Virus record (IMG/VR): IMGVR_UViG_3300037089_000251
Coordinates: 40,510 to 104,509 of that record
Source of the DNA: a virus
DNA length: 64,000 nucleotides
Direction: 5' to 3' (one strand)
Shown here: piece by piece, positions 1 to 64,000 of the stretch
Layout: each line of letters opens with the position of its first letter
Position numbering within the stretch: position 1 is the first letter of the stretch
Notes under the pieces: generated by a model
Told to the model about the DNA's origin: nothing
Seen by the model: the letters and a program-made list of their open reading frames with translations, nothing else
The model's database searches: none
Program-made: the position numbers and the translations under genes

Positions 1-3000
1 ACGCAGGAGTTCACCTTCAACTATGTGGACATCCCGCCCAGCGCCGTGGCCGGTGCCTCCCCGTTCTATGTCATGCTGAGCACCGTGGTTCAGGACCCGC
101 TCACCAACGCCGAGTTTGAGTCGCAGCAGAACGGACCCATCACCTGCGGGTTCGTCAACCTGTCACTGGTAAGCCCCACGGACTTCCTCGCCCTCCAGCG
201 CAAGGAGGACATCGCCGGGCGTCTCATCGCCTACATGACCCAGCTATACCCCAACCTCGACCTCTCGCCCCGGTCGGAGATGCGTGACCTGCTCATCGAC
301 CCCGTGGCCATCGAGCTTTCCAACATGAGCGTCCGGGAATGGTTCGCCCGTTGCAGCACCTCGGTGTCGGCGATGAGCCAGATAGACGATGCCAACGGTG
401 ACGGCATCAGCGACGATTTCAATTCCTCGCCCATCAAGCAGCAGATTGCCCGTGCCTTCGGCCTCAACGCCAACGACACGCAGACCCTCATCGACAACCA
501 GTTCAATATCCTCGGGGAGAATGCGGGGCTTACCCGTGCCGGGGCGGCAGCGTCCGTGGTAACCCTGACCTTCTACAACTACACCAAGCCGACCCAGACG
601 TTCTCCTTCCCGCTGGGGATTCTCTGCACCACCACGGCCGACTCCGTCACCCCGGCGCTGAGCTTCATCACCACCGGCTCGGCGTCCCTGACCCCCAACT
701 CGGCAGCCTCCTTCTACAACCCGGTCGCCGGGCGGTGGGAGGTCAGCATCCCGGCCAACTGCCAGAGCACCGGCAGCAGCACCAATGCCGGGGCAGGCAC
801 CATAAGCACGGTAAGCTCGGGCGGTCCGGGTGGATGGAGCGTGACCAACCTCGTGGCCGCCGCCTTCGGGCAGGACCAAGAGATAAACTCCCACTTCGCC
901 TCCCGTATCGCCAACAAGCAGGTTACCGGGGTTGACTCCGGTACCCGCAACGGCTACTATACGGCAGCACAGGCGACTCCGGGAATCGTGGCCACGCAGG
1001 TCGTGGCGGCGGGGGACTTGGAGATGGTTCGTGACTGGGACCCCATCCGCCAGAAGCATGTCTTCGGATGCGTGGACATCTACTGCCAAGGAACCTCCTC
1101 CTCGGAGGAGGACGACATCGTGGCGTTCCAGTACCAGAACAACGGGACTCTCGGCCTGTACACGTCCTACATCCCCCTGACCATAGCCTCGGCCACCGGG
1201 ACTCTCCTCAAGCTACAAGCTGGCAGCCTTGCCTTCCAAGCCCTCGACTGGCCGCTCTATCAAGGGGTGGAGATTATCGTCACTGGGAACACCGGCTCCT
1301 TCTACCTTAATGTCACCAACGCCCAGTTCAACACGGCTACCGGGGCGATTATACTCGACCCTGCCGCCCTGTCGTACCAAGTGCCGGTTACCGGCGTGGG
1401 GCAGGTGAGGATTCCCTACCTTTCCAACCTTGCCGCCGTGCAGGCGGCGGGCGGCAATGTCACCTACGGGCTGCTTGCCCGGCTCCAGTCCCCCTTGACC
1501 GATGTCCCCACGAACCAGCCGGTGGTGGGCGTCAATGATGTCATCGGGCAGCCGACCCAGACAGGAACCGTTCCTACAACGCTGCTGGAGCTTATCCACA
1601 ACTCCGACTTCCTCCTGAACGGAGGCTCCAACCAAGCCGGGGACGAGGTTCAGGTAGCCTCCACGGTAAGCTCCCCCATCACCGTTACCTTGACGGCAAG
1701 CACCAGCGTGCCCGTGACCATCGGCACCGCCGTGGATATCCCCATCGACCTCAACGGCAACATCGGCAACATCCTCTCCGTGCGCTCCACCGACCTCTCC
1801 ACCCTCTACACCTTCGGACCGGGTGGGGACTACGCTATCGTCGCCACCGGACCCTACCGTACCTATGGTCTTGCCTTGCAGCAGTCGTCGGCGACCATAA
1901 CCAACATCTCCATCACGGGCGGCATCCTCACGGTTACGGGCAAGAACCGGTTTGGTACTGCCATCGGTGGCTCAACGCTGACCCTCAACGGCATCACTAA
2001 TGCCACGTTCCTCAACGGCCAGCAGGTCTCGGTCATTGCCTCTACCGGGAATGCCTTCACCGCCTTCTTCCCCCATGCCGACTATGCATCCGCTGCCGAC
2101 ACCGGGACTGCCTCCGGGTTCGCTATCCAAGACGGGCAGCAGGTGGTTGTGTCCTTCAACCAGTTCATCCTGTACGAGCGCCTCAGCTTTGCCTCGAACG
2201 AGGTCCAGACGCTCAACGGAGGGGTTGCCAATACCCTCAACAACAACGGGTTTGTCCACAACACATGGCTCCCGGAGAGCTATGGGACATCATATGGTCC
2301 CAGCCTCCTCAATGGCTTCTCCCTCACTCTGGATGGGGCGGTTCTCAACCCCGATGGCTCTGTCAACATCCCTGCCTCCACGGGATTGGTAGGGGCGGGC
2401 GTGCCGCATGACAGCCGCTACATCAAGGTGCTTTTCCAGACAGCCTCCAGCCCCCCCGTCTACGAGGTCATGCTGGAGAATGTGGACTTCGTGCTCAATG
2501 TGGATGCCGTCTCGGGGACTGCGGCCATCGCCCGCAACCTGGCGACCAATGCCACCAGCCGCATCCCGGACGGTGGTCAGGTGCTCGTGAGCTACTTCTA
2601 CAACGAGGCATTCGATGTCTCGTCAGAGTTCCCCTCGTTCGTGCCCATCCTTGCCGCCCAGATAAACAAGACGAAGCATGCGGCGGCCGATGTCCTCATC
2701 AAGGCGATGGTCGCCAACCCCATCGACATCACCCTCTCGGTCACGCTCAACCCAGGCGTCTCGGCGAACACCTTGGACTCGGACATCCGCACCGCCATCG
2801 ACCGGGTCTTGGATACCGCCACGACCACCCTCTACCAGTCGGAGGTCGTCTCCCAGATACAGAACATCACGGGGGTAAAGTCCGTATCCATCCCGCTCAT
2901 CAAGTGTGCCAAGTCGGACGGCAGCTATGACATCGGGTTCGTCATCCCCACGGGAACCCTCTGGACGCCTCTGGACAATGACCCTGCCTTCTCCTCGCTG

Positions 3001-3483
3001 GCGTTTGTCACGACCCCGACCGGGACCATAAGCTATATCCCCAAGAACAGCTTCATCACGACCAGTCCCATATTGCCGGACTCGACCGTGCCCTCGGGGG
3101 GACCTGCCAATGTGTTCGTCGGTCTCCTCTACGAGGGGCAGGCCTATTCCCGCACGTTCTCAGTGCAGAACTTCCTGACCAGTGCCGTCACCCCCCCAGT
3201 GTCCTCCGGGAACGGCTCCTTCTACATCATCGGCTCGAACGATAAGATATTCATCCCGAACTATAACGGCAACAACCAAGACTACAGCGTGGTGCTCAAT
3301 TCCACCTACCCGCAGCGGGTAATCCTCACCATTCCCTTGGACACACCGACGCCTTCCCTGAAGAGCTACTTCGTCACCTACCAGGTATTCGGGGAAAGCT
3401 CGGCAAAGGACATCACTTTGTCCGCTACCGAGTACTTCGTTCCAGGCAGGGTGACCATCAACTACATCACAACGGGGGCATAA
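1..3483 (+). CDS. Baseplate wedge protein (baseplate J-like), 5' end outside window
   Basis: Frame is open from base 1. J-like motifs (RDLLIDP, GLTR..A..V.F, N..A..GQD.E, D.Y). Thr/Ser/Gly-rich, next to other tail genes. Confidence 0.75.
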   Translation, partial: TQEFTFNYVDIPPSAVAGASPFYVMLSTVVQDPLTNAEFESQQNGPITCGFVNLSLVSPTDFLALQRKEDIAGRLIAYMTQLYPNLDLSPRSEMRDLLIDPVAIELSNMSVREWFARCSTSVSAMSQIDDANGDGISDDFNSSPIKQQIARAFGLNANDTQTLIDNQFNILGENAGLTRAGAAASVVTLTFYNYTKPTQTFSFPLGILCTTTADSVTPALSFITTGSASLTPNSAASFYNPVAGRWEVSIPANCQSTGSSTNAGAGTISTVSSGGPGGWSVTNLVAAAFGQDQEINSHFASRIANKQVTGVDSGTRNGYYTAAQATPGIVATQVVAAGDLEMVRDWDPIRQKHVFGCVDIYCQGTSSSEEDDIVAFQYQNNGTLGLYTSYIPLTIASATGTLLKLQAGSLAFQALDWPLYQGVEIIVTGNTGSFYLNVTNAQFNTATGAIILDPAALSYQVPVTGVGQVRIPYLSNLAAVQAAGGNVTYGLLARLQSPLTDVPTNQPVVGVNDVIGQPTQTGTVPTTLLELIHNSDFLLNGGSNQAGDEVQVASTVSSPITVTLTASTSVPVTIGTAVDIPIDLNGNIGNILSVRSTDLSTLYTFGPGGDYAIVATGPYRTYGLALQQSSATITNISITGGILTVTGKNRFGTAIGGSTLTLNGITNATFLNGQQVSVIASTGNAFTAFFPHADYASAADTGTASGFAIQDGQQVVVSFNQFILYERLSFASNEVQTLNGGVANTLNNNGFVHNTWLPESYGTSYGPSLLNGFSLTLDGAVLNPDGSVNIPASTGLVGAGVPHDSRYIKVLFQTASSPPVYEVMLENVDFVLNVDAVSGTAAIARNLATNATSRIPDGGQVLVSYFYNEAFDVSSEFPSFVPILAAQINKTKHAAADVLIKAMVANPIDITLSVTLNPGVSANTLDSDIRTAIDRVLDTATTTLYQSEVVSQIQNITGVKSVSIPLIKCAKSDGSYDIGFVIPTGTLWTPLDNDPAFSSLAFVTTPTGTISYIPKNSFITTSPILPDSTVPSGGPANVFVGLLYEGQAYSRTFSVQNFLTSAVTPPVSSGNGSFYIIGSNDKIFIPNYNGNNQDYSVVLNSTYPQRVILTIPLDTPTPSLKSYFVTYQVFGESSAKDITLSATEYFVPGRVTINYITTGA

Positions 3484-3773
3484 TGAGCTTAACCAACAGC
3501 ATCAGCAGTTTCATCGAGAAGATGGCTTATGATTACACCCACTTCCTCACGGCGACAACGGTCGTGAGTTGGGGGTATATCCTCGGGAAGGGGCACGGGT
3601 CTGCATGGGCCTCGGCGGGAGTCCTCGTCTTCGCTCTGGCGAAGGAGTTTTACTGGGACCTTCGCTATGAAACGCCTGCCCTCAGTGGAGGCTACCTTGG
3701 TGGACTGAGGGACTTCTCCGGGTATCTGGTCGGAGTTGCAAGCTCTCTGTCACTCCTGAAGCTTTTGAAATAA
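3483..3773 (+). CDS. Small membrane protein
   Basis: Start overlaps upstream stop (TAATG); hydrophobic segments. Confidence 0.6.
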   Translation: MSLTNSISSFIEKMAYDYTHFLTATTVVSWGYILGKGHGSAWASAGVLVFALAKEFYWDLRYETPALSGGYLGGLRDFSGYLVGVASSLSLLKLLK

Positions 3774-3774
3774 T

Positions 3775-5259
3775 ATGGCGACCAACAACATCCCGGACCT
3801 TCTCTACCAGCAATCGAGGGAGTCGCTCCTCACCCTTGAGGACACCCGCCTGTTCTTCCTGCTGGCGGCGGTGGCCAACTACTACCTCCCCCGCAACGAC
3901 CAGCCCCAGTGGGGCACGATGATGCGTGCCATCGCACAAGAGATGGCCCGGCTGGACTACGACTACCAGTATGACATCGCTGCCAAGGCTCCCCAGTACC
4001 TCACCCCACCCGACATCAAGCGGGAATATGCCGCCCCGCTGCACATCAAGAGCGCCTATCCCTATCCTGCCCAGTTCGACAAGGGGGACTTCACTGGACC
4101 CTTCAACTCCTCGGACAACCCCGTGGGCTACAGGGACATGCTCGTTGACCTATTGAAGGCATACAACGAGGGGGCGATACCGCAATCCATCACTGATGTC
4201 ATCTATGCCTATACGGGCAAGACCATCACCGTGGTGGAGCTTTACAAGCTCATCGGGCAGGGGGTGTATGACCAGAGCGACCGGAACGCCATCCAGGTGT
4301 CCGTCAATGTCGGCGGCAACAACTCCCTCACGAACATCCAGAGCCTTACCCAGCTACAGGAGATTGTCCAGAACCTCTACGGGGCCATCGACCTTGCCAA
4401 GCCCGCCCATGTGGGGCTGGAGTTCACGACGGTGTTCGCCGAGACGGAGAACGTCAGCCTCAGCATCAAGGACACGCTCCGCATCATCATCCGGCAGGTG
4501 GAGGCACCACCGCTCGACCCGATGCTGTGGATTGCCCCCATCTTCAACCTCAAGCACCCCAAGACCACGCTGGCGGCATGGGGCAGGCGTCTGGAGCCTA
4601 CCATCTCATATGAGACTTGGTTCAACATGCAGCCGATAGCCCCGTCGCTGTCCCCCCCGGTCATCGTTCCGCCCTCCGCCGTCCCGCCTGTGTGGAATCC
4701 TGACCAGACCTACAGCCGTGGCAACCTTGTCGCCCCCTTCTCGGGCAGCTACCAGATGTACCGGGCGGTCAAGAAGAGCACGGGGCAGTCCCCGATAAGC
4801 ACCAGCCCCCCGACCAGCCCCCCGACCGTGAACAGCGCCTACTGGAAGCTCCTCCCCTCCCCTGCCGCCTGGCAGGCATACTACCCCATCGCCTCCGGGA
4901 TGTACACGGTGGGCATGGCCCCGTGGACGGCGGACACCGAGTTCTACACGGGACAGTTCATCGTTGACCCGAACGGAAACCTTGAGATTGCGGTGCAGGG
5001 CGGTACCTCCGGACCCTCCGTCGCCTTCAACACGGAGGTGGGCGGGAACACGGACGACGGCAGCGTGGTCTGGCTGAACCTCGGGGCAAACTACCTTGTT
5101 GACCCGAGCCAGTGGATAATGGTCGTTGACCAGACGGGCATCCCCACGGGCGAGGTCGCAAACTGGAACGTCAACAACCCGATGGGTCTCGTCGCCCCGA
5201 GGGAGAGCACGGCGTGGGAGATAAAATCAGACTCATGGCAGATTTTGAATTACGATTGA
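3775..5259 (+). CDS. Baseplate/tail protein with carbohydrate-binding-like (W...Y..G..V) repeats
   Basis: 'AKPAHVG' motif typical of baseplate wedge/tail-I-like proteins; WNPDQTYSRGNLV and WTADTEFYTGQF repeats. Confidence 0.6.
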   Translation: MATNNIPDLLYQQSRESLLTLEDTRLFFLLAAVANYYLPRNDQPQWGTMMRAIAQEMARLDYDYQYDIAAKAPQYLTPPDIKREYAAPLHIKSAYPYPAQFDKGDFTGPFNSSDNPVGYRDMLVDLLKAYNEGAIPQSITDVIYAYTGKTITVVELYKLIGQGVYDQSDRNAIQVSVNVGGNNSLTNIQSLTQLQEIVQNLYGAIDLAKPAHVGLEFTTVFAETENVSLSIKDTLRIIIRQVEAPPLDPMLWIAPIFNLKHPKTTLAAWGRRLEPTISYETWFNMQPIAPSLSPPVIVPPSAVPPVWNPDQTYSRGNLVAPFSGSYQMYRAVKKSTGQSPISTSPPTSPPTVNSAYWKLLPSPAAWQAYYPIASGMYTVGMAPWTADTEFYTGQFIVDPNGNLEIAVQGGTSGPSVAFNTEVGGNTDDGSVVWLNLGANYLVDPSQWIMVVDQTGIPTGEVANWNVNNPMGLVAPRESTAWEIKSDSWQILNYD

Positions 5260-5306
5260 CGACTGAACAAATGAACTTTCTAAAGTATTTATATGAGGAA
5301 GTTGTC

Positions 5307-6230
5307 ATGTTCATCTATCTGATTGTCAACCACGAGACCGGGAAGTACTATGTTGGCCAGCACAAGGGAAACAACCTAAAGAAGTATCTTCAAAAAAAGC
5401 TTTCCAGTGCTAGACACCAGCACAGTGGTCAGTCTCATCTCTTCAATGCGATGCGGAAATACCCACAATCATCCATCTGGTCAATTCATGCTCTTCGGGA
5501 TGACATCCAAACCCGTACAGAGCTTGACGAAACCGAACGAGACTTCATTAAGTTCCTGCGGTCACAAGACCCAGAGTACGGTTACAATATCTGCCAAGGT
5601 GGGGAGGGATTCACAGGACCGCATACAGAAGAAACTAGAGCCAACATAGCTGAAGCTACCCGTAAATATTTTGACCTCAACCCGGAAGTTAGCCGACTTC
5701 GGGGCTTAAAAATTAGTGAGACCAAGCAGAAAAACAAAAAGCCACTGATAATGAAGGGTTGCCCTATATGCAATAAGACCTTCTTTATGCCATTTGGGCG
5801 GCGTGGTGTCATTTACTGTTCTCAGACATGTTATCAGCGTAGCCCAAGAAGAATAGAGGTGGAACAAACTCGGATAGAAAGCCACCGCATCGCTATGCAA
5901 TCTCCCACAACTCGTCGTAATTTAGCTGTAGCCCAATCTGCACGGCGCATGGAAGAAAAAAGACTGGGCATCAAACCAACTATGCCCGTTCGTATTTGGA
6001 CTAAACAGGCAAGGCAAGAACAAGCTGAACGGATGAGATTGCAACGAAGGGGGAAGCCGATGCCAGAAACTCAAAGACTTGCTATATCTAATGCACTTAA
6101 AGGCTTGGTGTGCGACGACACAAGAAAGTTATCGCTTGATAGAGGCAGGCATACCCGATGGCACTCCTCGAAAGGAGTTGTTGCCGATACTTGTCGGTTT
6201 TGCCTAGAGGGACTTTCCAAGCCTAATTAG
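5307..6230 (+). CDS. GIY-YIG homing endonuclease with NUMOD3-like repeats
   Basis: MFIYLIVN..GKYYVGQ, GYNI..GGEG, HTEETR; lower GC than flanks; RBS GAGG before ATG 5307. Confidence 0.85.
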   Translation: MFIYLIVNHETGKYYVGQHKGNNLKKYLQKKLSSARHQHSGQSHLFNAMRKYPQSSIWSIHALRDDIQTRTELDETERDFIKFLRSQDPEYGYNICQGGEGFTGPHTEETRANIAEATRKYFDLNPEVSRLRGLKISETKQKNKKPLIMKGCPICNKTFFMPFGRRGVIYCSQTCYQRSPRRIEVEQTRIESHRIAMQSPTTRRNLAVAQSARRMEEKRLGIKPTMPVRIWTKQARQEQAERMRLQRRGKPMPETQRLAISNALKGLVCDDTRKLSLDRGRHTRWHSSKGVVADTCRFCLEGLSKPN

Positions 6231-8339
6231 GTGAGTATGGTGACTATAAAGACGGCCTACCTTTCCCCCTCGACTGGGACGCTGGAGATAACGGCGGTCC
6301 GGTCCTTGCAGCCGACTGCCTCCATCGTGCTTGACCTCGGCATACCAAATTTTACCGTCTTTTCAATCAAATTCCCCATCTCCTCCAGCGACCCCATGGA
6401 GTTCAGGCAGGTGAGCAGCGAGGCTCTGGGGGTCATGCTGGACGAGATGACGGCGTTCATGATAAGCACCGGCTACAAGCAGAACGTCATCGCCGGAATA
6501 TACGCCCTCGCCCTCGACTGCTACAAGGGCATGATTGCCAACGACAACCCCGCCAAGCGGGAGAAGGACCCCACCATTGGCAGCATTAGGGGAGCCTTCC
6601 GGCTGCCCCCGGAGTTCATCAACGAAACCCAGAAGTGCGTGGTTACGGCGGCAAAGACCGTCAAGCGGTCACCAAGGGAGCGCAAGCTGGAGTTCACCCC
6701 CTCCCGTCCCCTGACCCCCTCGAAGAACGATGTCCTCAAGGCCATCAAGCGGTACCGTTTCCAGAGCATCAAGAGCCAGCCCTACCCGCTCTACCTGGTG
6801 GTCTACGACAACATGGGTCGCCCCAAGGGGACGCTGTCCTTGGGACCGGGGTTCCACAACGAGCTTCTCAAGATGCAGTACAAGAAGAAGGGGTCCGAAA
6901 ACCCACAGACTGAGCAGGCCAAGACGATAGTCGAGCAAGGCGGAGGGGTGTTCAAGGGCATGTCCGAGGGCATCAACCCCGGCGAGATGCTGGCGTGGTT
7001 CGACACACCTCATCGTTCTACTCTATTCATCCCACTCCAAGGACTTACGGTAGAGGCTGTGGAGCAAGCGATTGAACAGAGCGAGGCTCGGTATGCACAG
7101 GTGGTGAAGCGTGCAGGGCAGTGGGGGCTGCGCTCCTACGACGGGGACAGCGCCCACGACATCCTCGACCGCTACCGCCCGAAGGGCGAGGACACACAGG
7201 GCTTCGACGAGCCGGTACCGGAGGACAGGCTCCCCGACCTTGTCGCCGAGCTTAACTCCATGGACCTCGGCACCCCGGACGCCAAGCAGGACTACCTCGC
7301 CGTGGTGGTGTTCCTCGTCACCCACGGCTCCGACATCCCCGACGACCTCCGCCAGTGTGCCCTTGGCATCGCCCATGAGCTTCACGGCGACACCGAGGGC
7401 AGGAATCCGGGCGGGACCACCGACCGGGGCTACAAGCTCTGGAAGGACCCCTTGGGGCGCAAGAAGGAGCTTGAGAAGGAGATGGCCATACTTGAGGGCG
7501 ACAGTGCCAAGGTGGCCAGCCTGTGGGGGATAGAGAAGCAGGTGAAGGAGGACTTCGACCCGGATGTCCTCATCGACCCCCTGACCAACATCTTCGGCAA
7601 GCTCCAGCCGGAATACCGCAACAAGCTCAAGCGGCTCCTCCTTAAGCCCAGCCACAAGACCTGGAACGACGCCTTCAGCATCATCGTGAGCGGCGGCGGG
7701 AAGTTCATGACCCTATGGCAGGCGGTCATCGCCGTGGACCCGTGGTTCCCGAGGACTGGCCCACGTGAGGACTTCAAGGGCAACCTGATATCCGGCTGGG
7801 AGAAGATTCCCGACCGCAAGACCATCATCCAAGCGCTGCGCTATGCCAACCCGGTCAAGCACGAGAAGAAGTTCAACCCGGACGACCTCAAGTTCCTTGA
7901 GTCCATGGGCATCAAGACCAGCAGGTTCCTCCGCACCGAGGAGATGCGGGCATGGGGTCAGGGTAGGCAGGACGAGTATTACTCCCAGCACCCCGAGCTT
8001 GGGAGTCCGGGAAAGAAGCTCAACCTGATGGTTACAGAGCCGGATGGCACCTCTGTGCCCTTGGCGAAGGCAGTCAGGGCAGACCACACCAACGCCGAGG
8101 GCTACTGGGCGGGCGAGGGCAATGCGGCCAGCGGCATACTCCCCATATGTACAACCACCGGAAGGATTTGCCTTGCTTGGCGCAGTCCCTATGTGAACGA
8201 GGGAAGCTGCTGGGGAACCATCGGTGGGGCGGTCAAGAGAGGGATGCAGCCCGGTCCCAGCGCCGAGGAGGAGCTTGCGGAGGAGACGGGGTATACGGGC
8301 GATATCAAGTTGTATCCAGCTTTTGTCTTTACTGCTTAA
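6231..8339 (+). CDS. Multi-module (probable virion) protein ending in the N-terminal half of a Nudix hydrolase
   Basis: Nudix box GGAVKRGMQPGPSAEEELAEETG close to the C-terminus; ORF stops 14 residues later; unrelated modules separated by KxA/RxA motifs. Confidence 0.7.
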   Translation: MSMVTIKTAYLSPSTGTLEITAVRSLQPTASIVLDLGIPNFTVFSIKFPISSSDPMEFRQVSSEALGVMLDEMTAFMISTGYKQNVIAGIYALALDCYKGMIANDNPAKREKDPTIGSIRGAFRLPPEFINETQKCVVTAAKTVKRSPRERKLEFTPSRPLTPSKNDVLKAIKRYRFQSIKSQPYPLYLVVYDNMGRPKGTLSLGPGFHNELLKMQYKKKGSENPQTEQAKTIVEQGGGVFKGMSEGINPGEMLAWFDTPHRSTLFIPLQGLTVEAVEQAIEQSEARYAQVVKRAGQWGLRSYDGDSAHDILDRYRPKGEDTQGFDEPVPEDRLPDLVAELNSMDLGTPDAKQDYLAVVVFLVTHGSDIPDDLRQCALGIAHELHGDTEGRNPGGTTDRGYKLWKDPLGRKKELEKEMAILEGDSAKVASLWGIEKQVKEDFDPDVLIDPLTNIFGKLQPEYRNKLKRLLLKPSHKTWNDAFSIIVSGGGKFMTLWQAVIAVDPWFPRTGPREDFKGNLISGWEKIPDRKTIIQALRYANPVKHEKKFNPDDLKFLESMGIKTSRFLRTEEMRAWGQGRQDEYYSQHPELGSPGKKLNLMVTEPDGTSVPLAKAVRADHTNAEGYWAGEGNAASGILPICTTTGRICLAWRSPYVNEGSCWGTIGGAVKRGMQPGPSAEEELAEETGYTGDIKLYPAFVFTA

Positions 8340-8388
8340 ATGAACTATCACTTCTACTATTATAGGGGTATCTTTATAGGGGTGGTAG

Positions 8389-9150
8389 ATGAACAAAACA
8401 TCAGGGTATGTTCAGGCTAAGCCGATTCCATACGAAGGGCTTGACCTTTGTTTCTACAAATGTGGCTCCGTGGCAAAGTATCGGCAGAAAAATGGCAAGT
8501 TATGCTGTAGCCGACACTTTATGTTATGCCCGACCATGACGACCAAAAAAGCCAAGCCAGATATCGACTTGACGGGTCAGGAGGTGGGATATTGGAGGGT
8601 GCTTGCCTATGCCTTCAACGGGAAATGGGCTTGCCGTTGCATATGTGGAGTGGAAAGACCTGTCAAGACTCAAGCCTTGGTCGAAAAGACCAGCAAGTCG
8701 TGTGGGTGTAGGAGGGAAGAATTTGTAAGTGCGGCTTTCACGAAAAGGCACGGGTTGAGGGCACGGTACTCCATTTTTAACAATTACAGGGGGGCTGCCC
8801 GCCGTCGAGGGTATGAGTGGGGATTGTCCTTTGAACAGTTTTGTGGTTTTTTAGAAAAGCCTTGTTTTTATTGCGGTATCAAGCCTAGCTCGCTGTGGAA
8901 CGATTCCTACATGGACCGTGCGGGAAAGCATTTTGGTAAGCGCCAAGATTTCTACTATAACGGGGTAGACAGGCTTGACAACTCTGCTGGATATGCTGAG
9001 GGAAATTGCGTTACAGCGTGTTGGCGTTGCAATTTTTCTAAGAATGATTTAAGCCGGGAGGAATGGTTGACTTGGGTTAAGCGGCTGTATGAGCATCAGG
9101 AATTGGACAAAGGAGTATTGGTGTGCCTTTCAAATATCACAACTTCATAG
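8389..9150 (+). CDS. HNH-type homing endonuclease
   Basis: W.C.C.CG..SCGC domain, CFYCG, NGVDRLDN..GY...NCV.AC..CN; low GC. Confidence 0.85.
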   Translation: MNKTSGYVQAKPIPYEGLDLCFYKCGSVAKYRQKNGKLCCSRHFMLCPTMTTKKAKPDIDLTGQEVGYWRVLAYAFNGKWACRCICGVERPVKTQALVEKTSKSCGCRREEFVSAAFTKRHGLRARYSIFNNYRGAARRRGYEWGLSFEQFCGFLEKPCFYCGIKPSSLWNDSYMDRAGKHFGKRQDFYYNGVDRLDNSAGYAEGNCVTACWRCNFSKNDLSREEWLTWVKRLYEHQELDKGVLVCLSNITTS

Positions 9151-9416
9151 GCACCGTCTCGCATGAATTTGGTCTCCATCCTAATGAAGAGCATGGCTGG
9201 GAGACTGAGGCACTTGAGTGGTTCACTTTTGAGGAGGTCCAAGAGATGATGAGGACCGACCCCGGAAGTTTTCATCCCGGTCTTATAAAGCTGTTCAAGC
9301 AGTCCGGCAAGCTCATCCAGCAAATTTGTAACCGGGAAAGAAGAGGGAAGGGAAAAGGCAATGAGAAACCAGATACAGGCAACGCCGATGCCAGCACCAC
9401 CGGCAACGCTGCTTAA
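9123..9416 (+). CDS. C-terminal half of the split Nudix hydrolase
   Basis: FKYHNFIG...WETEALEWF...FHPGL is the usual continuation of phage Nudix domains; GTG start behind AAGGAG. Confidence 0.7.
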   Translation: MPFKYHNFIGTVSHEFGLHPNEEHGWETEALEWFTFEEVQEMMRTDPGSFHPGLIKLFKQSGKLIQQICNRERRGKGKGNEKPDTGNADASTTGNAA

Positions 9417-10074
9417 GTTTGACGGGTCGGACAAGGTACCGAACCCCATCAGGAAGGGAGCGCTCCGCATCTACCGGAAGGACACCGGGGAAGTGCTCTT
9501 CGAGGACCACAACATCATCACGTCCATCAGCAGTTGGCTGTTCGCCCAGTTCATGGCGTGCGCCAGCCCGCTCAGCCTCTCCCCGCCGCAGGTACAGCCC
9601 GTCAGCATCCCTGCCACGGAGCCTGCCTGGGGCGTCTGGGGGCTTGCCCTCGGGGCGGGAAGCCCTACATGGGCACCAACCACCCAGCCGGTCGAGACAG
9701 CGGCTCAAATCGAGCTTATACAGCCCCTCGCCCGTGTCCAGCTTTCCCGTGTGAACTTCGTCACGCAAGACAACAGCGGCAACTGGAACGCCGTGGCCGT
9801 CCTCTCCCAGAATGTGGAGTTCCAGACCACGGTGAACAGCACCACCAACAACATCACGCAGGCAGTGAGGGAGATGGGGCTTATCGGCGGGGGCATTGCC
9901 GACATGGGTTCCTACACCATGCTCACGGCACCGTACTTCAACGGAAACCCGTCCAGCTACGCTACGGTCAAGGCATCGCAGCAGACGGTAGTGCTTTGTA
10001 ACTACAAGACCCTACCCCCACTTTTATTACCTCCTGGGATTGATATAATTTTCAGTTGGATTTTTTCCTTTTAG
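9361..10074 (+). CDS. Baseplate/tail-fibre attachment protein
   Basis: HNIIT, LALGAG, VREMGL, NYKT..., WIFSF pattern of myophage baseplate/fibre-collar proteins. Confidence 0.6.
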   Translation: MRNQIQATPMPAPPATLLKFDGSDKVPNPIRKGALRIYRKDTGEVLFEDHNIITSISSWLFAQFMACASPLSLSPPQVQPVSIPATEPAWGVWGLALGAGSPTWAPTTQPVETAAQIELIQPLARVQLSRVNFVTQDNSGNWNAVAVLSQNVEFQTTVNSTTNNITQAVREMGLIGGGIADMGSYTMLTAPYFNGNPSSYATVKASQQTVVLCNYKTLPPLLLPPGIDIIFSWIFSF

Positions 10075-10086
10075 CCCCTAAACTTT

Positions 10087-10296
10087 ATGACTTTCAGACG
10101 GCTAACCGTAGAGAGTCCAGCCGGGGTAAACTATCGTGGCTTACGGCAATGGAATTGCCTGTGCAAGTGCGGTGGTCATAAGGTCGCAACAACGACCTGC
10201 CTGCGCAGCGGCAATGTAAGGAGTTGCGGTTGCTTGGCACGGGAATCCTCGATAGCTAACCTACATAATTGGGTTTATCCCCTTTCGGTTCCTTAA
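10087..10296 (+). pseudogene. Remnant of a homing endonuclease (N-terminal W.C.C.CG..SCGC domain only)
   Basis: FRRLTV...WNCLCKCG...LRSGNVRSCGC with no nuclease domain following. Confidence 0.6.
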
Positions 10297-10310
10297 GCAG
10301 GAGACCTATA

Positions 10311-10811
10311 ATGGCTGGCAAGGTACTGGCAATCAAGCTCGGTCCGTGGCATGAGTTCGGCGACGGCATCGTCAGCACCGGCTATCGGGTAATCCTGTCT
10401 GTTAGCCAAGTCCGCATCGACGTGCAGACCACCACCTTCTTTGGCCAGAACCTCTTCCAGATGACCTACTCCCCGTGGGGCGTGGGCATGGTGGATGTCG
10501 GCTCGCTCAACTCTACCAGCCTCTTCATGAACTTCCTTGCCCCCTACAAGAACCGGTGCTTGGAGTGGGCGCAATTCGTCAATCCCCCTTATAATGCAGC
10601 CTTCTACCTTGGGCGCAGCTACACCCTGATTCCCCCTCCCCCGGAGCCTCCCGAGTCCACGGGCAACATGGTTCTCGACGAGGCAAGCTACGATGCCGCA
10701 AAGGGTTGGTGGGTGAGGTTCAAGGGGAACTTCAACATCGCCATCCCCATATTCCACGACTTCCCCAACATCTTGGACTGCACTCCCAACTTCAGCATCA
10801 AGATTAAGTAG
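10311..10811 (+). CDS. Hypothetical protein
   Basis: RBS AGGAG, phage-like codon usage. Confidence 0.6.
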   Translation: MAGKVLAIKLGPWHEFGDGIVSTGYRVILSVSQVRIDVQTTTFFGQNLFQMTYSPWGVGMVDVGSLNSTSLFMNFLAPYKNRCLEWAQFVNPPYNAAFYLGRSYTLIPPPPEPPESTGNMVLDEASYDAAKGWWVRFKGNFNIAIPIFHDFPNILDCTPNFSIKIK

Positions 10812-10841
10812 GTTTTACCATAAAAACCGGTATTATCCGCC

Positions 10842-10988
10842 ATGGTCATGAGTTATGGAAAAGCATTCTCCTTGGGGATGATAACGCTGTCCGTTTTGGC
10901 CAGCCTGTCGTACTTCGCCGCCAAGGACTATCGCCGGGGAGTATACTGGGCGGCATCCGCCGTCCTCATCACCTCCGTGACCTTCTAG
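10842..10988 (+). CDS. Small membrane protein (48 aa, not in ORF track)
   Basis: MVMSYGKAFSLGMITLSVLASLSYFAAKDYRRGVYWAASAVLITSVTF; follows a promoter-like motif. Confidence 0.5.
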   Translation: MVMSYGKAFSLGMITLSVLASLSYFAAKDYRRGVYWAASAVLITSVTF

Positions 10989-10993
10989 GAACG

Positions 10994-11212
10994 ATGCCTA
11001 TGTGCCGGAACCCCGAGCAAGTCAAGATGGTGGACCGCCGAAAGGGTGCGATTAGGGCGGCGGTCGCCGCCTACCTCATCATCCTCATTCTCGTCATCAT
11101 GGTCTCATGCTTGGTGATAGCCCTGACGGTGCAGAAGGCCAAGACCCTACAGCTTATGGTGAGACCACCCTGTTCTCTGGTCATAAAGGAGACCCCATGC
11201 GCATATTCCTGA
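10994..11212 (+). CDS. Small single-TM protein
   Basis: Long hydrophobic stretch; tight gene packing. Confidence 0.5.
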   Translation: MPMCRNPEQVKMVDRRKGAIRAAVAAYLIILILVIMVSCLVIALTVQKAKTLQLMVRPPCSLVIKETPCAYS

Positions 11213-11766
11213 TTTGCCCCGTCCGGTTCGCCAGCGAGGAGCAGACCCGAGCCATCGCCGACTGGGTTCGCTATCAAGAGAACGTGGAGGGAAATGCCGT
11301 CCATTGGCCTGCCCGAGATACCCGGCAAGGCCAGGACAGCCTCAAGATATGCGAGGACAACCGCTTCGCCATGGAGCACTCCGACGAGGTCCATGTCTGG
11401 TACGAGCCGACCAGCCAAGGCAGCGTGTTCGACATCGGCATGGCGTTCGTCATGCGCAAGCCGGTATTCCTCGTCAACCCCTCCGCCGTGGTGCCCACCG
11501 AGAGCAAGTCTTATAACAATCTTGTTATAATCCTCGACAAGCAGGCACGGGAGTGGAAGCAGACTATGGTAGATTTGACGAAGGTCAGCGCCGGGCAGGT
11601 GGGATTCTGCGAGTACGACGAGGACCACCGCATGCGGGTGCCGGTCAGCCGTAGGGAGTTCCAAAGGATGGTAGCGGGGATAAACCATAACGAGTCTGAG
11701 ATTGAGGGTGAGTTGGCGGGTATGCCCTATGACGAAGACCCCGCTCAGGAGGCGGCGAACCGATGA
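11197..11766 (+). CDS. Nucleoside 2-deoxyribosyltransferase-like protein
   Basis: MRIFLICPVR...SDEVHVWY...SQGSVFDIGMAF..RKPV matches the NDT-like Rossmannoid pattern; AAGGAG RBS. Confidence 0.6.
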   Translation: MRIFLICPVRFASEEQTRAIADWVRYQENVEGNAVHWPARDTRQGQDSLKICEDNRFAMEHSDEVHVWYEPTSQGSVFDIGMAFVMRKPVFLVNPSAVVPTESKSYNNLVIILDKQAREWKQTMVDLTKVSAGQVGFCEYDEDHRMRVPVSRREFQRMVAGINHNESEIEGELAGMPYDEDPAQEAANR

Positions 11767-12296
11767 AGGCATGGACGCTGAGAGAGCCTTGGGCTAGCCT
11801 CGTGGTCATCGGAGAGAAGAAGTGGGAGACCCGCTCCCGGCCGAACTGGAAGCTCGTGGGCACGAGGGTCGCCATCCATGCCGCCAAGAAGTTTGACAAG
11901 GGCCTGCTGGACGAGGACAGCGGCATCTTCAAGAATGACTTCTTCAACACCGCACTGGCCAAGTACGACATCGACCCCGACATGTTCGCCCTCGGCAGCG
12001 TCATAGGGTTCGTCCGAGTGATGTCCTGCGACAGGGTTGAGTCTATCAGGGGGTTTCTTCGCTCTGACCAGTTGGCCTTCGGGGACTGGTCTGACGGGAG
12101 GTACTGCTTCCGCCTGGTGGACCCAGAGATGATTGAGCCTGTTCCCGCCAAGGGGGCGCTGTGCGTCTGGGAATGGGACATGAAAGGCTACTACCCCGGC
12201 AGCGACCCGCTGGCAGGATATAGGAACCTAAGGGTGCCTGCGATGGGGCTGGAACCCAGTACATCCCTCCTAGATTTGGAATACCCACACCTTTAG
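11763..12296 (+). CDS. ASCH domain protein
   Basis: TLREPWASLVVIGEKKWETRS..IHAAK, PVPAKGALCVW. Confidence 0.85.
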   Translation: MKAWTLREPWASLVVIGEKKWETRSRPNWKLVGTRVAIHAAKKFDKGLLDEDSGIFKNDFFNTALAKYDIDPDMFALGSVIGFVRVMSCDRVESIRGFLRSDQLAFGDWSDGRYCFRLVDPEMIEPVPAKGALCVWEWDMKGYYPGSDPLAGYRNLRVPAMGLEPSTSLLDLEYPHL

Positions 12297-12311
12297 GTGA
12301 GGAGCACCGAT

Positions 12312-13304
12312 ATGGCCACACCCAGCCCGTTCAAGTCCGCCTTTCTCAAGAGCGCCGAGCCTCTTCTTTACGTCGTCAAGCGGGATGGGAAGCCCCTTAC
12401 CGACCCGATGTCCCACAACGAGTGCTTCGAGTGGCTCCAGAAGGCACATCCTGCCTATTCCGTGTCCCATGCCACCCAGTACGAGGGGTTCTCCATAGAC
12501 CCCGCCCAGCCCGGCGATGCCGCCGGACCCGAGGACCCGACGCTCGCCCCCAACTTCTTCAAGACCGACGACAAGGACTTCCTGAGGGAGATGGGGATAT
12601 CGTCATCGCTCAAGCGGCGTCCCGACTATGGGCTGGCCAGACCGATAGACCCCCTTGCCAAGAAGGCAGGGTTCAAGTTTGAAACCCCTGGATTGGACAG
12701 GCAGCAGCTTACGAAGGATGTGGCCAAGTATAGGGAGCTTCTGGCAAAGACCAAGGACAACAAGGAGTCGGAAGACCTGGCATTCAAGCTCTCGCTGGCG
12801 GAAGCAAAGTTGAAGATGCTGAGCCAAAAGCAGGCTGCGGGCATATCCGCCGCCCCGAGGGACTACCCGGTCAAGAGGCAGAAGGACGGGTTCTGGTACA
12901 TCATCGGCTTACAGGGAGAGGAGCTTAGCGAGAACGCCGAGGGTTCCCCCACGATAAAGACCCCGGACTCGTGGCTCAATGTCCACCAGAACGCCAAGAA
13001 CCTCGACCTTTCCGAGCAGATTTACCGGGAGCTTTATGCCGAGTTCCAGACCAACGACAACCTCAAGGACGGGGACACCTTCAGCACCCCCATTGGCCAG
13101 TTCATATGCAAGGGGGTGGATGTCATCCCCGCCGACGATATGGCCAAGCAGGCGATAGCCGAGGTCGATGAGAGCTACCGGTGCGCTAACTGCGGGTGTG
13201 ACCAAGGGATGCACCGCAAGGGCTATGACGACAACGGCTATCAAGTGTATGGCCAGTGCTCAGACCATCCCGAGTGCAAGGAATATGTACGCCGTGGTGA
13301 GTGA
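12312..13304 (+). CDS. Multi-module hypothetical (probable virion cargo) protein
   Basis: Contains DDKDFLREMGI and KxA motifs shared with the 51177 ORF; C-terminal Cys/His Zn module. Confidence 0.6.
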   Translation: MATPSPFKSAFLKSAEPLLYVVKRDGKPLTDPMSHNECFEWLQKAHPAYSVSHATQYEGFSIDPAQPGDAAGPEDPTLAPNFFKTDDKDFLREMGISSSLKRRPDYGLARPIDPLAKKAGFKFETPGLDRQQLTKDVAKYRELLAKTKDNKESEDLAFKLSLAEAKLKMLSQKQAAGISAAPRDYPVKRQKDGFWYIIGLQGEELSENAEGSPTIKTPDSWLNVHQNAKNLDLSEQIYRELYAEFQTNDNLKDGDTFSTPIGQFICKGVDVIPADDMAKQAIAEVDESYRCANCGCDQGMHRKGYDDNGYQVYGQCSDHPECKEYVRRGE

Positions 13305-13334
13305 AATTTCCCATAAAACCTAGTATTTTCTGGT

Positions 13335-13706
13335 ATGGCCAGAAAGCATTACACCCAGATGTCCGTGCCCGAGTTGGTGGAGGTGCGGAACTATGTAAAT
13401 GACCTGCGCCTGAGGACTACTCAGCCCCATTACTACAACCGGAAGCAGGAGCGGTCGTTCTCTCAGGGTCAGGTCTACGCTGCCGTCAAGATGGGGAAGC
13501 TCATCGAGGTCCATAACGACAGGGAGCCGGATATCCGGGCGCTTTTCCGGGACGATACGGGAACTTGCGTGGTCATCGACTTGGGCAGCGGGGACATCAT
13601 CACGGTCTACTACAATGACCCCGAGGACAAGCACTTCACCCTCAACAAGGGGTTGTACCGGTGGCAGGTAGACCTGTGCTCGATAGTCATCGGGCTTAGA
13701 AAGTAG
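13335..13706 (+). CDS. DUF4258-like protein
   Basis: H...R..ER....G.LIE...IITVY pattern. Confidence 0.45.
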   Translation: MARKHYTQMSVPELVEVRNYVNDLRLRTTQPHYYNRKQERSFSQGQVYAAVKMGKLIEVHNDREPDIRALFRDDTGTCVVIDLGSGDIITVYYNDPEDKHFTLNKGLYRWQVDLCSIVIGLRK

Positions 13707-13712
13707 GCAACC

Positions 13713-14039
13713 ATGGGAGCAAAAGCAGCAGTAGCGCCGATAGCGCCGATAGTTATGGAACAGGTCACCTACGACCGCTGGGACCCCGTCTACGAGCTTG
13801 ACATGCGGGGCAAGAAGCCCCCCATCCTTGTCTGGAAGTACGAGGATGCCCCCGAGGAGATAAAGGCGAGGATTATCGCCGAGAACTTCTGGTTCACCCC
13901 CGACTGGGTGGCGCTAAGGCCACCGCAGATAAAGAGCGGGGACATCCCCTGCATGCTGGAGGAAGGCTCCTTCCTCTTCATATCCTCGGGCATCGTTGAC
14001 CTTGAGGACGGCGGGGCCATCTTGGTGGGGAACAAGTAA
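13713..14039 (+). CDS. Hypothetical protein
   Basis: Codon usage and operon packing. Confidence 0.55.
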   Translation: MGAKAAVAPIAPIVMEQVTYDRWDPVYELDMRGKKPPILVWKYEDAPEEIKARIIAENFWFTPDWVALRPPQIKSGDIPCMLEEGSFLFISSGIVDLEDGGAILVGNK

Positions 14040-14171
14040 GGAATCTATGAGCATGCTTGCCGACATCCTGCTGTCTCGTATCCTTTGCCTTGGGGCAAGC
14101 ATCTAATGTTGGAACTCAGTATTATCGCTTAGACTGGCTTGGCCAGAATCAAACTACATGGAATGGTTAAT

Positions 14172-14759
14172 ATGAGCACCACCTACTACAAGTCCAAACG
14201 GGCATTTGACGTATCCCTCACTCTTTTGGCGATGCTGGCTGGCCTCCCCCTTTTCCTGGTAATCGCTGCCTCCATCTGGATGACCTCCAAGGGTCCCATC
14301 ATCTTCCGGCAGAAGCGGGTGGGGTGGAAGGGCAGGGATTTCATGATGTACAAGTTTCGTACCATGAGGCCCGGAACGAGCAGGCGTCTTGACCTCGTCA
14401 CCAAGAACGACCCACGGGTTACGTGGGTGGGAAGGTTCCTCCGGGCGACCCACCTGGACGAGCTTCCTCAGCTTTTCAACGTCCTCAAGGGGGACATGAG
14501 CTTGGTTGGTCCCCGCCCCGAGGAGTACAATCTGGCACAGCACCTCTCCGAGAACATCCCCGGCTATACCGAGGCTCTCGACATGATGCCGGGTCTGACG
14601 GGTCTTTCGCAGCTTTGCGGCCGGGAAAAGGTAAATGCGCTGGGACGTAGGTTCGAGGTGAGGCTCCACAGGTGGTACAGGCGCAATAGAAGCTTCGCTT
14701 ATGACGCCCTTTTGGTTCTGGCCACCGTCCCGCACGTGATTTTGCGCCGGGGCGTGTAA
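14172..14759 (+). CDS. Monotopic phosphoglycosyl transferase (bacterial sugar transferase, PglC/WcaJ C-terminal type)
   Basis: KRAFD, FRQKRVG, YKFRTM, DELPQLFNVLKGDMSLVGPRPE, PGLTGLSQ. Confidence 0.92.
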   Translation: MSTTYYKSKRAFDVSLTLLAMLAGLPLFLVIAASIWMTSKGPIIFRQKRVGWKGRDFMMYKFRTMRPGTSRRLDLVTKNDPRVTWVGRFLRATHLDELPQLFNVLKGDMSLVGPRPEEYNLAQHLSENIPGYTEALDMMPGLTGLSQLCGREKVNALGRRFEVRLHRWYRRNRSFAYDALLVLATVPHVILRRGV

Positions 14760-14948
14760 AATAATTCCGAAAAACACGACTACCGGGAGTATTATATGAG
14801 TGGAGGGAATCACGGGACACCGAGACACCCTCCATATTATAGCCCACGACTCCTACATTCCCCGGCAAGACCGTGGATGGCACCAAGGGGGGTCGGAAAT
14901 TCTGAGGGGGCGGACGCCCGGCGACTGCCCCCTCTTAGAGATTGCACC

Positions 14949-15026
14949 ATGCTGATGAACGTCACCATGCCGCACACACAAACGCAGACCCAAATTAGGG
15001 CTGGCGGCGGAGCCTGCTCGGGATAA
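14949..15026 (+). CDS. Putative attenuator leader peptide MLMNVTMPHTQTQTQIRAGGGACSG
   Basis: Codon run ACA CAA ACG CAG ACC CAA ATT matches the downstream tRNA set; 3' end overlaps the antiterminator arm; double TAA stop. Confidence 0.7.
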   Translation: MLMNVTMPHTQTQTQIRAGGGACSG

Positions 15027-15079
15027 TAAAATCCGAGCCGAGACTCTTCAGCCGCCCAAAAGGCGGCTTTCGTGTTTTT
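15003..15079 (+). promoter_or_regulatory. Attenuator: antiterminator (15003-15056) mutually exclusive with intrinsic terminator (15050-15079)
   Basis: Terminator AGCCGCC-CAAAA-GGCGGCT-TTCGTGTTTTT. Upstream GGCGGC(GGAG) at 15003-15012 is complementary to (CTTC)A-GCCGCC and encloses GCTCGG/CCGAGC. Confidence 0.72.
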
Positions 15080-15245
15080 AGGGGGGTTATGGGCAGCGTG
15101 AGCTTGACCGAGGTTGACAGGAACGACCCTTGGGATGTATTCTTGGACAAGCACCTTCCCGAGAAGGAAGATACTCAGGAGGCAGGTGCTCCAAGGCGGG
15201 GCGGTATCCGCTTGGTAAAAAGCGGCGGCACCGGGATGCGGAGGC

Positions 15246-15614
15246 ATGATGGCCAAGTTCGAGCAGCATTGCTTCGATTGCAAGGCTATCCTCGGCAATA
15301 GGCATGAGGAAGTCAATCGGTGGATGGACGGGCTGTTCTGGAAGAAGGGACCCGCCCACAGGCGCTTCCGGCACCACATGCACGGGGTCAGGAAGGCACA
15401 GGAGCTTTTCGGTCCCGAGGGAGCCAAGGCAGCCATCGTCCACATCGTCAGGGACATGGGTGCGGTGCCGAGGGAGAGGGACTACGACGAGGTACCGGAG
15501 GGGGTCACGATTTTCCCCACTTTCTGTGCCCCGCCGCTAGGCTTCGACCAGCACTTTGACATGTTTCAAGAGAAGACCGAGGAAGAGATTAAGAGGATTC
15601 TGGGGGAGACGTAA
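15246..15614 (+). CDS. Hypothetical His-rich phage protein
   Basis: H..HRRFRHH..G motif; RBS GGAGG. Confidence 0.6.
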   Translation: MMAKFEQHCFDCKAILGNRHEEVNRWMDGLFWKKGPAHRRFRHHMHGVRKAQELFGPEGAKAAIVHIVRDMGAVPRERDYDEVPEGVTIFPTFCAPPLGFDQHFDMFQEKTEEEIKRILGET

Positions 15615-15696
15615 GGGATAGACCATGGGGTTTCCGGGCAGTATTGAGCCGTGCAATGAGGCTCCATAGCCCCCTTTTCCTCCCCCATCAGGTTTT

Positions 15697-15772
15697 TGGC
15701 GGGTAGCTCATCTGGCAGAGCGCAGTCCTGATAAGACTGAGGTGATGGGTTCAACTCCCATACCGCCAACCA
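15697..15772 (+). tRNA. tRNA-Ile(GAT)
   Basis: Cloverleaf; CAGTC-CTGATAA-GACTG; TTCAA T-loop; encoded CCA. Confidence 0.9.
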
Positions 15773-15776
15773 TATT

Positions 15777-16109
15777 ATGGAAAAACGGCTCCTGTTCTCG
15801 CTCACGAAGAGCGATTTCGACTTCGAGACGTTCTGTACGGGAGGCAAGGGAGGACAGCACCGCAATGCCAAGCAGAACGGGGTGCGCTGCATCCATCCTC
15901 CGTCCGGGGCACGGGCGGAGCACCGTGACGGGCGGGACCAGTACCGTAACAAGCAGGAGGCTTTCCGCAAGTGCGTCGGGTCCCCGGAGTTCAAGGCATG
16001 GCACCGGCTGGAAGTGGCCAGAAGGCTGGGGCAGCTTGGTGACATCGAGCGCAGGGTAGATGAGATGATGCGCTCGGAGAACCTGAAGTTTGAGTTAGTG
16101 GAAGCATAG
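15777..16109 (+). CDS. RF-1 (GGQ) domain peptidyl-tRNA hydrolase / release-factor-like protein
   Basis: GGKGGQHRN...VRCIHPPSG....RDQYRNKQEA. Confidence 0.85.
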   Translation: MEKRLLFSLTKSDFDFETFCTGGKGGQHRNAKQNGVRCIHPPSGARAEHRDGRDQYRNKQEAFRKCVGSPEFKAWHRLEVARRLGQLGDIERRVDEMMRSENLKFELVEA

Positions 16110-16115
16110 TTTTGT

Positions 16116-16190
16116 GGCACCGTCGTCCAGCGGCTAGGACCTCCGCCCGATTAGCGGAAGACCTCGGTTCGAGTCCGAGCGGGGCTACCA
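16116..16190 (+). tRNA. Atypical tRNA (loop CCGATTA, nominal anticodon GAT, Glu/Asp-like D arm)
   Basis: Good D, anticodon and T stems and CCA, but C33, U37 and an A-G mismatch in the acceptor stem. Confidence 0.65.
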
Positions 16191-16194
16191 AGTT

Positions 16195-16302
16195 TGTGGG
16201 GCGGTAGGACTCCGCTTAATCGAGCGAGCCGAGGGAGTGACCCCGGCAGTGTCGTACCTTAAAGTGGCGTACACACGCAAGAATTCAATAGACTCGCCCA
16301 CA
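16195..16302 (+). ncRNA. Unknown multi-branched RNA within the tRNA array
   Basis: Closing stem TGTGGG/CCCACA around three hairpins; no ORF. Confidence 0.45.
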
Positions 16303-16359
16303 AGGTTTAGCTCGCCTGCCATGCGCAGGAGGAGTTGAGGTCGCCTTAGGCGTCCTTTG

Positions 16360-16435
16360 GCCGGTGTAGTTCAGTTGGCAGAACGCACGCCTCGTAAGCG
16401 TGAAGTCGCAGGTTCGATGCCTGTCACCGGCTCCA
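16360..16435 (+). tRNA. tRNA-Thr(CGT)
   Basis: CACGC-CTCGTAA-GCGTG; acceptor GCCGGTG/CACCGGC; CCA. Confidence 0.92.
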
Positions 16436-16441
16436 TTTTCT

Positions 16442-16516
16442 GCTGCCGTATCACAGTGGTAGTGAGCCTGCTTGGTAAGCAGGAGGTCGCTGGTTCGAGT
16501 CCAGCCGGTAGCTCCA
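16442..16516 (+). tRNA. tRNA-Thr(GGT)
   Basis: CCTGC-TTGGTAA-GCAGG; CCA. Confidence 0.9.
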
Positions 16517-16522
16517 TTTTAA

Positions 16523-16597
16523 GCCTTCGTAGCTCAGTGGCAGAGCGCTTCCTTGGTAAGGAAGAGGTCGTGGGTTCGATTCCCACCTTCGGCTCCA
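16523..16597 (+). tRNA. tRNA-Thr(GGT), second copy, mismatched acceptor stem
   Basis: CTTCC-TTGGTAA-GGAAG; acceptor GCCTTCG/CTTCGGC has 3 mismatches. Confidence 0.8.
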
Positions 16598-16601
16598 TTT
16601 G

Positions 16602-16676
16602 GTCGGTGTAGCTCAGTTGCAGAGCGCCGGTCCCGTAAACCGGAGGTCGGGGGTTCAAAACCCCTCATCGGCTCCA
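16602..16676 (+). tRNA. tRNA-Thr(CGT), second copy with C33
   Basis: CCGGT-CCCGTAA-ACCGG; CCA. Confidence 0.82.
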
Positions 16677-16689
16677 TCTTGAGGTTATC

Positions 16690-16899
16690 ATGTGGCGTCA
16701 GGGAAGATTTCGGAAGACGAACGATGGCCAAGCCCCACGCTTCACCTATATGATATGCTGGGTGGAGGACAGGGCAGCCCTGAAGGTCGGGAAGTTCGTT
16801 AACTTCAAGGATGTCGAGGGTCTGTGGGAGGTCACTTGGCTATCGACCATAACCAGCAAGACCCGCCCCCGTCAGACCTGGCATGTCGGGGGACTATAA
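16690..16899 (+). CDS. Small hypothetical protein inside the tRNA array
   Basis: GAGG RBS; fills the gap between tRNAs. Confidence 0.55.
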   Translation: MWRQGRFRKTNDGQAPRFTYMICWVEDRAALKVGKFVNFKDVEGLWEVTWLSTITSKTRPRQTWHVGGL

Positions 16900-16903
16900 G
16901 TTT

Positions 16904-16988
16904 GCTACCGTGGCTCAGCGGCGACAGCACCGGTTTTGTAAACCGGCAGAGAAATCTCACAGCGGTTCGAGTCCGCTCGGTAGCTCCA
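16904..16988 (+). tRNA. tRNA-Thr(TGT) with long variable arm
   Basis: CCGGT-TTTGTAA-ACCGG; GAGA-AA-TCTC variable arm; CCA. Confidence 0.85.
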
Positions 16989-17044
16989 GTTTGTGGTTGC
17001 CATCTGCATGGTTTATGATGCGTCTGGCAACCAAGTAAGGTTGT

Positions 17045-17120
17045 TCCGGGGTCACTTCTAACGGTAGGAAACTGGGCTTTGAACCCAGGAATGGGGGTTC
17101 GACTCCCTCCCCCGGAACCA
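17045..17120 (+). tRNA. tRNA-Gln(TTG)
   Basis: CTGGG-CTTTGAA-CCCAG; U1-A72; CCA. Confidence 0.88.
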
Positions 17121-17127
17121 AGATTGT

Positions 17128-17201
17128 TCCAGAGTCGTCTAACGTAGGATGCCGCTCTTTGAAAGCGTGCGATGGGGGTTCGATTCCACCCTCTGGAACC
17201 A
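17128..17201 (+). tRNA. tRNA-Gln(TTG), second copy
   Basis: CGCT-CTTTGAA-AGCG; acceptor TCCAGAG/CTCTGGA; CCA. Confidence 0.82.
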
Positions 17202-17276
17202 AAGTTAAAGTCCATTATACGACACCTTAAGTTTTCCCGAAAAATCAGTTCTGGCCACGGTATTATGACTTGCAGT

Positions 17277-17347
17277 GCTGAGGCTATGGGGGCGCTTCCT
17301 TCTAAATTGACTCATACTCAAACCCTAGCTCCCCCGGTTTCCTCAGC
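17277..17347 (+). ncRNA. Y/vault-like structured RNA, copy 1
   Basis: GCTGAGG-CTAT-GGGGGCGCT-TCCTTCTA...AGCTCCCCC-GGTTT-CCTCAGC; own GGTATTAT element upstream. Confidence 0.7.
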
Positions 17348-17380
17348 GTAATTTTTGGATTTACCCGGTATTCTATAAGT

Positions 17381-17448
17381 GGTGGCTGGCTATGGGGGCG
17401 CTTCCTTCTATTCCTTTGGCGAAAATAGCTCTCCTGATTTCCAGCCCC
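17381..17448 (+). ncRNA. Y/vault-like structured RNA, copy 2
   Basis: GGCTGG-CTAT-GGGGGCGCT-TCCTTCTA...AGCTCTCCT-GATTT-CCAGCC; own GGTATTCT element upstream. Confidence 0.7.
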
Positions 17449-17536
17449 GTTCTCATCCCAGTTCCTAGTGATTAGTCCGCATCAAGGTCACGGTTGCTAC
17501 AGCCGAGGCATAGCCTCGTGCCCGAGGAGGCTGAAA

Positions 17537-19729
17537 ATGGAGAACAAGAAGCTGAACACCATACTGATTCGCCGCAAGGGACTCGTGTTGGTCCCGGATG
17601 CGACTACGCCGTTCCCCACTGGGGCTGATGCCGTCGTTCATCGTGACCGCATGAAGACCCTTCTCGCCACCTTCAACCGGAACCTTCAGGACATCGGCTA
17701 CACCCTGTCGGCGAAGCTCATCAAGGCACTCTGCCTTGCGGACGAGCGCTATGCCCTCAACACCATGAAGTCCATCCTTGAAATCGTCAAGGAACTCGGC
17801 GGCGTCAAGCACTATTACCCGATGTACCCGAACTTCCCCGAGCAGGTCATCCAGATGGAGGAGGCGGAGCTTTACCTGAACGCCGTCTTCCACTACTTCT
17901 CCGACTGGCTCGCCGATATCTCGGGCGACCGGGACTACATCTGGATGCCCCGCTACCACAAGGACCACCGGGAGCCGCTGCACGAGAAGGTCAAGCTGCG
18001 TGTGCTCGACCTCGGCACCGAAGATTATGTGAACACCCTGGCGACCCAGCTTGCCACCGCCAATACCTCCCTGTCGCCGACCGACAAGGCAGACCTGGCA
18101 GTCCTCATCGCCGATTTCAGGAAGCTGCCGGAAGGCATCCCCAACAAGGAGAACCTTGCCTTCGTGGCTTCCGTCCTGTTCCAGAGGGTGGAGGACCTGA
18201 CCCCGTACTTCAAGACCGCCACCGATGTCCTTCGGCTCGCCACGGCGCTGAGCGAGGGGGACGTGTCCCTTGCCGCCCCGTCGAAGTTCCGCAAGTTCAA
18301 GAGGGTCGAACGGCGCAGGCTGCTTGACCTGATTGACCACTGCGGCAACCTTCAGGAGGACATGCTGCGCTTCGAGGGACGGTGGGTGAAGCTCTCCGAG
18401 CGCCTGCACCCCGGCGACTACTGGGACAAGTACCAGAAGGCGTTCTCGGCGATTCAGGCCATCCGCAACGGGCACACCGACCAGACCTTCCGCTCCAAGG
18501 TGGAGGAGGCTGTCCGGGGCGGGAAGGTTAAGGCTGCCGTCGAGCTTCTGGGGGACCGCCCCGGCGAGTTCGGCCGCCGTCTCGACCACTTGGTTCGGAA
18601 GGCCCGCACCAAGGATGCCAAGGTTGCGGCCATCCAGGGATTCCTTGACGTTGCGTCCGTCGCCTCGACCCCCGTGCTGCTCCAGATGATGGCGCACTTC
18701 GACCACCGTCAGGACGGAACGGACAGGACCATCTTCCCCAAGGGGAACGTGGCCAAGGTCATGAGCATCGACCCTCTCCCGGAGATGGACGGGGAGCTTT
18801 CCAAGCTGGTGTCCCGTGGCATCCGCCGTGTCCTCCGCAAGCGGTTCAGCGAGCTACCGGAGCTTGGGAACGTATACCTCGACCCGGCGCTCAAGGACTA
18901 CCTGCTCCCTTTCAGCCAGAGGAGCGCCTCGAAGGCATTGAGGACGCTCGTCCGGGGCAGCCACATCCCGTTCGGATTTTCGGACAAGAACACCATCCGC
19001 CTGTTCATCTGGTGGAAGGAGCCGAAGGGGGGGTTGCAGGGGGAGTGGTCCGACCGTGTGGACCTCGACCTGTCGGCGGTCGCCTATGCCGATGGCTGGA
19101 GGAACTTGGGTGCGGTCGCCTACTACGACTTGCGGAACGACTATGCCCGGCACTCCGGGGACATCACGTCCGCCCCGAAGGGAGCGAGCGAGTTCATTGA
19201 CATCGACATCAACAAGGCGCTTGCGGCCGGTGTCCGCTACATCGTCATGAGCGTCAACAGCTACACCGAGCAGAACCTCTGTGACCTTCCTGAGTGCTAT
19301 GCCGGTTGGATGCTCCGGGAGAAGCCGCAGTCCGGGGAGGTCTATGACCCTCGTACCCTTGAGGACAAGGTTGACCTCGCCATGCAGGCGACGGCGGGAA
19401 TCCCGCTCATCGCCGACCTGGTGGAGCGCAAGCTCATCTGGTGCGATGCCGCCATGTCGGTAAACCGCTACCGCTGGAACAATGTCGAGAGCAACAAGGG
19501 GACCATCGAGCTTCTCGGCAAGGCTCTGGAGAATGTCACCAAGCCGAGCATCTACGACCTGCTCTACCTGCACGCCAAGGCCCGTGGGACGCTCGTGGAA
19601 GACCGTAAGAAGGCGGATGTGGAGTTCTCCGTCGCCAAGGGCACCCAGTATGACCTTGAGAGGCTTGCCTCCGAGTTCATGGCGGATGCCCCCAAGGCGA
19701 TGCCGAAGGCACACACCGCAGCGGCGTAA
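17537..19729 (+). CDS. Large alpha-helical (TROVE-like by inference) protein with C-terminal TerD domain
   Basis: C-terminal VDLDLSA, HSGDITSAP.GASEFIDID is the TerD signature; RPGEF.RRLD in the helical N-terminal region; GAGGAGG RBS. Confidence 0.8.
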   Translation: MENKKLNTILIRRKGLVLVPDATTPFPTGADAVVHRDRMKTLLATFNRNLQDIGYTLSAKLIKALCLADERYALNTMKSILEIVKELGGVKHYYPMYPNFPEQVIQMEEAELYLNAVFHYFSDWLADISGDRDYIWMPRYHKDHREPLHEKVKLRVLDLGTEDYVNTLATQLATANTSLSPTDKADLAVLIADFRKLPEGIPNKENLAFVASVLFQRVEDLTPYFKTATDVLRLATALSEGDVSLAAPSKFRKFKRVERRRLLDLIDHCGNLQEDMLRFEGRWVKLSERLHPGDYWDKYQKAFSAIQAIRNGHTDQTFRSKVEEAVRGGKVKAAVELLGDRPGEFGRRLDHLVRKARTKDAKVAAIQGFLDVASVASTPVLLQMMAHFDHRQDGTDRTIFPKGNVAKVMSIDPLPEMDGELSKLVSRGIRRVLRKRFSELPELGNVYLDPALKDYLLPFSQRSASKALRTLVRGSHIPFGFSDKNTIRLFIWWKEPKGGLQGEWSDRVDLDLSAVAYADGWRNLGAVAYYDLRNDYARHSGDITSAPKGASEFIDIDINKALAAGVRYIVMSVNSYTEQNLCDLPECYAGWMLREKPQSGEVYDPRTLEDKVDLAMQATAGIPLIADLVERKLIWCDAAMSVNRYRWNNVESNKGTIELLGKALENVTKPSIYDLLYLHAKARGTLVEDRKKADVEFSVAKGTQYDLERLASEFMADAPKAMPKAHTAAA

Positions 19730-19735
19730 AGCTTA

Positions 19736-19812
19736 GCTGGCTAATCTGGACCCTTCCTTCTATACTTTGAGAGCCGAAAGGCTCCCGCCAAACAGGTTCC
19801 GGGGTTTCCAGC
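19736..19812 (+). ncRNA. Y/vault-like structured RNA, copy 3
   Basis: GCTGG-CTAAT-CTGGACCCT-TCCTTCTA...AGGTTCCGG-GGTTT-CCAGC, with an extra GAAA-tetraloop hairpin. Confidence 0.65.
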
Positions 19813-19919
19813 GGATACTAGAGGGTGGCTCAAGGGGTATCATTAAATTGAAAACCCCATCGGCTGCCCTCTTTTATTTTACAACACCCGTATGAATACA
19901 AAATATTTAATTCGTCTAT

Positions 19920-20528
19920 ATGACTAAGGAAGTCTTCCTCTATCGGTATCTGCATCCCTTCTTCTCAGAATCTTGGATTTATGTGGGTCAAACAACAAAT
20001 CCAGACTACAGGGACTCTTCCCATCGTCGGGGGACTAGGGCGTTCGGTCATCGTTTTAATGAGCGGTTTCCTGGTACTCCACTACCTAAGCCCGAAATTT
20101 TTGGAAATTCCTTCTCTACCAAAGCCAATGCTGATTGGGCTGAGATAGAGGCGATGTTCCGATTCCACACTTGGCATGGCTATCCAGGCGGGATGAACCT
20201 AACCCTTCCTGGCTCTCAGGATTATACTAATATCGGTCGTATCGGTGGTTTAAGTGTCTCTACTGAGGCGGCTATTTTGCGTGGCAAGAAGGGAAACAAA
20301 GGACTATCCCGTGAAGACAAAGTCAAGGGGGGAAGAATGGGAGCCAGAAACCAGCCCTTGGAAGCTCGGTCCCGTGGTGGGAAAAACCAACCGTGGGAAA
20401 CAAAGGTTCGTATCGGTCGTATTGGCGGTCTGCTGGGCGGACCGATTGGGGGGAAAATTACGGCTTGCCTCCGCTGGAACGTCAACCGTGGCAAGCCCTG
20501 CACCTGCGGGAAGCATGTGACTCCTTAA
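19920..20528 (+). CDS. GIY-YIG-like homing endonuclease with Gly-rich repeat tail
   Basis: FLYRY...IYVGQT...R..H, GMNLT; low GC. Confidence 0.65.
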   Translation: MTKEVFLYRYLHPFFSESWIYVGQTTNPDYRDSSHRRGTRAFGHRFNERFPGTPLPKPEIFGNSFSTKANADWAEIEAMFRFHTWHGYPGGMNLTLPGSQDYTNIGRIGGLSVSTEAAILRGKKGNKGLSREDKVKGGRMGARNQPLEARSRGGKNQPWETKVRIGRIGGLLGGPIGGKITACLRWNVNRGKPCTCGKHVTP

Positions 20529-20583
20529 AAATCCCCCGTAAAACTCGGTTATGCTGTGTATACTATGGGTGGAGGCAATCACC

Positions 20584-20799
20584 ATGGCTTTTGATTCCTT
20601 GCTAAACTTCGAGCCTGACCCTCCCGACCATATGGCCACCCAGAAGGAGGCCGACCAGGAGTATGCCCGCAATGTGGGGCATGAGCGCCGTGGCCAAGCT
20701 TGGATTCTGGCGGATACCGACGTGTGGTACCGCAACCCCTACTACAGCGGGCCTCCTGTCCCCCACCCGGAGGAAGAACCGGAAGGAGCCTATGCCTAA
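20584..20799 (+). CDS. Hypothetical phage protein (W..NPYY.GPP.PHPE)
   Basis: GGAGG RBS after a promoter motif. Confidence 0.65.
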   Translation: MAFDSLLNFEPDPPDHMATQKEADQEYARNVGHERRGQAWILADTDVWYRNPYYSGPPVPHPEEEPEGAYA

Positions 20800-20983
20800 A
20801 ATCATCAAGGTCAGCGACCTCAGGGTCGGGGACATCCTGCACCACCGGAACATCGGGCTGGTCCAGTATACGGACGATGCGGCCGAGTTACAAAGAACCA
20901 ACCCCGACCCTACCTCCATCTTCGTGCAGTACCGGGGGGCGGTCATCGAGGTCAGCGTCCATCTGGTGGACAAGTCCGCCTGA
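20792..20983 (+). CDS. Hypothetical protein
   Basis: AAGGAG RBS; overlaps upstream stop. Confidence 0.55.
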   Translation: MPKIIKVSDLRVGDILHHRNIGLVQYTDDAAELQRTNPDPTSIFVQYRGAVIEVSVHLVDKSA

Positions 20984-21482
20984 GGGGTGTGAGTGGAATT
21001 AGCCTGTATCGTCCCCAACTGACTCGTTCGAGCCATTTCTTCCGCCGTAGAGATTCGATTACATTGTCGGCGGCTTTTTTACTGGAGCCTAGCAGGGCGA
21101 TGATTTCGGTTCTGTTTACCTTTGTCCTTTTCTGCTCCTCCATCGTGAGCACGACCTTGGCTTCTTGTCGTGACAAAGTCCGTGGAAGGGCAGGTTTAAT
21201 GGGCTTTACGGGAGGAAAATGGACTCCGATGCTTCTGATGTCATCAGGAGATAGGCGGAACCACTCATAGTGGACATGTTTTTCAGAGAATTGCTGATGT
21301 AACCGTTTCTCTCCTGCTGGAGCGTTGTCTGAGTATGCTGTGGCTGCTATCCTTAGGATAACCGGTGAGCCTACCTGCAAGTGATGGAGCCTGTTTTCCT
21401 GAGGGTGGCGACGAGAATACCCAATTTTATAGACGCCAAGCTCGTCATTGCCGATGACATACACATAGCCTTTAAGTCGCAT
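20952..21482 (-). CDS. T5orf172/GIY-YIG domain fused to an AbiEi-like winged helix
   Basis: YVYVIG...YKIGYS...RL..LQ.G...EK.LH..F...EWF; C-terminal LRRKKWLERVSWGRY. Confidence 0.7.
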   Translation of the reverse strand: MRLKGYVYVIGNDELGVYKIGYSRRHPQENRLHHLQVGSPVILRIAATAYSDNAPAGEKRLHQQFSEKHVHYEWFRLSPDDIRSIGVHFPPVKPIKPALPRTLSRQEAKVVLTMEEQKRTKVNRTEIIALLGSSKKAADNVIESLRRKKWLERVSWGRYRLIPLTPLRRTCPPDGR

Positions 21483-21576
21483 TTTTATCTCCATTAGATA
21501 ATAATGGAAGTCAATTATTTTCAATACTCTGTGCAAATAACCCCCCTTTGTAGGGGTTTTTGATGAAAGGAATAAC

Positions 21577-21948
21577 ATGAAGAAACCCATCGACGACACC
21601 TGCAAGGACTATCCCATCCAGCCCAAGGACATCAATACCTCGGAGCACTTCTGGTCGGCGTTCGGAGAGCACGACACGGAGGTATCCGCCGCCTACATCG
21701 TCATGCTCTGCCAGAATAACAAGGGATGGAAGCCCTTCACCTTCGAGGAAATCAACCGGTTGTACAAGTGCAACAAGGACCCGGAGACGCTGGACTATGA
21801 CTTCAACAACCTCAGGGCGTGGAATATCCCCCTCAACCAAGAACAATACCAGTACATTCAGCATGGCGAGGACGGCAAGTTCCGGGTCACGCACGAGTTC
21901 GTCACCGCCTGCTTCGGGTCGTCCCCCAGTAAGGACAGGCTGAGATAG
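21577..21948 (+). CDS. Hypothetical protein
   Basis: AAGGA RBS, codon usage. Confidence 0.6.
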   Translation: MKKPIDDTCKDYPIQPKDINTSEHFWSAFGEHDTEVSAAYIVMLCQNNKGWKPFTFEEINRLYKCNKDPETLDYDFNNLRAWNIPLNQEQYQYIQHGEDGKFRVTHEFVTACFGSSPSKDRLR

Positions 21949-22003
21949 GCGGAATCCTCTAAGATTAGGGTTTTCCCGGTGTATACTGTACTTGGGAGAA
22001 TAC

Positions 22004-22825
22004 ATGGCAAAGAGTGTTCGACAACCAAAATACGTTGCGCCCACGACCTATGAGGGGTGGCTGGCGGAGGCGCACGCCGAGTGGGCCAGCCGCAACCGGC
22101 ACTTCCATCCGTCCCCCGACCCCACCTACCAGTATGTCGTGGGGGAAGAGGTTGAGTTCCACGGGTACAAGGATGTCCGGGTCGAGGAAATACTGGACGG
22201 CGGGATGCGCCTGCACCTGAGCTATCAGGACATCAGCAAGACCTCCGATGGCTTCTTCGACCGTGGCCGCAAGCCCAAGCTGGCTTGGTGGTTCGATGTC
22301 ATCCCCAAGAAGCATATCGAGCCGACCGCCTTCTCCCGTGAGCGCATCCGTGCGCAGTATATCGGGACATCCTTGGACAGCCTTATCCACACCTGCTACT
22401 TCCGGGGTCTGCTTGACAACCCCGACTACCAGCGGGACTACGTGTGGACGCTGGAGGACAAGCAGCGGCTAGTCCGCAGCATCTTCAACCGCTGCGACAT
22501 CGGCAAGTTCGTGCTCATATCCTTCCCCGAAACCGAGGAACTGGAGGTCGTGGACGGCAAGCAGCGGCTCCGGGCGATACTCGACTTCATCGAGGGGCGC
22601 TACCCGTTCGAGGGGAAGTACTGGAATCAGCTTTCTTGGAAGGACCGCCACTCCTTCAACGACATCATGGTGCAGTACTGCGAACTGGATAGTACTATGG
22701 TGAAGAAGTCCGATATCCTGTGGCTCTTCCTGAGCATCAATGCCGGGGGCGTGCCGCAGACCGAGGAGCACATCGCCAAGGCTAAGAGGATGTACGAGGC
22801 AGAACTGGCGAAGGAGAATAGCTAA
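22004..22825 (+). CDS. DUF262 (ParB/Srx-fold) domain protein
   Basis: PDYQRDYVW, VVDGKQRL, FLSINAGG. Confidence 0.85.
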   Translation: MAKSVRQPKYVAPTTYEGWLAEAHAEWASRNRHFHPSPDPTYQYVVGEEVEFHGYKDVRVEEILDGGMRLHLSYQDISKTSDGFFDRGRKPKLAWWFDVIPKKHIEPTAFSRERIRAQYIGTSLDSLIHTCYFRGLLDNPDYQRDYVWTLEDKQRLVRSIFNRCDIGKFVLISFPETEELEVVDGKQRLRAILDFIEGRYPFEGKYWNQLSWKDRHSFNDIMVQYCELDSTMVKKSDILWLFLSINAGGVPQTEEHIAKAKRMYEAELAKENS

Positions 22826-24427
22826 TGGCAATCAGGGTCATCAGGAAGCCTCCCGAGGAGAAGCCACAGGAAATCGAATGCCCCGAGTGCCATGCAGCCT
22901 TGGAGTACCTGCCCTCGGATGTCAAGCACCAGAGCGACTACGGGGAGAGTTGGGACGAGATTACATGCCCCAATTGCAGCAAGAGAGTCTACATGAACAG
23001 CGATAGCAACTGGAGGTAGCCATGGCAAAGAAACGGCAAGCCAGACCCATGAAACCGGATGAGGTGGGGGCAAAGAAAAGAGGGCTGTTCCCTTCCGAGG
23101 TCTTCCACGCCTTCGACGAGCTTATCGCCAAGGACTTCCAGGACGGTCAGGCGGTGGTCGGCCAGTGGAAGGTCATCGACCTCATGGTCAAGAAGGGGCT
23201 TAAACGGGATAAGATATTCAGCGAGGGGTGGCTCAACATCGAGAGCGTCTACGAGGACGCCGGGTGGGACGTGTACTACGACAAGCCGGGGTTCAATGAG
23301 GACTACGAGCCGAGCTTCCACTTCACCAAGAAGGAGTAACCATGTTCTCGACCAAGACGAAGAGGCAGATTGCCGACGCCGTGCAGAGAATCCTCCGGGA
23401 CACCAAGGACTGGGAGCTACCGCAGGGCGAGATTACCTTCCACCTGCATGTGGACGGGGATGACCCGAACATGTCGTGGGCGGACATCCGCAACAACGGG
23501 GCTGTTGCCTTTACCCCGGAGGAGCAGGAAGCTCTGCCGGAAGCCCCGGCGTTCGCCGGGGACATGCGGGTATTCTATGCGCTTGTGCCCAAAAAGGGGG
23601 GATAGGATGGTCATCAAGTTCAAATCAGGTGAAGACTTTGAGGAAGTCACCATCCCGGCAATCGACGGGAAACTCGTGGACGGCATCCTCAGGCAGCTCA
23701 GGCTCACCCTGAAGGCACAGGAGGACGCAGCCCGTGCGCAGGAGAGGCTCGCCGACGAGCAGGCTAAGGCCACCAAGGCCGGTATCGACGCCCTGGCGTA
23801 GATTTCTGCCCTCAATAAGGAACTGTCCAAGCCATAATGTGGACCCCTTTTGCTGCCCGTACTGCCTCAGCCCGCTGACCGAGGAGTGTCGGGATGACCG
23901 AGCCAAGACTGTGTTCTGGTTCGGCTATCCCGATGGGGTTCAATATGCCCACTCAAAGTGCTGGGGAGACGACCAGCTTAATCCCATTCCCCGTACAGAT
24001 TTTCCCCAAAAAAACGGTATTCTTAAGCATGAGAACCGAGACTGGCCTCTTGCTTGAACGCCTCTTCCACGACCTCCCCCGGAGATACATGCTGTGCTGG
24101 GCGGGGCAGGGGGAGGAGGAGGTCTACGACTGTGCTTGCTGCATGGTGGGGGTGGACGACCCGAACGTGAAGGATTGCCCCTGTGTCTGCCACTTCCGCA
24201 TCGAGAAGATGGCCAGAGACCCGGAGATTGCCCTTTGGCTTACCGCCATGAAGGCGATGGACCGGATGCCGGAAGAGGCGGAGAAGATTTGCAACCTGCC
24301 CCCCGAGCCTGCGGGACCCCGGAATACAAAATTACCCGGAGCCAAGGATGCCTGGAACAAGATGTGGGCAGTGCTCATCGTGTTCGCCGCCGCCATCATG
24401 TTCGCAGCGGCGGTAATGTACAAGTGA
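22825..24427 (+). other. Cluster of small hypothetical CDSs (22825-23019 Zn ribbon, 23022-23339, 23342-23605, 23607-23801, 24029-24427)
   Basis: Head-to-tail ORFs with RBSs and phage-like codon usage. Confidence 0.55.
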
Positions 24428-24433
24428 GGAAAC

Positions 24434-24790
24434 ATGAACCACGACATCAGCAGTGCGAGCAGACCTTGCCTTACGGCGGTACACAACAAGCTATGGGGCG
24501 AGGTAATGCTGGAGCGGGAGCGCCAAGAGTATAAGACTTGGGGCTTCACCTTCGACAAGGCCAACACCATAAACGACTGGGCGGCATACGCCAACATCTA
24601 CCTCGGGAAGGCAACCTCCATCAAGGCCACCCCCGTGGAGCAGAGGGTCAACATCCTCAAGGCGGCCACCCTGCTCATCGGGGCGCTGGAGACCTTTGAC
24701 CTCAACGGGGGATTTGCCCCCCGGCACTACGACCCGGAGCACGCCAACCCCACCATCCCGATTGACCAGACGAGGGTGAGAACCGTATGA
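24434..24790 (+). CDS. Possible MazG-like nucleotide pyrophosphohydrolase
   Basis: ERERQ..WG...D..NT..DW helical pattern. Confidence 0.4.
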   Translation: MNHDISSASRPCLTAVHNKLWGEVMLERERQEYKTWGFTFDKANTINDWAAYANIYLGKATSIKATPVEQRVNILKAATLLIGALETFDLNGGFAPRHYDPEHANPTIPIDQTRVRTV

Positions 24791-26110
24791 CGGAAGACCA
24801 GTATGTTGACAAGCACCTTGCCACTCTCGGTTTCAAGCCAGTGGAGAAGTCCGGCTGGTGCCCTGTCCGTGACAACTGGGGAATCCCCCCATTGTGGATG
24901 GCGAAGCTCGGAATAGGATGGTGGTGGGTCGGTCTTAAAAGGTATATCAAGGGGCTTTTCGTTCCCCTTCCCCAGTGGGCTAGCAGGATAACCTACCATG
25001 AGGACGTGGGGTTCGGCGGAACCCCGAGAACCATCCTCGCCGAGTATGACGGCGGCGGGGCGTGGCGCTACACCGTGACCAACCGGGACGGCACCGTGGT
25101 CGTGGTCAAGGAGAACGACTACGAGTCGATAAACCACTACATCAGGACAGGCAAGGCGACCTACATCCCACAGAAGTGCAAGGGGCCAGAGGTAACCTTC
25201 GACGGTAATAAGCTGGATAATGGATGGCGGGCTATCTCCCTTGGCGGCAGCGAGGTTCCCGAGGCTCTCCCGAAAGACAAGAACGCCGAAGAAAAGGGGG
25301 CATACTTGGTCAAGACCCCTACCCGACCGGGGTGGGTAAGGGAATACATCCATTCCCATATGTCCAAGGTTCCCCAAGAAAGCCTTGACCAACTGGATGC
25401 CGAGATTGCGAAGATTCTCATCCTCGCCCCGGACGAGGATATCCCCCTGTCCTCCTTCATGGAAGGTCTTGACGAGGGCTACAAGAGGATTGTAGACGAG
25501 GCTGAGGAAGCGTACAAGAAAGCCGCAGGCATCGAAGAATGAGGGAAGCGGGTTAGCCATGGCAAAAGTCAGGGTGAAGAAAGTCCATCCCCCCGAGAGC
25601 GAGTCATGGGGGGCGGGAGACAGCGTCTACTGGAAAGCTAAAGGCGGACCCAAGGCGACAGAAAATCTGAGAAAAAAGCGCCTTAAGATTTCCGGCATCT
25701 CCACCCCCCGCCCGTCCCGTGGTCAGCTTGCTTGGCTCTCAAGGGAGATAGCCAAAGGTTATTCCCCTAAGAAGGACGCAAAAGAGGAGTCTTCTTCCAG
25801 CAAGTGGTTATGGAACCACGGCTGGATATACATGGGAATACACGGTCGTGGCGGAGGTATGGGTTACGGCGTATGGCATGAGTTTGAACATCCCAAGTAT
25901 GGAACCTTGGCATTTGAAGCCAGTGCTTACTGGGCAGACAAGCTGGTGGTAGCGAAGGAAGAAAAGGCATACTGCTACCGAAACTTCTATGATTGGTACC
26001 TCCTGCCGCACAACTCGGACTTTTTCCTTGATATAAAATTCTCAGGGCAGGGGTTCGAGGAACTGGAGGAGGTCTTGAGGGAGATAGACCTCGGGTACTA
26101 CGCAGCTTAG
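24787..26110 (+). other. Two hypothetical CDSs (24787-25542, 25559-26110)
   Basis: Long ORFs in operon. Confidence 0.55.
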
Positions 26111-26119
26111 GCTAACGAT

Positions 26120-26722
26120 ATGAAACCAGGAACAAAGAACCTGCTGTTCGGCGAGCACCAGATAATCATCCACTCGCTCTTCGTCGCCCGTGCGTGGTGG
26201 CGGCTGTTTGGGTTCCCTAAGCAACTAGCCTTGTGGGCATGCTTCTTCCTGCACGACATCGGGTACTGGGGAAAGAACGACATCGACGGCGAGGATGGCC
26301 GGAACCACCCGGAGCTTGGGGCACAGATAATCCACTGGCTATTCGACAAGAAGGGGAAGTCGGAATACTGGTTCATCCAGCCGCCCGTATGGTATGAGTT
26401 CTGCCTCTACCACTCCCGATATTACGCCAAGAAGGAAGACCACCCGATATCCTCCCTTGCGCTGGCCGACAAGATGGCATTCGTCATCACCCCATGGTGG
26501 ATTTTCCTCCCTCTGGCCAAGCTATCGGGGGGACTCAAGGAGTACCTCAAGCTCTATGAGCACAACACCACCAGCCTGCGGGAGTGGCACAGGAAGGCAA
26601 AAGAATCCTGCTGGGATTGGATATACCGGACGATGGAACAACCGCATCCGATGAAGGGGTATTATACTTCGTGGGAAAGGCAGAAGGGCGATGCCCAAGT
26701 ACCCCCTGTCGAAGAAGGCTAG
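26120..26722 (+). CDS. HD-superfamily-like protein
   Basis: H...LHDIGY...HPELGA...YHSR...ADK. Confidence 0.6.
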   Translation: MKPGTKNLLFGEHQIIIHSLFVARAWWRLFGFPKQLALWACFFLHDIGYWGKNDIDGEDGRNHPELGAQIIHWLFDKKGKSEYWFIQPPVWYEFCLYHSRYYAKKEDHPISSLALADKMAFVITPWWIFLPLAKLSGGLKEYLKLYEHNTTSLREWHRKAKESCWDWIYRTMEQPHPMKGYYTSWERQKGDAQVPPVEEG

Positions 26723-26830
26723 GAAGTGGCTGTGGGAGGAGTTCCTTAAAGAACTGGAGCGCCTACGGCATATCGGTCAGAAGCCGCCAATCAAGCGGCG
26801 GTGGCACTCTAAGTGGCGCTAGGAGGGCAT

Positions 26831-27066
26831 ATGGAGCTTTCAGATATCGAAGTCATGCAGACCCCCGAGGAGTGGCCACATCGGGTCGTGCTGCCTCTAA
26901 AGAGGTACTCCAAGACTCCGGGTTCATCACCAACAAGACCGGATGCAGGGTTTTCCTTGAGAATATATTCAGTATCTCCTTGGGAGAGACGCCGCTTGAG
27001 TTGGTGAAGTCCAAGCAGTACGACTCGTTCGAGGCCATCTTGGCGGATGGCTGGATGGTGGATTGA
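26831..27066 (+). pseudogene. Small gene split by an apparent frameshift near 26910
   Basis: MELSDIEVMQTPEEWP..VLPLKR in one frame; GFI...YDSFEAILADGWMVD in the -1 frame. Confidence 0.5.
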
Positions 27067-27114
27067 CGATTATCGGGGAAGCCTGCATCAAATAGCACTG
27101 ACGAGGAGGAGCAT

Positions 27115-27291
27115 ATGAAGGTATGGGAAGTGGAGTCCAGGTGGAGCAAGCAATTGGTAAAGGCCAGTTGCCTTTTGGTAGCCTGCAACAAGTATGTCAG
27201 GCAGGCGAAGAAGGAGCTTAACGCCGTGCGGCGTTCGCTCAGGTGCAGCCCGGAGCCGACTGCCGTCAGGCTCGTCGGCGAGGCCATCTAA
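27115..27291 (+). CDS. Small hypothetical protein (58 aa)
   Basis: GAGGAGGAG RBS; ends just before the helicase. Confidence 0.5.
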   Translation: MKVWEVESRWSKQLVKASCLLVACNKYVRQAKKELNAVRRSLRCSPEPTAVRLVGEAI

Positions 27292-27301
27292 CAGAAACCC
27301 T

Positions 27302-30109
27302 ATGCTCAAACTCAACGAGGAACAACTACGGGCGGTAGCCCACCCCTTGGGGCGACCCGCCTGCCTCATCGCCGGGGCAGGCTCGGGCAAGACCAGCACC
27401 ATCACCGAGAGGGTCCGCTGGCTCATGACGGAAAAGGTTCTGCCCTTCCGCATCTGCTGCATCACCTTCACCAACAAGGCCGCCCAAGAGATAAAGAACC
27501 GGCTCAACATACCCTTTGAGCCGGACTTCCATAGGGAGCAGACCGAGCCGCATGTGAGCACCATCCATAGCCTCGCCCTCAATGCCATCCGCAAGAACCC
27601 CGAGGGCTTCGGGTTCACCGGCAAGGTCACGCCCATGGACGACTACGACCAGTCGCAGATGATAAAGAAGCTCATCGAGCGCAGCGCCCCGGAGCCGGGC
27701 GTGGAGAAGAACCCCTACCGGTTCCTGGAGAAGCTCGGGTACCACCGTGCCCGTGGCGTAGGATTCGCCGTGGACTATACTGATGAGGTTCATGAGGATG
27801 CCTTGGAGCGCCACGGTGGGTACCACGCCCTAGAAGACTGGGAGAAGACCATCTGGGCGCAGTTTGAGACCGAGAAGAACAAGTGCGGGTCGGTGGACTT
27901 CGACGACATGATTCACCTGGTGGTGCGCCGGGGGGAGTCGCAGGACGACTGGCGGGCAGCCCTCCAACGGCGTTTCCATCACGTATTGCAGGACGAGTCG
28001 CAGGACACCAGCCCCATCCAGTGGCGCTTCGTCAACCTCCTCCTCGGGGATGACAACCCCAATCTTTATTGCGTGGGGGATTTGGCCCAATGTCAACCTC
28101 CGGGCACAAAAGTTAAGGTAACCCAAAGTCCTCCTATTGGTTCAAGGAAAGCAATATGCAAAGAGTGGAACATTGAAGACCTAAACGATGGGTTTCTCGT
28201 TCCGTTTTGGCGTCAGGATGACCAGAGAACTTATTGTTCAGGGAAGCCGATTAAGGTTGCATCCCGATTCTACATCGGAGACCTTATCAAGATTAAGACT
28301 GGAATAGGGAGTACAGAAGTCACTCCAAGTCATTGGAATTGGGTGCGTTTCAACAAGAATGTGCGGGGCAAATACTTGGTCTACCTTATGTATCGCCACG
28401 ACTTGGGATTTCGGGTAGGAACCAGCGTGTTCAAGCGCAGCACGGCGCAGACAGGCGAGAGGGGTGCTTATGGTCTTTCATATCGTATGAACCAAGAGAA
28501 GGCGGAAGCTGGATGGATTCTACGCATTTGTGACTTCAAAGCTGAGGCTGAGGCGTGGGAGGAAATTTATTCTGTCAGGTACGGCATCCCCGAATCTCTT
28601 TTTGAAAGTGGACCTTGTCGCAGTAAGTCTGACGAACTAATTAGACTGGTCTTTAGCCATGTCAACCCACAAGGGGGGAGGGCGTGTTTGGCAGCCCTCG
28701 GTTTGCTAGAAAGCCATCCGATAATTACAAATCAACGGCACGGACGTGGGAATAGCTGGAGGGGATTCTTCAAGACTGCGGCGGTTAATATATTTCCTGA
28801 ATATATGGATATTCCTATTGAGGGAAGGAACAAAAGCACCCCGATACTGGGTATATCGAAACGGCATTATCAGGGGCTAGTATACTCCTTAGAAGTCGAA
28901 CAGCACCATACCTACATTGCTGACGGTTTGGTGGTTGGGAACTCTATCTATGCCTTCCAAGGGGCGGAGCCACGCCTGCTCAAGGAGTACAGCGAGGGGT
29001 GGCGTGGGTTCGTTCCCGACCTCTACAAGATATCCCGGAACCATAGGAGCCTCCCGAACATCATCCGGCTCTCCAACAAGATTAACGCCACGATGACGGA
29101 GGTAATCCCCCTCAAGATGCAGACCTTCCGGGGAGTTCTGCCGGACGGTAAGGAGACGGAAACCGGGGCTACCCGGCTCATCCGTTCCTCCACGCCGGGC
29201 GACGTGGCCGTCATCATCGCACAGGAGATAAAGCACGACAGCCAGCTTAAGGGAATCGGCAACATCGCCTACAAGGACAACGCCATACTCGTGCGCTCCG
29301 CCATGCAGGTCCGTGACTTGGAGGGAGCGCTAGTGCGGTTCCGCATCCCCTATGTCGTCCGGGGCGGCAAGGGCTTGCTCCAGACCGAGGAGATAAAGGA
29401 CATCCTAAGCTACTTCCGGCTGGCGGTCAACAACAAGGACTTCACGGCGTTCGTCCGGGCGGCTGCCGTACCCAAGCGGGGAGTCGGGGATGTCGCCATG
29501 GAGCGGATAAGGAAGAAGGCCGACCAAGAGGAGGAGGGAGACCTCGTTGCCGCCTGCGAGGGCGACAAGAAGCTCGAACTCTTCGTCTATGGGATGAAGA
29601 CCGTCATCGGCAGGCTGGGAACCCCTGCGGCCGCCATGGAGGAAATCGTCACCTCCTTCAACTACAAGGACTACATCAACGCCAAGTACCACAAGGAGCC
29701 GGGCAAGGCAAGAACCAAGTGCGAGAACATCGACCGCTTCCTGTTGCTGATAAACAACCTGGTGAGCGACGGGCTTTCGGCGGAGGACCTTGTCTTTCAA
29801 TTGGCCCTTGAACACCCGACCGACAATGACGAGGAGACTGGCAAGGTCACCATCTCGACCATCCACAGCGCCAAGGGACTAGAATGGAAAAAAGTTTTTC
29901 TTACTAATTGCACAGAAGGCTCAATTCCTCATAGGTTTAGCATGGGGTCAGAGACAGAAATTGAGGAAGAACGCAGGTTGCTATACGTTGCCTGCACGAG
30001 GGCTAGGGACCAATTGGCGATATGCGTCCATGGGTTGGAGCCACGGGGACCAAATACTGTGTCCGTGGCACCGAGTCGGTTCCTTAAAGAACTCAATATA
30101 GTTTCGTGA
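27302..30109 (+). CDS. uvrD: UvrD/PcrA/Rep SF1 helicase containing an intein
   Basis: AGAGSGKT, TFTNKAA, DESQD, VGD.AQ|SIY.F.GA, STIHSAKGLEW, EERRLLYVACTRA. Confidence 0.93.
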   Translation: MLKLNEEQLRAVAHPLGRPACLIAGAGSGKTSTITERVRWLMTEKVLPFRICCITFTNKAAQEIKNRLNIPFEPDFHREQTEPHVSTIHSLALNAIRKNPEGFGFTGKVTPMDDYDQSQMIKKLIERSAPEPGVEKNPYRFLEKLGYHRARGVGFAVDYTDEVHEDALERHGGYHALEDWEKTIWAQFETEKNKCGSVDFDDMIHLVVRRGESQDDWRAALQRRFHHVLQDESQDTSPIQWRFVNLLLGDDNPNLYCVGDLAQCQPPGTKVKVTQSPPIGSRKAICKEWNIEDLNDGFLVPFWRQDDQRTYCSGKPIKVASRFYIGDLIKIKTGIGSTEVTPSHWNWVRFNKNVRGKYLVYLMYRHDLGFRVGTSVFKRSTAQTGERGAYGLSYRMNQEKAEAGWILRICDFKAEAEAWEEIYSVRYGIPESLFESGPCRSKSDELIRLVFSHVNPQGGRACLAALGLLESHPIITNQRHGRGNSWRGFFKTAAVNIFPEYMDIPIEGRNKSTPILGISKRHYQGLVYSLEVEQHHTYIADGLVVGNSIYAFQGAEPRLLKEYSEGWRGFVPDLYKISRNHRSLPNIIRLSNKINATMTEVIPLKMQTFRGVLPDGKETETGATRLIRSSTPGDVAVIIAQEIKHDSQLKGIGNIAYKDNAILVRSAMQVRDLEGALVRFRIPYVVRGGKGLLQTEEIKDILSYFRLAVNNKDFTAFVRAAAVPKRGVGDVAMERIRKKADQEEEGDLVAACEGDKKLELFVYGMKTVIGRLGTPAAAMEEIVTSFNYKDYINAKYHKEPGKARTKCENIDRFLLLINNLVSDGLSAEDLVFQLALEHPTDNDEETGKVTISTIHSAKGLEWKKVFLTNCTEGSIPHRFSMGSETEIEEERRLLYVACTRARDQLAICVHGLEPRGPNTVSVAPSRFLKELNIVS
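28091..28942 (+). mobile_element. Intein (284 aa) in helicase motif III
   Basis: Q|CQPPGT...VYSLEVEQHHTYIADGLVVGN|S; removing it restores VGDLAQSIYAFQGA; low GC. Confidence 0.9.
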
Positions 30110-30138
30110 TTCGCTGTATATTAAATTAAGGAGGACAG

Positions 30139-32071
30139 ATGTCAACATTCTCAAAGCGTTTTCCGGGGCTTAAGCCCGGAGAGTACATGGAAATCGGCAC
30201 CCCGGAGCACATCACGAGGCAGTTGCCGGGATGCGTCTCCGTCAGGACCTTCGCCACGCCGTCGCAGACCGTTCCCGACGAGGGATACCTCCTGCAAGCC
30301 GTCAAGACGACCAAGGCGGGCTGGGGCAACGGCTCGGCGGCCATCGTATGCGGCTGCATGGACTGCACCCTCAAGGCAGGACTGGTGCTCACGGGCATCA
30401 AGACCCCGTGCAAGCACGCCAAGGGTCTGCGGGTTCTCCTGCGTGGGCGTCGTCGGGCGTGGATGAAGATTGACGACAAGTAAGATTCCCCCTGTTTTTC
30501 ATCCGCCTCGGTGTATACTATAGGTGTAGGAACAGAGCCTCCGCTTAGGCGTAGAGGCAAAAAGTATTCGAGGAGTTTGACATGAAAGAATTGGACCAGA
30601 AGAGGGCGGAAGCCCTTGCGTGGGGGTATTTCCGTGTGATTCTGCCGGTAAGCCGGGAGAAGCTCAAGGACAAGTACAAGGAAGCTTCGGACCGGATGGA
30701 CCCCAAGGCACGGCCGAGCAACACCAAGGGTGAGTTCATGGAGATGCGTAACTTCTACCATGACTTGCTTGAGGCCAACCCCTCGTGGGCGTTCACTGCC
30801 TATGAGGCTCCCCGTACCCGGCGACCGAACCGTGGTTCCAACCGGGTAGGGTTCAAGCCGGGGCGCAACTCACAGACCTCCGAGCCGCTCATGAAGGCAT
30901 TCTCCGTTTTGCTACCGAGGTAAGGCATGGAAAGCGCACGCTTTGACATCAGCATCCCCCGTGACGACAAGGGGAATGTCCAAGGGGTCATCCTTGGGCA
31001 TGACTTCTGCGCCGAGCATGAGTGGGGCATCGACGACATGCTCGACCGGTTTGGCATCCCCGGAAAGCCCCGTGCCATAGGCGTCAACAAGCGCCGGGTC
31101 ACCGTCATCCCCGAGGGTCTGACGTGGGTCAAGATGGGCGTCCGGGAGGGCATCCTCCTGCCCACTGCGTTCGATGTCTGGTATGCCGGTAACCAGAAGG
31201 CTGATATCGGCATGATTTATTGGAAATCCCTCTATCTTGCCGAAGCCAAACCTGGACTTGCGGCCGCTTGGGACAAAGATTCTTTTTTGGTTACCTCCAC
31301 GAGCCACAAGGACATAAAAGCCCTTAAAGAGGTCTACCACGCCTTCATGGCGATGGATGCCGCCGTCACCCTGCTCTCACCCACGGTCTATGTCGGCAAC
31401 AACCTGAGCCTCATCATCATCAGCCGGATGTCCAAGGATACCATCGACCTGTGGAAGAGCTATGACCTTGAGGAACGGTCGCTTAACAGCTACATGCGGC
31501 GTTCCCGTATAGAAAAGCTCCTCCTGAGGCACAAGAAGGCGTACTTCTCCCTGCGCCCCCGGCGCAAGAAGGACGGCTCCGTGGAGTTCTGGCTAAACCC
31601 CTTTCAGCAGAGCCTCTACGGCAGCGGCTACTACACCCTGCAAGACCTGCGGGCGTGGGCGAGGGACAAGGGGAAGGTCATCAAGAAGCCGGAAACAAAA
31701 AATTCCCGCTAAAAGCCATGCGGCGGGTGTATACTACGACTGAGTAACCTGTGCAGTCCACCGTGTCGAAGCTGAGCTAGATGCGGCTAACCGAGGTCTA
31801 ACGACTTCGTTCGTCCCAAACTGGGGCAGGACCGGCAGGAAGAAGGAATCATATGTCTGAACTCGGTTACGGTTCGTATTACACCACCAAGGAACACCGG
31901 GTGGAGATTGACAGGGCTGGCGGCGGTTACCCTCGCATGACCTGCTATACATGCGAGGGAGCCACGCTCGTCAAGCAGCCCTACATGACCACCGAAATCT
32001 GGCTGGCCAAGACCACGGAGTTCCAAGAGAACCATGGTCAGCTTGACCTCAGCACCTATGTGAAATTCTAG
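30139..32071 (+). other. Hypothetical CDSs (30139-30483, 30582-30923 J-domain-like, 30927-31712, 31853-32071)
   Basis: ORFs with RBSs, downstream of promoter motifs. Confidence 0.55.
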
Positions 32072-32080
32072 GGGGAGTCC

Positions 32081-32719
32081 ATGTACCTTGCCCTGCTCTT
32101 ATTGCTGCCGTTTCTCCTTGCCCTTCTGGCGTGGTATATCCTCAAGGCACGGGGAGAGACTTTCTTTGGTCCCCTTCAAGTCGGCATCGCCTTGGGCATC
32201 TGCCTCCTCATCGCCGGGGCGGGGCTTGGCTTGGAGTTCTACGGGGTCACGAGCGATACCGAGATTTGGAGCGGCTCCATCACCCAAAAACAACGGGAGG
32301 AAGTCTCCTGCCGCCATTCCTACCAGTGCAACTGCCATGAAGTCTGCACAGGCTCGGGCAAAGACGAGACATGCTCAGAGCATTGCGACACCTGCTATGA
32401 ACACAGCTTTGACGTGGATTGGGACGTGTTCTCCTCCACCGGAAAGCAAATCAGCATCGACACCATTGACCGGCAGGGACTCTCCATGCCGCCCCGGTGG
32501 GGAGCCGCCTATGTGGGCGAACCCACGGCGGAGGCACATGAGTTCACTAATTACTTCCTCGCCGCACCCGACGACATTATGCTGCGCCATGACGCCCCCA
32601 AGGGCTTCGAGGGGCTGGTACCGGAGTATCCGAAATCCATCACCGACTATTACCATTGCAACCGGTTCCTCCTCGGCGGCGGTGTCGGTATCAGACCATA
32701 TCTGGATGCTCGGGCGTGA
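32081..32719 (+). CDS. Membrane protein with Cys-rich extracellular domain, probably truncated
   Basis: Two TM segments, then CRHSYQCNC...CDTCYEH..D.DW. Confidence 0.6.
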   Translation: MYLALLLLLPFLLALLAWYILKARGETFFGPLQVGIALGICLLIAGAGLGLEFYGVTSDTEIWSGSITQKQREEVSCRHSYQCNCHEVCTGSGKDETCSEHCDTCYEHSFDVDWDVFSSTGKQISIDTIDRQGLSMPPRWGAAYVGEPTAEAHEFTNYFLAAPDDIMLRHDAPKGFEGLVPEYPKSITDYYHCNRFLLGGGVGIRPYLDARA

Positions 32720-32891
32720 GCGTGGACCTGACGGTAAGCCCGTCCCCGGTGCCAAGATTGTCCACACATATGACCTTATCGAGGCGGGGCTGTGCTGGGA
32801 GCAGTGGAACCCCCGCAACGCCACACGTCCCGCTATATCCGAGTTCGTGCGCCAGTTGAAGGAAGACTTCTATAACCTGTGAGGAGACTCT

Positions 32892-33845
32892 ATGAACAAG
32901 CCAAGTTTCGGCGTGATAGTCGGGCGATTCCAAGTCCATGAGCTTCACGACGGGCACATGGAGCTTTTCCGCATCGTCAAGGGACGGCATAACCGCATCA
33001 TCGTGTTCCTCGGATGCAACAAGGTCGGCCCCACCCGGCACGACCCGCTGGACTTCGAGACCAGGAAAAAGATGGTGCAGGCGAAGTTCCCCGAGTTCAC
33101 CGTCCTGCCGCTCAAGGACAAGAAGACGGACGAGGAGTGGTCCAAGGACTTGGACGAGCGCATATCCGACGCCGTGGGGGAGATTCCCTCCGAGGTCATC
33201 CTGTATGGCAGCCGGGAGAGCTTTGCCCCCCATTACCACGGCAGGCACAAGGTCAGGGAACTGGAAATCGAGGTTCCTCCGTCCCTTACCAGCACGGACA
33301 TACGTGCCAAGCTGACCAATCAAGTCATGGAGTCGCCGGACTTCCGTGCTGGCATCATCTATGCCATGAACCAGCTATGGCCACGGCTCATCCCCGTGGT
33401 GGATATCGCCATCGTCCACAAGGCGGAGAAGGGGCTGATGCTCCTGCTCGGAAAGAAGAAGGACGACACCAACTGGCGCTTTCCCGGTGGTCACGCCATA
33501 AAAAAGAACAGCACCTTCGAGGCGGACGCCAAGATGGAGGTATTCGAGGAGACGGGCTTGGATGTCCATGACCTTGAGTACATCGGCTCAGGTCTGGTGG
33601 ATAGCTGGCGCTGGAGGTCGGAGCCGTCCGAGGGGTTCAAGACCATCTTCTACCTCGCCCACAGCATGACCATGGGCGGCAAGGGGGCGGACGACCTGGC
33701 GGAGTCCCGGTGGTTCGAGTTCAGCAAGCTCACCGTGTACGACATCGAGAAGGAGCACAAGCCGCTCTTCGAGATGCTGCAACAACACCTTACTACCAAA
33801 AAGGAGAACACCCATGCCGGAAAAGATGGTTCCAGTATTCGCTAA
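32892..33845 (+). CDS. nadM: Bifunctional NMN adenylyltransferase / Nudix hydrolase (NadM-Nudix)
   Basis: GRFQ..H.GH, PL.F..R..M, STDIR, FPGG...E.FEETG. Confidence 0.9.
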   Translation: MNKPSFGVIVGRFQVHELHDGHMELFRIVKGRHNRIIVFLGCNKVGPTRHDPLDFETRKKMVQAKFPEFTVLPLKDKKTDEEWSKDLDERISDAVGEIPSEVILYGSRESFAPHYHGRHKVRELEIEVPPSLTSTDIRAKLTNQVMESPDFRAGIIYAMNQLWPRLIPVVDIAIVHKAEKGLMLLLGKKKDDTNWRFPGGHAIKKNSTFEADAKMEVFEETGLDVHDLEYIGSGLVDSWRWRSEPSEGFKTIFYLAHSMTMGGKGADDLAESRWFEFSKLTVYDIEKEHKPLFEMLQQHLTTKKENTHAGKDGSSIR

Positions 33846-34236
33846 CCGGGCACCGTGGAATGACCTCGTACTTGACGGAAAACGCCATGTTAAAACACTT
33901 TCCTTTAACTGGAAACACCGGGGACCCATCCTCCTTTACACGTCCTCCAACCGGGTGGATTGGTGGGGGTTCGACCAGTACGACATGACCAAGCAGGACA
34001 TCCCAAAGGGTGTAATCGTAGGCTCTGCAATGGTGGTTGATGTGGTCCCCACGGACACACTTCCACAGATTTTCTACGACAAGGACCCCAATCTGGAGGG
34101 CACTATGGGGCAGGCGTTCGTGGTCATCGTGGAGAACCCACGGCGCTTCAAACGTCCCATCCCGTTCAAGCCGCCACAGGGGACAGTCAGGATTAGTTCA
34201 GCGCCCGCACGCTATTTGCGACGAGCAGTGCTCTAA
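33814..34236 (+). CDS. ASCH domain protein
   Basis: PW..LVLDGK...W.HRGPILL, G.IVG.A.VVDV. Confidence 0.7.
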   Translation: MPEKMVPVFANRAPWNDLVLDGKRHVKTLSFNWKHRGPILLYTSSNRVDWWGFDQYDMTKQDIPKGVIVGSAMVVDVVPTDTLPQIFYDKDPNLEGTMGQAFVVIVENPRRFKRPIPFKPPQGTVRISSAPARYLRRAVL

Positions 34237-34277
34237 TTTCAGGACTATGACAATCATTATAGGAGGTATTGCATATT

Positions 34278-34910
34278 ATGGTTGTCTACAAGGGTGAGGA
34301 CTTATCAGGAAAGTTTTTTGGATATTGGGAAGTTATTAAACCCATACGGGAGGAATATCCGTATAAAGGGGGAAGCAAGTCTCGGTGGGTATGGGTGTGC
34401 CGTTGTAAGTGTGGAAAAGAAAGACCACAGCGTAGGGAATCTCTTATAAAGGGGTTTACCAAGTCTTGTGGATGCATGGCACTCCTGTTTATGCACGAAG
34501 CCCGCATAAAGCCTGACCAGCACCGGTTGAAGTGGGCTGCTTACAGGAATTATAAGTCTGCTGCCAAGCGGCGTGGCTATGGTTTTTCTCTATCGTTTGA
34601 TGAGTTCAAGGTTCTGATGGCTTCAGACTGTCATTACTGCGGAATGCCCCCGTCACTAGTCTACAAGGATGATTATCTGGAAAAGGCTTCAAGTTTTTAC
34701 AAGGCTCAGGCGAGGGATTTCTTGTACAACGGAGTAGACCGTGTTGATAATCGACTCGGATATACATCGGAAAACTGTGTTGCAGCCTGTGGTCCCTGCA
34801 ACCGTTCCAAGCACGCAATGACATTGGAAAATTGGCTGAAGTGGATAAGCAGACTATATGAGTACCAATTTTCAAAAGGAGATAGAAATGCCCCAAAAGC
34901 TCAAGATTAA
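34278..34910 (+). CDS. HNH-type homing endonuclease (paralog of 8389-9150)
   Basis: WVCRCKCG..SCGC, CHYCG, NGVDRVDN..GY...NCV.AC..CN; low GC. Confidence 0.85.
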   Translation: MVVYKGEDLSGKFFGYWEVIKPIREEYPYKGGSKSRWVWVCRCKCGKERPQRRESLIKGFTKSCGCMALLFMHEARIKPDQHRLKWAAYRNYKSAAKRRGYGFSLSFDEFKVLMASDCHYCGMPPSLVYKDDYLEKASSFYKAQARDFLYNGVDRVDNRLGYTSENCVAACGPCNRSKHAMTLENWLKWISRLYEYQFSKGDRNAPKAQD

Positions 34911-36324
34911 CCCTATTCTCGATACTGATTCCTATAAGCTCTCACACTGGGTTCAGTACCCCCCGGATACGGAGTATGTCTACTCTTATCTGATGAGTCG
35001 GGGTGGATTCTGGAAGAACACCCTGTTCTTTGGGCTTCAGTATACTCTGAAAGCTTATTTTGAGGGCAAGGTTTTTGATAAAAAAGACGTGGAGCAGGCC
35101 GCCGCCGAGTCCTTCAAGCATTTCGGCAATGGCGACGTGTTCAATTACAAGGGCTGGATGCGGCTCCTCAAAAAGCACGGAGGGATACTGCCCCTGCATG
35201 TCCGGGCGGTCCCGGAGGGCATGGTTGTCCCCGTCAAGCACCCCATCATGACTATTCAGAACACTGACAAGGAGTTCCCGTGGCTGACCAACTGGGCGGA
35301 GACCCGACTACTGAGCGGCACTTGGTACCCCATCACGGTCGGGACGCTCTCTTTTGAAATCAAGCAGGCCATCGGGGCGGACCTCGTGCGCACGGGCGAC
35401 CCCTCGCTCCTGCCCTTCAAGCTGCACGACTTCGGATACCGGGGCGTCTCCTCGCAGGAGACGGCAGCCATCGGCGGGGCTGCCCACCTTGTCAACTTCA
35501 TGGGCACCGACACCATGGCTGCCTTGGCGCTCTTGGAGCAGTACTACGATGCCGACATGGCGGGGTTCAGCATCCCGGCTATGGAGCACAGCACCGTTAC
35601 CTCGTGGGGCGAGGAGAACGAGGCTGACGCCTACGAGAACATGATTGACAGGTTCCCGAACGGTCTCGTGGCGTGCGTCATCGACTCCTATGACCCGCAC
35701 CGGGCGGTAGCGGAGATATTCGGCGGCAAGCTGCGGGAGAAGATTCTCCGCAGGGGCGGGACGGTCGTCCTGCGCCCCGACTCCGGGGACCCCTGCGTCG
35801 TCATTGAGGACATCTTCAACATCGCCGCCGACAAGTTCGGGTTCGAGACGAACAACAAGGGCTGGAAGGTGCTTCCAAGGCAGATTCGCCTGATACAGGG
35901 TGACGGCGTCAACTACCAGAACATCCTCCGCATCAACTCGCACCTTACCCGTGCGGGCTGGTCGATGGACAACTGGGGCTATGGCATGGGCGGGGCGCTG
36001 CTCCAGCAGCAGAACCGGGACACCATGCGCTTCGCCATCAAGTGCTCCGCCATTAGGCGTGACGGTACTTGGGAGGAGGTCCACAAGACCACCATCACCG
36101 ACCCCTCCAAGGCGAGCATCGGCGGGCGCTTCAACCTGATGCTCACCCCTGACGGGGAGTTCGAGACCTCGCAGGTGGACGACTTCGACGACCGCACGTC
36201 CATCGGCTGCACCAACCTGCTGGAGACGGTGTTCGAGGACGGAAAGGTCACCCGCCACCAGACGCTCGAACAGATTCGTGCCATCGCCAAGGAGTACGAC
36301 CGTTACGACAAAGAGGAGTACTAG
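34888..36324 (+). CDS. nadV: Nicotinamide phosphoribosyltransferase
   Basis: DTDSYK.SH.QYPP, LHDFGYRG, GTDT, EHSTVTSWG, RPDSGDP, IQGDG. Confidence 0.93.
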   Translation: MPQKLKINPILDTDSYKLSHWVQYPPDTEYVYSYLMSRGGFWKNTLFFGLQYTLKAYFEGKVFDKKDVEQAAAESFKHFGNGDVFNYKGWMRLLKKHGGILPLHVRAVPEGMVVPVKHPIMTIQNTDKEFPWLTNWAETRLLSGTWYPITVGTLSFEIKQAIGADLVRTGDPSLLPFKLHDFGYRGVSSQETAAIGGAAHLVNFMGTDTMAALALLEQYYDADMAGFSIPAMEHSTVTSWGEENEADAYENMIDRFPNGLVACVIDSYDPHRAVAEIFGGKLREKILRRGGTVVLRPDSGDPCVVIEDIFNIAADKFGFETNNKGWKVLPRQIRLIQGDGVNYQNILRINSHLTRAGWSMDNWGYGMGGALLQQQNRDTMRFAIKCSAIRRDGTWEEVHKTTITDPSKASIGGRFNLMLTPDGEFETSQVDDFDDRTSIGCTNLLETVFEDGKVTRHQTLEQIRAIAKEYDRYDKEEY

Positions 36325-36594
36325 ATGTTCGAGGGCTACTTCAACAACCGGCTGACGGACCTAACCCTCGTCAGCCGTAGGATTCTTGGGCGCTGGTTCC
36401 TGTGGGAGGTCCATACGGACGCCTGCACCTGCACCTACTGCACGGGCTACTGGGACTTCGACAAGTCCCAAAACGGCAAGGGGTGGCGTGGGTGCAGGTT
36501 CAAGATTATCCTCCCCGAAAGCTGGCGTCACGGCTGGAAGATACTTACCTTCCGAACCAACAACGCATACCAGCACTACCTGAGACTGGCATGA
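36325..36594 (+). CDS. Hypothetical protein
   Basis: Coupled between nadV and the ligase. Confidence 0.5.
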   Translation: MFEGYFNNRLTDLTLVSRRILGRWFLWEVHTDACTCTYCTGYWDFDKSQNGKGWRGCRFKIILPESWRHGWKILTFRTNNAYQHYLRLA

Positions 36595-37190
36595 GACAAT
36601 ATCCCGAGATACCCGGAAGCTCCAAGGCACCCCTTGGAAAGCCTTGCATAGCCTTCTACAAATATGACGGCTCCAACCTGCGGTGGGAGTGGTCACCCAA
36701 GCGTGGGTGGTACAAGTTCGGGACCCGGACACAGCTTTTCGACCACACCGACCCCCTCTACGGTCAGGCCATTCCCATCTTCCTCGACACCATGGGGGAC
36801 GAGATTGCCCGGCGCTGCCGGAAGCTTGAGCGGGGCGTCCAGCGCATCATTGTCTTCACCGAGTTCTTCGGTCCCTCCAGCTTCGCCGGTCAGCACGTCG
36901 AGGCTGAGCCTAAAGAGCTTCGCCTCATCGACGCCAACCTCTTCAAGCGGGGCATCATGAAGCCCCGAATATTCTCCGACACCTTCGGTGACCTTCCATA
37001 CTGCGCACAGGTCGTCTACGAGGGGAACCTCAACCAGCCGTTCATAGAGGACGTGCGGGCGGGAAAGTATCCCGTGTGGGAGGGGGTCGTGGCCAAGGGC
37101 GACGACTTCATGGTGAAGATAAAGACCAAGGCGTACTTCGACAAGCTCATCGAGGTCTACAAAACCGAATATCGGCGGTATTGGGAATAG
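36591..37190 (+). CDS. ATP-dependent RNA ligase-like nucleotidyltransferase
   Basis: Motif I KYDGSN, EFFG, EGVVAKG, KIKT. Confidence 0.75.
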   Translation: MRQYPEIPGSSKAPLGKPCIAFYKYDGSNLRWEWSPKRGWYKFGTRTQLFDHTDPLYGQAIPIFLDTMGDEIARRCRKLERGVQRIIVFTEFFGPSSFAGQHVEAEPKELRLIDANLFKRGIMKPRIFSDTFGDLPYCAQVVYEGNLNQPFIEDVRAGKYPVWEGVVAKGDDFMVKIKTKAYFDKLIEVYKTEYRRYWE

Positions 37191-37200
37191 AGAGGTCATC

Positions 37201-37596
37201 ATGGAAAAGCACTTCGTCACGTTCTATAGCCCCGGCACCTTCGTGGCCGAGGAAAGCTCTACTCCCATGGATAGCTGGGATGTGGATGCCGCCAAGAAGG
37301 CGGCGACCAAAATCAAGGAGCGGCACGGTGCCGTGCCCTATGGTTTCAGGTTCACTACCCGGAGCCGGGGGGAAGAAGACCTTGACTCCAAGGTCACCAA
37401 GACGAGTCCGTTCTATTTCCTCGGCGGAAGGGTCGAGACTCTCGCCCAGGTCAAGGCACGGGCGACCTCCAACGACAGCATCCTCGTCAGCAACATGGAA
37501 TGCAACAAGTTCAAGAGAATAATCACCAACAGCAACTCGGGATGGTCATGGACCCAGCCCTTGGAGGACACGGATATCGTGCTGGACTGGCCATGA
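37201..37596 (+). CDS. Hypothetical phage protein
   Basis: FVTFYSPGTFVAE...PYGFRFTTR; GAGG RBS. Confidence 0.65.
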   Translation: MEKHFVTFYSPGTFVAEESSTPMDSWDVDAAKKAATKIKERHGAVPYGFRFTTRSRGEEDLDSKVTKTSPFYFLGGRVETLAQVKARATSNDSILVSNMECNKFKRIITNSNSGWSWTQPLEDTDIVLDWP

Positions 37597-37606
37597 GGGA
37601 GGCTTG

Positions 37607-37942
37607 ATGGGTTGGATAGGCGTTGATTTAGATGGCACACTGGCGGACATGAGCAAGCCGCCGATTCCTGGAACCAATATTGGTCCACCGATTGAAAAAA
37701 TGGTACAGCGTATCCGCAAGTGGATTGCGGAGGGCAAAGAGGTTCGTATCGTCACGGCTCGGGTGGGGTGGAACCGGGACCAAGTCCCGATGATTCAGTG
37801 GTACATACGGGCTTGCGGGGTCACGGACAAGGAACTTGCCATAACCGCATCCAAGGACTACGACATGGAGTATCTCTGGGACGACCGGGCAATCCAGATA
37901 GTAACCAACACCGGAGACAGGGCGGACGGGCTGGAGGACTAG
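37607..37942 (+). CDS. HAD-family phosphatase (PNK phosphatase-like)
   Basis: GVDLDGTLA, IVTAR, K...LWDDRA. Confidence 0.75.
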   Translation: MGWIGVDLDGTLADMSKPPIPGTNIGPPIEKMVQRIRKWIAEGKEVRIVTARVGWNRDQVPMIQWYIRACGVTDKELAITASKDYDMEYLWDDRAIQIVTNTGDRADGLED

Positions 37943-38167
37943 ATGAGGATAGCCATGCGTGCCCCCGAGGGGCATTTCATACAGGACAGGCTCAAGAGGG
38001 TGACCTTGGAGGCAGAGAACCCCGCCGATGAGGAGACCCTCGTGTCCATCATGAGGATGATTCAGGCATTCCCTATCGGCAAGCTCAACAAGGCTGCCAA
38101 GAAAAACACAGAAGACCTGCCTGTAGTCGAATCTGATATCATGGAATGGGCTAACAAGGAAGGCTAG
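37943..38167 (+). CDS. Hypothetical protein
   Basis: Last gene of the + strand operon. Confidence 0.5.
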   Translation: MRIAMRAPEGHFIQDRLKRVTLEAENPADEETLVSIMRMIQAFPIGKLNKAAKKNTEDLPVVESDIMEWANKEG

Positions 38168-39828
38168 GTATAAGACTCAAGGAACCCAGTGGCCCCGAAG
38201 GCTCTCACCCTCGGGGTCATCGTTATTTTGGGGGCCGTGACGGTTGCGGTCTCGATTATCTCAAGGTTCACCAGCCGGGTGACCAGCGGGACAAACACCT
38301 TCCAGTCAGCCATCGCCGATATGCTCAGGGTATAGACGAACTGCGGGGCGGTGCCGGACTGGTCACGCTGCGCTCCGATGTAAGAGCGGCTCGCCTCAAA
38401 CAGGGTTATCCCGTCCGCCTCCATGTTCGTCCGCCTCATGATGAGAAGCTGCTGGCGTAGCATCTCGCTGAGGTCCGAGGCGGTCTGGAGGTCGTTCGCC
38501 CGGCAGTCAACAGTGAAGTTCAGGTTCTCCTTGCTCCCGTACACCTCGTAGGTTTCGCACACCGTAGGAGACACGATGATGGCCACTTGGTCGTCCTTGA
38601 ACACGTTGTCCCCGATGGCAAGCCTGAGACCAGGAATGATGTTCTGGTTAAGGTTGTACTTCTTGGCCACAGCCTTCGCTACACCGGCATCCACCCGCAT
38701 TTCCCACCGCAGCCATTGCCCCGGCATGAGCAGGGTCGGGAGCGTCACTGTCCCGTCGCTGCTTACAATAGCCGTCGTGGAGCTTCCCGACGAGGTCTGG
38801 ATGAAGACTTGGTTGGGGGCGAGGGTCTCCCCCGGAGCCACCCCCACCTGTAGGATGTCCTCGGGGTTGGTGCCTATCGCTGCCGTGGGGTCAACCTTCA
38901 CGACGAGGTGCGCCGTCAAGGTCTGCCCGGCAGGCGTCCACTCGGAAAGCTCCAGCCAGTCGTTCGAGGCATACCATGTGAAGTCCTTTCCGGGGACAAG
39001 CTGGTAGCCTGTGTCGTCCGTCAGGGTGAACGATATCATGGTCTGGATGGTCTGTGGCGGGCTGGTGGGCACTACCGTGCGCCCCACCGGTATGCCGACT
39101 ATCTCCCTTCCCCCCACCGTGCTCGGGCACACCACCTCTTCAACCGTCTGCTGATACCAATAATCCACCAGGGGAACCAAGGGCGTGGGCGGCGACCCGG
39201 ACAGCAGTATCAGTCCGGCCGGTGTAGGGGTGAGGAGGTATATCTGCTCCGGGGACAAAAGCATGTCTATGGGGATGGGGGGGCTGCTGCCTACGGTCGT
39301 GGGGTATGTCCCGTCGTTTACGAAGGTCACCAGGTCAACGGGAGGGCTGTTCTCCCCCTCGATATAGCCGGACAGCGCAGTGCCGTCTATACCTGGAGCG
39401 AGATACACCACCGAACCCTTGGCATTGGATACCTTGCCTTCCTTCCACCGGAAGGTCTGGATGGTCAGGGCTACATCCCTTGTCTGCTCGTCCACGGAGT
39501 CCACATTGAGGTAGTACACGCCGGATACGGGCGTTTTCCGAGTGGCGTCAACCTCCTGCACCCACTCGATGAACTGCCCCTCCTTGCTCTGAATCTTGGC
39601 GAGGATGGCACGACCATAGTCCTTGCAGATGAAGTAGTCGGGGGAGAGGCGGTTGCCCGAGGAGGTCACGTTCTTGATGTTGACCTGGGCGTCCTTCCAC
39701 TGGATAAGGTTGTTGAATTGGGAGGATACTTCGCCCAAGGTACTGCGGAACCGTGGGCTGCGGCTGACGGCGTCTTCGATAACCCTGCGGATATAGGCAA
39801 TGAGATTCCCGCCCGTGAGGTCAAGCAT
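38164..39828 (-). CDS. Virion structural protein (tail completion/terminator-like)
   Basis: Beta-rich composition; in the neck operon opposite the sheath gene. Confidence 0.5.
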   Translation of the reverse strand: MLDLTGGNLIAYIRRVIEDAVSRSPRFRSTLGEVSSQFNNLIQWKDAQVNIKNVTSSGNRLSPDYFICKDYGRAILAKIQSKEGQFIEWVQEVDATRKTPVSGVYYLNVDSVDEQTRDVALTIQTFRWKEGKVSNAKGSVVYLAPGIDGTALSGYIEGENSPPVDLVTFVNDGTYPTTVGSSPPIPIDMLLSPEQIYLLTPTPAGLILLSGSPPTPLVPLVDYWYQQTVEEVVCPSTVGGREIVGIPVGRTVVPTSPPQTIQTMISFTLTDDTGYQLVPGKDFTWYASNDWLELSEWTPAGQTLTAHLVVKVDPTAAIGTNPEDILQVGVAPGETLAPNQVFIQTSSGSSTTAIVSSDGTVTLPTLLMPGQWLRWEMRVDAGVAKAVAKKYNLNQNIIPGLRLAIGDNVFKDDQVAIIVSPTVCETYEVYGSKENLNFTVDCRANDLQTASDLSEMLRQQLLIMRRTNMEADGITLFEASRSYIGAQRDQSGTAPQFVYTLSISAMADWKVFVPLVTRLVNLEIIETATVTAPKITMTPRVRAFGATGFLESYT

Positions 39829-39912
39829 CGTGTCTCCCTATGAGTTTCGGCTACCAAGCCGCCGAACAGGCTCTATAATCCAATCCCATAGGCGGGAACC
39901 TGCGAGTTTAGC

Positions 39913-40137
39913 TTACAGCTTCGCTTTGATGGCGGCGATGACCTTCTTGGCGTCCGTCTCGGCGGCGGTCTCAAGCTTGGTGACCTCGGCTTTGACCTCG
40001 GCGAGAACCTTCTCCGCCTCGGGCTTTACCTTGGCTGCTTCAGTGGAGGCAAAAAGCTTTGCCTTCGCCCACCACCCGGTCAGGATGGCCACGAGATGGC
40101 TGATGGTCAGCCCCGCTACGATGGTTGATACTACCAT
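39913..40137 (-). CDS. Small protein with N-terminal TM and Ala/Lys/Glu coiled coil
   Basis: AGGAG RBS; hydrophobic N-terminus. Confidence 0.6.
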   Translation of the reverse strand: MVVSTIVAGLTISHLVAILTGWWAKAKLFASTEAAKVKPEAEKVLAEVKAEVTKLETAAETDAKKVIAAIKAKL

Positions 40138-40172
40138 GGTGTTTCTCCTTTTGACTCTTCTCTGCCGAACTC

Positions 40173-40694
40173 TTACCAGCTACTTCCCCGACTGACCTCG
40201 TTGTCGTCGGTAAGCTTGTCGATGTCCCCCTTGTTGCTGTCCTTGTCCATTATCTTGACGGGCAGGGCGGCATAATCGACACCGGGCGGCGGGGGCGGAA
40301 CAGTCTGGGTGACAGGCTCAATCCACTGGTGGATGGAGCGCCGGATGTCCCCGATGGACACATAGGCGTGTATCCTCGGGTACCAGCGGTTCTCGATTTC
40401 AATCTGGTCTGGGGAACTGTACTCAAGGATATTCCACTCGGAGCCGTCGTTTGCCTGGAAGGTTGCCCAAGGCATCAGGTAGGCAAAGAAAATCTCGTCC
40501 CCCTCAATCGGCGACAGGGGGTTGGGCATCTGCATGGTTCCGGGATTGGGCTTGAACTGGGCGAAGGTGGAGGTACGCACATCCAAGGGGTCGCCCACGA
40601 TGGCCTGAAGCTCCTGGTCATCGTTCGGATGGTCTGCCTCGCACAGGACCCCGGCAGTCTTTGCCAATGCATCGGTAAGCTCGGTTACGTTCAT
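40173..40694 (-). CDS. Hypothetical (probable virion) protein
   Basis: GAGG RBS, late-like promoter motif, AKTAG near the N-terminus. Confidence 0.6.
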   Translation of the reverse strand: MNVTELTDALAKTAGVLCEADHPNDDQELQAIVGDPLDVRTSTFAQFKPNPGTMQMPNPLSPIEGDEIFFAYLMPWATFQANDGSEWNILEYSSPDQIEIENRWYPRIHAYVSIGDIRRSIHQWIEPVTQTVPPPPPGVDYAALPVKIMDKDSNKGDIDKLTDDNEVSRGSSW

Positions 40695-40751
40695 AGCGGT
40701 TCCTCTCTTAAGGCTTGAATAGTTCTGTTTCGGGGTTGTTTCCCCGCTTTG

Positions 40752-42095
40752 CTACTGCGGCCTCTTCACCAAGTCGAGGGGCGACCCCAGTATGCGCCCG
40801 AAGGACACGGTGCGCCCGATGGGAACTACCGACTTGTTCTCCCATGGCTCCTTGTTCGGCTCTTCCCTCACGTCCACCAGAGGCTCCCCGTCTCCCTTGA
40901 GGTGATGCGGGTCGATGCCTTGGTCGGGGTTGTTCCTGATAATAGGGTCGAAGAGCGTGGGCAGCCCCGTCTGGATGGGGATGAGGTAACGGGTATCCCC
41001 TTCCTTGAGAAGCTCCACCCCGAAGTCCTGCTGGAGGAGGACGCCACGGGGGTTCTTGTAGGTGACCCCATGGATGACCAAGCGCTCCCCGTTCCTGCGG
41101 ATGAGAAGGTCCCCGTCCTGCACGATGGGCGTGTTGGTGAGGAAGCTGCGGCTCTCCCGTGAGGTCTTGATGCCCCCGCCCTCGTCAATCTCACGCACCA
41201 AGGCGGTGTCGGGGGGGATGTAGAGGAGGTCGTAGGGACCATAGTAACCGCCCACCACGCCAGTCTCGTAGCAGGATGGGCATCCGTGCCTCGGCGTCCC
41301 GAGACCCGCCTCCGGGCGGATACACCCGCAAGGCTCCCCTCTCGTCCTGCGGAACATGATGTAGGCAGGCTCGCCGGTCTGCTCAAATATCCACTGGTTG
41401 CGGTTCACCATCTCGGCGAACTCCCAAGTGAGGTTGTCCACCTCCTGCGTGTTGACTATCTTGCTGCGGTCGGCACCCGGCTTGTGCAGTTCCCCATGCT
41501 CCCCCACGCCCACGACGGTATAGAACTGCCTCGCCATGGAGGTGTAGATGTCCACGAAGTTGGCCAGCCGCTTGAACTTCACCCTGACCTCCACGACGGC
41601 GGCGTAGTTGGCTTGGCTGACATTGCCGCTGGAAACCTGGGCCGTGTCCGAAACCGCCCCGCCCTGTGCTAGGCTGTTGTCGGCGGGGAGCCAGACGGTC
41701 TGGTCCAAGGCAATGACCGATATCGGCCGGAGGTCCACGATGTTGTTGCCGATGTCAACCATGGATATCCTGACATCGTCCGGGCTGGTGGCCACCTTGG
41801 GGCGGAAGTGGACAACGTCGGAGTAGGGGATGTCCGGGAGCTTGAAGCCCCACCTGCCCAACTCACCCCTCTCCACCCAGTCAACATCCTTGACGATGTA
41901 CTCCACCTCTTCCAAGGCTGCCTGGTCTCTCCAGAAGTGCCCCCTCCACAGGAAGTTGTTTAATTTCTTCCAGTTGCTAGGGTGGTCATAGGCACGGTAG
42001 ATATTGTACCCCTTGGTCGCCTCCGGGTCGTCAACCCACCAGAGGTCCCGGGACCCGACATAGCTCGAATTGAGAACGAGAAGCTCATTTACCAT
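40752..42095 (-). CDS. Neck/head-closure-like structural protein
   Basis: GE.A....R...G..C.C...CP.CY.TG..GGY.GPY pattern; position in the morphogenesis module. Confidence 0.55.
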   Translation of the reverse strand: MVNELLVLNSSYVGSRDLWWVDDPEATKGYNIYRAYDHPSNWKKLNNFLWRGHFWRDQAALEEVEYIVKDVDWVERGELGRWGFKLPDIPYSDVVHFRPKVATSPDDVRISMVDIGNNIVDLRPISVIALDQTVWLPADNSLAQGGAVSDTAQVSSGNVSQANYAAVVEVRVKFKRLANFVDIYTSMARQFYTVVGVGEHGELHKPGADRSKIVNTQEVDNLTWEFAEMVNRNQWIFEQTGEPAYIMFRRTRGEPCGCIRPEAGLGTPRHGCPSCYETGVVGGYYGPYDLLYIPPDTALVREIDEGGGIKTSRESRSFLTNTPIVQDGDLLIRRNGERLVIHGVTYKNPRGVLLQQDFGVELLKEGDTRYLIPIQTGLPTLFDPIIRNNPDQGIDPHHLKGDGEPLVDVREEPNKEPWENKSVVPIGRTVSFGRILGSPLDLVKRPQ

Positions 42096-42096
42096 A

Positions 42097-42366
42097 TTAT
42101 ACCTGAGGGAAACGCAGCTTTAACTGGGGACTCTTGGATACAAATTCCCAGATAGCCTGCCTGCTTATGCCCAGTCTTTTAGATGCTTCGCTGTAGTTGT
42201 CCCCTGAAGCCTCCAAGGCATCCCATATGAGGGCGTTTTTGACCTTCTTCAGGAACTCCAAGAGGTTGAAGCCCGGCTCTGGAATAGGCAATGCCCCAAG
42301 GAAAGATTCCATGTTGAAGTTTGCCCGCTTGGATAAGGGGGCATGGAGAAATTCGCTGGAAAACAT
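42097..42366 (-). CDS. Stand-alone Fis-type HTH protein
   Basis: LIWDALEASGDNYSEASKRLGISRQAI. Confidence 0.75.
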   Translation of the reverse strand: MFSSEFLHAPLSKRANFNMESFLGALPIPEPGFNLLEFLKKVKNALIWDALEASGDNYSEASKRLGISRQAIWEFVSKSPQLKLRFPQV

Positions 42367-42380
42367 GTAACCTCCTCCTT

Positions 42381-43304
42381 TTAACCCAACAGCCAGCGCT
42401 GCTGCCTGAGACCGGCGCTATACGGACGGATGGCCGTAACCAAGGGTGCCATCTCCGTGAACTCCTGCCCGTAGCTCTGAGCCAACGACAAGTAAAGGGA
42501 CGACTTATTGATATCCAAGCTGACCCCGTTCAGGCTGTAGCTGAACTCGTCGGCCGCCCACCGGGCGCTCTCCCCGGTCAGGCAAGAGGACGCTGCACCG
42601 ATGGCGGCAATCCTCCCCCAGTCCACCGGGATGGTGTCGAGGGTGTAGTTGGTGATGTTCTTGGGATTGTACCAGTTGAGCTTGGAGATGTTAATGTCCA
42701 GCATCCTCAGAACGGTGGGGTCGAGCCAGATGTACCCAACCCGGCTGGTATACCCTGCGACCACCTTGCCCGGCGTGGGGGGGCGGAAATGGTAGTTGCG
42801 GTCGGGATTGGTGTCGGAGAGTAGCTCCCGGACATACATGATGGCTGGGGCGTACTTGTTGGTGGTTATTGGGCGCTGGGCGATGATGGTGCTGGGTGCC
42901 TCGAACGCCGAGTCGGCCGGGTCGATGGTCTGGACGACGAAGTCCTCGTAAACTCGGTTCTCGGGCTGCCCGGAATACTGCACGATATACCACACGAGCC
43001 TGTAAACGCCCTTCCAGAGCGTCGGAACCGTCATGTTGACCCAGTATGCCCCGGCGCTCGACCGGCAGGGCACCAGCTTCGGCTGGCTCACGAGGACAAG
43101 GTCGCTCTCGGGGAGCATCCGCATATGGTTCGGCTGCTCCAGGTCAAAGTCGTATGCCCGCTGCCCTGCGGTGGGCACCTTCTCGCTAATCTGGAAGATT
43201 GAGTAGCAGATGATGGCGGGGTCAATCAATGCCCCGTTGGCGTCCCGGATGAGGATGCTAAGGTCCCCCGGTCCCAGCTTTTTCCCCTGTGTCAGCGTAA
43301 TCAT
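42381..43304 (-). CDS. Neck/head-tail adaptor-like protein
   Basis: VRELLSD..PD, FSYSLNGVSLDI.KS..Y; position. Confidence 0.55.
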   Translation of the reverse strand: MITLTQGKKLGPGDLSILIRDANGALIDPAIICYSIFQISEKVPTAGQRAYDFDLEQPNHMRMLPESDLVLVSQPKLVPCRSSAGAYWVNMTVPTLWKGVYRLVWYIVQYSGQPENRVYEDFVVQTIDPADSAFEAPSTIIAQRPITTNKYAPAIMYVRELLSDTNPDRNYHFRPPTPGKVVAGYTSRVGYIWLDPTVLRMLDINISKLNWYNPKNITNYTLDTIPVDWGRIAAIGAASSCLTGESARWAADEFSYSLNGVSLDINKSSLYLSLAQSYGQEFTEMAPLVTAIRPYSAGLRQQRWLLG

Positions 43305-43430
43305 GGCTTCTCCTGCCTAAAGAAACAGGTAGTCGTTCCTCCAGCCCAAAGCACAAAATGACTATGACTTCTACTTTATAGGGACTCGGCAGAGCCAATA
43401 ACCCGCCTGAGAGGCGGATGAAGGGAAGTC

Positions 43431-43820
43431 ATGGCAATCTATGCGTTCAAGTGCCCCGTATGCGGGGCGGTTTTGGAAGAGCTAATGCCGATGGACAAGG
43501 CCACCTTCGAGGACCGCCCTTGTCCGCATCCCAAATGCCTCGGATATTGCGTCTACCAGCTAAAAGGCGCACCCGCCGTTGCCACCGCCAACATGTCCAA
43601 CCCTACCTTTGATGTGGTCGTGGGTGTGGACGCAGAGAAGCGCTGGAAGCAAATCAAGGAACGTCAAGCAGTTAGGGATAAGATTCGGAAGGAGACAGGC
43701 CAGAAGGCTCTCATCGCAACCAGCCACGAGGCCTATCGAGTCCTGCCGGGAACGAAGCTCCGGGAAGTGGTAATCCCGGAAAAAGTACAGGAGCCGGTTT
43801 TGTCCGGTTTGGCAAAATAG
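43431..43820 (+). CDS. FmdB-like zinc-ribbon protein
   Basis: MAIYAFKCPVCG..LEELMPM...CP..C. Confidence 0.7.
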   Translation: MAIYAFKCPVCGAVLEELMPMDKATFEDRPCPHPKCLGYCVYQLKGAPAVATANMSNPTFDVVVGVDAEKRWKQIKERQAVRDKIRKETGQKALIATSHEAYRVLPGTKLREVVIPEKVQEPVLSGLAK

Positions 43821-43919
43821 GCTACGTTGGGAGCATAAAGGGGGTAGCAAATTGACTTCCATCCCCCTAAATGAGAGGAACTAAACGAGCGGCGACTCGC
43901 CGTCAGAGGAGACAAGAAC

Positions 43920-46900
43920 ATGGCACTATTTGGGTCATACGCACCTCCAGGGGTTTACACCACGGTACAGATTGCAGGAGCAGGGCAGCCCCTTTTCGGG
44001 AACGCTCGTATTCCGGTAATCATCGGCGAGGGTCAGGAGTTTTTCGAGCAGGACAACGTCGAACTCTTCCGTGGCTCGACCGCCAACTCTGACGAGCAGG
44101 TGGTGAACGAGAACATCTCCGACCAGGTGGTCGCCATCACCAACGAGTTCCACACCACTTACTTCCCCGTGACCGATGGGTCCGGCAAGGGCGTGGTTTC
44201 CAACGACCCGAGCAAGGTGCAGATTGTCGTGGACGGTATCCCCGGCACGGTCATCTCCTTGGATGGAGCGACCGGAGACTTTACCACGCAGGAGCTTGTC
44301 ACTCCGGGACAGAACGTGGAAATCAGCTACTTCTTCCAGCGGATTGACACGCTCGTCACCAACGAGGATGTCTCCGACCAAGTCCCCAGCTTTGCCACCC
44401 TCAAGATTTTTGACACGGACGGCAACTGGAGCGTCATCAGTACCTCGCTTCCCGGCATCACTGGCAATGCCGTAACCATCTCCATCACGGACGCCAGCCT
44501 CCTCTCGCCTCCGGGACCCGGCGTGCTCGACACGCAGGCGGTCAGCGGAGTGGGCACGGACCATATCTCCATCGAAATCCTTAAGACCACCTCTTCCGGC
44601 TCGCCCCCGACTCAGGACAAGCGCACCCTTGAGGATATCTTCAATCTCGTGGCGGCAGGCATCCCCACCCTTGATGCCGGGTATCTGACGGCGACCACCC
44701 CCGGTGGCGGCTCCCCTCCGACCCTGACTCCCGCAGTGCCCATCGTGGCGACCAACCTGTTCGGCGGCCTCGGACCCAACACCAACAAGGTGTTCAAGGT
44801 AGAACGGGTGCCCATCGTGGACGGAACCAACGGCGGCGTCGTTACCACCGACCCGACCAAGGTGACTGTACTGGTCAACGGGAACAAGGTTTCGGTATCG
44901 GCCGTTGACGGTCAGACCGGCTACATCACCCTGACCAACCCGGTTGCGTTCCCCTCGACCGTGACCATCACCTACTGGACCAACACCTACCAGAACACCT
45001 TTGACCTCATCCCGGCGCAGAACGTGTCGGAAATCGTCAGGGTGGGTCTCGGCCCCAACCGCTCGGACTTCGTCCAGGACACGGACTATGTCCTCGGTAA
45101 GGACTCCTACGGGAACAGCATCATCAACTGGGGTGCCAGCACCACGACCGCAGTCGGGCTGGCCTCGTCCGGCTTCACGCCGTTCGGACCGACCCAGATT
45201 CTCACCACGCTCGTTGACGAGCATGTCTACCTGCGCTCCTGCACGGGCGTGTCGAACGGTAAGAACCTTGTGTTCTCCGCCCCCGACGCCGTCACGGACG
45301 GAAGCGGGCTGAGCATCAACACCGACGACCCGACCAAGATTTCGGTCTATGTCGGCGTCAATCCCGTGGAAGCCTTGGCAGACGGGGCAGTCCGGGTCAT
45401 CTCCCTCGCTGGAGACACCGGTAAGTTCACCCTGTACAATGCCCCCCTGACGGGCACCAACGTGTACGCCAGCTACTACCGCAACGCCCTCAACGACCAC
45501 ACCTACACGGCCACGGTTGTCAACCCCGGAATCTCCGGGCAAGGCACCTATACCCTGAAGGACGAGGTCGGACGGGTCCTGCCGGTAGTCAGCTTTGACC
45601 CCGCCCACAGCGTGGTAACCCAGTCCGGCGAGTTCGCCCAGACTGGCATCGTGTGGCCATTCGCCTTCCCCGACCTCTATGACTCGCCGGGTGAGGTGGA
45701 CGAAACCGTGACCCTCACCTTCCAAGATGACGGGCTTACCAAGGATGTCAACCCCGGTGCGCAGGCCTACCTGAACACTCAGGGTCTCCTGTTCTTCGTC
45801 ACCACCCCCGGTGTCGGCGGAGATGCCATCACGGTCGCCTTCAACAACACCGGAACCTTCGGGGTTGTCGTCACCGGAAACGCCATCGTCTTCAACGGCG
45901 TCACCACGACCAACCAAGTTGTCACCCTTGTCGGAGCGGGTCTCACGACCACCTTCGGCACGGTTCTTGTGCAACTCCTGACCGCTGGCTCCGTCTCCAC
46001 CGCCGCCCCGCTCAACTTGGCGGGAGGCGTGGACCCCACTACCCCCGAGCCTTATGCCATCCGCTACCTCGTGACCTCCAGCAGCCCCAAGGGGTCCTCG
46101 GGACAGGGCTACCTCGACCAGACCTACATCGACCAGGACACGGGGTTGAAGTTCACCATCGTGGCCCCGGCCGACGCCCTGAGCTACGGCTACCAGTCCC
46201 TCCCCACCCCGCAGTACACGTTCCAGCCGGGAGACACTCTGGTGTTTGTGGTCAGCAGCGAGCAGGCTCGCTTCACCGGGGCAACCTATGTCCCCTTCAG
46301 TGAGGCTCAGCAGAACAACCTCATCGCCATCGCCGGTCTCCACACCGAGGTCGTGACGACCTACGGTGCCAACGCCGGGGACACTGCGCTCATCCAGACC
46401 TTCAACAAGTCCGGGAACGAGCCGCTGGTCGGGGAGTACTACTACATCTCCTTCCAGACCACCAAGCAGCCCTCCGACTTCGCCATCAAGATGTACACCA
46501 AGGCGACGGATGCCTACAACGCCTACGGGCAGCCCAGCACCATCAACCGTGTATCTCTGGGTATCCAACTCATGACCCAGAACGGGGCGCAGCAGTTCGG
46601 CGTCGTGCAGGTGCCGAAGCAGCCTGGGCTTAACACCGCCACGGATGCCAGCTTCATCGCCGCCATCCAGACGCTCACCACGGCTCTGCCGGGGCTTAAC
46701 ACGAAGGCGAATGTCATCGTCCCCCTGAGCACCAGCACCACGGTGCAGCAGTTCCTCAGCCGCCAGTTGATTACGCAGGCGGGTCCGAGAAACAAGGGCG
46801 AGGCAATCGGTTTCGTCGGCTACAGCACCTTCACGGGCTTCCAGCAGGCGATAGCCAATGCCCAGAGCCTCAAGAGTTCCCGCATGATTGCCATCGGCAT

Positions 46901-47483
46901 GCCTGCCGCTGGCATTCTCATAACCAACACCCAGACGGGACAGCAGCAGGAGTACTCCGTGGACGGCAGCTTCATCGCCGCCGCCATGGCTGGCCTCAAC
47001 ATCAACCCGTCCAACGACGTGGCCACCACGCTGACCAACCAGAACCTCACCGGGTTCTCCCGCCTGCTCGTCCAGTACGACGACACGGTCATGGACCAGA
47101 TGGCGGCGGCAGGACTGGTGGCTCTGACCAACAACAACGGGGCGCTCAACATCCGGCACTACAAGAGCACCGACCCGAGCAACCCCATCACCTCCGAGCC
47201 GACCTGCACGACCATCACGGATTACGTCTGCCAGCAGTTCCGGGCCGACTTCAAGCAGTTCATCGGTCGCAAGCTGGTAACCGGTCTGCTCAACGACATC
47301 ACCATTGTCGGGAACTCCCGGCTTACGTCGTTGTCGAACAACCAAATCATCGCCGGGTACAATCCGCCGAACGTGGCGCAGGACCCGACCGACCCGACCA
47401 CGGTGGATGTGACCATCACCTTCAAGCCGATGTTCTCGTTGCTCTATATTTCGGTCACTTTCACGGTGACCACGACTCTGTAA
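43920..47483 (+). CDS. Contractile tail sheath protein
   Basis: YAPPGVYT N-terminus; C-terminal FIGRK...DPT.VDVTITFKPMFSL.YI.VTF sheath signature. Confidence 0.9.
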   Translation: MALFGSYAPPGVYTTVQIAGAGQPLFGNARIPVIIGEGQEFFEQDNVELFRGSTANSDEQVVNENISDQVVAITNEFHTTYFPVTDGSGKGVVSNDPSKVQIVVDGIPGTVISLDGATGDFTTQELVTPGQNVEISYFFQRIDTLVTNEDVSDQVPSFATLKIFDTDGNWSVISTSLPGITGNAVTISITDASLLSPPGPGVLDTQAVSGVGTDHISIEILKTTSSGSPPTQDKRTLEDIFNLVAAGIPTLDAGYLTATTPGGGSPPTLTPAVPIVATNLFGGLGPNTNKVFKVERVPIVDGTNGGVVTTDPTKVTVLVNGNKVSVSAVDGQTGYITLTNPVAFPSTVTITYWTNTYQNTFDLIPAQNVSEIVRVGLGPNRSDFVQDTDYVLGKDSYGNSIINWGASTTTAVGLASSGFTPFGPTQILTTLVDEHVYLRSCTGVSNGKNLVFSAPDAVTDGSGLSINTDDPTKISVYVGVNPVEALADGAVRVISLAGDTGKFTLYNAPLTGTNVYASYYRNALNDHTYTATVVNPGISGQGTYTLKDEVGRVLPVVSFDPAHSVVTQSGEFAQTGIVWPFAFPDLYDSPGEVDETVTLTFQDDGLTKDVNPGAQAYLNTQGLLFFVTTPGVGGDAITVAFNNTGTFGVVVTGNAIVFNGVTTTNQVVTLVGAGLTTTFGTVLVQLLTAGSVSTAAPLNLAGGVDPTTPEPYAIRYLVTSSSPKGSSGQGYLDQTYIDQDTGLKFTIVAPADALSYGYQSLPTPQYTFQPGDTLVFVVSSEQARFTGATYVPFSEAQQNNLIAIAGLHTEVVTTYGANAGDTALIQTFNKSGNEPLVGEYYYISFQTTKQPSDFAIKMYTKATDAYNAYGQPSTINRVSLGIQLMTQNGAQQFGVVQVPKQPGLNTATDASFIAAIQTLTTALPGLNTKANVIVPLSTSTTVQQFLSRQLITQAGPRNKGEAIGFVGYSTFTGFQQAIANAQSLKSSRMIAIGMPAAGILITNTQTGQQQEYSVDGSFIAAAMAGLNINPSNDVATTLTNQNLTGFSRLLVQYDDTVMDQMAAAGLVALTNNNGALNIRHYKSTDPSNPITSEPTCTTITDYVCQQFRADFKQFIGRKLVTGLLNDITIVGNSRLTSLSNNQIIAGYNPPNVAQDPTDPTTVDVTITFKPMFSLLYISVTFTVTTTL

Positions 47484-47535
47484 AAACGTGGGGGGAAAGG
47501 TGGGTACCTTTTCCCCCATAAGCTAAGGTGGGAGA

Positions 47536-48000
47536 ATGCAAATCACTCCGGTAACCACGCAGGCGAACGGCGTCATCAGCATACGCCTACAGGCCTTGTT
47601 TGTCGGCGACCCTGATGATGCACAGGACAAGGCGCTGATTGCGGCATACGGCGACCCCCAGATTTCTCTCGTGGGCAACGGCACCTTCACGGCTCCCCTG
47701 CCGGGGTCCAGCCCCCCTGCCAGTTTCAGCTTCACCTTCCCGACCACCGAGTATTTCGTCGGGATAACAACCCAGATGTCGGGGAAGACGATAAAGTTCA
47801 TGCAGTCGTTGCCGAGCACCCCGCCGCTGTGCAACCCCAACGCCTCGGCACCGGTACAGGGTCCTCTGGATTGCATTACCGTGTATCCGGCATACGCATT
47901 GGAAGCTTGGTACACAGCGATGGTCAGTGCCATCACCGCAGCCTTGACAGCGCTCAGGAACCTTTCCTTGGTTCCGCCGCTCACGCCTGTGGATGTTTAG
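47536..48000 (+). CDS. Hypothetical structural protein
   Basis: Between sheath and tube genes. Confidence 0.6.
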   Translation: MQITPVTTQANGVISIRLQALFVGDPDDAQDKALIAAYGDPQISLVGNGTFTAPLPGSSPPASFSFTFPTTEYFVGITTQMSGKTIKFMQSLPSTPPLCNPNASAPVQGPLDCITVYPAYALEAWYTAMVSAITAALTALRNLSLVPPLTPVDV

Positions 48001-48009
48001 GAGAAGGGG

Positions 48010-50016
48010 ATGAAATCTAAGCTCATCAACCGCCGCAAGAAGGCCACCACATTGGTCAGTCCCGAGACTCTCCAGATGGCGGTCAAGAAGGGTCAGGAGA
48101 TTATCCCGATTCTCCAGTCCAAGAACGACCCTCGGCTGGCGAAGCTCCAGAAGGCTGTCCAGTGGCTAAGCAGGGTGGCCAAGTCGCCCATGGGGCAGAC
48201 CAACCTTGACGACCAAGCCTACCCGCAGTATGCCCAGACCGTCAGGCAGTATGTGGAGTGGGTGAGCCAGCTTGCGGGCACTTTCCGTGACAGCAACGCC
48301 ATGGAGCAGACGGAAATTCCTGAGACTGTTTCCCAAGTAGCCTCGGCAGGTGCCGACCCGTGGGTGACAGACAGAGATGAGAAGTCGGAGGCTAAGATGC
48401 CTGTAAAGGCAGAAGTACCTCGTTTGGCAGCACAGAAGAAGACAGCCCAGCCGGGAGTACCTCCCGGTGCCCCGCCCCCTCCCGCAGGAGCAGGCGGAGG
48501 AGCGGCCGCAGCACCCGCCCCAGCCCCGGCCGCAGCGGCAGGAGCAGCGCCAGCACCCGTCAAGCAGGCTCCCCCTATCACGCAGGCAGGCAATGGGGAC
48601 ATCAACGCCGACATCCACCAGATGTCCAGCGAGACGCTTGCCAACATCATCTCCGCCATCTCCAAGAACGTGGAAATCAACGACAAGGCAGGTCTGGACT
48701 TTATGGAGTCACTAGCCAAGCAACTCAAGGGACGCCCCGTGGAGACACAGGCTCCCGCAGGCAGGGCAGCTTCCGTCAAGGACACATTGAGCCTCTACGA
48801 CGGCAACAGAACCGCCACGGGCGAGATGACGCAGTCGGAGGCGGATAGCCCCGAGGAGTGGCCTATTCACCATGCCATCGCCCAAGCCCTCGGCGGCAAG
48901 GTCAAGGCGTTCGACGTATACCAGGGACCCTACATCCTCATCGGCTCGGAGATTCGTGGCGAGGGCGTCTATGCCCCGGCGTTCCCACAGGCAGGCACCG
49001 TCCGCCTCTGGGTGCAGTCAGAGGGTGACGGCGGGCTGCTCACCGTCTACAACGAGGAAAACGAGAAGCAGAGCGAGCCATTTGCGTGGGACGACACGAT
49101 AGCGGCAGTCGAGGCTGCCCGGAGCGTCCTCGGGGAAGGTGGTGGAGAGGCGGAGATGGAGAACCTATGTATGGCCAGCCTGAGGCTTGCCGGTATAGAG
49201 GGCGAGCCGGTGGGAAAGGTAGCCGTGACCCCTCCTGACATCAGCGAGGAGACGGCGCACGAAATCAAGGATGAGTATCCGGGCGAGAAGGACAAGGCCT
49301 ATGCCACGATGTGGGCTATCCACAACAAGAAAAAGAAGAAGGGGACCCTCCGTGAGGTCCTTGCCGACCTTCACAAGGAGATTGACGCCTATGTCCTGAA
49401 GACCGCAGCCGGGTCGGAGGGAAGCTCTTGGTTCGTCGAGGACCAAGACACCATGGATATCAAGGAAGGCGACAAGAACGTGAAGGAGATTGCCGAGGCG
49501 CACGGTCTGGAGGACGAGGGTCCTGCCAAGCTGGAGCGCCACGAGACCACCCTTCCCATCACCCTCAACGGCAGCAAGAACGCCGCCGAGGAGATGAAGG
49601 CGACCAAGGCGCTCAAGGAGGTCGAGAAGCTGTCCGACCGCCTCAAGGAGATGTACCTGGACGCCAAGGAGATTACCAACGCCAATGATTCCCGCCCTGT
49701 CAGGGAGGCGGTGGAGGCAATCTACCGGGCGTATGACCAGCTTGGTCAGGCTGCCAAGGTACTCGGCAAGCAGCAGATGCAGGAAGAGGCCGAGGAAGAC
49801 GCAGTCAAGGTCAAGGAGAAGGCCAGCAAGAAGAAGGGCAACTGGATGGACAGCTTGGTCTTAGCGGCAGAGGACGACGACGATGAGGTCAAGTGCGAGG
49901 GTTGCGGGAAGCCCCACAACAACCAGAACGGAGGCTACTTGTCCGAGCTTTGCAGGAAGTGCGAGAAGGAGACCGAGGCGGAGAAGAAGCGGACAAAGTT
50001 CAAGGACAAGCAGTAG
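48010..50016 (+). CDS. Multi-module probable head-associated protein
   Basis: Many KxA/RxA motifs, Pro/Ala linkers, acidic modules. Confidence 0.6.
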   Translation: MKSKLINRRKKATTLVSPETLQMAVKKGQEIIPILQSKNDPRLAKLQKAVQWLSRVAKSPMGQTNLDDQAYPQYAQTVRQYVEWVSQLAGTFRDSNAMEQTEIPETVSQVASAGADPWVTDRDEKSEAKMPVKAEVPRLAAQKKTAQPGVPPGAPPPPAGAGGGAAAAPAPAPAAAAGAAPAPVKQAPPITQAGNGDINADIHQMSSETLANIISAISKNVEINDKAGLDFMESLAKQLKGRPVETQAPAGRAASVKDTLSLYDGNRTATGEMTQSEADSPEEWPIHHAIAQALGGKVKAFDVYQGPYILIGSEIRGEGVYAPAFPQAGTVRLWVQSEGDGGLLTVYNEENEKQSEPFAWDDTIAAVEAARSVLGEGGGEAEMENLCMASLRLAGIEGEPVGKVAVTPPDISEETAHEIKDEYPGEKDKAYATMWAIHNKKKKKGTLREVLADLHKEIDAYVLKTAAGSEGSSWFVEDQDTMDIKEGDKNVKEIAEAHGLEDEGPAKLERHETTLPITLNGSKNAAEEMKATKALKEVEKLSDRLKEMYLDAKEITNANDSRPVREAVEAIYRAYDQLGQAAKVLGKQQMQEEAEEDAVKVKEKASKKKGNWMDSLVLAAEDDDDEVKCEGCGKPHNNQNGGYLSELCRKCEKETEAEKKRTKFKDKQ

Positions 50017-50086
50017 CGTTTGCAAGGAAAAGGACTTTTGAGGTTTTGAATAGAACGCCGCCTCGGGCGGCTTCAGGAGGAAGACC

Positions 50087-50779
50087 ATGGCGCAAGGCGG
50101 TTACATCTATCAGCAAGGAGCAAGCCCCCAGACGGAATCCGTAATCTCGTCTCGCTTCAAGATTTTTACGGATGTCGTGGGTGTGGGCAAGTTTGTGAAG
50201 CTGGGCGTCACGTCCTCCTTCCAAATCTCTGAAACCCGCACGGTCGAGGCAATCCGTGGGTTGGGCTATGGCGACCAAGTCGCTGAGCTTGTGCCCGGCG
50301 TCACGGAACCGCTGAGCATCACCATCCAGCGCACCTGCCTCTACCTTGCCAACATCATGCAGGTTCTCGGCTACAAGGCTGGCGTATCAGGCGGCGTCCG
50401 TTCCATCCGTCATCACCGCTGGCCGTTCGACATCAAGACCGAGATTGTCTTCTCCCAGCTTGCCTCGGAAGACCCGAGCAACGCCTCCGGTTTCGGCGGC
50501 GGAACCCCGGACCTCACCCCTGCGGACATCCCGAACGAGGGTGGGTTCAACAACCTCGGCAACCCCGGACTACAGGCGGTTGCGACGGTGTACGAGGGCT
50601 GCTGGATTTCCAACTACACCACTGGCTATGCCATTGAAACGGCCGCCGTGAACGAGAACGTAACCGTCTCCGTCACCGACATCTTCGATGTCAGCGGCAC
50701 GGTGTACGGTGAGTTCCTCGACAGCGGTCTGAACTCCGGTGATGCGACCGGCAGGAGCTTGCTCTACTCGATTTCTTAA
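50087..50779 (+). CDS. Tail tube protein
   Basis: IRGLG.GD...ELVPG, R..LY, PFDI, YEGCWISNY...V.E.V..TD. Confidence 0.75.
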   Translation: MAQGGYIYQQGASPQTESVISSRFKIFTDVVGVGKFVKLGVTSSFQISETRTVEAIRGLGYGDQVAELVPGVTEPLSITIQRTCLYLANIMQVLGYKAGVSGGVRSIRHHRWPFDIKTEIVFSQLASEDPSNASGFGGGTPDLTPADIPNEGGFNNLGNPGLQAVATVYEGCWISNYTTGYAIETAAVNENVTVSVTDIFDVSGTVYGEFLDSGLNSGDATGRSLLYSIS

Positions 50780-50818
50780 TTCGGCGGTATTAAATCGCTA
50801 GGGGGTGAGACGGTATAC

Positions 50819-51106
50819 GTGGCGAGCATCGTTACCCAAAAGCAAGTCACGGCCAACGTCTCCCCTGCCCGCAAGTGCTGGCGGCTAGTCTGGAATACCC
50901 TGTCCAAGCGGGTCTTCATCCTCTACGAGAATGAGGGCCACACCATGACAATGCAATCCATGTTCTGCTCGTCCCCCACGGACGGGGGTCCTGATTCTGT
51001 GCCCAGCATCGAGGGAAAGAAGGAATGCCTGGAGGAGATGAAGAGGCTGGGACTGGTCTACTCCCCACCGCCAGCAGAGATGGTTAAAGGTGAGATTGGT
51101 CCCTAA
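50819..51106 (+). CDS. Hypothetical protein
   Basis: GTG start after GGGGG/GAG. Confidence 0.5.
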   Translation: MASIVTQKQVTANVSPARKCWRLVWNTLSKRVFILYENEGHTMTMQSMFCSSPTDGGPDSVPSIEGKKECLEEMKRLGLVYSPPPAEMVKGEIGP

Positions 51107-51176
51107 GGTATTTCCCTCCTTGTTCAAAACCCCATTTTAACAGAATACCCGAAGCCTAAGTAGGGGAATTGTCTCT

Positions 51177-54100
51177 ATGCTTACCAAGCCTCACTCGTCG
51201 CTGCTCCAGAAGAAAGCCTCCATGCTGCCCATCCCCGGAACAGGGGGGGTCGGTGGGATTGACGTTGCCGATATGGATAGCCTTGCCAGTCATGGCTTGG
51301 ACAGCCCGGCAGACCCCGCCAACAACTATACCCCTCTCTATGGCAAGGGGTCGGAGACGGATAGCCTCAAGCAGGCATGGTGGAGGGGTCGCAGTAAGAA
51401 CTACAAGCCTTGGAATCCCAAGGGCTGGTCCACGCAGCAACTCGCCGAGGGGATGGAGTCCAGAAAGAAAAGGATTGCTGAGGCAAATATAGAACGGGAC
51501 GAGGAGTTCACCAAGTACGTCCCTATTACCGACCGCCCCAGCGACTACTGGGAGCAGATGGACTATGACAGCGCCAACCGCATGGGACGGGGAATCCTCC
51601 ATGACGATGTCCGGGGACGGCGCTTCCGGGACCTTGACAAAGAGATTGCCCGCCTCAAGCGGGAGATGCGGTCCATAGAGATTGAGCAGGGGCGGCAAGC
51701 CAAGTCCCCTCTCCAGCAGCCTACCACCGCCAGCCTGAAGCTTGCCGACAACTCCATATGCCGTTGTGGTCATCAGTGGCACGAGCATTGGAGCCTCGGT
51801 AATTTTGGCTGCAAGGACACCTCGTGCGAGTGCAAAGGGTTCAAGGCAAAGACCGGCTCCGTAAACTCATTGCTCCACCCCAAGCGGGCCGACCTGAGCG
51901 ACATCTGGGCAACCGGGAGCGAGGGACTGGGGGACAAGGAGGACTTCCGGGCAGGACTTAAGCAGGAATGGGACGACCCGGACGGCTACCTGTACCGCTC
52001 CGAGGTCTACTGCCCCCGCTGCGGTCGGGAGCTTATCGACGAGCTTATCGACACCAAGCAAATAGGTCCGTCTGCACCGGATGAAAACGACGAGTGGACC
52101 AAGGACTCGGACATAGTCCCCCAGCCCATACTCTCCTTGGAGCCTGGCATGGAGAGATGCGGGAAGTGCGGCGACGACGCCCGCCCGGAGACGAGGGAGC
52201 CGGGCGAGCTTAACGACCAAGACAAGGACTTCCTCAAGGACATGAAAATCTCCCTCGCTTCCCTCAAGGGGCTTTCCAAGCGGGTAGCCTCGGACAGTCC
52301 GCTACTTCAGCCGCCCGACCCAAGCAGCGCCACCTTCTTCAAGGAGAGCGAGAACGACGGCTGGGAGGACCCCGAGTACAACAAGGAGTGGCTAAAGGGG
52401 GTAAGGGCAAAGAAGAAGCCCCGCTGCCCGCATTGCGGCTCAGATGATTATGCCCTGATGCCTACCGACTTCGAGACTGCCAAGTGCAACAAGTGCGAGA
52501 AGACCTGGGACCACGGCATCGTGCCGGGGATAAACGACCCCAGTGAAGGCAAGACGGCGGCGAACCCCAACCACACCGTGCGGGACTTCAACCGCAAGAA
52601 CCCTAATAGGTGGAAAGAACTCAGAGAGAGTCAAGGGGTGCCTGAACGACCCTTGCAGCCCTTCACCCAGTGGCTCATCGAAGAGGCTGGGAAGGGAAAG
52701 CGTTACAATACCATTGAAGAGGCACGGGCTGTCTATGACACCTTGCCTGCCGAGGGCAAGACTGCCTCCGACTGGAATACCGAAGACCCCTCCAAGATGG
52801 ACCCGGCTCTCGCCGCCCATCTCAGGAGCAAGGGGATGAACCCATGGATGGCCCCCACTACCAGGCTCCCTGATGCGGAGATGAAGAAGTTCCCGATAAC
52901 CAAGGAGATTCTGGCTTGGGAGAAGGAGACAGGACGCCGGATGGACTCCGGGCAGGCATCCCTGCTCCTCCCCCGGACGGCCGCCGATGCGGGTCCCGAG
53001 GGCTTCCCCCCGCCCCAGCGTGAGCTTGACTACGATGGGTGGTCCACCATCGGCACCCTGCGCAAGCGCATGACGGAACTCTACAATGCCTGGCGCAACA
53101 AGGAAATCACCCGTGAGGAGTACGAGGTCGAGAACTACCTCCTGAATGTAGCCAGAGAGGCTGCCAAGAAGGCTTGGACAGACGACCCCAAGTACCGGGA
53201 ACTGACCAAGGCCATAGACTCATCGGAAGGCAGGAATGACACGGACTTCCTGAAGTCAATGGGAGTCACATCTGCCAAGAACGCCAGCGAGAAGTCCTAC
53301 GGCATGGGCACACCGCTCGGCGGGGCATCCAGCGTGCCCGCCCCGAACAACACGCAGGAGAAGTCACAAGACCCACTCCAGACCCCACAGAGTCCATGGC
53401 AACCGCCCGACACCGCCAAGGCCAACACCGCCCCGGAGCAGGCGACCGACCAGATGGCGGACGAGGTGGTGAAGAAGCTCCAGGACAAGATGGGCAATGT
53501 GGAACTCTCCCAAATCGTCCGGACCGACGAGGGCGAGGAGAAGCCGGGCAGGTCGGACATCAAGCGGCACATCGACAAGAGCTTGCTTGACAAGGACTAT
53601 TCCCCTCCCCGCCCGCTGAGCAAGGGTGCGGGTATAGCAGATGAGGCAGAGTATGACGAGGAGCCGTATGACCCAGAAGCTTACAATGCGAATGCCTTCC
53701 TCAGAGCAGACGAGAGTGTTGAAGACCTACCCACCATTAGACAGATAGAGGAAACCAACAAAGCCCCTGCTGAGTTGGAGTGCAATACCTGCAAGCTGAA
53801 AAGCAGCCAGATGAATGATGGAAAAGCCACCAACTATGAGTTGGCTATATGGCTGATGAGGCAGCATCTCCACGATAAACACCAAGCGAAGTTTGGTCCC
53901 CATTCATTCACTAATCTCACTTCTGTCGAAAGGAATCTTACGCCGAGCAGCGAAGACAAGGACTTCCTCAAGGGGATGGGCATCAAGGAAGCTGGGCGCT
54001 ACCACGGATACGGTGAGGACGAGGGCGACGACGAGGAAGTCACCGACCTCGGAACCAAGTATGGGCAGCCCATCGGGGGTAAGCCCAAGCCAGAGTACCG

Positions 54101-55307
54101 TTGCCCCATATGCGGATGGAGCGGCGAGGGGTCCATGCTGAACCACATGCAGGCATACCATCCCGGAAGCACCCCATCCATCGACATCGACGAGACGCTC
54201 TCCGATGTCAAGATGGGACCGGAGGACCATTGCCCGATATGCGGACTCAACTGGGTGGGATGGGGACAGAGCTACAAGGACGACCACACCGAGGGTCACC
54301 TTGCCAAGAAGGAAGCACCGCCGTCCTCCAAGCCCCCTCGATTCCGCCCGACCAAGGACGACAAGGACTTCCTCAAGGGGATGGGCATCAAGGGGTCGAA
54401 GACCGCCGCCGACGCCGAGGCGTGGTGGAGGAGCACCGTCAATACCAAGCGCCGGGAGCTTGCGGGCGCATTGGGCATCGACAAGTACTGGAGCCATTTC
54501 GTCTGGGAGTCCCTGCCCCCGGAGATACAGGAGAAGGTCAAGGCAAGCCTGCCGCAGGCGACAGAGCCACAGCTTGAGCTTAACCCCGAGGACAGGGAAC
54601 TCCTCGGCGGCATGAAGATACAGGCTGCGGGCAAGAAATGGAACCCCATATTGGCCAAGGAATTCTATGACAAGGGGCTGGCATCGGCCATGGACGGCAA
54701 CTGGAACGAGGCGGCCAACGCCCTGAGCCAGTCACTCAACCACAACCCCTATAACGGACCTGCTCATTTCATGCTGGGTATTGTCTTCGCCCAAGACGGG
54801 GACACGGCAGCAGCACTCTCGCAGTTCAAGGACTCCCTCCGCACCAGCCCCAAGGAGGACTACCCCTACCATGGGATTATCACCGAGCTTTCCCGCAAGG
54901 GCGAGCTAGACGGGCTTCCGCAGGACGTGAAGAACTATCTCCTCGACAACATGGTGGCCAAGACGGCGGCGGGCAGCAAGGTAGCCAAGGGTTTGGGTGC
55001 CCCGATAAAGGAGCGCACGGCCGCTGAGGGAGAGACGTGGTGGAGGAGTTGCAAGACCTGCGGAAAGCCCGCCTTGGAGTTGAAGAAGGGGGAGAACGTC
55101 CGGGGACCAGTGTGGTGCGAGGAATGCTCCCCAAGTGGTCTCAAGGAACCCCGTACCCTCCCGAAAGCAGCGGTGCAGGTGGAGGATGGTGTCAACCTCG
55201 TGTGCCCAAACTGCAAGGGGACGGAAACCAAACCCGTGGACGACCCTGATACCGAGGATGGAAATCTAGTCGAATGTGTAACATGTGGGGCGTTCTTTGC
55301 CAAATAA
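51177..55307 (+). CDS. Polyprotein-like head cargo protein (many Zn ribbons/C2H2 fingers, TPR module, five DxDFLKxMxI-type tags)
   Basis: About 8 Cys/His modules; TPR region AKEFYDKGL...AHFMLGIVF; KTAA-type linkers; directly upstream of the protease. Confidence 0.7.
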   Translation: MLTKPHSSLLQKKASMLPIPGTGGVGGIDVADMDSLASHGLDSPADPANNYTPLYGKGSETDSLKQAWWRGRSKNYKPWNPKGWSTQQLAEGMESRKKRIAEANIERDEEFTKYVPITDRPSDYWEQMDYDSANRMGRGILHDDVRGRRFRDLDKEIARLKREMRSIEIEQGRQAKSPLQQPTTASLKLADNSICRCGHQWHEHWSLGNFGCKDTSCECKGFKAKTGSVNSLLHPKRADLSDIWATGSEGLGDKEDFRAGLKQEWDDPDGYLYRSEVYCPRCGRELIDELIDTKQIGPSAPDENDEWTKDSDIVPQPILSLEPGMERCGKCGDDARPETREPGELNDQDKDFLKDMKISLASLKGLSKRVASDSPLLQPPDPSSATFFKESENDGWEDPEYNKEWLKGVRAKKKPRCPHCGSDDYALMPTDFETAKCNKCEKTWDHGIVPGINDPSEGKTAANPNHTVRDFNRKNPNRWKELRESQGVPERPLQPFTQWLIEEAGKGKRYNTIEEARAVYDTLPAEGKTASDWNTEDPSKMDPALAAHLRSKGMNPWMAPTTRLPDAEMKKFPITKEILAWEKETGRRMDSGQASLLLPRTAADAGPEGFPPPQRELDYDGWSTIGTLRKRMTELYNAWRNKEITREEYEVENYLLNVAREAAKKAWTDDPKYRELTKAIDSSEGRNDTDFLKSMGVTSAKNASEKSYGMGTPLGGASSVPAPNNTQEKSQDPLQTPQSPWQPPDTAKANTAPEQATDQMADEVVKKLQDKMGNVELSQIVRTDEGEEKPGRSDIKRHIDKSLLDKDYSPPRPLSKGAGIADEAEYDEEPYDPEAYNANAFLRADESVEDLPTIRQIEETNKAPAELECNTCKLKSSQMNDGKATNYELAIWLMRQHLHDKHQAKFGPHSFTNLTSVERNLTPSSEDKDFLKGMGIKEAGRYHGYGEDEGDDEEVTDLGTKYGQPIGGKPKPEYRCPICGWSGEGSMLNHMQAYHPGSTPSIDIDETLSDVKMGPEDHCPICGLNWVGWGQSYKDDHTEGHLAKKEAPPSSKPPRFRPTKDDKDFLKGMGIKGSKTAADAEAWWRSTVNTKRRELAGALGIDKYWSHFVWESLPPEIQEKVKASLPQATEPQLELNPEDRELLGGMKIQAAGKKWNPILAKEFYDKGLASAMDGNWNEAANALSQSLNHNPYNGPAHFMLGIVFAQDGDTAAALSQFKDSLRTSPKEDYPYHGIITELSRKGELDGLPQDVKNYLLDNMVAKTAAGSKVAKGLGAPIKERTAAEGETWWRSCKTCGKPALELKKGENVRGPVWCEECSPSGLKEPRTLPKAAVQVEDGVNLVCPNCKGTETKPVDDPDTEDGNLVECVTCGAFFAK

Positions 55308-55338
55308 CGAATAGGGAACACCTTATTAGGTGGTGTAG

Positions 55339-56238
55339 ATGTCTTTTGAGAAGGTCGCCAGTGCGGTAGTCAGGGAGCCGGTGCTCACCCCCCAAGCTTG
55401 GGAGCAGGAATGGGGCGGTAGGGCGTTTCATATCCCTCTGTCCACGCCCGCCAAGACGTTCTGGAAGACCGCCTCGTCCAACAAGACCAAGTACCTCCTG
55501 AGCCACTGCACCATCATGTCCTCCGTGGCCACGGAATCCGCCCCCGAGGACTATCTCATCCGCCCGGCCTCTGCCCACCTCGTTAACAACAATGATGACG
55601 CTTGGTCGAACGGCGTCATGAAGTCATCCTACAAGACCTTCGTGGGGGCGTTCAACTTCGTCGAGCACTTCCAGAACAGCAAGTACGCCAAGGGGCATAT
55701 CGTCGATAGCGTCCTGCGCAAGATACACCTGACTCAGGACCCACGGGACAGCGTCTACTTCGTGGACATCCTCGTGGCCACCGACCTGTCCCACAGCAAG
55801 CTGGCCGCCCAGATTCGCAACGGGGAGGTCAAGTACCTCAGCATGGGCTGCGTCACCGACCTCGTCATCTGCTCATTCTGCGGGCAGCATGTTACCGATG
55901 CCTCGACCTACTGCCACCACCTCCAGTTCAACAAGGGTTCGTTCCTCCCCGACGAGGACGGGCAGCCCCGCCGTGTAGCCGAGCTTTGCGGCCACGAGTC
56001 CCTGCCGGGCGGCGGCGTCAAGTTCGTGGAGGCAAGCTGGGTGCAGACCCCGGCGTTCCCCGGAGCCGTAAAGAGGTCGATTGTGGCGGAGGAATGGCTG
56101 GGTCCGGCCACCTCGTATACCCGCAAATCCGCCGATGCTAGCAGATTTGCCAAGGCTGCCTCGCAAAACGAGGACTATGGTTCCCTTAATTTGGGAGAGA
56201 TGTTGCTCTCACGGGACAACGGAGGAAATCTCAGATAA
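55339..56238 (+). CDS. Prohead (capsid maturation) protease
   Basis: N.N.D.W, NFVEH, KG.I.D, LSMGC...CSFCG...C.H, F.E.SWV..PAF.GA; upstream of scaffold and capsid genes. Confidence 0.75.
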   Translation: MSFEKVASAVVREPVLTPQAWEQEWGGRAFHIPLSTPAKTFWKTASSNKTKYLLSHCTIMSSVATESAPEDYLIRPASAHLVNNNDDAWSNGVMKSSYKTFVGAFNFVEHFQNSKYAKGHIVDSVLRKIHLTQDPRDSVYFVDILVATDLSHSKLAAQIRNGEVKYLSMGCVTDLVICSFCGQHVTDASTYCHHLQFNKGSFLPDEDGQPRRVAELCGHESLPGGGVKFVEASWVQTPAFPGAVKRSIVAEEWLGPATSYTRKSADASRFAKAASQNEDYGSLNLGEMLLSRDNGGNLR

Positions 56239-58559
56239 TGGCAAACACCAACCCACTTATCCTGAAGTATCGGCGCAAGGTGGCTGAACTCGGCCAACTG
56301 GACAACGAAATCAACAAGCTGGACATGACCCTCCCCGAGGGCGAGGGCGAGAAGACGTTCGACTACCTTGCCCAGAAGCGCACCGAGATTGAGGAAGAAA
56401 TCAAGGGCATGCAGGAGAAGGTGCAATTCCTGACTGCCTGGGGACGATTCAAGGAAGGACCGTGGTCGGAGGCTCTCAAGTCCGAGCTTGACGGCTTGGA
56501 CGATAACATCGGGGAGATTGCCACCAGCAATGCCGCCCCCACCGACGAGCCGCTCACCGAAGCCGGACTACCGGCCCCCCCGAAAGCAACCTCCCCGAAC
56601 GAGCCGCCCCTGCCCGAGGCAGGACCGGAAGTACCCCCCGAGCCATCCCCCACCGAGGACTTCCCCCCGGAGGCACCCCCTGCCGAGGCGTCACCAGAGC
56701 CACCCGTAGGACCCGAAGGAACCTCCGAGGTTCCGCCCGAACCATCTCCTGCCCCGCCAACACCCATGCAGGCGAGCAAGAAACACAACTATCCAAGTTC
56801 TAATAAGAAGGGCAATACCAGCCCTAACTCCGAGAGGGGAAAGATTATGGCAAACGACACGAAGACTTCATTGAAAGAAAAGCTCGCCGACCTGAAGCAG
56901 AACCGGGCAGTAATCAGCCGGGAAGCCAAGATGAGGGTCGCCGCAGCTTGGACCATCGCCAAGACGATGCTCCCGTCCGCCCCGGTGGAAGCCCAGAAAG
57001 CGTTCGCTGCGTCCTTGCTCAACAACAAGACCAGCGCCCTCAAGGCTGCCTTGAAGCAGACCGCCGTCAACGCCCATTACACCAAGGTGGCCGAGACCTT
57101 CAAGGAAGTCCACAAGGTCGAGATGAACGACCTCTTGGAGAACCCCAGCGTCCTCTCGGAAGCGAAGAACGCCGTGAAGTCCGAGGTCAAGGGCGAGGCG
57201 AAGAACGCCACCCCCAAGAGCGCCGACGACCGCAAGGACGCCGGACCGCAGACCCCGACCTATAACGACGGTCGTGGCCATGGCGGTGGGACTGCCTCGG
57301 AGCCGAAGGAAGTCGATGCCGGTAAGGCAGCCGAACGTCCGGGTGCTGGCGAGCGTCCTGGCGACACCGTGGACCTGTCCGAGGGCAAGTCGGCTGGCAA
57401 GAAGGCGGCCGTATGTCCCAACTGCAAGGGCGGAAAGATGTGCTCCAAGTGCGCTGCCAAGGCAGCCGCCGCCAAGTCCAAGAAGGCGGAGTTCCCGCCC
57501 GCCGCAGGCGCACCGCCTGCTGCACCTCCTGTTGACGCAGGCGCACCCCCAGTGGATGCAGGCGTACCGCCTGTTGACGCAGGAGCGCCCCCGGTAGAGG
57601 AGGGAATCCCCGGTGAAGAGCCGCCCATGGACATGCCGCCCACAGATGGTCTGCCCCCGGCTGGTCCCGAAGGCGGGATGGGTGGAGAGGCCGAGGCCAC
57701 CGAGATGGTGACCGAGGAGAAGATTAAGGAACTCGGCGAGAAGGCGCAAGAGCTTTCCGACGAAATCCAAGCCCTCGTCCAAGATGTCAATGCCGAGGAG
57801 GCCGAAGGGGAGGAAGTTCCCGGAGGCGTCCTGGAGACCGAAGGCGAGGAGCTTGAGGAAATCGGCGAAGGCTTGGAAGGCGAGGCCGAGGTCGTTGAGG
57901 GAGAGGGCGAGTCGCTCGAAGGCGAAGGCGACGAGCAGGCGCTTGACCTCGACCAAATCTTCAACGAGGAGTCCATGGGCGAGAAGCAGTCAGCCCTGGC
58001 GAACGAGTCCGACAACAGCGGTTCCGAGTTCTTTGCCCCCTCCGCTGCCATGGACATGGAAGCCACTCTGGATGACAACGGCGTGCAGGAATTTGGCGAT
58101 GTCGTAGCCGCCATGTTCAGCCGCCAAGGTGCGGACGACGACCCATTGGCAGCACTGATGGGCGGAGTCAGGACCGCTGCCCAGGTGGCAGGCATGGAAG
58201 TCGTGCCCAGCTTTACGGGCGAGGCTGCCAAGCACTTCGAGCAGAGCGAAACCAGCAAGGAGGCTCGTGACAGCGAGTCCGACCACTCCGACGACCTCTG
58301 GGCCGACACCATCAAGATTGTGGAGCCAGAGGACAGCGAGCAGAAGCGCACCCCGCAGGATGCCGTGCCGGAACTCAAGGAACCCGCCGAAGGCAAGGCT
58401 CCTGAGTCTCAGGGCAAGGCAGCAGGCAGAGCAGCCGCAAAGCCCGCCGCCAAGAAGCCCGCAACCCTTCGGAAGATTAAGCCCATCATCGCTTCCGACA
58501 AGGATGCGCCGAAGAACTTCGACCCGGCAAAGGCGTTGTTCGCTGACGACTTCGAGTAA
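56238..58559 (+). CDS. Capsid scaffolding protein (possible in-frame internal start at 56847)
   Basis: Acidic, Pro-rich, coiled-coil; between protease and capsid genes. Confidence 0.65.
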   Translation: MANTNPLILKYRRKVAELGQLDNEINKLDMTLPEGEGEKTFDYLAQKRTEIEEEIKGMQEKVQFLTAWGRFKEGPWSEALKSELDGLDDNIGEIATSNAAPTDEPLTEAGLPAPPKATSPNEPPLPEAGPEVPPEPSPTEDFPPEAPPAEASPEPPVGPEGTSEVPPEPSPAPPTPMQASKKHNYPSSNKKGNTSPNSERGKIMANDTKTSLKEKLADLKQNRAVISREAKMRVAAAWTIAKTMLPSAPVEAQKAFAASLLNNKTSALKAALKQTAVNAHYTKVAETFKEVHKVEMNDLLENPSVLSEAKNAVKSEVKGEAKNATPKSADDRKDAGPQTPTYNDGRGHGGGTASEPKEVDAGKAAERPGAGERPGDTVDLSEGKSAGKKAAVCPNCKGGKMCSKCAAKAAAAKSKKAEFPPAAGAPPAAPPVDAGAPPVDAGVPPVDAGAPPVEEGIPGEEPPMDMPPTDGLPPAGPEGGMGGEAEATEMVTEEKIKELGEKAQELSDEIQALVQDVNAEEAEGEEVPGGVLETEGEELEEIGEGLEGEAEVVEGEGESLEGEGDEQALDLDQIFNEESMGEKQSALANESDNSGSEFFAPSAAMDMEATLDDNGVQEFGDVVAAMFSRQGADDDPLAALMGGVRTAAQVAGMEVVPSFTGEAAKHFEQSETSKEARDSESDHSDDLWADTIKIVEPEDSEQKRTPQDAVPELKEPAEGKAPESQGKAAGRAAAKPAAKKPATLRKIKPIIASDKDAPKNFDPAKALFADDFE

Positions 58560-58574
58560 ACCACCCAACCATCA

Positions 58575-58609
58575 GACCCCCGGACATCCGGTCCGGGGGT
58601 TCGTGTTTT
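58575..58609 (+). terminator. Intrinsic terminator
   Basis: ACCCCCGGAC-ATCCG-GTCCGGGGGT-TCGTGTTTT. Confidence 0.8.
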
Positions 58610-58763
58610 AGGCTCGCCCGTACTGGGCGAGGCTAGATAATCCCACCCTAATGCGCCCGGAACCTAGATGTTTCGGGCGTCCCTCCTCTAGCTACAAAAC
58701 TAGACTATCTAATCTGGTAGTGAAGACAATTAACATTTTAATTTTACAAGAAGGAGCATCCGC

Positions 58764-59504
58764 ATGTCAACCGCAGAATTCACAGGTGTGTTTCAATTTC
58801 GGCATGATACCGCAGCCAACTGGATGACCAATAATCCCGTTTTAGCAACCAGCGAAATGGGGGTGGAGACAGATACAGAATTGTTCAAACTTGGAGATGG
58901 TTCAACAGCGTGGAACTCTCTTCCCTATGGGGGGATTGTTGGACCTACCGGACCAACGGGATATACGGGATATAGTGGCTACACAGGCTACACAGGACCG
59001 AACATCACCGGTTACACAGGATACACCGGCCCCGGCAACTTCACAGGGTACTCGGGATATACCGGAATGACAGGTTATACCGGACCTTCTCTATCTGGTG
59101 GGGTTACTGTGTTGAATTTTCAAGGTCCAGGTAGTGCTGTGGCAGGACCAAATACTCTTTACAGTTACACCCTCCCTGGAGGAACGGTGTCGGCTGGTCA
59201 AGCGTTGAGAGTCACAGCAGGTGTATATGATAGTAGTGCAAATGCCCAGTTTGATTTTTACTTGAATGGAGTAAAAGCAGATGGGGGCTACTATAACTCT
59301 GGAGAACTTTATGGGTTATTCAGATTTCATGCTGTCTATGCGTCATCGACAACCGGTTATGGGTTTGGGGAAAGCGCAACGTCGCATGAAGGTGGAGGAG
59401 CGTCAGTAAGCGGACTTGCTTGGGGTTCTGACCAAACCCTAGCATTCAAAGTTGTAAACAGTCAGACAATAACTCCTCTATTCCTCTGCGTAGAGTTGTT
59501 ATAG
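58764..59504 (+). CDS. Fibre-like protein: Mtd-N/hyaluronidase-type N-domain plus collagen-like GYT repeats
   Basis: QFRHDTAANW..NPVLA..EMGVETDT..FKLGDG..AWNSLPY, then (GxT)n; low GC. Confidence 0.75.
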   Translation: MSTAEFTGVFQFRHDTAANWMTNNPVLATSEMGVETDTELFKLGDGSTAWNSLPYGGIVGPTGPTGYTGYSGYTGYTGPNITGYTGYTGPGNFTGYSGYTGMTGYTGPSLSGGVTVLNFQGPGSAVAGPNTLYSYTLPGGTVSAGQALRVTAGVYDSSANAQFDFYLNGVKADGGYYNSGELYGLFRFHAVYASSTTGYGFGESATSHEGGGASVSGLAWGSDQTLAFKVVNSQTITPLFLCVELL

Positions 59505-59514
59505 ATTACTGCTA

Positions 59515-60147
59515 TCAGCACTTTTGCGGTAGCTGCGAAGTATTCCAAAACAGGCAGGCTTTCCGATGCCCTCCGTACACGCTTCGGGATACCTGCTTGA
59601 ATTCCTGCTTGCAAGTGGGGCAAGTAAAATCGTTTAGTTTTTTGTTTTCTACAGAGTTTACATGCCGAGCTATACTAGCTTGCATTGAACGACGTTGGTC
59701 GGTCCAAGCATCTGCTATTTTCTTCCGTTGGGCAAGGGGCTTAGGCTTACCTTTATGGGCTTTGCTGAGAGCATCTCTTGTTGCTTGAGATGCCTTTCTG
59801 CCTAATGCTGATAGTCTCATCTTCGTTCGAGAGGCTTTGGAGAAAGAGTACCCAGAACACCCATCCCCCCCGGATGTCATGTTATACCCCACTTCTGGGT
59901 TTTTGGTATCCAGAAGGATTATCCACATCTCCTCAAGTGCATTAAGCTGTTCTTGATTGTCACATTCTGTTAAACCCTCAGCAACAAAAGCCTCTGGCCC
60001 ATATTTTCGGATAGCACCATAGAGCCGGTTTCTATACCCTGTCCGAGCGCATTTTAGATGTATCCTCCACCGCTCTTTTACTTCTTTGACCGTCTGCCCC
60101 ACATACATCTTTCCGTTAATGAGATTGGTCACCAAGTAGATGTGCAT
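59515..60147 (-). CDS. GIY-YIG homing endonuclease with NUMOD3 repeats
   Basis: MHIYLVTNLINGKMYVGQT, GYNMTSGGDG, SKAHKGK. Confidence 0.88.
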   Translation of the reverse strand: MHIYLVTNLINGKMYVGQTVKEVKERWRIHLKCARTGYRNRLYGAIRKYGPEAFVAEGLTECDNQEQLNALEEMWIILLDTKNPEVGYNMTSGGDGCSGYSFSKASRTKMRLSALGRKASQATRDALSKAHKGKPKPLAQRKKIADAWTDQRRSMQASIARHVNSVENKKLNDFTCPTCKQEFKQVSRSVYGGHRKACLFWNTSQLPQKC

Positions 60148-60351
60148 TTATCCCCCATATAATAATACGAATAGTTGTTGTTATATGGGCACCACTTTAT
60201 CTACTTTGGGCAAATGTCAGCGATTCCAAATTCTTGCTATCAACCCCTTTAGATGTATGAAGCAGTCTGTGCTCCTATAGTCCCGAGGTCCACTCCTGGA
60301 CAGAGGATTGGGAGCATAGCCTAATCCAATCTTCCTACATGGAGACCTAGT

Positions 60352-60969
60352 ATGGCAGTTAAGCTCATATATTACGGTCAAAACGATAGCGTGAACTGCA
60401 CGCCGGACGTTGTCCTCACGGGCGACCCCGGAACCGACCAGACCACGCTCATCAATGCCGGGTACCTTGGCGGGCGCATCATGGCGATTGCGGACACTCC
60501 GCATAACGCCACGGGCGTGGAATCCGTCATCGTTCCCTGCGACACGGAATCAACCCCTGACGGGACTGAAACCGCACACGCAGGCGTCGTCGGCACTGGT
60601 CCGTTCAACCCCGGAAGCGTAACCTACACTTCCCCTTCTACCACCACCGTAGGAGCGGGCAACATTCCGTTCGCCGTCCTCCTCAACGGTCCCGGTGAGT
60701 TTGCAGGCGCAATCGGACCCTCGGGCAGCAAGAAGGCCCCGGTCGTCCGTGCCCTCTTCCAGGGTAACATCAACAACGAGTCGTATGACACGCAGGCTGG
60801 CGTAGCATTCAAGGCCGGTCAGTATGTCTACTGCGGTAACGGTGCAACGGCCGGGTTGTATACCGACGTAGCTCACGCTGGCACCAACGGCGCAAAGATT
60901 CCTGTAGGAATCTGCACTCACGTCCCCACAACGCAGGAGCCTTGGCTCGGCGTAGCAAGTCTGCTCTAA
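60352..60969 (+). CDS. Head decoration/capsid cement protein
   Basis: About 200 aa Gly-rich beta protein immediately upstream of the major capsid gene. Confidence 0.6.
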   Translation: MAVKLIYYGQNDSVNCTPDVVLTGDPGTDQTTLINAGYLGGRIMAIADTPHNATGVESVIVPCDTESTPDGTETAHAGVVGTGPFNPGSVTYTSPSTTTVGAGNIPFAVLLNGPGEFAGAIGPSGSKKAPVVRALFQGNINNESYDTQAGVAFKAGQYVYCGNGATAGLYTDVAHAGTNGAKIPVGICTHVPTTQEPWLGVASLL

Positions 60970-61027
60970 GGAGAAGTTCCCTCCGGGGAACCCACTTCTT
61001 AGGCGCTAAGAGAGGAGATTTACTTCA

Positions 61028-62026
61028 ATGGCAAACCTTTCCCGCACACAACAGCAGACGGCGATGCTTGGCCAACTGCTTAAGACCGCTGGCGGACGGC
61101 AGAAGCTCGCCGCTAGCCTCGGACCGTCGCTTCGTCGGCGTCGTGACTACATGAGCATCGCTCGCAAGGCGCTCATGGTCGAAACGCTGCCGGACGGCGC
61201 ACTTCCCATCTATGACAAGGAATTTGACGTATCCGCCCAGACCGTGTCCAGCACGCCTGGCGGGTCCTTCGTCGAAGCCTTCGTCGTTGGCGAGGAAGGC
61301 GGAGACATCGTTCGGGTTACCAAGCCCAAGCGTGTCACCGTTCCGACGTTTGAAATCGTGTCCAACCCGATGATTCCGATTACCCAGATTAAGGAGCGCC
61401 GTTTTGACCTCGTCGCTCGTTCCCTTAACCTGGCAAAGGCTGAAGTCGGCGCTGCCGAAGACGGCTACGTGTTCGGTCTCTTCGACGCTGTCGCTGCCGC
61501 TGCGAACGCTCAGGTGGCAATTGACAACGCCGCAAAGGCTGGCTCGGGTCTCTTCGACCCAGTATACAACGGCGACATCGCAATCTCGCCGCCCATCGAC
61601 ATCAACTCGATGGCAGACGGTTTCGGACAGGTTCAGCGTCATGACCTCTCCGTCGCCTTCTGTTTCTTCAACCCCCGTGACTACACGGACCTGTTGAAGT
61701 GGACCCAACAGAATATCGACCGTGAGACCCAGCGCAAGCTTCTCAAGACGGGTGTCATGGGCTACCTCTGGGGAGCCACACTGCTCCAGTCCCGTAAGGT
61801 AGGCTACGGATGCATCTACATCCTGGCTGATGCCGAGTTCCTCGGCGTTATCCCGGAGCGCATCCCGCTCACCGTCATGTCCGCCGACCGGCCTGACCTC
61901 CGTCAGATTGGGTTCAGCATCTTCGAGAACCTCGGGTTCTTGGTGTTCAACCCCTCCGGTGTTCAGCGGCTCACCGTCACTGGGCGCTTCCAGGTGTTCA
62001 ACGGCTTCAACCAGGGCGAGAACTAA
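61028..62026 (+). CDS. Major capsid protein (HK97 fold)
   Basis: GRQKLAASL..LRRRRDY..IARK...VE.LP.GA, VP.FEI.S.P, ERRFDL; strong codon bias; followed by a terminator. Confidence 0.88.
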   Translation: MANLSRTQQQTAMLGQLLKTAGGRQKLAASLGPSLRRRRDYMSIARKALMVETLPDGALPIYDKEFDVSAQTVSSTPGGSFVEAFVVGEEGGDIVRVTKPKRVTVPTFEIVSNPMIPITQIKERRFDLVARSLNLAKAEVGAAEDGYVFGLFDAVAAAANAQVAIDNAAKAGSGLFDPVYNGDIAISPPIDINSMADGFGQVQRHDLSVAFCFFNPRDYTDLLKWTQQNIDRETQRKLLKTGVMGYLWGATLLQSRKVGYGCIYILADAEFLGVIPERIPLTVMSADRPDLRQIGFSIFENLGFLVFNPSGVQRLTVTGRFQVFNGFNQGEN

Positions 62027-62052
62027 TAGCCCCCGGTAAGCTCAAACCTTGC

Positions 62053-62093
62053 GGCGGGAATCCTTAACCGGATTCCCGCCGTTCTCTTTTTTT
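62053..62093 (+). terminator. Intrinsic terminator after the capsid gene
   Basis: GGCGGGAATCC-TTAACC-GGATTCCCGCC followed by a T-tract. Confidence 0.85.
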
Positions 62094-62126
62094 ACCCACA
62101 AAACCGGTATTATCCTGTAGGCGCAT

Positions 62127-62408
62127 ATGTGTCGCCAAGGAGCCATCATGCCCGGTGAAATCTCTCTTAACCCCTGTAAAATCTGTAGCAAAGACAGACC
62201 AAAGCTGGTATGCATACTCTCTGACGGCTCCACCCATGACGGCTGGATAGACATCCGCTGCCGGGGATGCGGGCAGGGCTTCCGGCTGTGGCCGGGGGAT
62301 GTTCCTGTCGATGGCGTAGCCGGGGAGACTGGCTGGGAGCACCACGCACGGAAGTACGAGGCGGCAAAGCAGGAGGTCATCCGCAGGTGGAACATCCTCA
62401 ACTGCTAG
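62127..62408 (+). CDS. Lar-like (restriction alleviation family) zinc protein
   Basis: LNPCKIC...IRCRGCG...A...RWN. Confidence 0.5.
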   Translation: MCRQGAIMPGEISLNPCKICSKDRPKLVCILSDGSTHDGWIDIRCRGCGQGFRLWPGDVPVDGVAGETGWEHHARKYEAAKQEVIRRWNILNC

Positions 62409-62444
62409 GAGTTGCACTATCCCGCCCTTTGATGGGAGGCAAGA

Positions 62445-62957
62445 ATGAAGTCGTTTGTGGCCAGTACTACCATAAATTTCGAGGGGTCTAAGTTCTATGT
62501 GCGACCGGGAGACATGCTCTCCCATGACGCCCAGCATGGTAATTCCCTTGCCATCTACCGCAACGGGCAGCTTGTCAAGGTTCTCAAGGTGGATTCCCTC
62601 GCCATCGAGGCATTCCTGAAGAGCAAGTTCATATCCGAAGTGAAGAAGCAGCCTGCCAAGAAGGAGACTAAGGCACCAGCCCCTCCCCCCGGATACGACC
62701 TCAAGGACAAGTTCAACAACCCCATCAACGACCTCGGCAACACCCCGGCTGCGCAGGCGGACATGGACTCCCTCGCCCGGCAGCATGACGAACTGATGGA
62801 CCAGCCGCCCAAGCCTGATACGACAGAGGACGAAAAGTTCCTCCAGTACAAGAAGCAGAAGCGCCAGAGGGCGGTACCGAAGGAAGTCCCCATCCCCGAC
62901 GACCTCAAGGACCTTGTCAAGGAAACCCCGCCGCCGCTAGAACAAGCAGAGATGTAG
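62445..62957 (+). CDS. Hypothetical protein
   Basis: GGAGG RBS; late-like promoter motif. Confidence 0.65.
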   Translation: MKSFVASTTINFEGSKFYVRPGDMLSHDAQHGNSLAIYRNGQLVKVLKVDSLAIEAFLKSKFISEVKKQPAKKETKAPAPPPGYDLKDKFNNPINDLGNTPAAQADMDSLARQHDELMDQPPKPDTTEDEKFLQYKKQKRQRAVPKEVPIPDDLKDLVKETPPPLEQAEM

Positions 62958-62998
62958 ACCGCCGCAAACCCTCTACAAGAACCATAGTTGAGGGGATT

Positions 62999-64000
62999 AT
63001 GGCCTTTGCTGCACTTCCACCGCACCTGGCTAACAAGCTCTGGGTGACCATACCTGTAATCAAGCTCCAGCCGCCTTACACCAAGGTGGCCATCTCGTTG
63101 CCCGAGCTTATCCGGCAGACGAACGCCTTCAGCGTGAAGCGCCGGGCGGGGTGCGAGCCAACCCTCATAAAGTCAAGACCCAAAGAGCTTTTCCTCGAAT
63201 ACAAGGTCGTCTGCCACGAGAACTACTCCGACCCACGGGGGCATGACGTGCAGGTTCAGTTCGACCTGTCGCAGGTGGAGAAGACACAGGACGCCAAGAC
63301 CCTTGATGTCCGGTGCAACTGCTCCTGCCCGGCGTTCCTCTACTGGGGGGCGCAGTGGAACATCAACCAGCGGGACGGGCTGCTGGGGGAGGCACGGCCG
63401 CTCCTGCAAGCCCCCACCCAGAGGCTTGACCTCCGGGGCAACTTCGTCATCTGCAAGCACTGCAAGGCGGTCTTCGAGCGCATCCTGCCCGCCGTGCAGA
63501 ACAACATCCAGACCATCGTCCGCAAGCGTGAGGTGGAACTTAACAAGAAGCGCCTGGAGGAGGCACCGCCCTCCGAGAAGGAGAAGAAGCTGCGCACCCG
63601 GCAGGAGGAACTGCGCAAGAAGAAGGAAATCGAGAAGATTGTCAAGACCAAGGACCCGGACAAGCAGAAGCAGATGATTGACGAGCTTCTGGAGGAGGAA
63701 GAGGGAAAGCTGGAGAAGCCCGCCAAGCCCGGAAAGCCGGGGGAGGCTCCTGCACTCCCGCCGCTCGCCGCCCCTCCCAAGCCCACCCCGGCACCAGCGC
63801 CCGCACCGCCGAAGCAGAAGGTGGTCCAGCGGGACGAGAAGGCCACGACGCCCGAGCCAGCGCCAGCCAAGGTTCCGACGCCGCTGCCACCGAGCTTGGA
63901 GGACCTCATCCGGTCGGAGGAGGACAAGCTCCAGAAGCGCAAGCAGAAGCCCTCCCGCAAGCAGGTCTGGGACGGCAAGAAGTGGGTATGGGTAAACGAG
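62999..64000 (+). CDS. SWIM-type zinc-finger protein, runs off window end (absent from ORF track)
   Basis: Manual translation MAFAALPPHL...CNCSCPAFLYWG...ICKH, then a Lys/Glu/Pro-rich tail. Confidence 0.75.
   Translation, partial: MAFAALPPHLANKLWVTIPVIKLQPPYTKVAISLPELIRQTNAFSVKRRAGCEPTLIKSRPKELFLEYKVVCHENYSDPRGHDVQVQFDLSQVEKTQDAKTLDVRCNCSCPAFLYWGAQWNINQRDGLLGEARPLLQAPTQRLDLRGNFVICKHCKAVFERILPAVQNNIQTIVRKREVELNKKRLEEAPPSEKEKKLRTRQEELRKKKEIEKIVKTKDPDKQKQMIDELLEEEEGKLEKPAKPGKPGEAPALPPLAAPPKPTPAPAPAPPKQKVVQRDEKATTPEPAPAKVPTPLPPSLEDLIRSEEDKLQKRKQKPSRKQVWDGKKWVWVNE

Follow-up and report, generated by a model that had tools for sequence, protein, structure and literature searches.

Several roles have been debated for the tRNA genes of phages, including compensation for codon usage, the decay of host tRNAs and evasion of tRNA-targeting immunity. 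The locus described here raises the question of what controls when such genes are expressed. In the window (the whole 64,000-nt stretch of viral DNA that was analysed), nine tRNA genes serving three amino acids lie downstream of a short open reading frame (ORF) that carries codons for the same amino acids and ends just ahead of a terminator hairpin. The initial annotation had read this arrangement as a leader-peptide attenuator, and that reading agrees with the conservation of the ORF and its codon run, with the match between leaders and arrays, and with the switching seen in masked folding. On these comparisons, we consider it likely that 14778-15079 is a ribosome-mediated transcription attenuator gating a phage tRNA operon, with its codons matched to the tRNAs.

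The operon that would be gated encodes a DUF6915 protein, an RF-1-domain protein and nine tRNAs for Ile, Thr and Gln only, with two further small ORFs:

15089-15301, + strand: 70-aa ORF P0002 (tblastn match with 48% identity in L085; peptide conserved in L052/L066)
15246-15614, + strand: DUF6915-family protein P0003 (Pfam PF21866, E 1.8e-4, below the curated cut-off)
15697-15772, + strand: tRNA-Ile(GAT) (ARAGORN and Rfam, 54.7 bits)
15777-16109, + strand: RF-1 domain (GGQ) protein P0004, 110 aa (Pfam RF-1 2.5e-10; PHROG 3122 3e-20)
16116-16190, + strand: second tRNA-Ile(GAT), deviant, with C at position 33 (ARAGORN; Rfam 46.7 bits in a permissive search only)
16360-16435, + strand: tRNA-Thr(CGT) (ARAGORN and Rfam)
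16442-16516, + strand: tRNA-Thr(GGT) (ARAGORN and Rfam)
16523-16597, + strand: tRNA-Thr(GGT) (Rfam only)
16602-16676, + strand: tRNA-Thr(CGT) (ARAGORN and Rfam)
16690-16899, + strand: 69-aa ORF P0005, within the array (tblastn homologues with 42-43% identity at the same position in L041 and L085)
16904-16988, + strand: tRNA-Thr(TGT), 85 nt, with an enlarged variable region (ARAGORN and Rfam)
17045-17120, + strand: tRNA-Gln(TTG) (ARAGORN and Rfam)
17128-17201, + strand: tRNA-Gln(TTG) (ARAGORN and Rfam)

ARAGORN and Rfam thus give Ile(GAT) twice, Thr(CGT) and Thr(GGT) twice each, Thr(TGT) once and Gln(TTG) twice. The restriction to Thr, Gln and Ile had been recognised before, although the second Ile(GAT) at 16116-16190 had been missed. 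Same-anticodon pairs combine a higher- and a lower-scoring gene (Rfam 54.7/46.7, 65.3/57.0, 68.9/58.8 and 52.1/44.4 bits), and tRNA-Thr(TGT) is 82-86 nt long in relatives. P0004 is ArfB-like in size, and its homologues are located within tRNA arrays at most of 35 related loci. The nearest Atlas clusters of P0003 are DUF6915 and mostly viral; its homologues (73-76% identical) directly follow the terminator in L036-L041 and are the first operon gene in relatives. L052 and L066 share P0002 with the window; L036, L039 and L041 lack it. Family searches assigned neither P0002 nor P0005.

Upstream of these genes, the elements of the putative attenuator are arranged as follows:

14778-14797, + strand: promoter-like motif GACTACCG-GGA-GTATTAT-AT, the shared cassette head (same motif upstream of every leader found)
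14801-14939, + strand: structured 5' UTR with hairpins 14801-14834 and 14901-14939 (core 14906-14936)
14937-14941, + strand: Shine-Dalgarno-like AGAGA, purine-rich and weak, 7 nt before ATG 14949 (read from sequence)
14949-15029, + strand: leader ORF MLMNVTMPHTQTQTQIRAGGGACSG, including the double stop TAA TAA (read from sequence)
14976-14996, + strand: regulatory run ACA CAA ACG CAG ACC CAA ATT (T-Q-T-Q-T-Q-I)
15003-15008, + strand: antiterminator 5' strand GGCGGC, inside the ORF (pairing with 15051-15056, masked folding)
15009-15047, + strand: hairpin P1 (GGAGCC-GCTCGG ... CCGAGC-G-G-CTCT), whose loop holds the stop codons (MFE fold)
15050-15079, + strand: intrinsic terminator AGCCGCC-CAAAA-GGCGGCT plus U-tract TTCGTGTTTTT (TTTCGTGTTTTT) (terminator scan)

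In the mechanism we propose, which assumes coupling of transcription and translation, transcription would begin at the family-specific promoter-like motif and a ribosome would translate the 25-codon leader. Fast decoding of the Thr/Gln/Ile run (14976-14996) would carry the ribosome on to TAA TAA, where it would cover GGCGGC (15003-15008) and P1, leaving AGCCGCC (15050-15056) free to pair with GGCGGCT (15062-15068), so that the terminator forms and transcription stops at the U-tract. A shortage of any one of the cognate aminoacyl-tRNAs would stall the ribosome on the run with GGCGGC still exposed, and GGCGGC and GCCGCC would pair atop P1 as an antiterminator, allowing the polymerase to enter the tRNA genes. 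Because the products are the very tRNAs that read the test codons, the circuit would amount to an isoacceptor-resolved negative-feedback control of supply, and the tRNAs are probably made only when ribosomes slow at Thr, Gln or Ile codons. We infer leader translation, termination in vivo, stall-dependent read-through and the physiological cause of the tRNA shortage from the sequence.

The leader ORF starts at ATG 14949 and ends after 25 codons at TAA 15024-15026, followed by a second TAA at 15027-15029; on re-reading, the sequence statements made earlier about the ORF and its seven-codon run were all correct. The run at 14976 is the sole seven-codon stretch decodable by the array tRNAs in the six frames of the 104.5-kb genome (1 of 208,976 positions). 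It includes codons that are rare in phage ORFs, namely ACA (5.8% of Thr codons), which matches Thr(TGT), and CAA (19% of Gln codons), which matches Gln(TTG). The same frame is already open from ATG 14796 (76 codons), but relatives do not conserve the stretch before 14949 and carry indels there that break the frame. In six distinct homologues the ORF itself is conserved in start (within one codon), frame and position of the stop inside the hairpin loop. ATG 14967, suggested as an alternative start, is AAG in L041 and is not the conserved start. The ribosome-binding site of ATG 14949 is weak, as had been cautioned, and consists only of the purine-rich AGAGA, though the motif recurs family-wide: purine runs of the GAGA type occur 5-10 nt ahead of the leader ATG in all leader classes.

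The 5' end of the cassette is shared as well. GTATTAT, initially described as a -10-like element, is present but belongs to the 3' portion of a longer motif of 20 nt, GACTACCGnnnGTATTATrT, which follows an A-tract (14769-14775). The motif also lies upstream of the second cassette in the window's genome and of L024, L028, L036, L039, L050, L051, L052, L066 and L080. Its hexamer spacing is not sigma-70-like, and we infer that it acts as a family-specific promoter. The fold of 14760-15090 has a z of -5.9, and the GC-rich hairpin just before the leader, which occurs only in the Thr/Gln/Ile class, keeps its pairing with changed sequence in L036, L039 and L041.

The terminator predicted in the initial annotation was recovered by the terminator scan as the top terminator-like site of the region (15050-15079), with a stem of 15050-15056/15062-15068, a CAAAA loop and an interrupted U-tract. 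Across six homologues the stem pairing is complete (100%) and includes two compensatory pairs; loop length and sequence vary. P1 has 87.5% of cells paired and one compensatory change (C-G to U-A in L036/L039). The antiterminator pairing is upheld in its core, GGCGGC(15003-15008):GCCGCC(15051-15056), which pairs at 5-6 of 6 positions in every homologue, but the proposed GGAG:CTTC extension pairs in only two of six, and GGAGCC is part of P1, which stands in both states. Among the six sequences, with a mean column identity of 74%, the 16-nt GGCGGCGGAGCCTGCT is invariant, including five synonymous sites; since the antiterminator core does not vary, it gives no covariation.

Folding with and without a ribosome mask, as the initial annotation had suggested, gave the antiterminator with the ribosome on the run and the terminator with the ribosome at the stop codon. 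For a ribosome A-site at 14976-14988, the MFE structure contains 15051-15056 paired with 15003-15008, also when the full-length RNA is folded, and a shorter ribosome footprint extends the antiterminator fold to an A-site at 14994; with the ribosome at the stop codon, or with none, the terminator is in the fold. CAA 14991 and ATT 14994 are very near GGCGGC, and a ribosome stalled there may mask it, depending on footprint. When the RNA is truncated ahead of the 3' arm for folding, the 5' arm of the terminator is sequestered in 14 leaders from four classes until the ribosome has passed the last matched codons. In about half of these leaders, its pairing then drops to 0-3 nt and remains low; in the others (the window, L041, the Ala/Val/Gly-class leaders of G000 and G001, L083 and L026) it partly recovers, to 4-6 nt with the ribosome at codons further downstream. 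For half of the tested leaders, no ribosome position removes the terminator from the full-length equilibrium fold; together with the partial re-pairing of the 5' arm, this implies that the switch would have to be kinetic, as in trp. In these models the switch is thermodynamically feasible.

Relatives and other arrays also bear on the codon match. Six distinct homologous leaders in uncultured relatives retain the ORF, the Thr/Gln/Ile run and the terminator, while the run itself has shuffled order, Q and T exchanged in both directions, and synonymous changes. Across five distinct homologues, 34 of the 35 codons in the run encode Thr, Gln or Ile, and in every homologue of this class that could be followed the downstream array contains solely Ile, Thr and Gln tRNAs. 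Every leader of this class carries ACA, ACG and ACC or ACT, so that Thr TGT, CGT and GGT are all represented (chance 0.06-0.13 per leader), and Gln is written CAA in 10 of 12 cases, against the phage-ORF frequency given above (P ~3e-6 if codons are treated as independent).

The same cassette of promoter, leader and terminator is also found in front of three other types of array. Tyr/Leu(/Ser) arrays have leaders rich in Leu, Tyr and Ser; a Val/Gly/Ala (...Asp/Glu/Cys/Ile-TAT) array has a matching leader, and one such cassette is found in the window's own genome; and a His/Arg/Asn/Lys/Phe/Met/Pro/Gln(CTG)/Trp array follows a leader beginning MRNRKPNPMQWQPKRHF, in which Gln is written CAG. The co-variation of leader codons with array content that had been anticipated in relatives is indeed seen, with four classes matching their own arrays. 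In the 317-kb relative G001, the leader of each array supplies a readable codon for every one of its anticodons (43/43), off-diagonal values of the leader-by-array matrix range from 0/5 to 4/5 (0-80%), and between them the four cassettes account for all 20 amino acids. For in-frame windows drawn at random from phage ORFs, the chance of representing every anticodon is P = 0.07, 0.004, 0.004 and <5e-6 per leader.

What the attenuator is for is a separate question. It could serve counter-defence, sensing host tRNA-Thr, -Gln or -Ile that has been destroyed or modified by anti-phage or inter-bacterial effectors and inducing replacement, possibly nuclease-resistant, tRNAs together with a ribosome-rescue factor. 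Bacterial immunity is reported to target tRNAs widely, and some phages to answer with tRNAs of their own (PMC12409363), and a type VI secretion (T6SS) toxin specific for tRNA-Thr(GGU) is described (PMC13617354); both fit this purpose. So do the same-anticodon pairs of unequal score, the one tRNA with C33, and the co-transcribed RF-1-domain gene. Most tRNAs are probed by merely 1-3 leader codons, which may suit near-total loss better than mild starvation. However, the cassettes of G001 span all 20 amino acids and so look more like control of tRNA supply in general than an answer to a single nuclease; such general supply feedback fits this coverage at least as well as nuclease sensing, and the pattern is equally open to host shut-off, codon-usage demand or starvation. 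We therefore regard counter-defence as a rather unlikely specific purpose.

The precursors of tRNAs are heavily processed, and the ORF and hairpin might be real while translation of the leader acts through Rho loading, RNA processing or the stability of the precursor; alternatively, the hairpin itself might serve in processing or stabilise the RNA. The interrupted U-tract TTTCGTGTTTTT and the homologues whose equilibrium folds always keep the terminator would be in keeping with this, but a canonical intrinsic terminator (hairpin and U-tract) is present in all four leader classes. Moreover, each leader ORF holds a copy of the terminator 3' strand right after the matched codons, and in 14 leaders the place where this copy becomes masked follows the position at which the matched run ends, an arrangement that is difficult to account for if nothing competes for the 5' arm. 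We consider such non-attenuation control improbable.

The comparative pattern counts strongly against the last alternative, which is highly improbable, that the match is a coincidence or by-product of a low-complexity ORF (the run, ACACAAACGCAGACCCAA, is CA-rich and 6-nt periodic) beside the terminator of an upstream transcript, with the array expressed constitutively from another promoter such as the sigma-70-like TTGACA-18-TATTCT at 15114-15143, downstream of the terminator within P0002: variation among homologues preserves set membership at the codon level, the three other classes match their own arrays to the anticodon (43/43, at the per-leader P values given above), and the first operon gene of L036, L039 and L041 begins about 10 nt past the terminator, leaving no room for a promoter. 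Sigma-70-like matches are no more numerous than in shuffled sequences, relatives lack the segment carrying 15114-15143, and the interval 15080-15697, where a separate promoter would have spoken against attenuation, holds no second copy of the family motif.

The proposed attenuator resembles the multivalent leaders of enterobacteria, in which the thr leader carries Thr and Ile codons and the ilvGMEDA and ilvBN leaders carry Leu, Val and Ile codons. As in those systems, a short leader ORF rich in the monitored codons ends ahead of an intrinsic terminator, the antiterminator 5' strand is masked once the ribosome passes the test codons, and one leader monitors several amino acids. The enterobacterial operons encode biosynthetic enzymes and sense amino-acid supply via tRNA charging, whereas the genes regulated in the window are neither biosynthetic nor synthetase genes, but encode tRNAs and the RF-1-domain and DUF6915 proteins. 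Furthermore, codon choice in the phage leaders is specific to the isoacceptor (ACA/ACG/ACC, CAA versus CAG, ATA), and there are usually 1-3 codons per tRNA, far fewer than in the long runs of the his and thr leaders. Nor is the phage element related in sequence to the enterobacterial leaders. The E. coli pheST (pheM) attenuator likewise controls a component of the translation apparatus by sensing the decoding of cognate codons, but it concerns one amino acid and a synthetase in a cellular genome and has no tRNA-abundance feedback.

T-box riboswitches also report the state of a specific tRNA through a terminator/antiterminator choice, but by direct binding of uncharged tRNA via a specifier codon and without translation, whereas the phage element has a conserved ORF. 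Rfam gave no match in 14760-15090 at E up to 5, T-box and leader families (e.g. Thr_leader) included, and no non-tRNA family reached the gathering threshold in the window. An inducible tRNA array is described for the trn operon of Anabaena sp. PCC 7120, whose supernumerary tRNAs are silent until translation is impaired and are repressed by TrcR (PMC8421152, PMC10272220). There, a ribbon-helix-helix repressor governs the whole array on a cyanobacterial megaplasmid, in contrast to the codon-matched leaders of individual phage sub-arrays. The full-text literature search, in keeping with the claim of novelty made at the outset, found no phage tRNA operon under such control, and found no trp-operon-style (leader-peptide) control of tRNA genes in any organism.

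If the attenuator operates as proposed, phage tRNA arrays would be conditionally expressed and governed by the decoding speed of the codons they serve, with the leader a roster, readable from sequence, of the tRNAs that share one transcription unit. The element would also offer a small, naturally evolved sensor of how available individual tRNAs are, which could be adapted as a tool. More tentatively, it is possible that in large phages tRNA sub-arrays are demand-induced modules, in which a leader polls each isoacceptor and registers the collapse of host tRNAs, whether or not anti-phage tRNA nucleases have cleaved them, so that the missing tRNAs may be replaced and an RF-1-type factor co-induced to free stalled ribosomes.

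The leader ORF (14949-15026) encodes MLMNVTMPHTQTQTQIRAGGGACSG and closes with a double stop, and both its seven-codon run, ACA CAA ACG CAG ACC CAA ATT, and the terminator at 15050-15079 are exactly as the initial annotation had them; that annotation overlooked one tRNA-Ile gene, and its description of the array as restricted to Ile, Thr and Gln stands. The virus record is 104.5 kb long with 58% G+C, the window being its bases 40510-104509, and the window also encodes a tail sheath, a helicase and a nicotinamide phosphoribosyltransferase (34858-36324; PHROG 448, 2e-154). The leader lies in a non-coding stretch of about 330 nt after a sugar transferase gene, and the ORFs and tRNA genes beyond this stretch are all on the + strand:

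14139-14759, sugar transferase of bacterial type (Pfam Bac_transf, 5.5e-57), directly upstream of the cassette
14778-15079, cassette (promoter-like motif, leader ORF and intrinsic terminator)
15089-15301, + strand, 70-aa ORF, the first block after the terminator in the window
+ strand, DUF6915-like protein, after the 70-aa ORF
+ strand, tRNA-Ile(GAT), after the DUF6915-like gene
+ strand, RF-1-domain (GGQ) protein, between the two tRNA-Ile(GAT) genes
16116-16190, + strand, second tRNA-Ile(GAT), deviant, with C in place of U at position 33
+ strand, four tRNA-Thr (CGT, GGT, GGT, CGT), after the second tRNA-Ile(GAT)
+ strand, 69-aa ORF, between the four tRNA-Thr and tRNA-Thr(TGT)
16904-16988, + strand, tRNA-Thr(TGT), 85 nt, with an enlarged variable region
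+ strand, two tRNA-Gln(TTG), after tRNA-Thr(TGT), at the end of the array

Within 15697-17201, tRNAs of the same anticodon come in pairs, one with a higher and one with a lower Rfam score (bits: Ile 54.7/46.7, Thr-CGT 65.3/57.0, Thr-GGT 68.9/58.8, Gln 52.1/44.4). Between the tRNAs there are also structured non-tRNA spacers (16191-16359 and 16989-17044); the first, of 169 nt, has a folding energy of -64.5 kcal/mol and is closed by a long helix, GUGGGG...CCCACAAG, and its match in a relative (L041) covers only the last 54 nt (16306-16359) at 77% identity.

A run of seven codons decodable by the array tRNAs occurs at one of 208,976 positions in six frames of the whole phage genome, that of the leader itself. 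The run includes codons that are rare in the long ORFs of the phage (ACA, 5.8% of Thr codons; CAA, 19% of Gln codons), and these two are the Watson-Crick partners of the array's Thr(TGT) and Gln(TTG). In Rfam searches, the gathering threshold and a permissive one alike returned tRNAs and noise only, and the leader element is therefore neither a T-box nor a member of a known leader family. A longer frame of 76 codons from ATG 14796 was considered as a protein and rejected, having no family match and carrying frame-breaking indels upstream of 14949 in relatives.

Using the DUF6915 protein as query, we found IMG/VR contigs with 73-76% identical homologues, which carry the same Ile/Thr/Gln-only arrays behind a homologous leader, and further relatives came from promoter-motif and leader-pattern searches; the pattern search of viral contigs added one new variant (L087), that of metagenomes repeat copies only, and the neighbouring sugar transferase as query yielded distant loci only. 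There are seven distinct leader-plus-terminator sequences and six distinct peptide versions: MLMNVTMPHTQTQTQIRAGGGACSG (window), MMNITMPHTQTQTQIWAGGGACSG, MMTITMPHTQTTTQIRVGGGACSG, ...MPHITRPHTSTTTQIRSGGGACSG, MLTITMPHTQTQTTISSGGGACLA and MLSMNKPQTQTTQTIGAGGGACSA. Start, frame and stop are conserved, and in five distinct versions 34/35 run codons specify Thr, Gln or Ile despite swaps of Gln and Thr positions and codon changes; every leader contains ACA, ACG and either ACC or ACT, one for each Thr isoacceptor. Since the amino-acid set is kept while order and codons vary, selection appears to act on which tRNAs are called and not on the peptide. By comparison among the homologues, 16 nt (GGCGGCGGAGCCTGCT) are invariant, five synonymous sites included, which points to a constraint at the RNA level.

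Similar cassettes precede arrays of other content. When the leader was compared by blastn with 35 loci identified by way of the RF-1 protein, the single match was one of 30 nt in the terminator, in a locus (L024) where it lies directly before a Tyr/Leu tRNA array. This locus and two others (L026, L028) share the promoter motif, followed by a leader (MTHVTLASDLLYTLLSG..., MTRLTLSSLRLYSYLSG... and MTHVTLSPSLRLYSLYLSY..., respectively) and a terminator of the same type. The RF-1 gene is also common to the cultured Tunturiibacter phage Tunturi_4, with no annotated tRNA array near that copy. Outside the window, our phage has a second cassette, with a near-identical promoter motif and a clear 1:2 / 2:3 / 3:4 arrangement of complementary segments, and in a 317-kb, 99%-complete relative (G001; IMGVR_UViG_3300041809_000571) 62 tRNA matches form four clusters, each behind a cassette:

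Same phage, genome bases about 820-590, minus strand: leader MNMATHITLGDIEAVGIAEAAVVCEGGDTSPSGVIG (also given as MNMATHITLGDIEAVGIAEAAVVCEGGD...); terminator GGCGCTC...GAGCGCC plus T-tract; array Val(TAC), Val(CAC), Gly(GCC), an unusual tRNA-like RNA and, last before the end of the contig, Ala(TGC)
G001: Thr/Gln(TTG)/Ile
G001: Tyr/Leu/Ser; leader MKNLSSNSLSSLSYSSSLLSG...
G001: Val/Gly/Ala/Asp/Glu/Cys plus Ile(TAT); leader ...VDLIEAVAAVCEGGD..., ATA codon included
G001: His/Arg/Asn/Lys/Phe/Met/Pro/Gln(CTG)/Trp; leader MRNRKPNPMQWQPKRHF...

The initial annotation had named co-variation of leader codons with array content as its own test, and this co-variation is found: in a leader-by-array matrix of G001, each of the distinct anticodons (43/43) is matched by a decodable codon of its own leader, with off-diagonal cells ranging from 0/5 to 4/5. 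Even the Gln codon follows the array, CAG going with Gln(CTG) and CAA with Gln(TTG). For in-frame windows drawn at random from phage ORFs, the chance of covering every anticodon of an array is P = 0.07, 0.004, 0.004 and <5e-6 for the four arrays.

The G001 arrays (L039, L081, L082, L083) partition tRNAs non-randomly, Tyr/Leu/Ser being the bacterial class II tRNAs with a long variable arm and Ala/Val/Gly/Asp/Glu of another array being all the GNN-codon amino acids. One of them (L082, reverse strand, about 2679-2752) contains a tRNA-like gene detected by Rfam and missed by ARAGORN, whose anticodon loop allows two readings by register, TTC (Glu) and TCA. Other relatives, at the loci L002, L003 (8295-8369) and L023 (6738-6813, 6933-7030), carry an amber-reading tRNA with anticodon CTA (Pyl by ARAGORN), joined in L023 by one for which a 4-base anticodon (taaa) was called; these are possible suppressor tRNAs. 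A possible cultured example of a leader-headed tRNA array is found in Caulobacter phage CcrBL9 (MH588546.1; host C. vibrioides CB15), where an annotated 39-codon hypothetical protein, gp149 (MTRIHTTLPTAKPASTGALTLASWPASSKPLLRHSAVLA; L098 11874-11993), lies upstream of a 12-tRNA array for eight amino acids (Pro/Thr/Lys/Leu/His/Ala/Ser/Trp). It has a decodable codon for 12/12 array anticodons, and 33/38 of its residues are drawn from these eight amino acids, versus 47% in neighbouring genes.

The RNA elements are conserved to different degrees. Across six homologues, 100% of terminator-stem cells are paired, with two compensatory pairs and differing loop lengths, and P1, the hairpin with the stop codons in its loop (15009-15047), has one compensatory pair. 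The antiterminator core GGCGGC:GCCGCC (15003-15008 with 15051-15056) can form in all homologues and never varies in sequence; the GGAG:CTTC extension of it that had been proposed pairs in only 2/6 and is not conserved. RNA was folded with an unpaired block standing in for the ribosome; the window sequence forms the terminator when there is no ribosome or when it sits at the stop codon. When the A-site lies on 14976-14988 (up to 14994 if the footprint is shorter), the MFE structure instead pairs 15051-15056 with 15003-15008 atop P1, even with the terminator 3' strand present, so that the switch by ribosome position put forward in the initial annotation is reproduced in silico. In the full-length equilibrium MFE test, which works for the window, half of the relatives keep the terminator, and RNAs cut just before the terminator 3' strand were therefore also folded. 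In these, 14/14 leaders of four classes sequester the terminator 5' arm as long as the ribosome has not moved past the matched codons, and sequestration falls sharply 1-3 codons past the last matched codon; 4-6 nt re-pair at later codons in some leaders, the window's included. As modelled, this ribosome-position behaviour is the geometry of classical attenuation; the switch itself would be partly kinetic.

AAAAACACGA, an A-tract ahead of the promoter motif, and TCGTGTTTTT of the terminator are exactly complementary, and a 331-nt fold of the whole spacer contains a long-range helix (14760-14779 with 15070-15090). We rejected this helix as part of the RNA, as its 5' strand precedes the promoter motif and one relative (L036) does not preserve the complementarity; the two strands are probably not in one transcript.

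The promoter-like motif GACTACCGnnnGTATTATrT, the spacing of which is not sigma-70-like, heads every cassette and at least one protein gene in G001. A motif search found no second copy between 15080 and 15697. A sigma-70 consensus match (TTGACA-18-TATTCT, 15114-15143) lies inside the 70-aa ORF, in a scan whose match count was not above that of shuffles. In the window, L052 and L066, the ORF is inserted after the terminator and before the DUF6915 gene; in L036, L039 and L041 it is absent, together with the segment holding the sigma-70-like match, and the DUF6915 gene starts about 10 nt past the terminator.

In mechanism, the known systems that come closest are the multivalent leaders of thr and ilv and that of pheST. 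In a full-text literature search, no account of tRNA genes under leader-peptide control came up, whether for phages or for cells. For an inducible tRNA array, the nearest published case is the Anabaena trn operon, which is induced under translational stress with the protein TrcR as repressor (PMC8421152, PMC10272220). The cassettes would represent a known mechanism, attenuation, with a new regulated target, tRNA genes.

The observation is confirmed, and its interpretation as an attenuator is supported by architecture, conservation and co-variation. The most likely role is that of a circuit that would report the decoding speed of ribosomes at the codons that the array tRNAs read, slow decoding at any of these codons opening the array. 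Candidate causes of tRNA scarcity are host shut-off, host tRNA decay, codon demand of the phage and tRNA-targeting immunity. Defences of the last kind are known, with phage tRNAs as a counter (PMC12409363), and counter-defence as the purpose would suit the canonical and deviant pairs of same-anticodon tRNAs, the RF-1-domain gene in the predicted co-transcript and the few test codons per tRNA in the leader. However, the four modules of G001 cover all 20 amino acids, as suits general supply control, and we regard a dedicated counter-defence purpose as rather unlikely. Because the output of such a decoding-speed circuit would be the tRNAs that read its test codons, the attenuator would place the tRNA supply of these phages under negative feedback.
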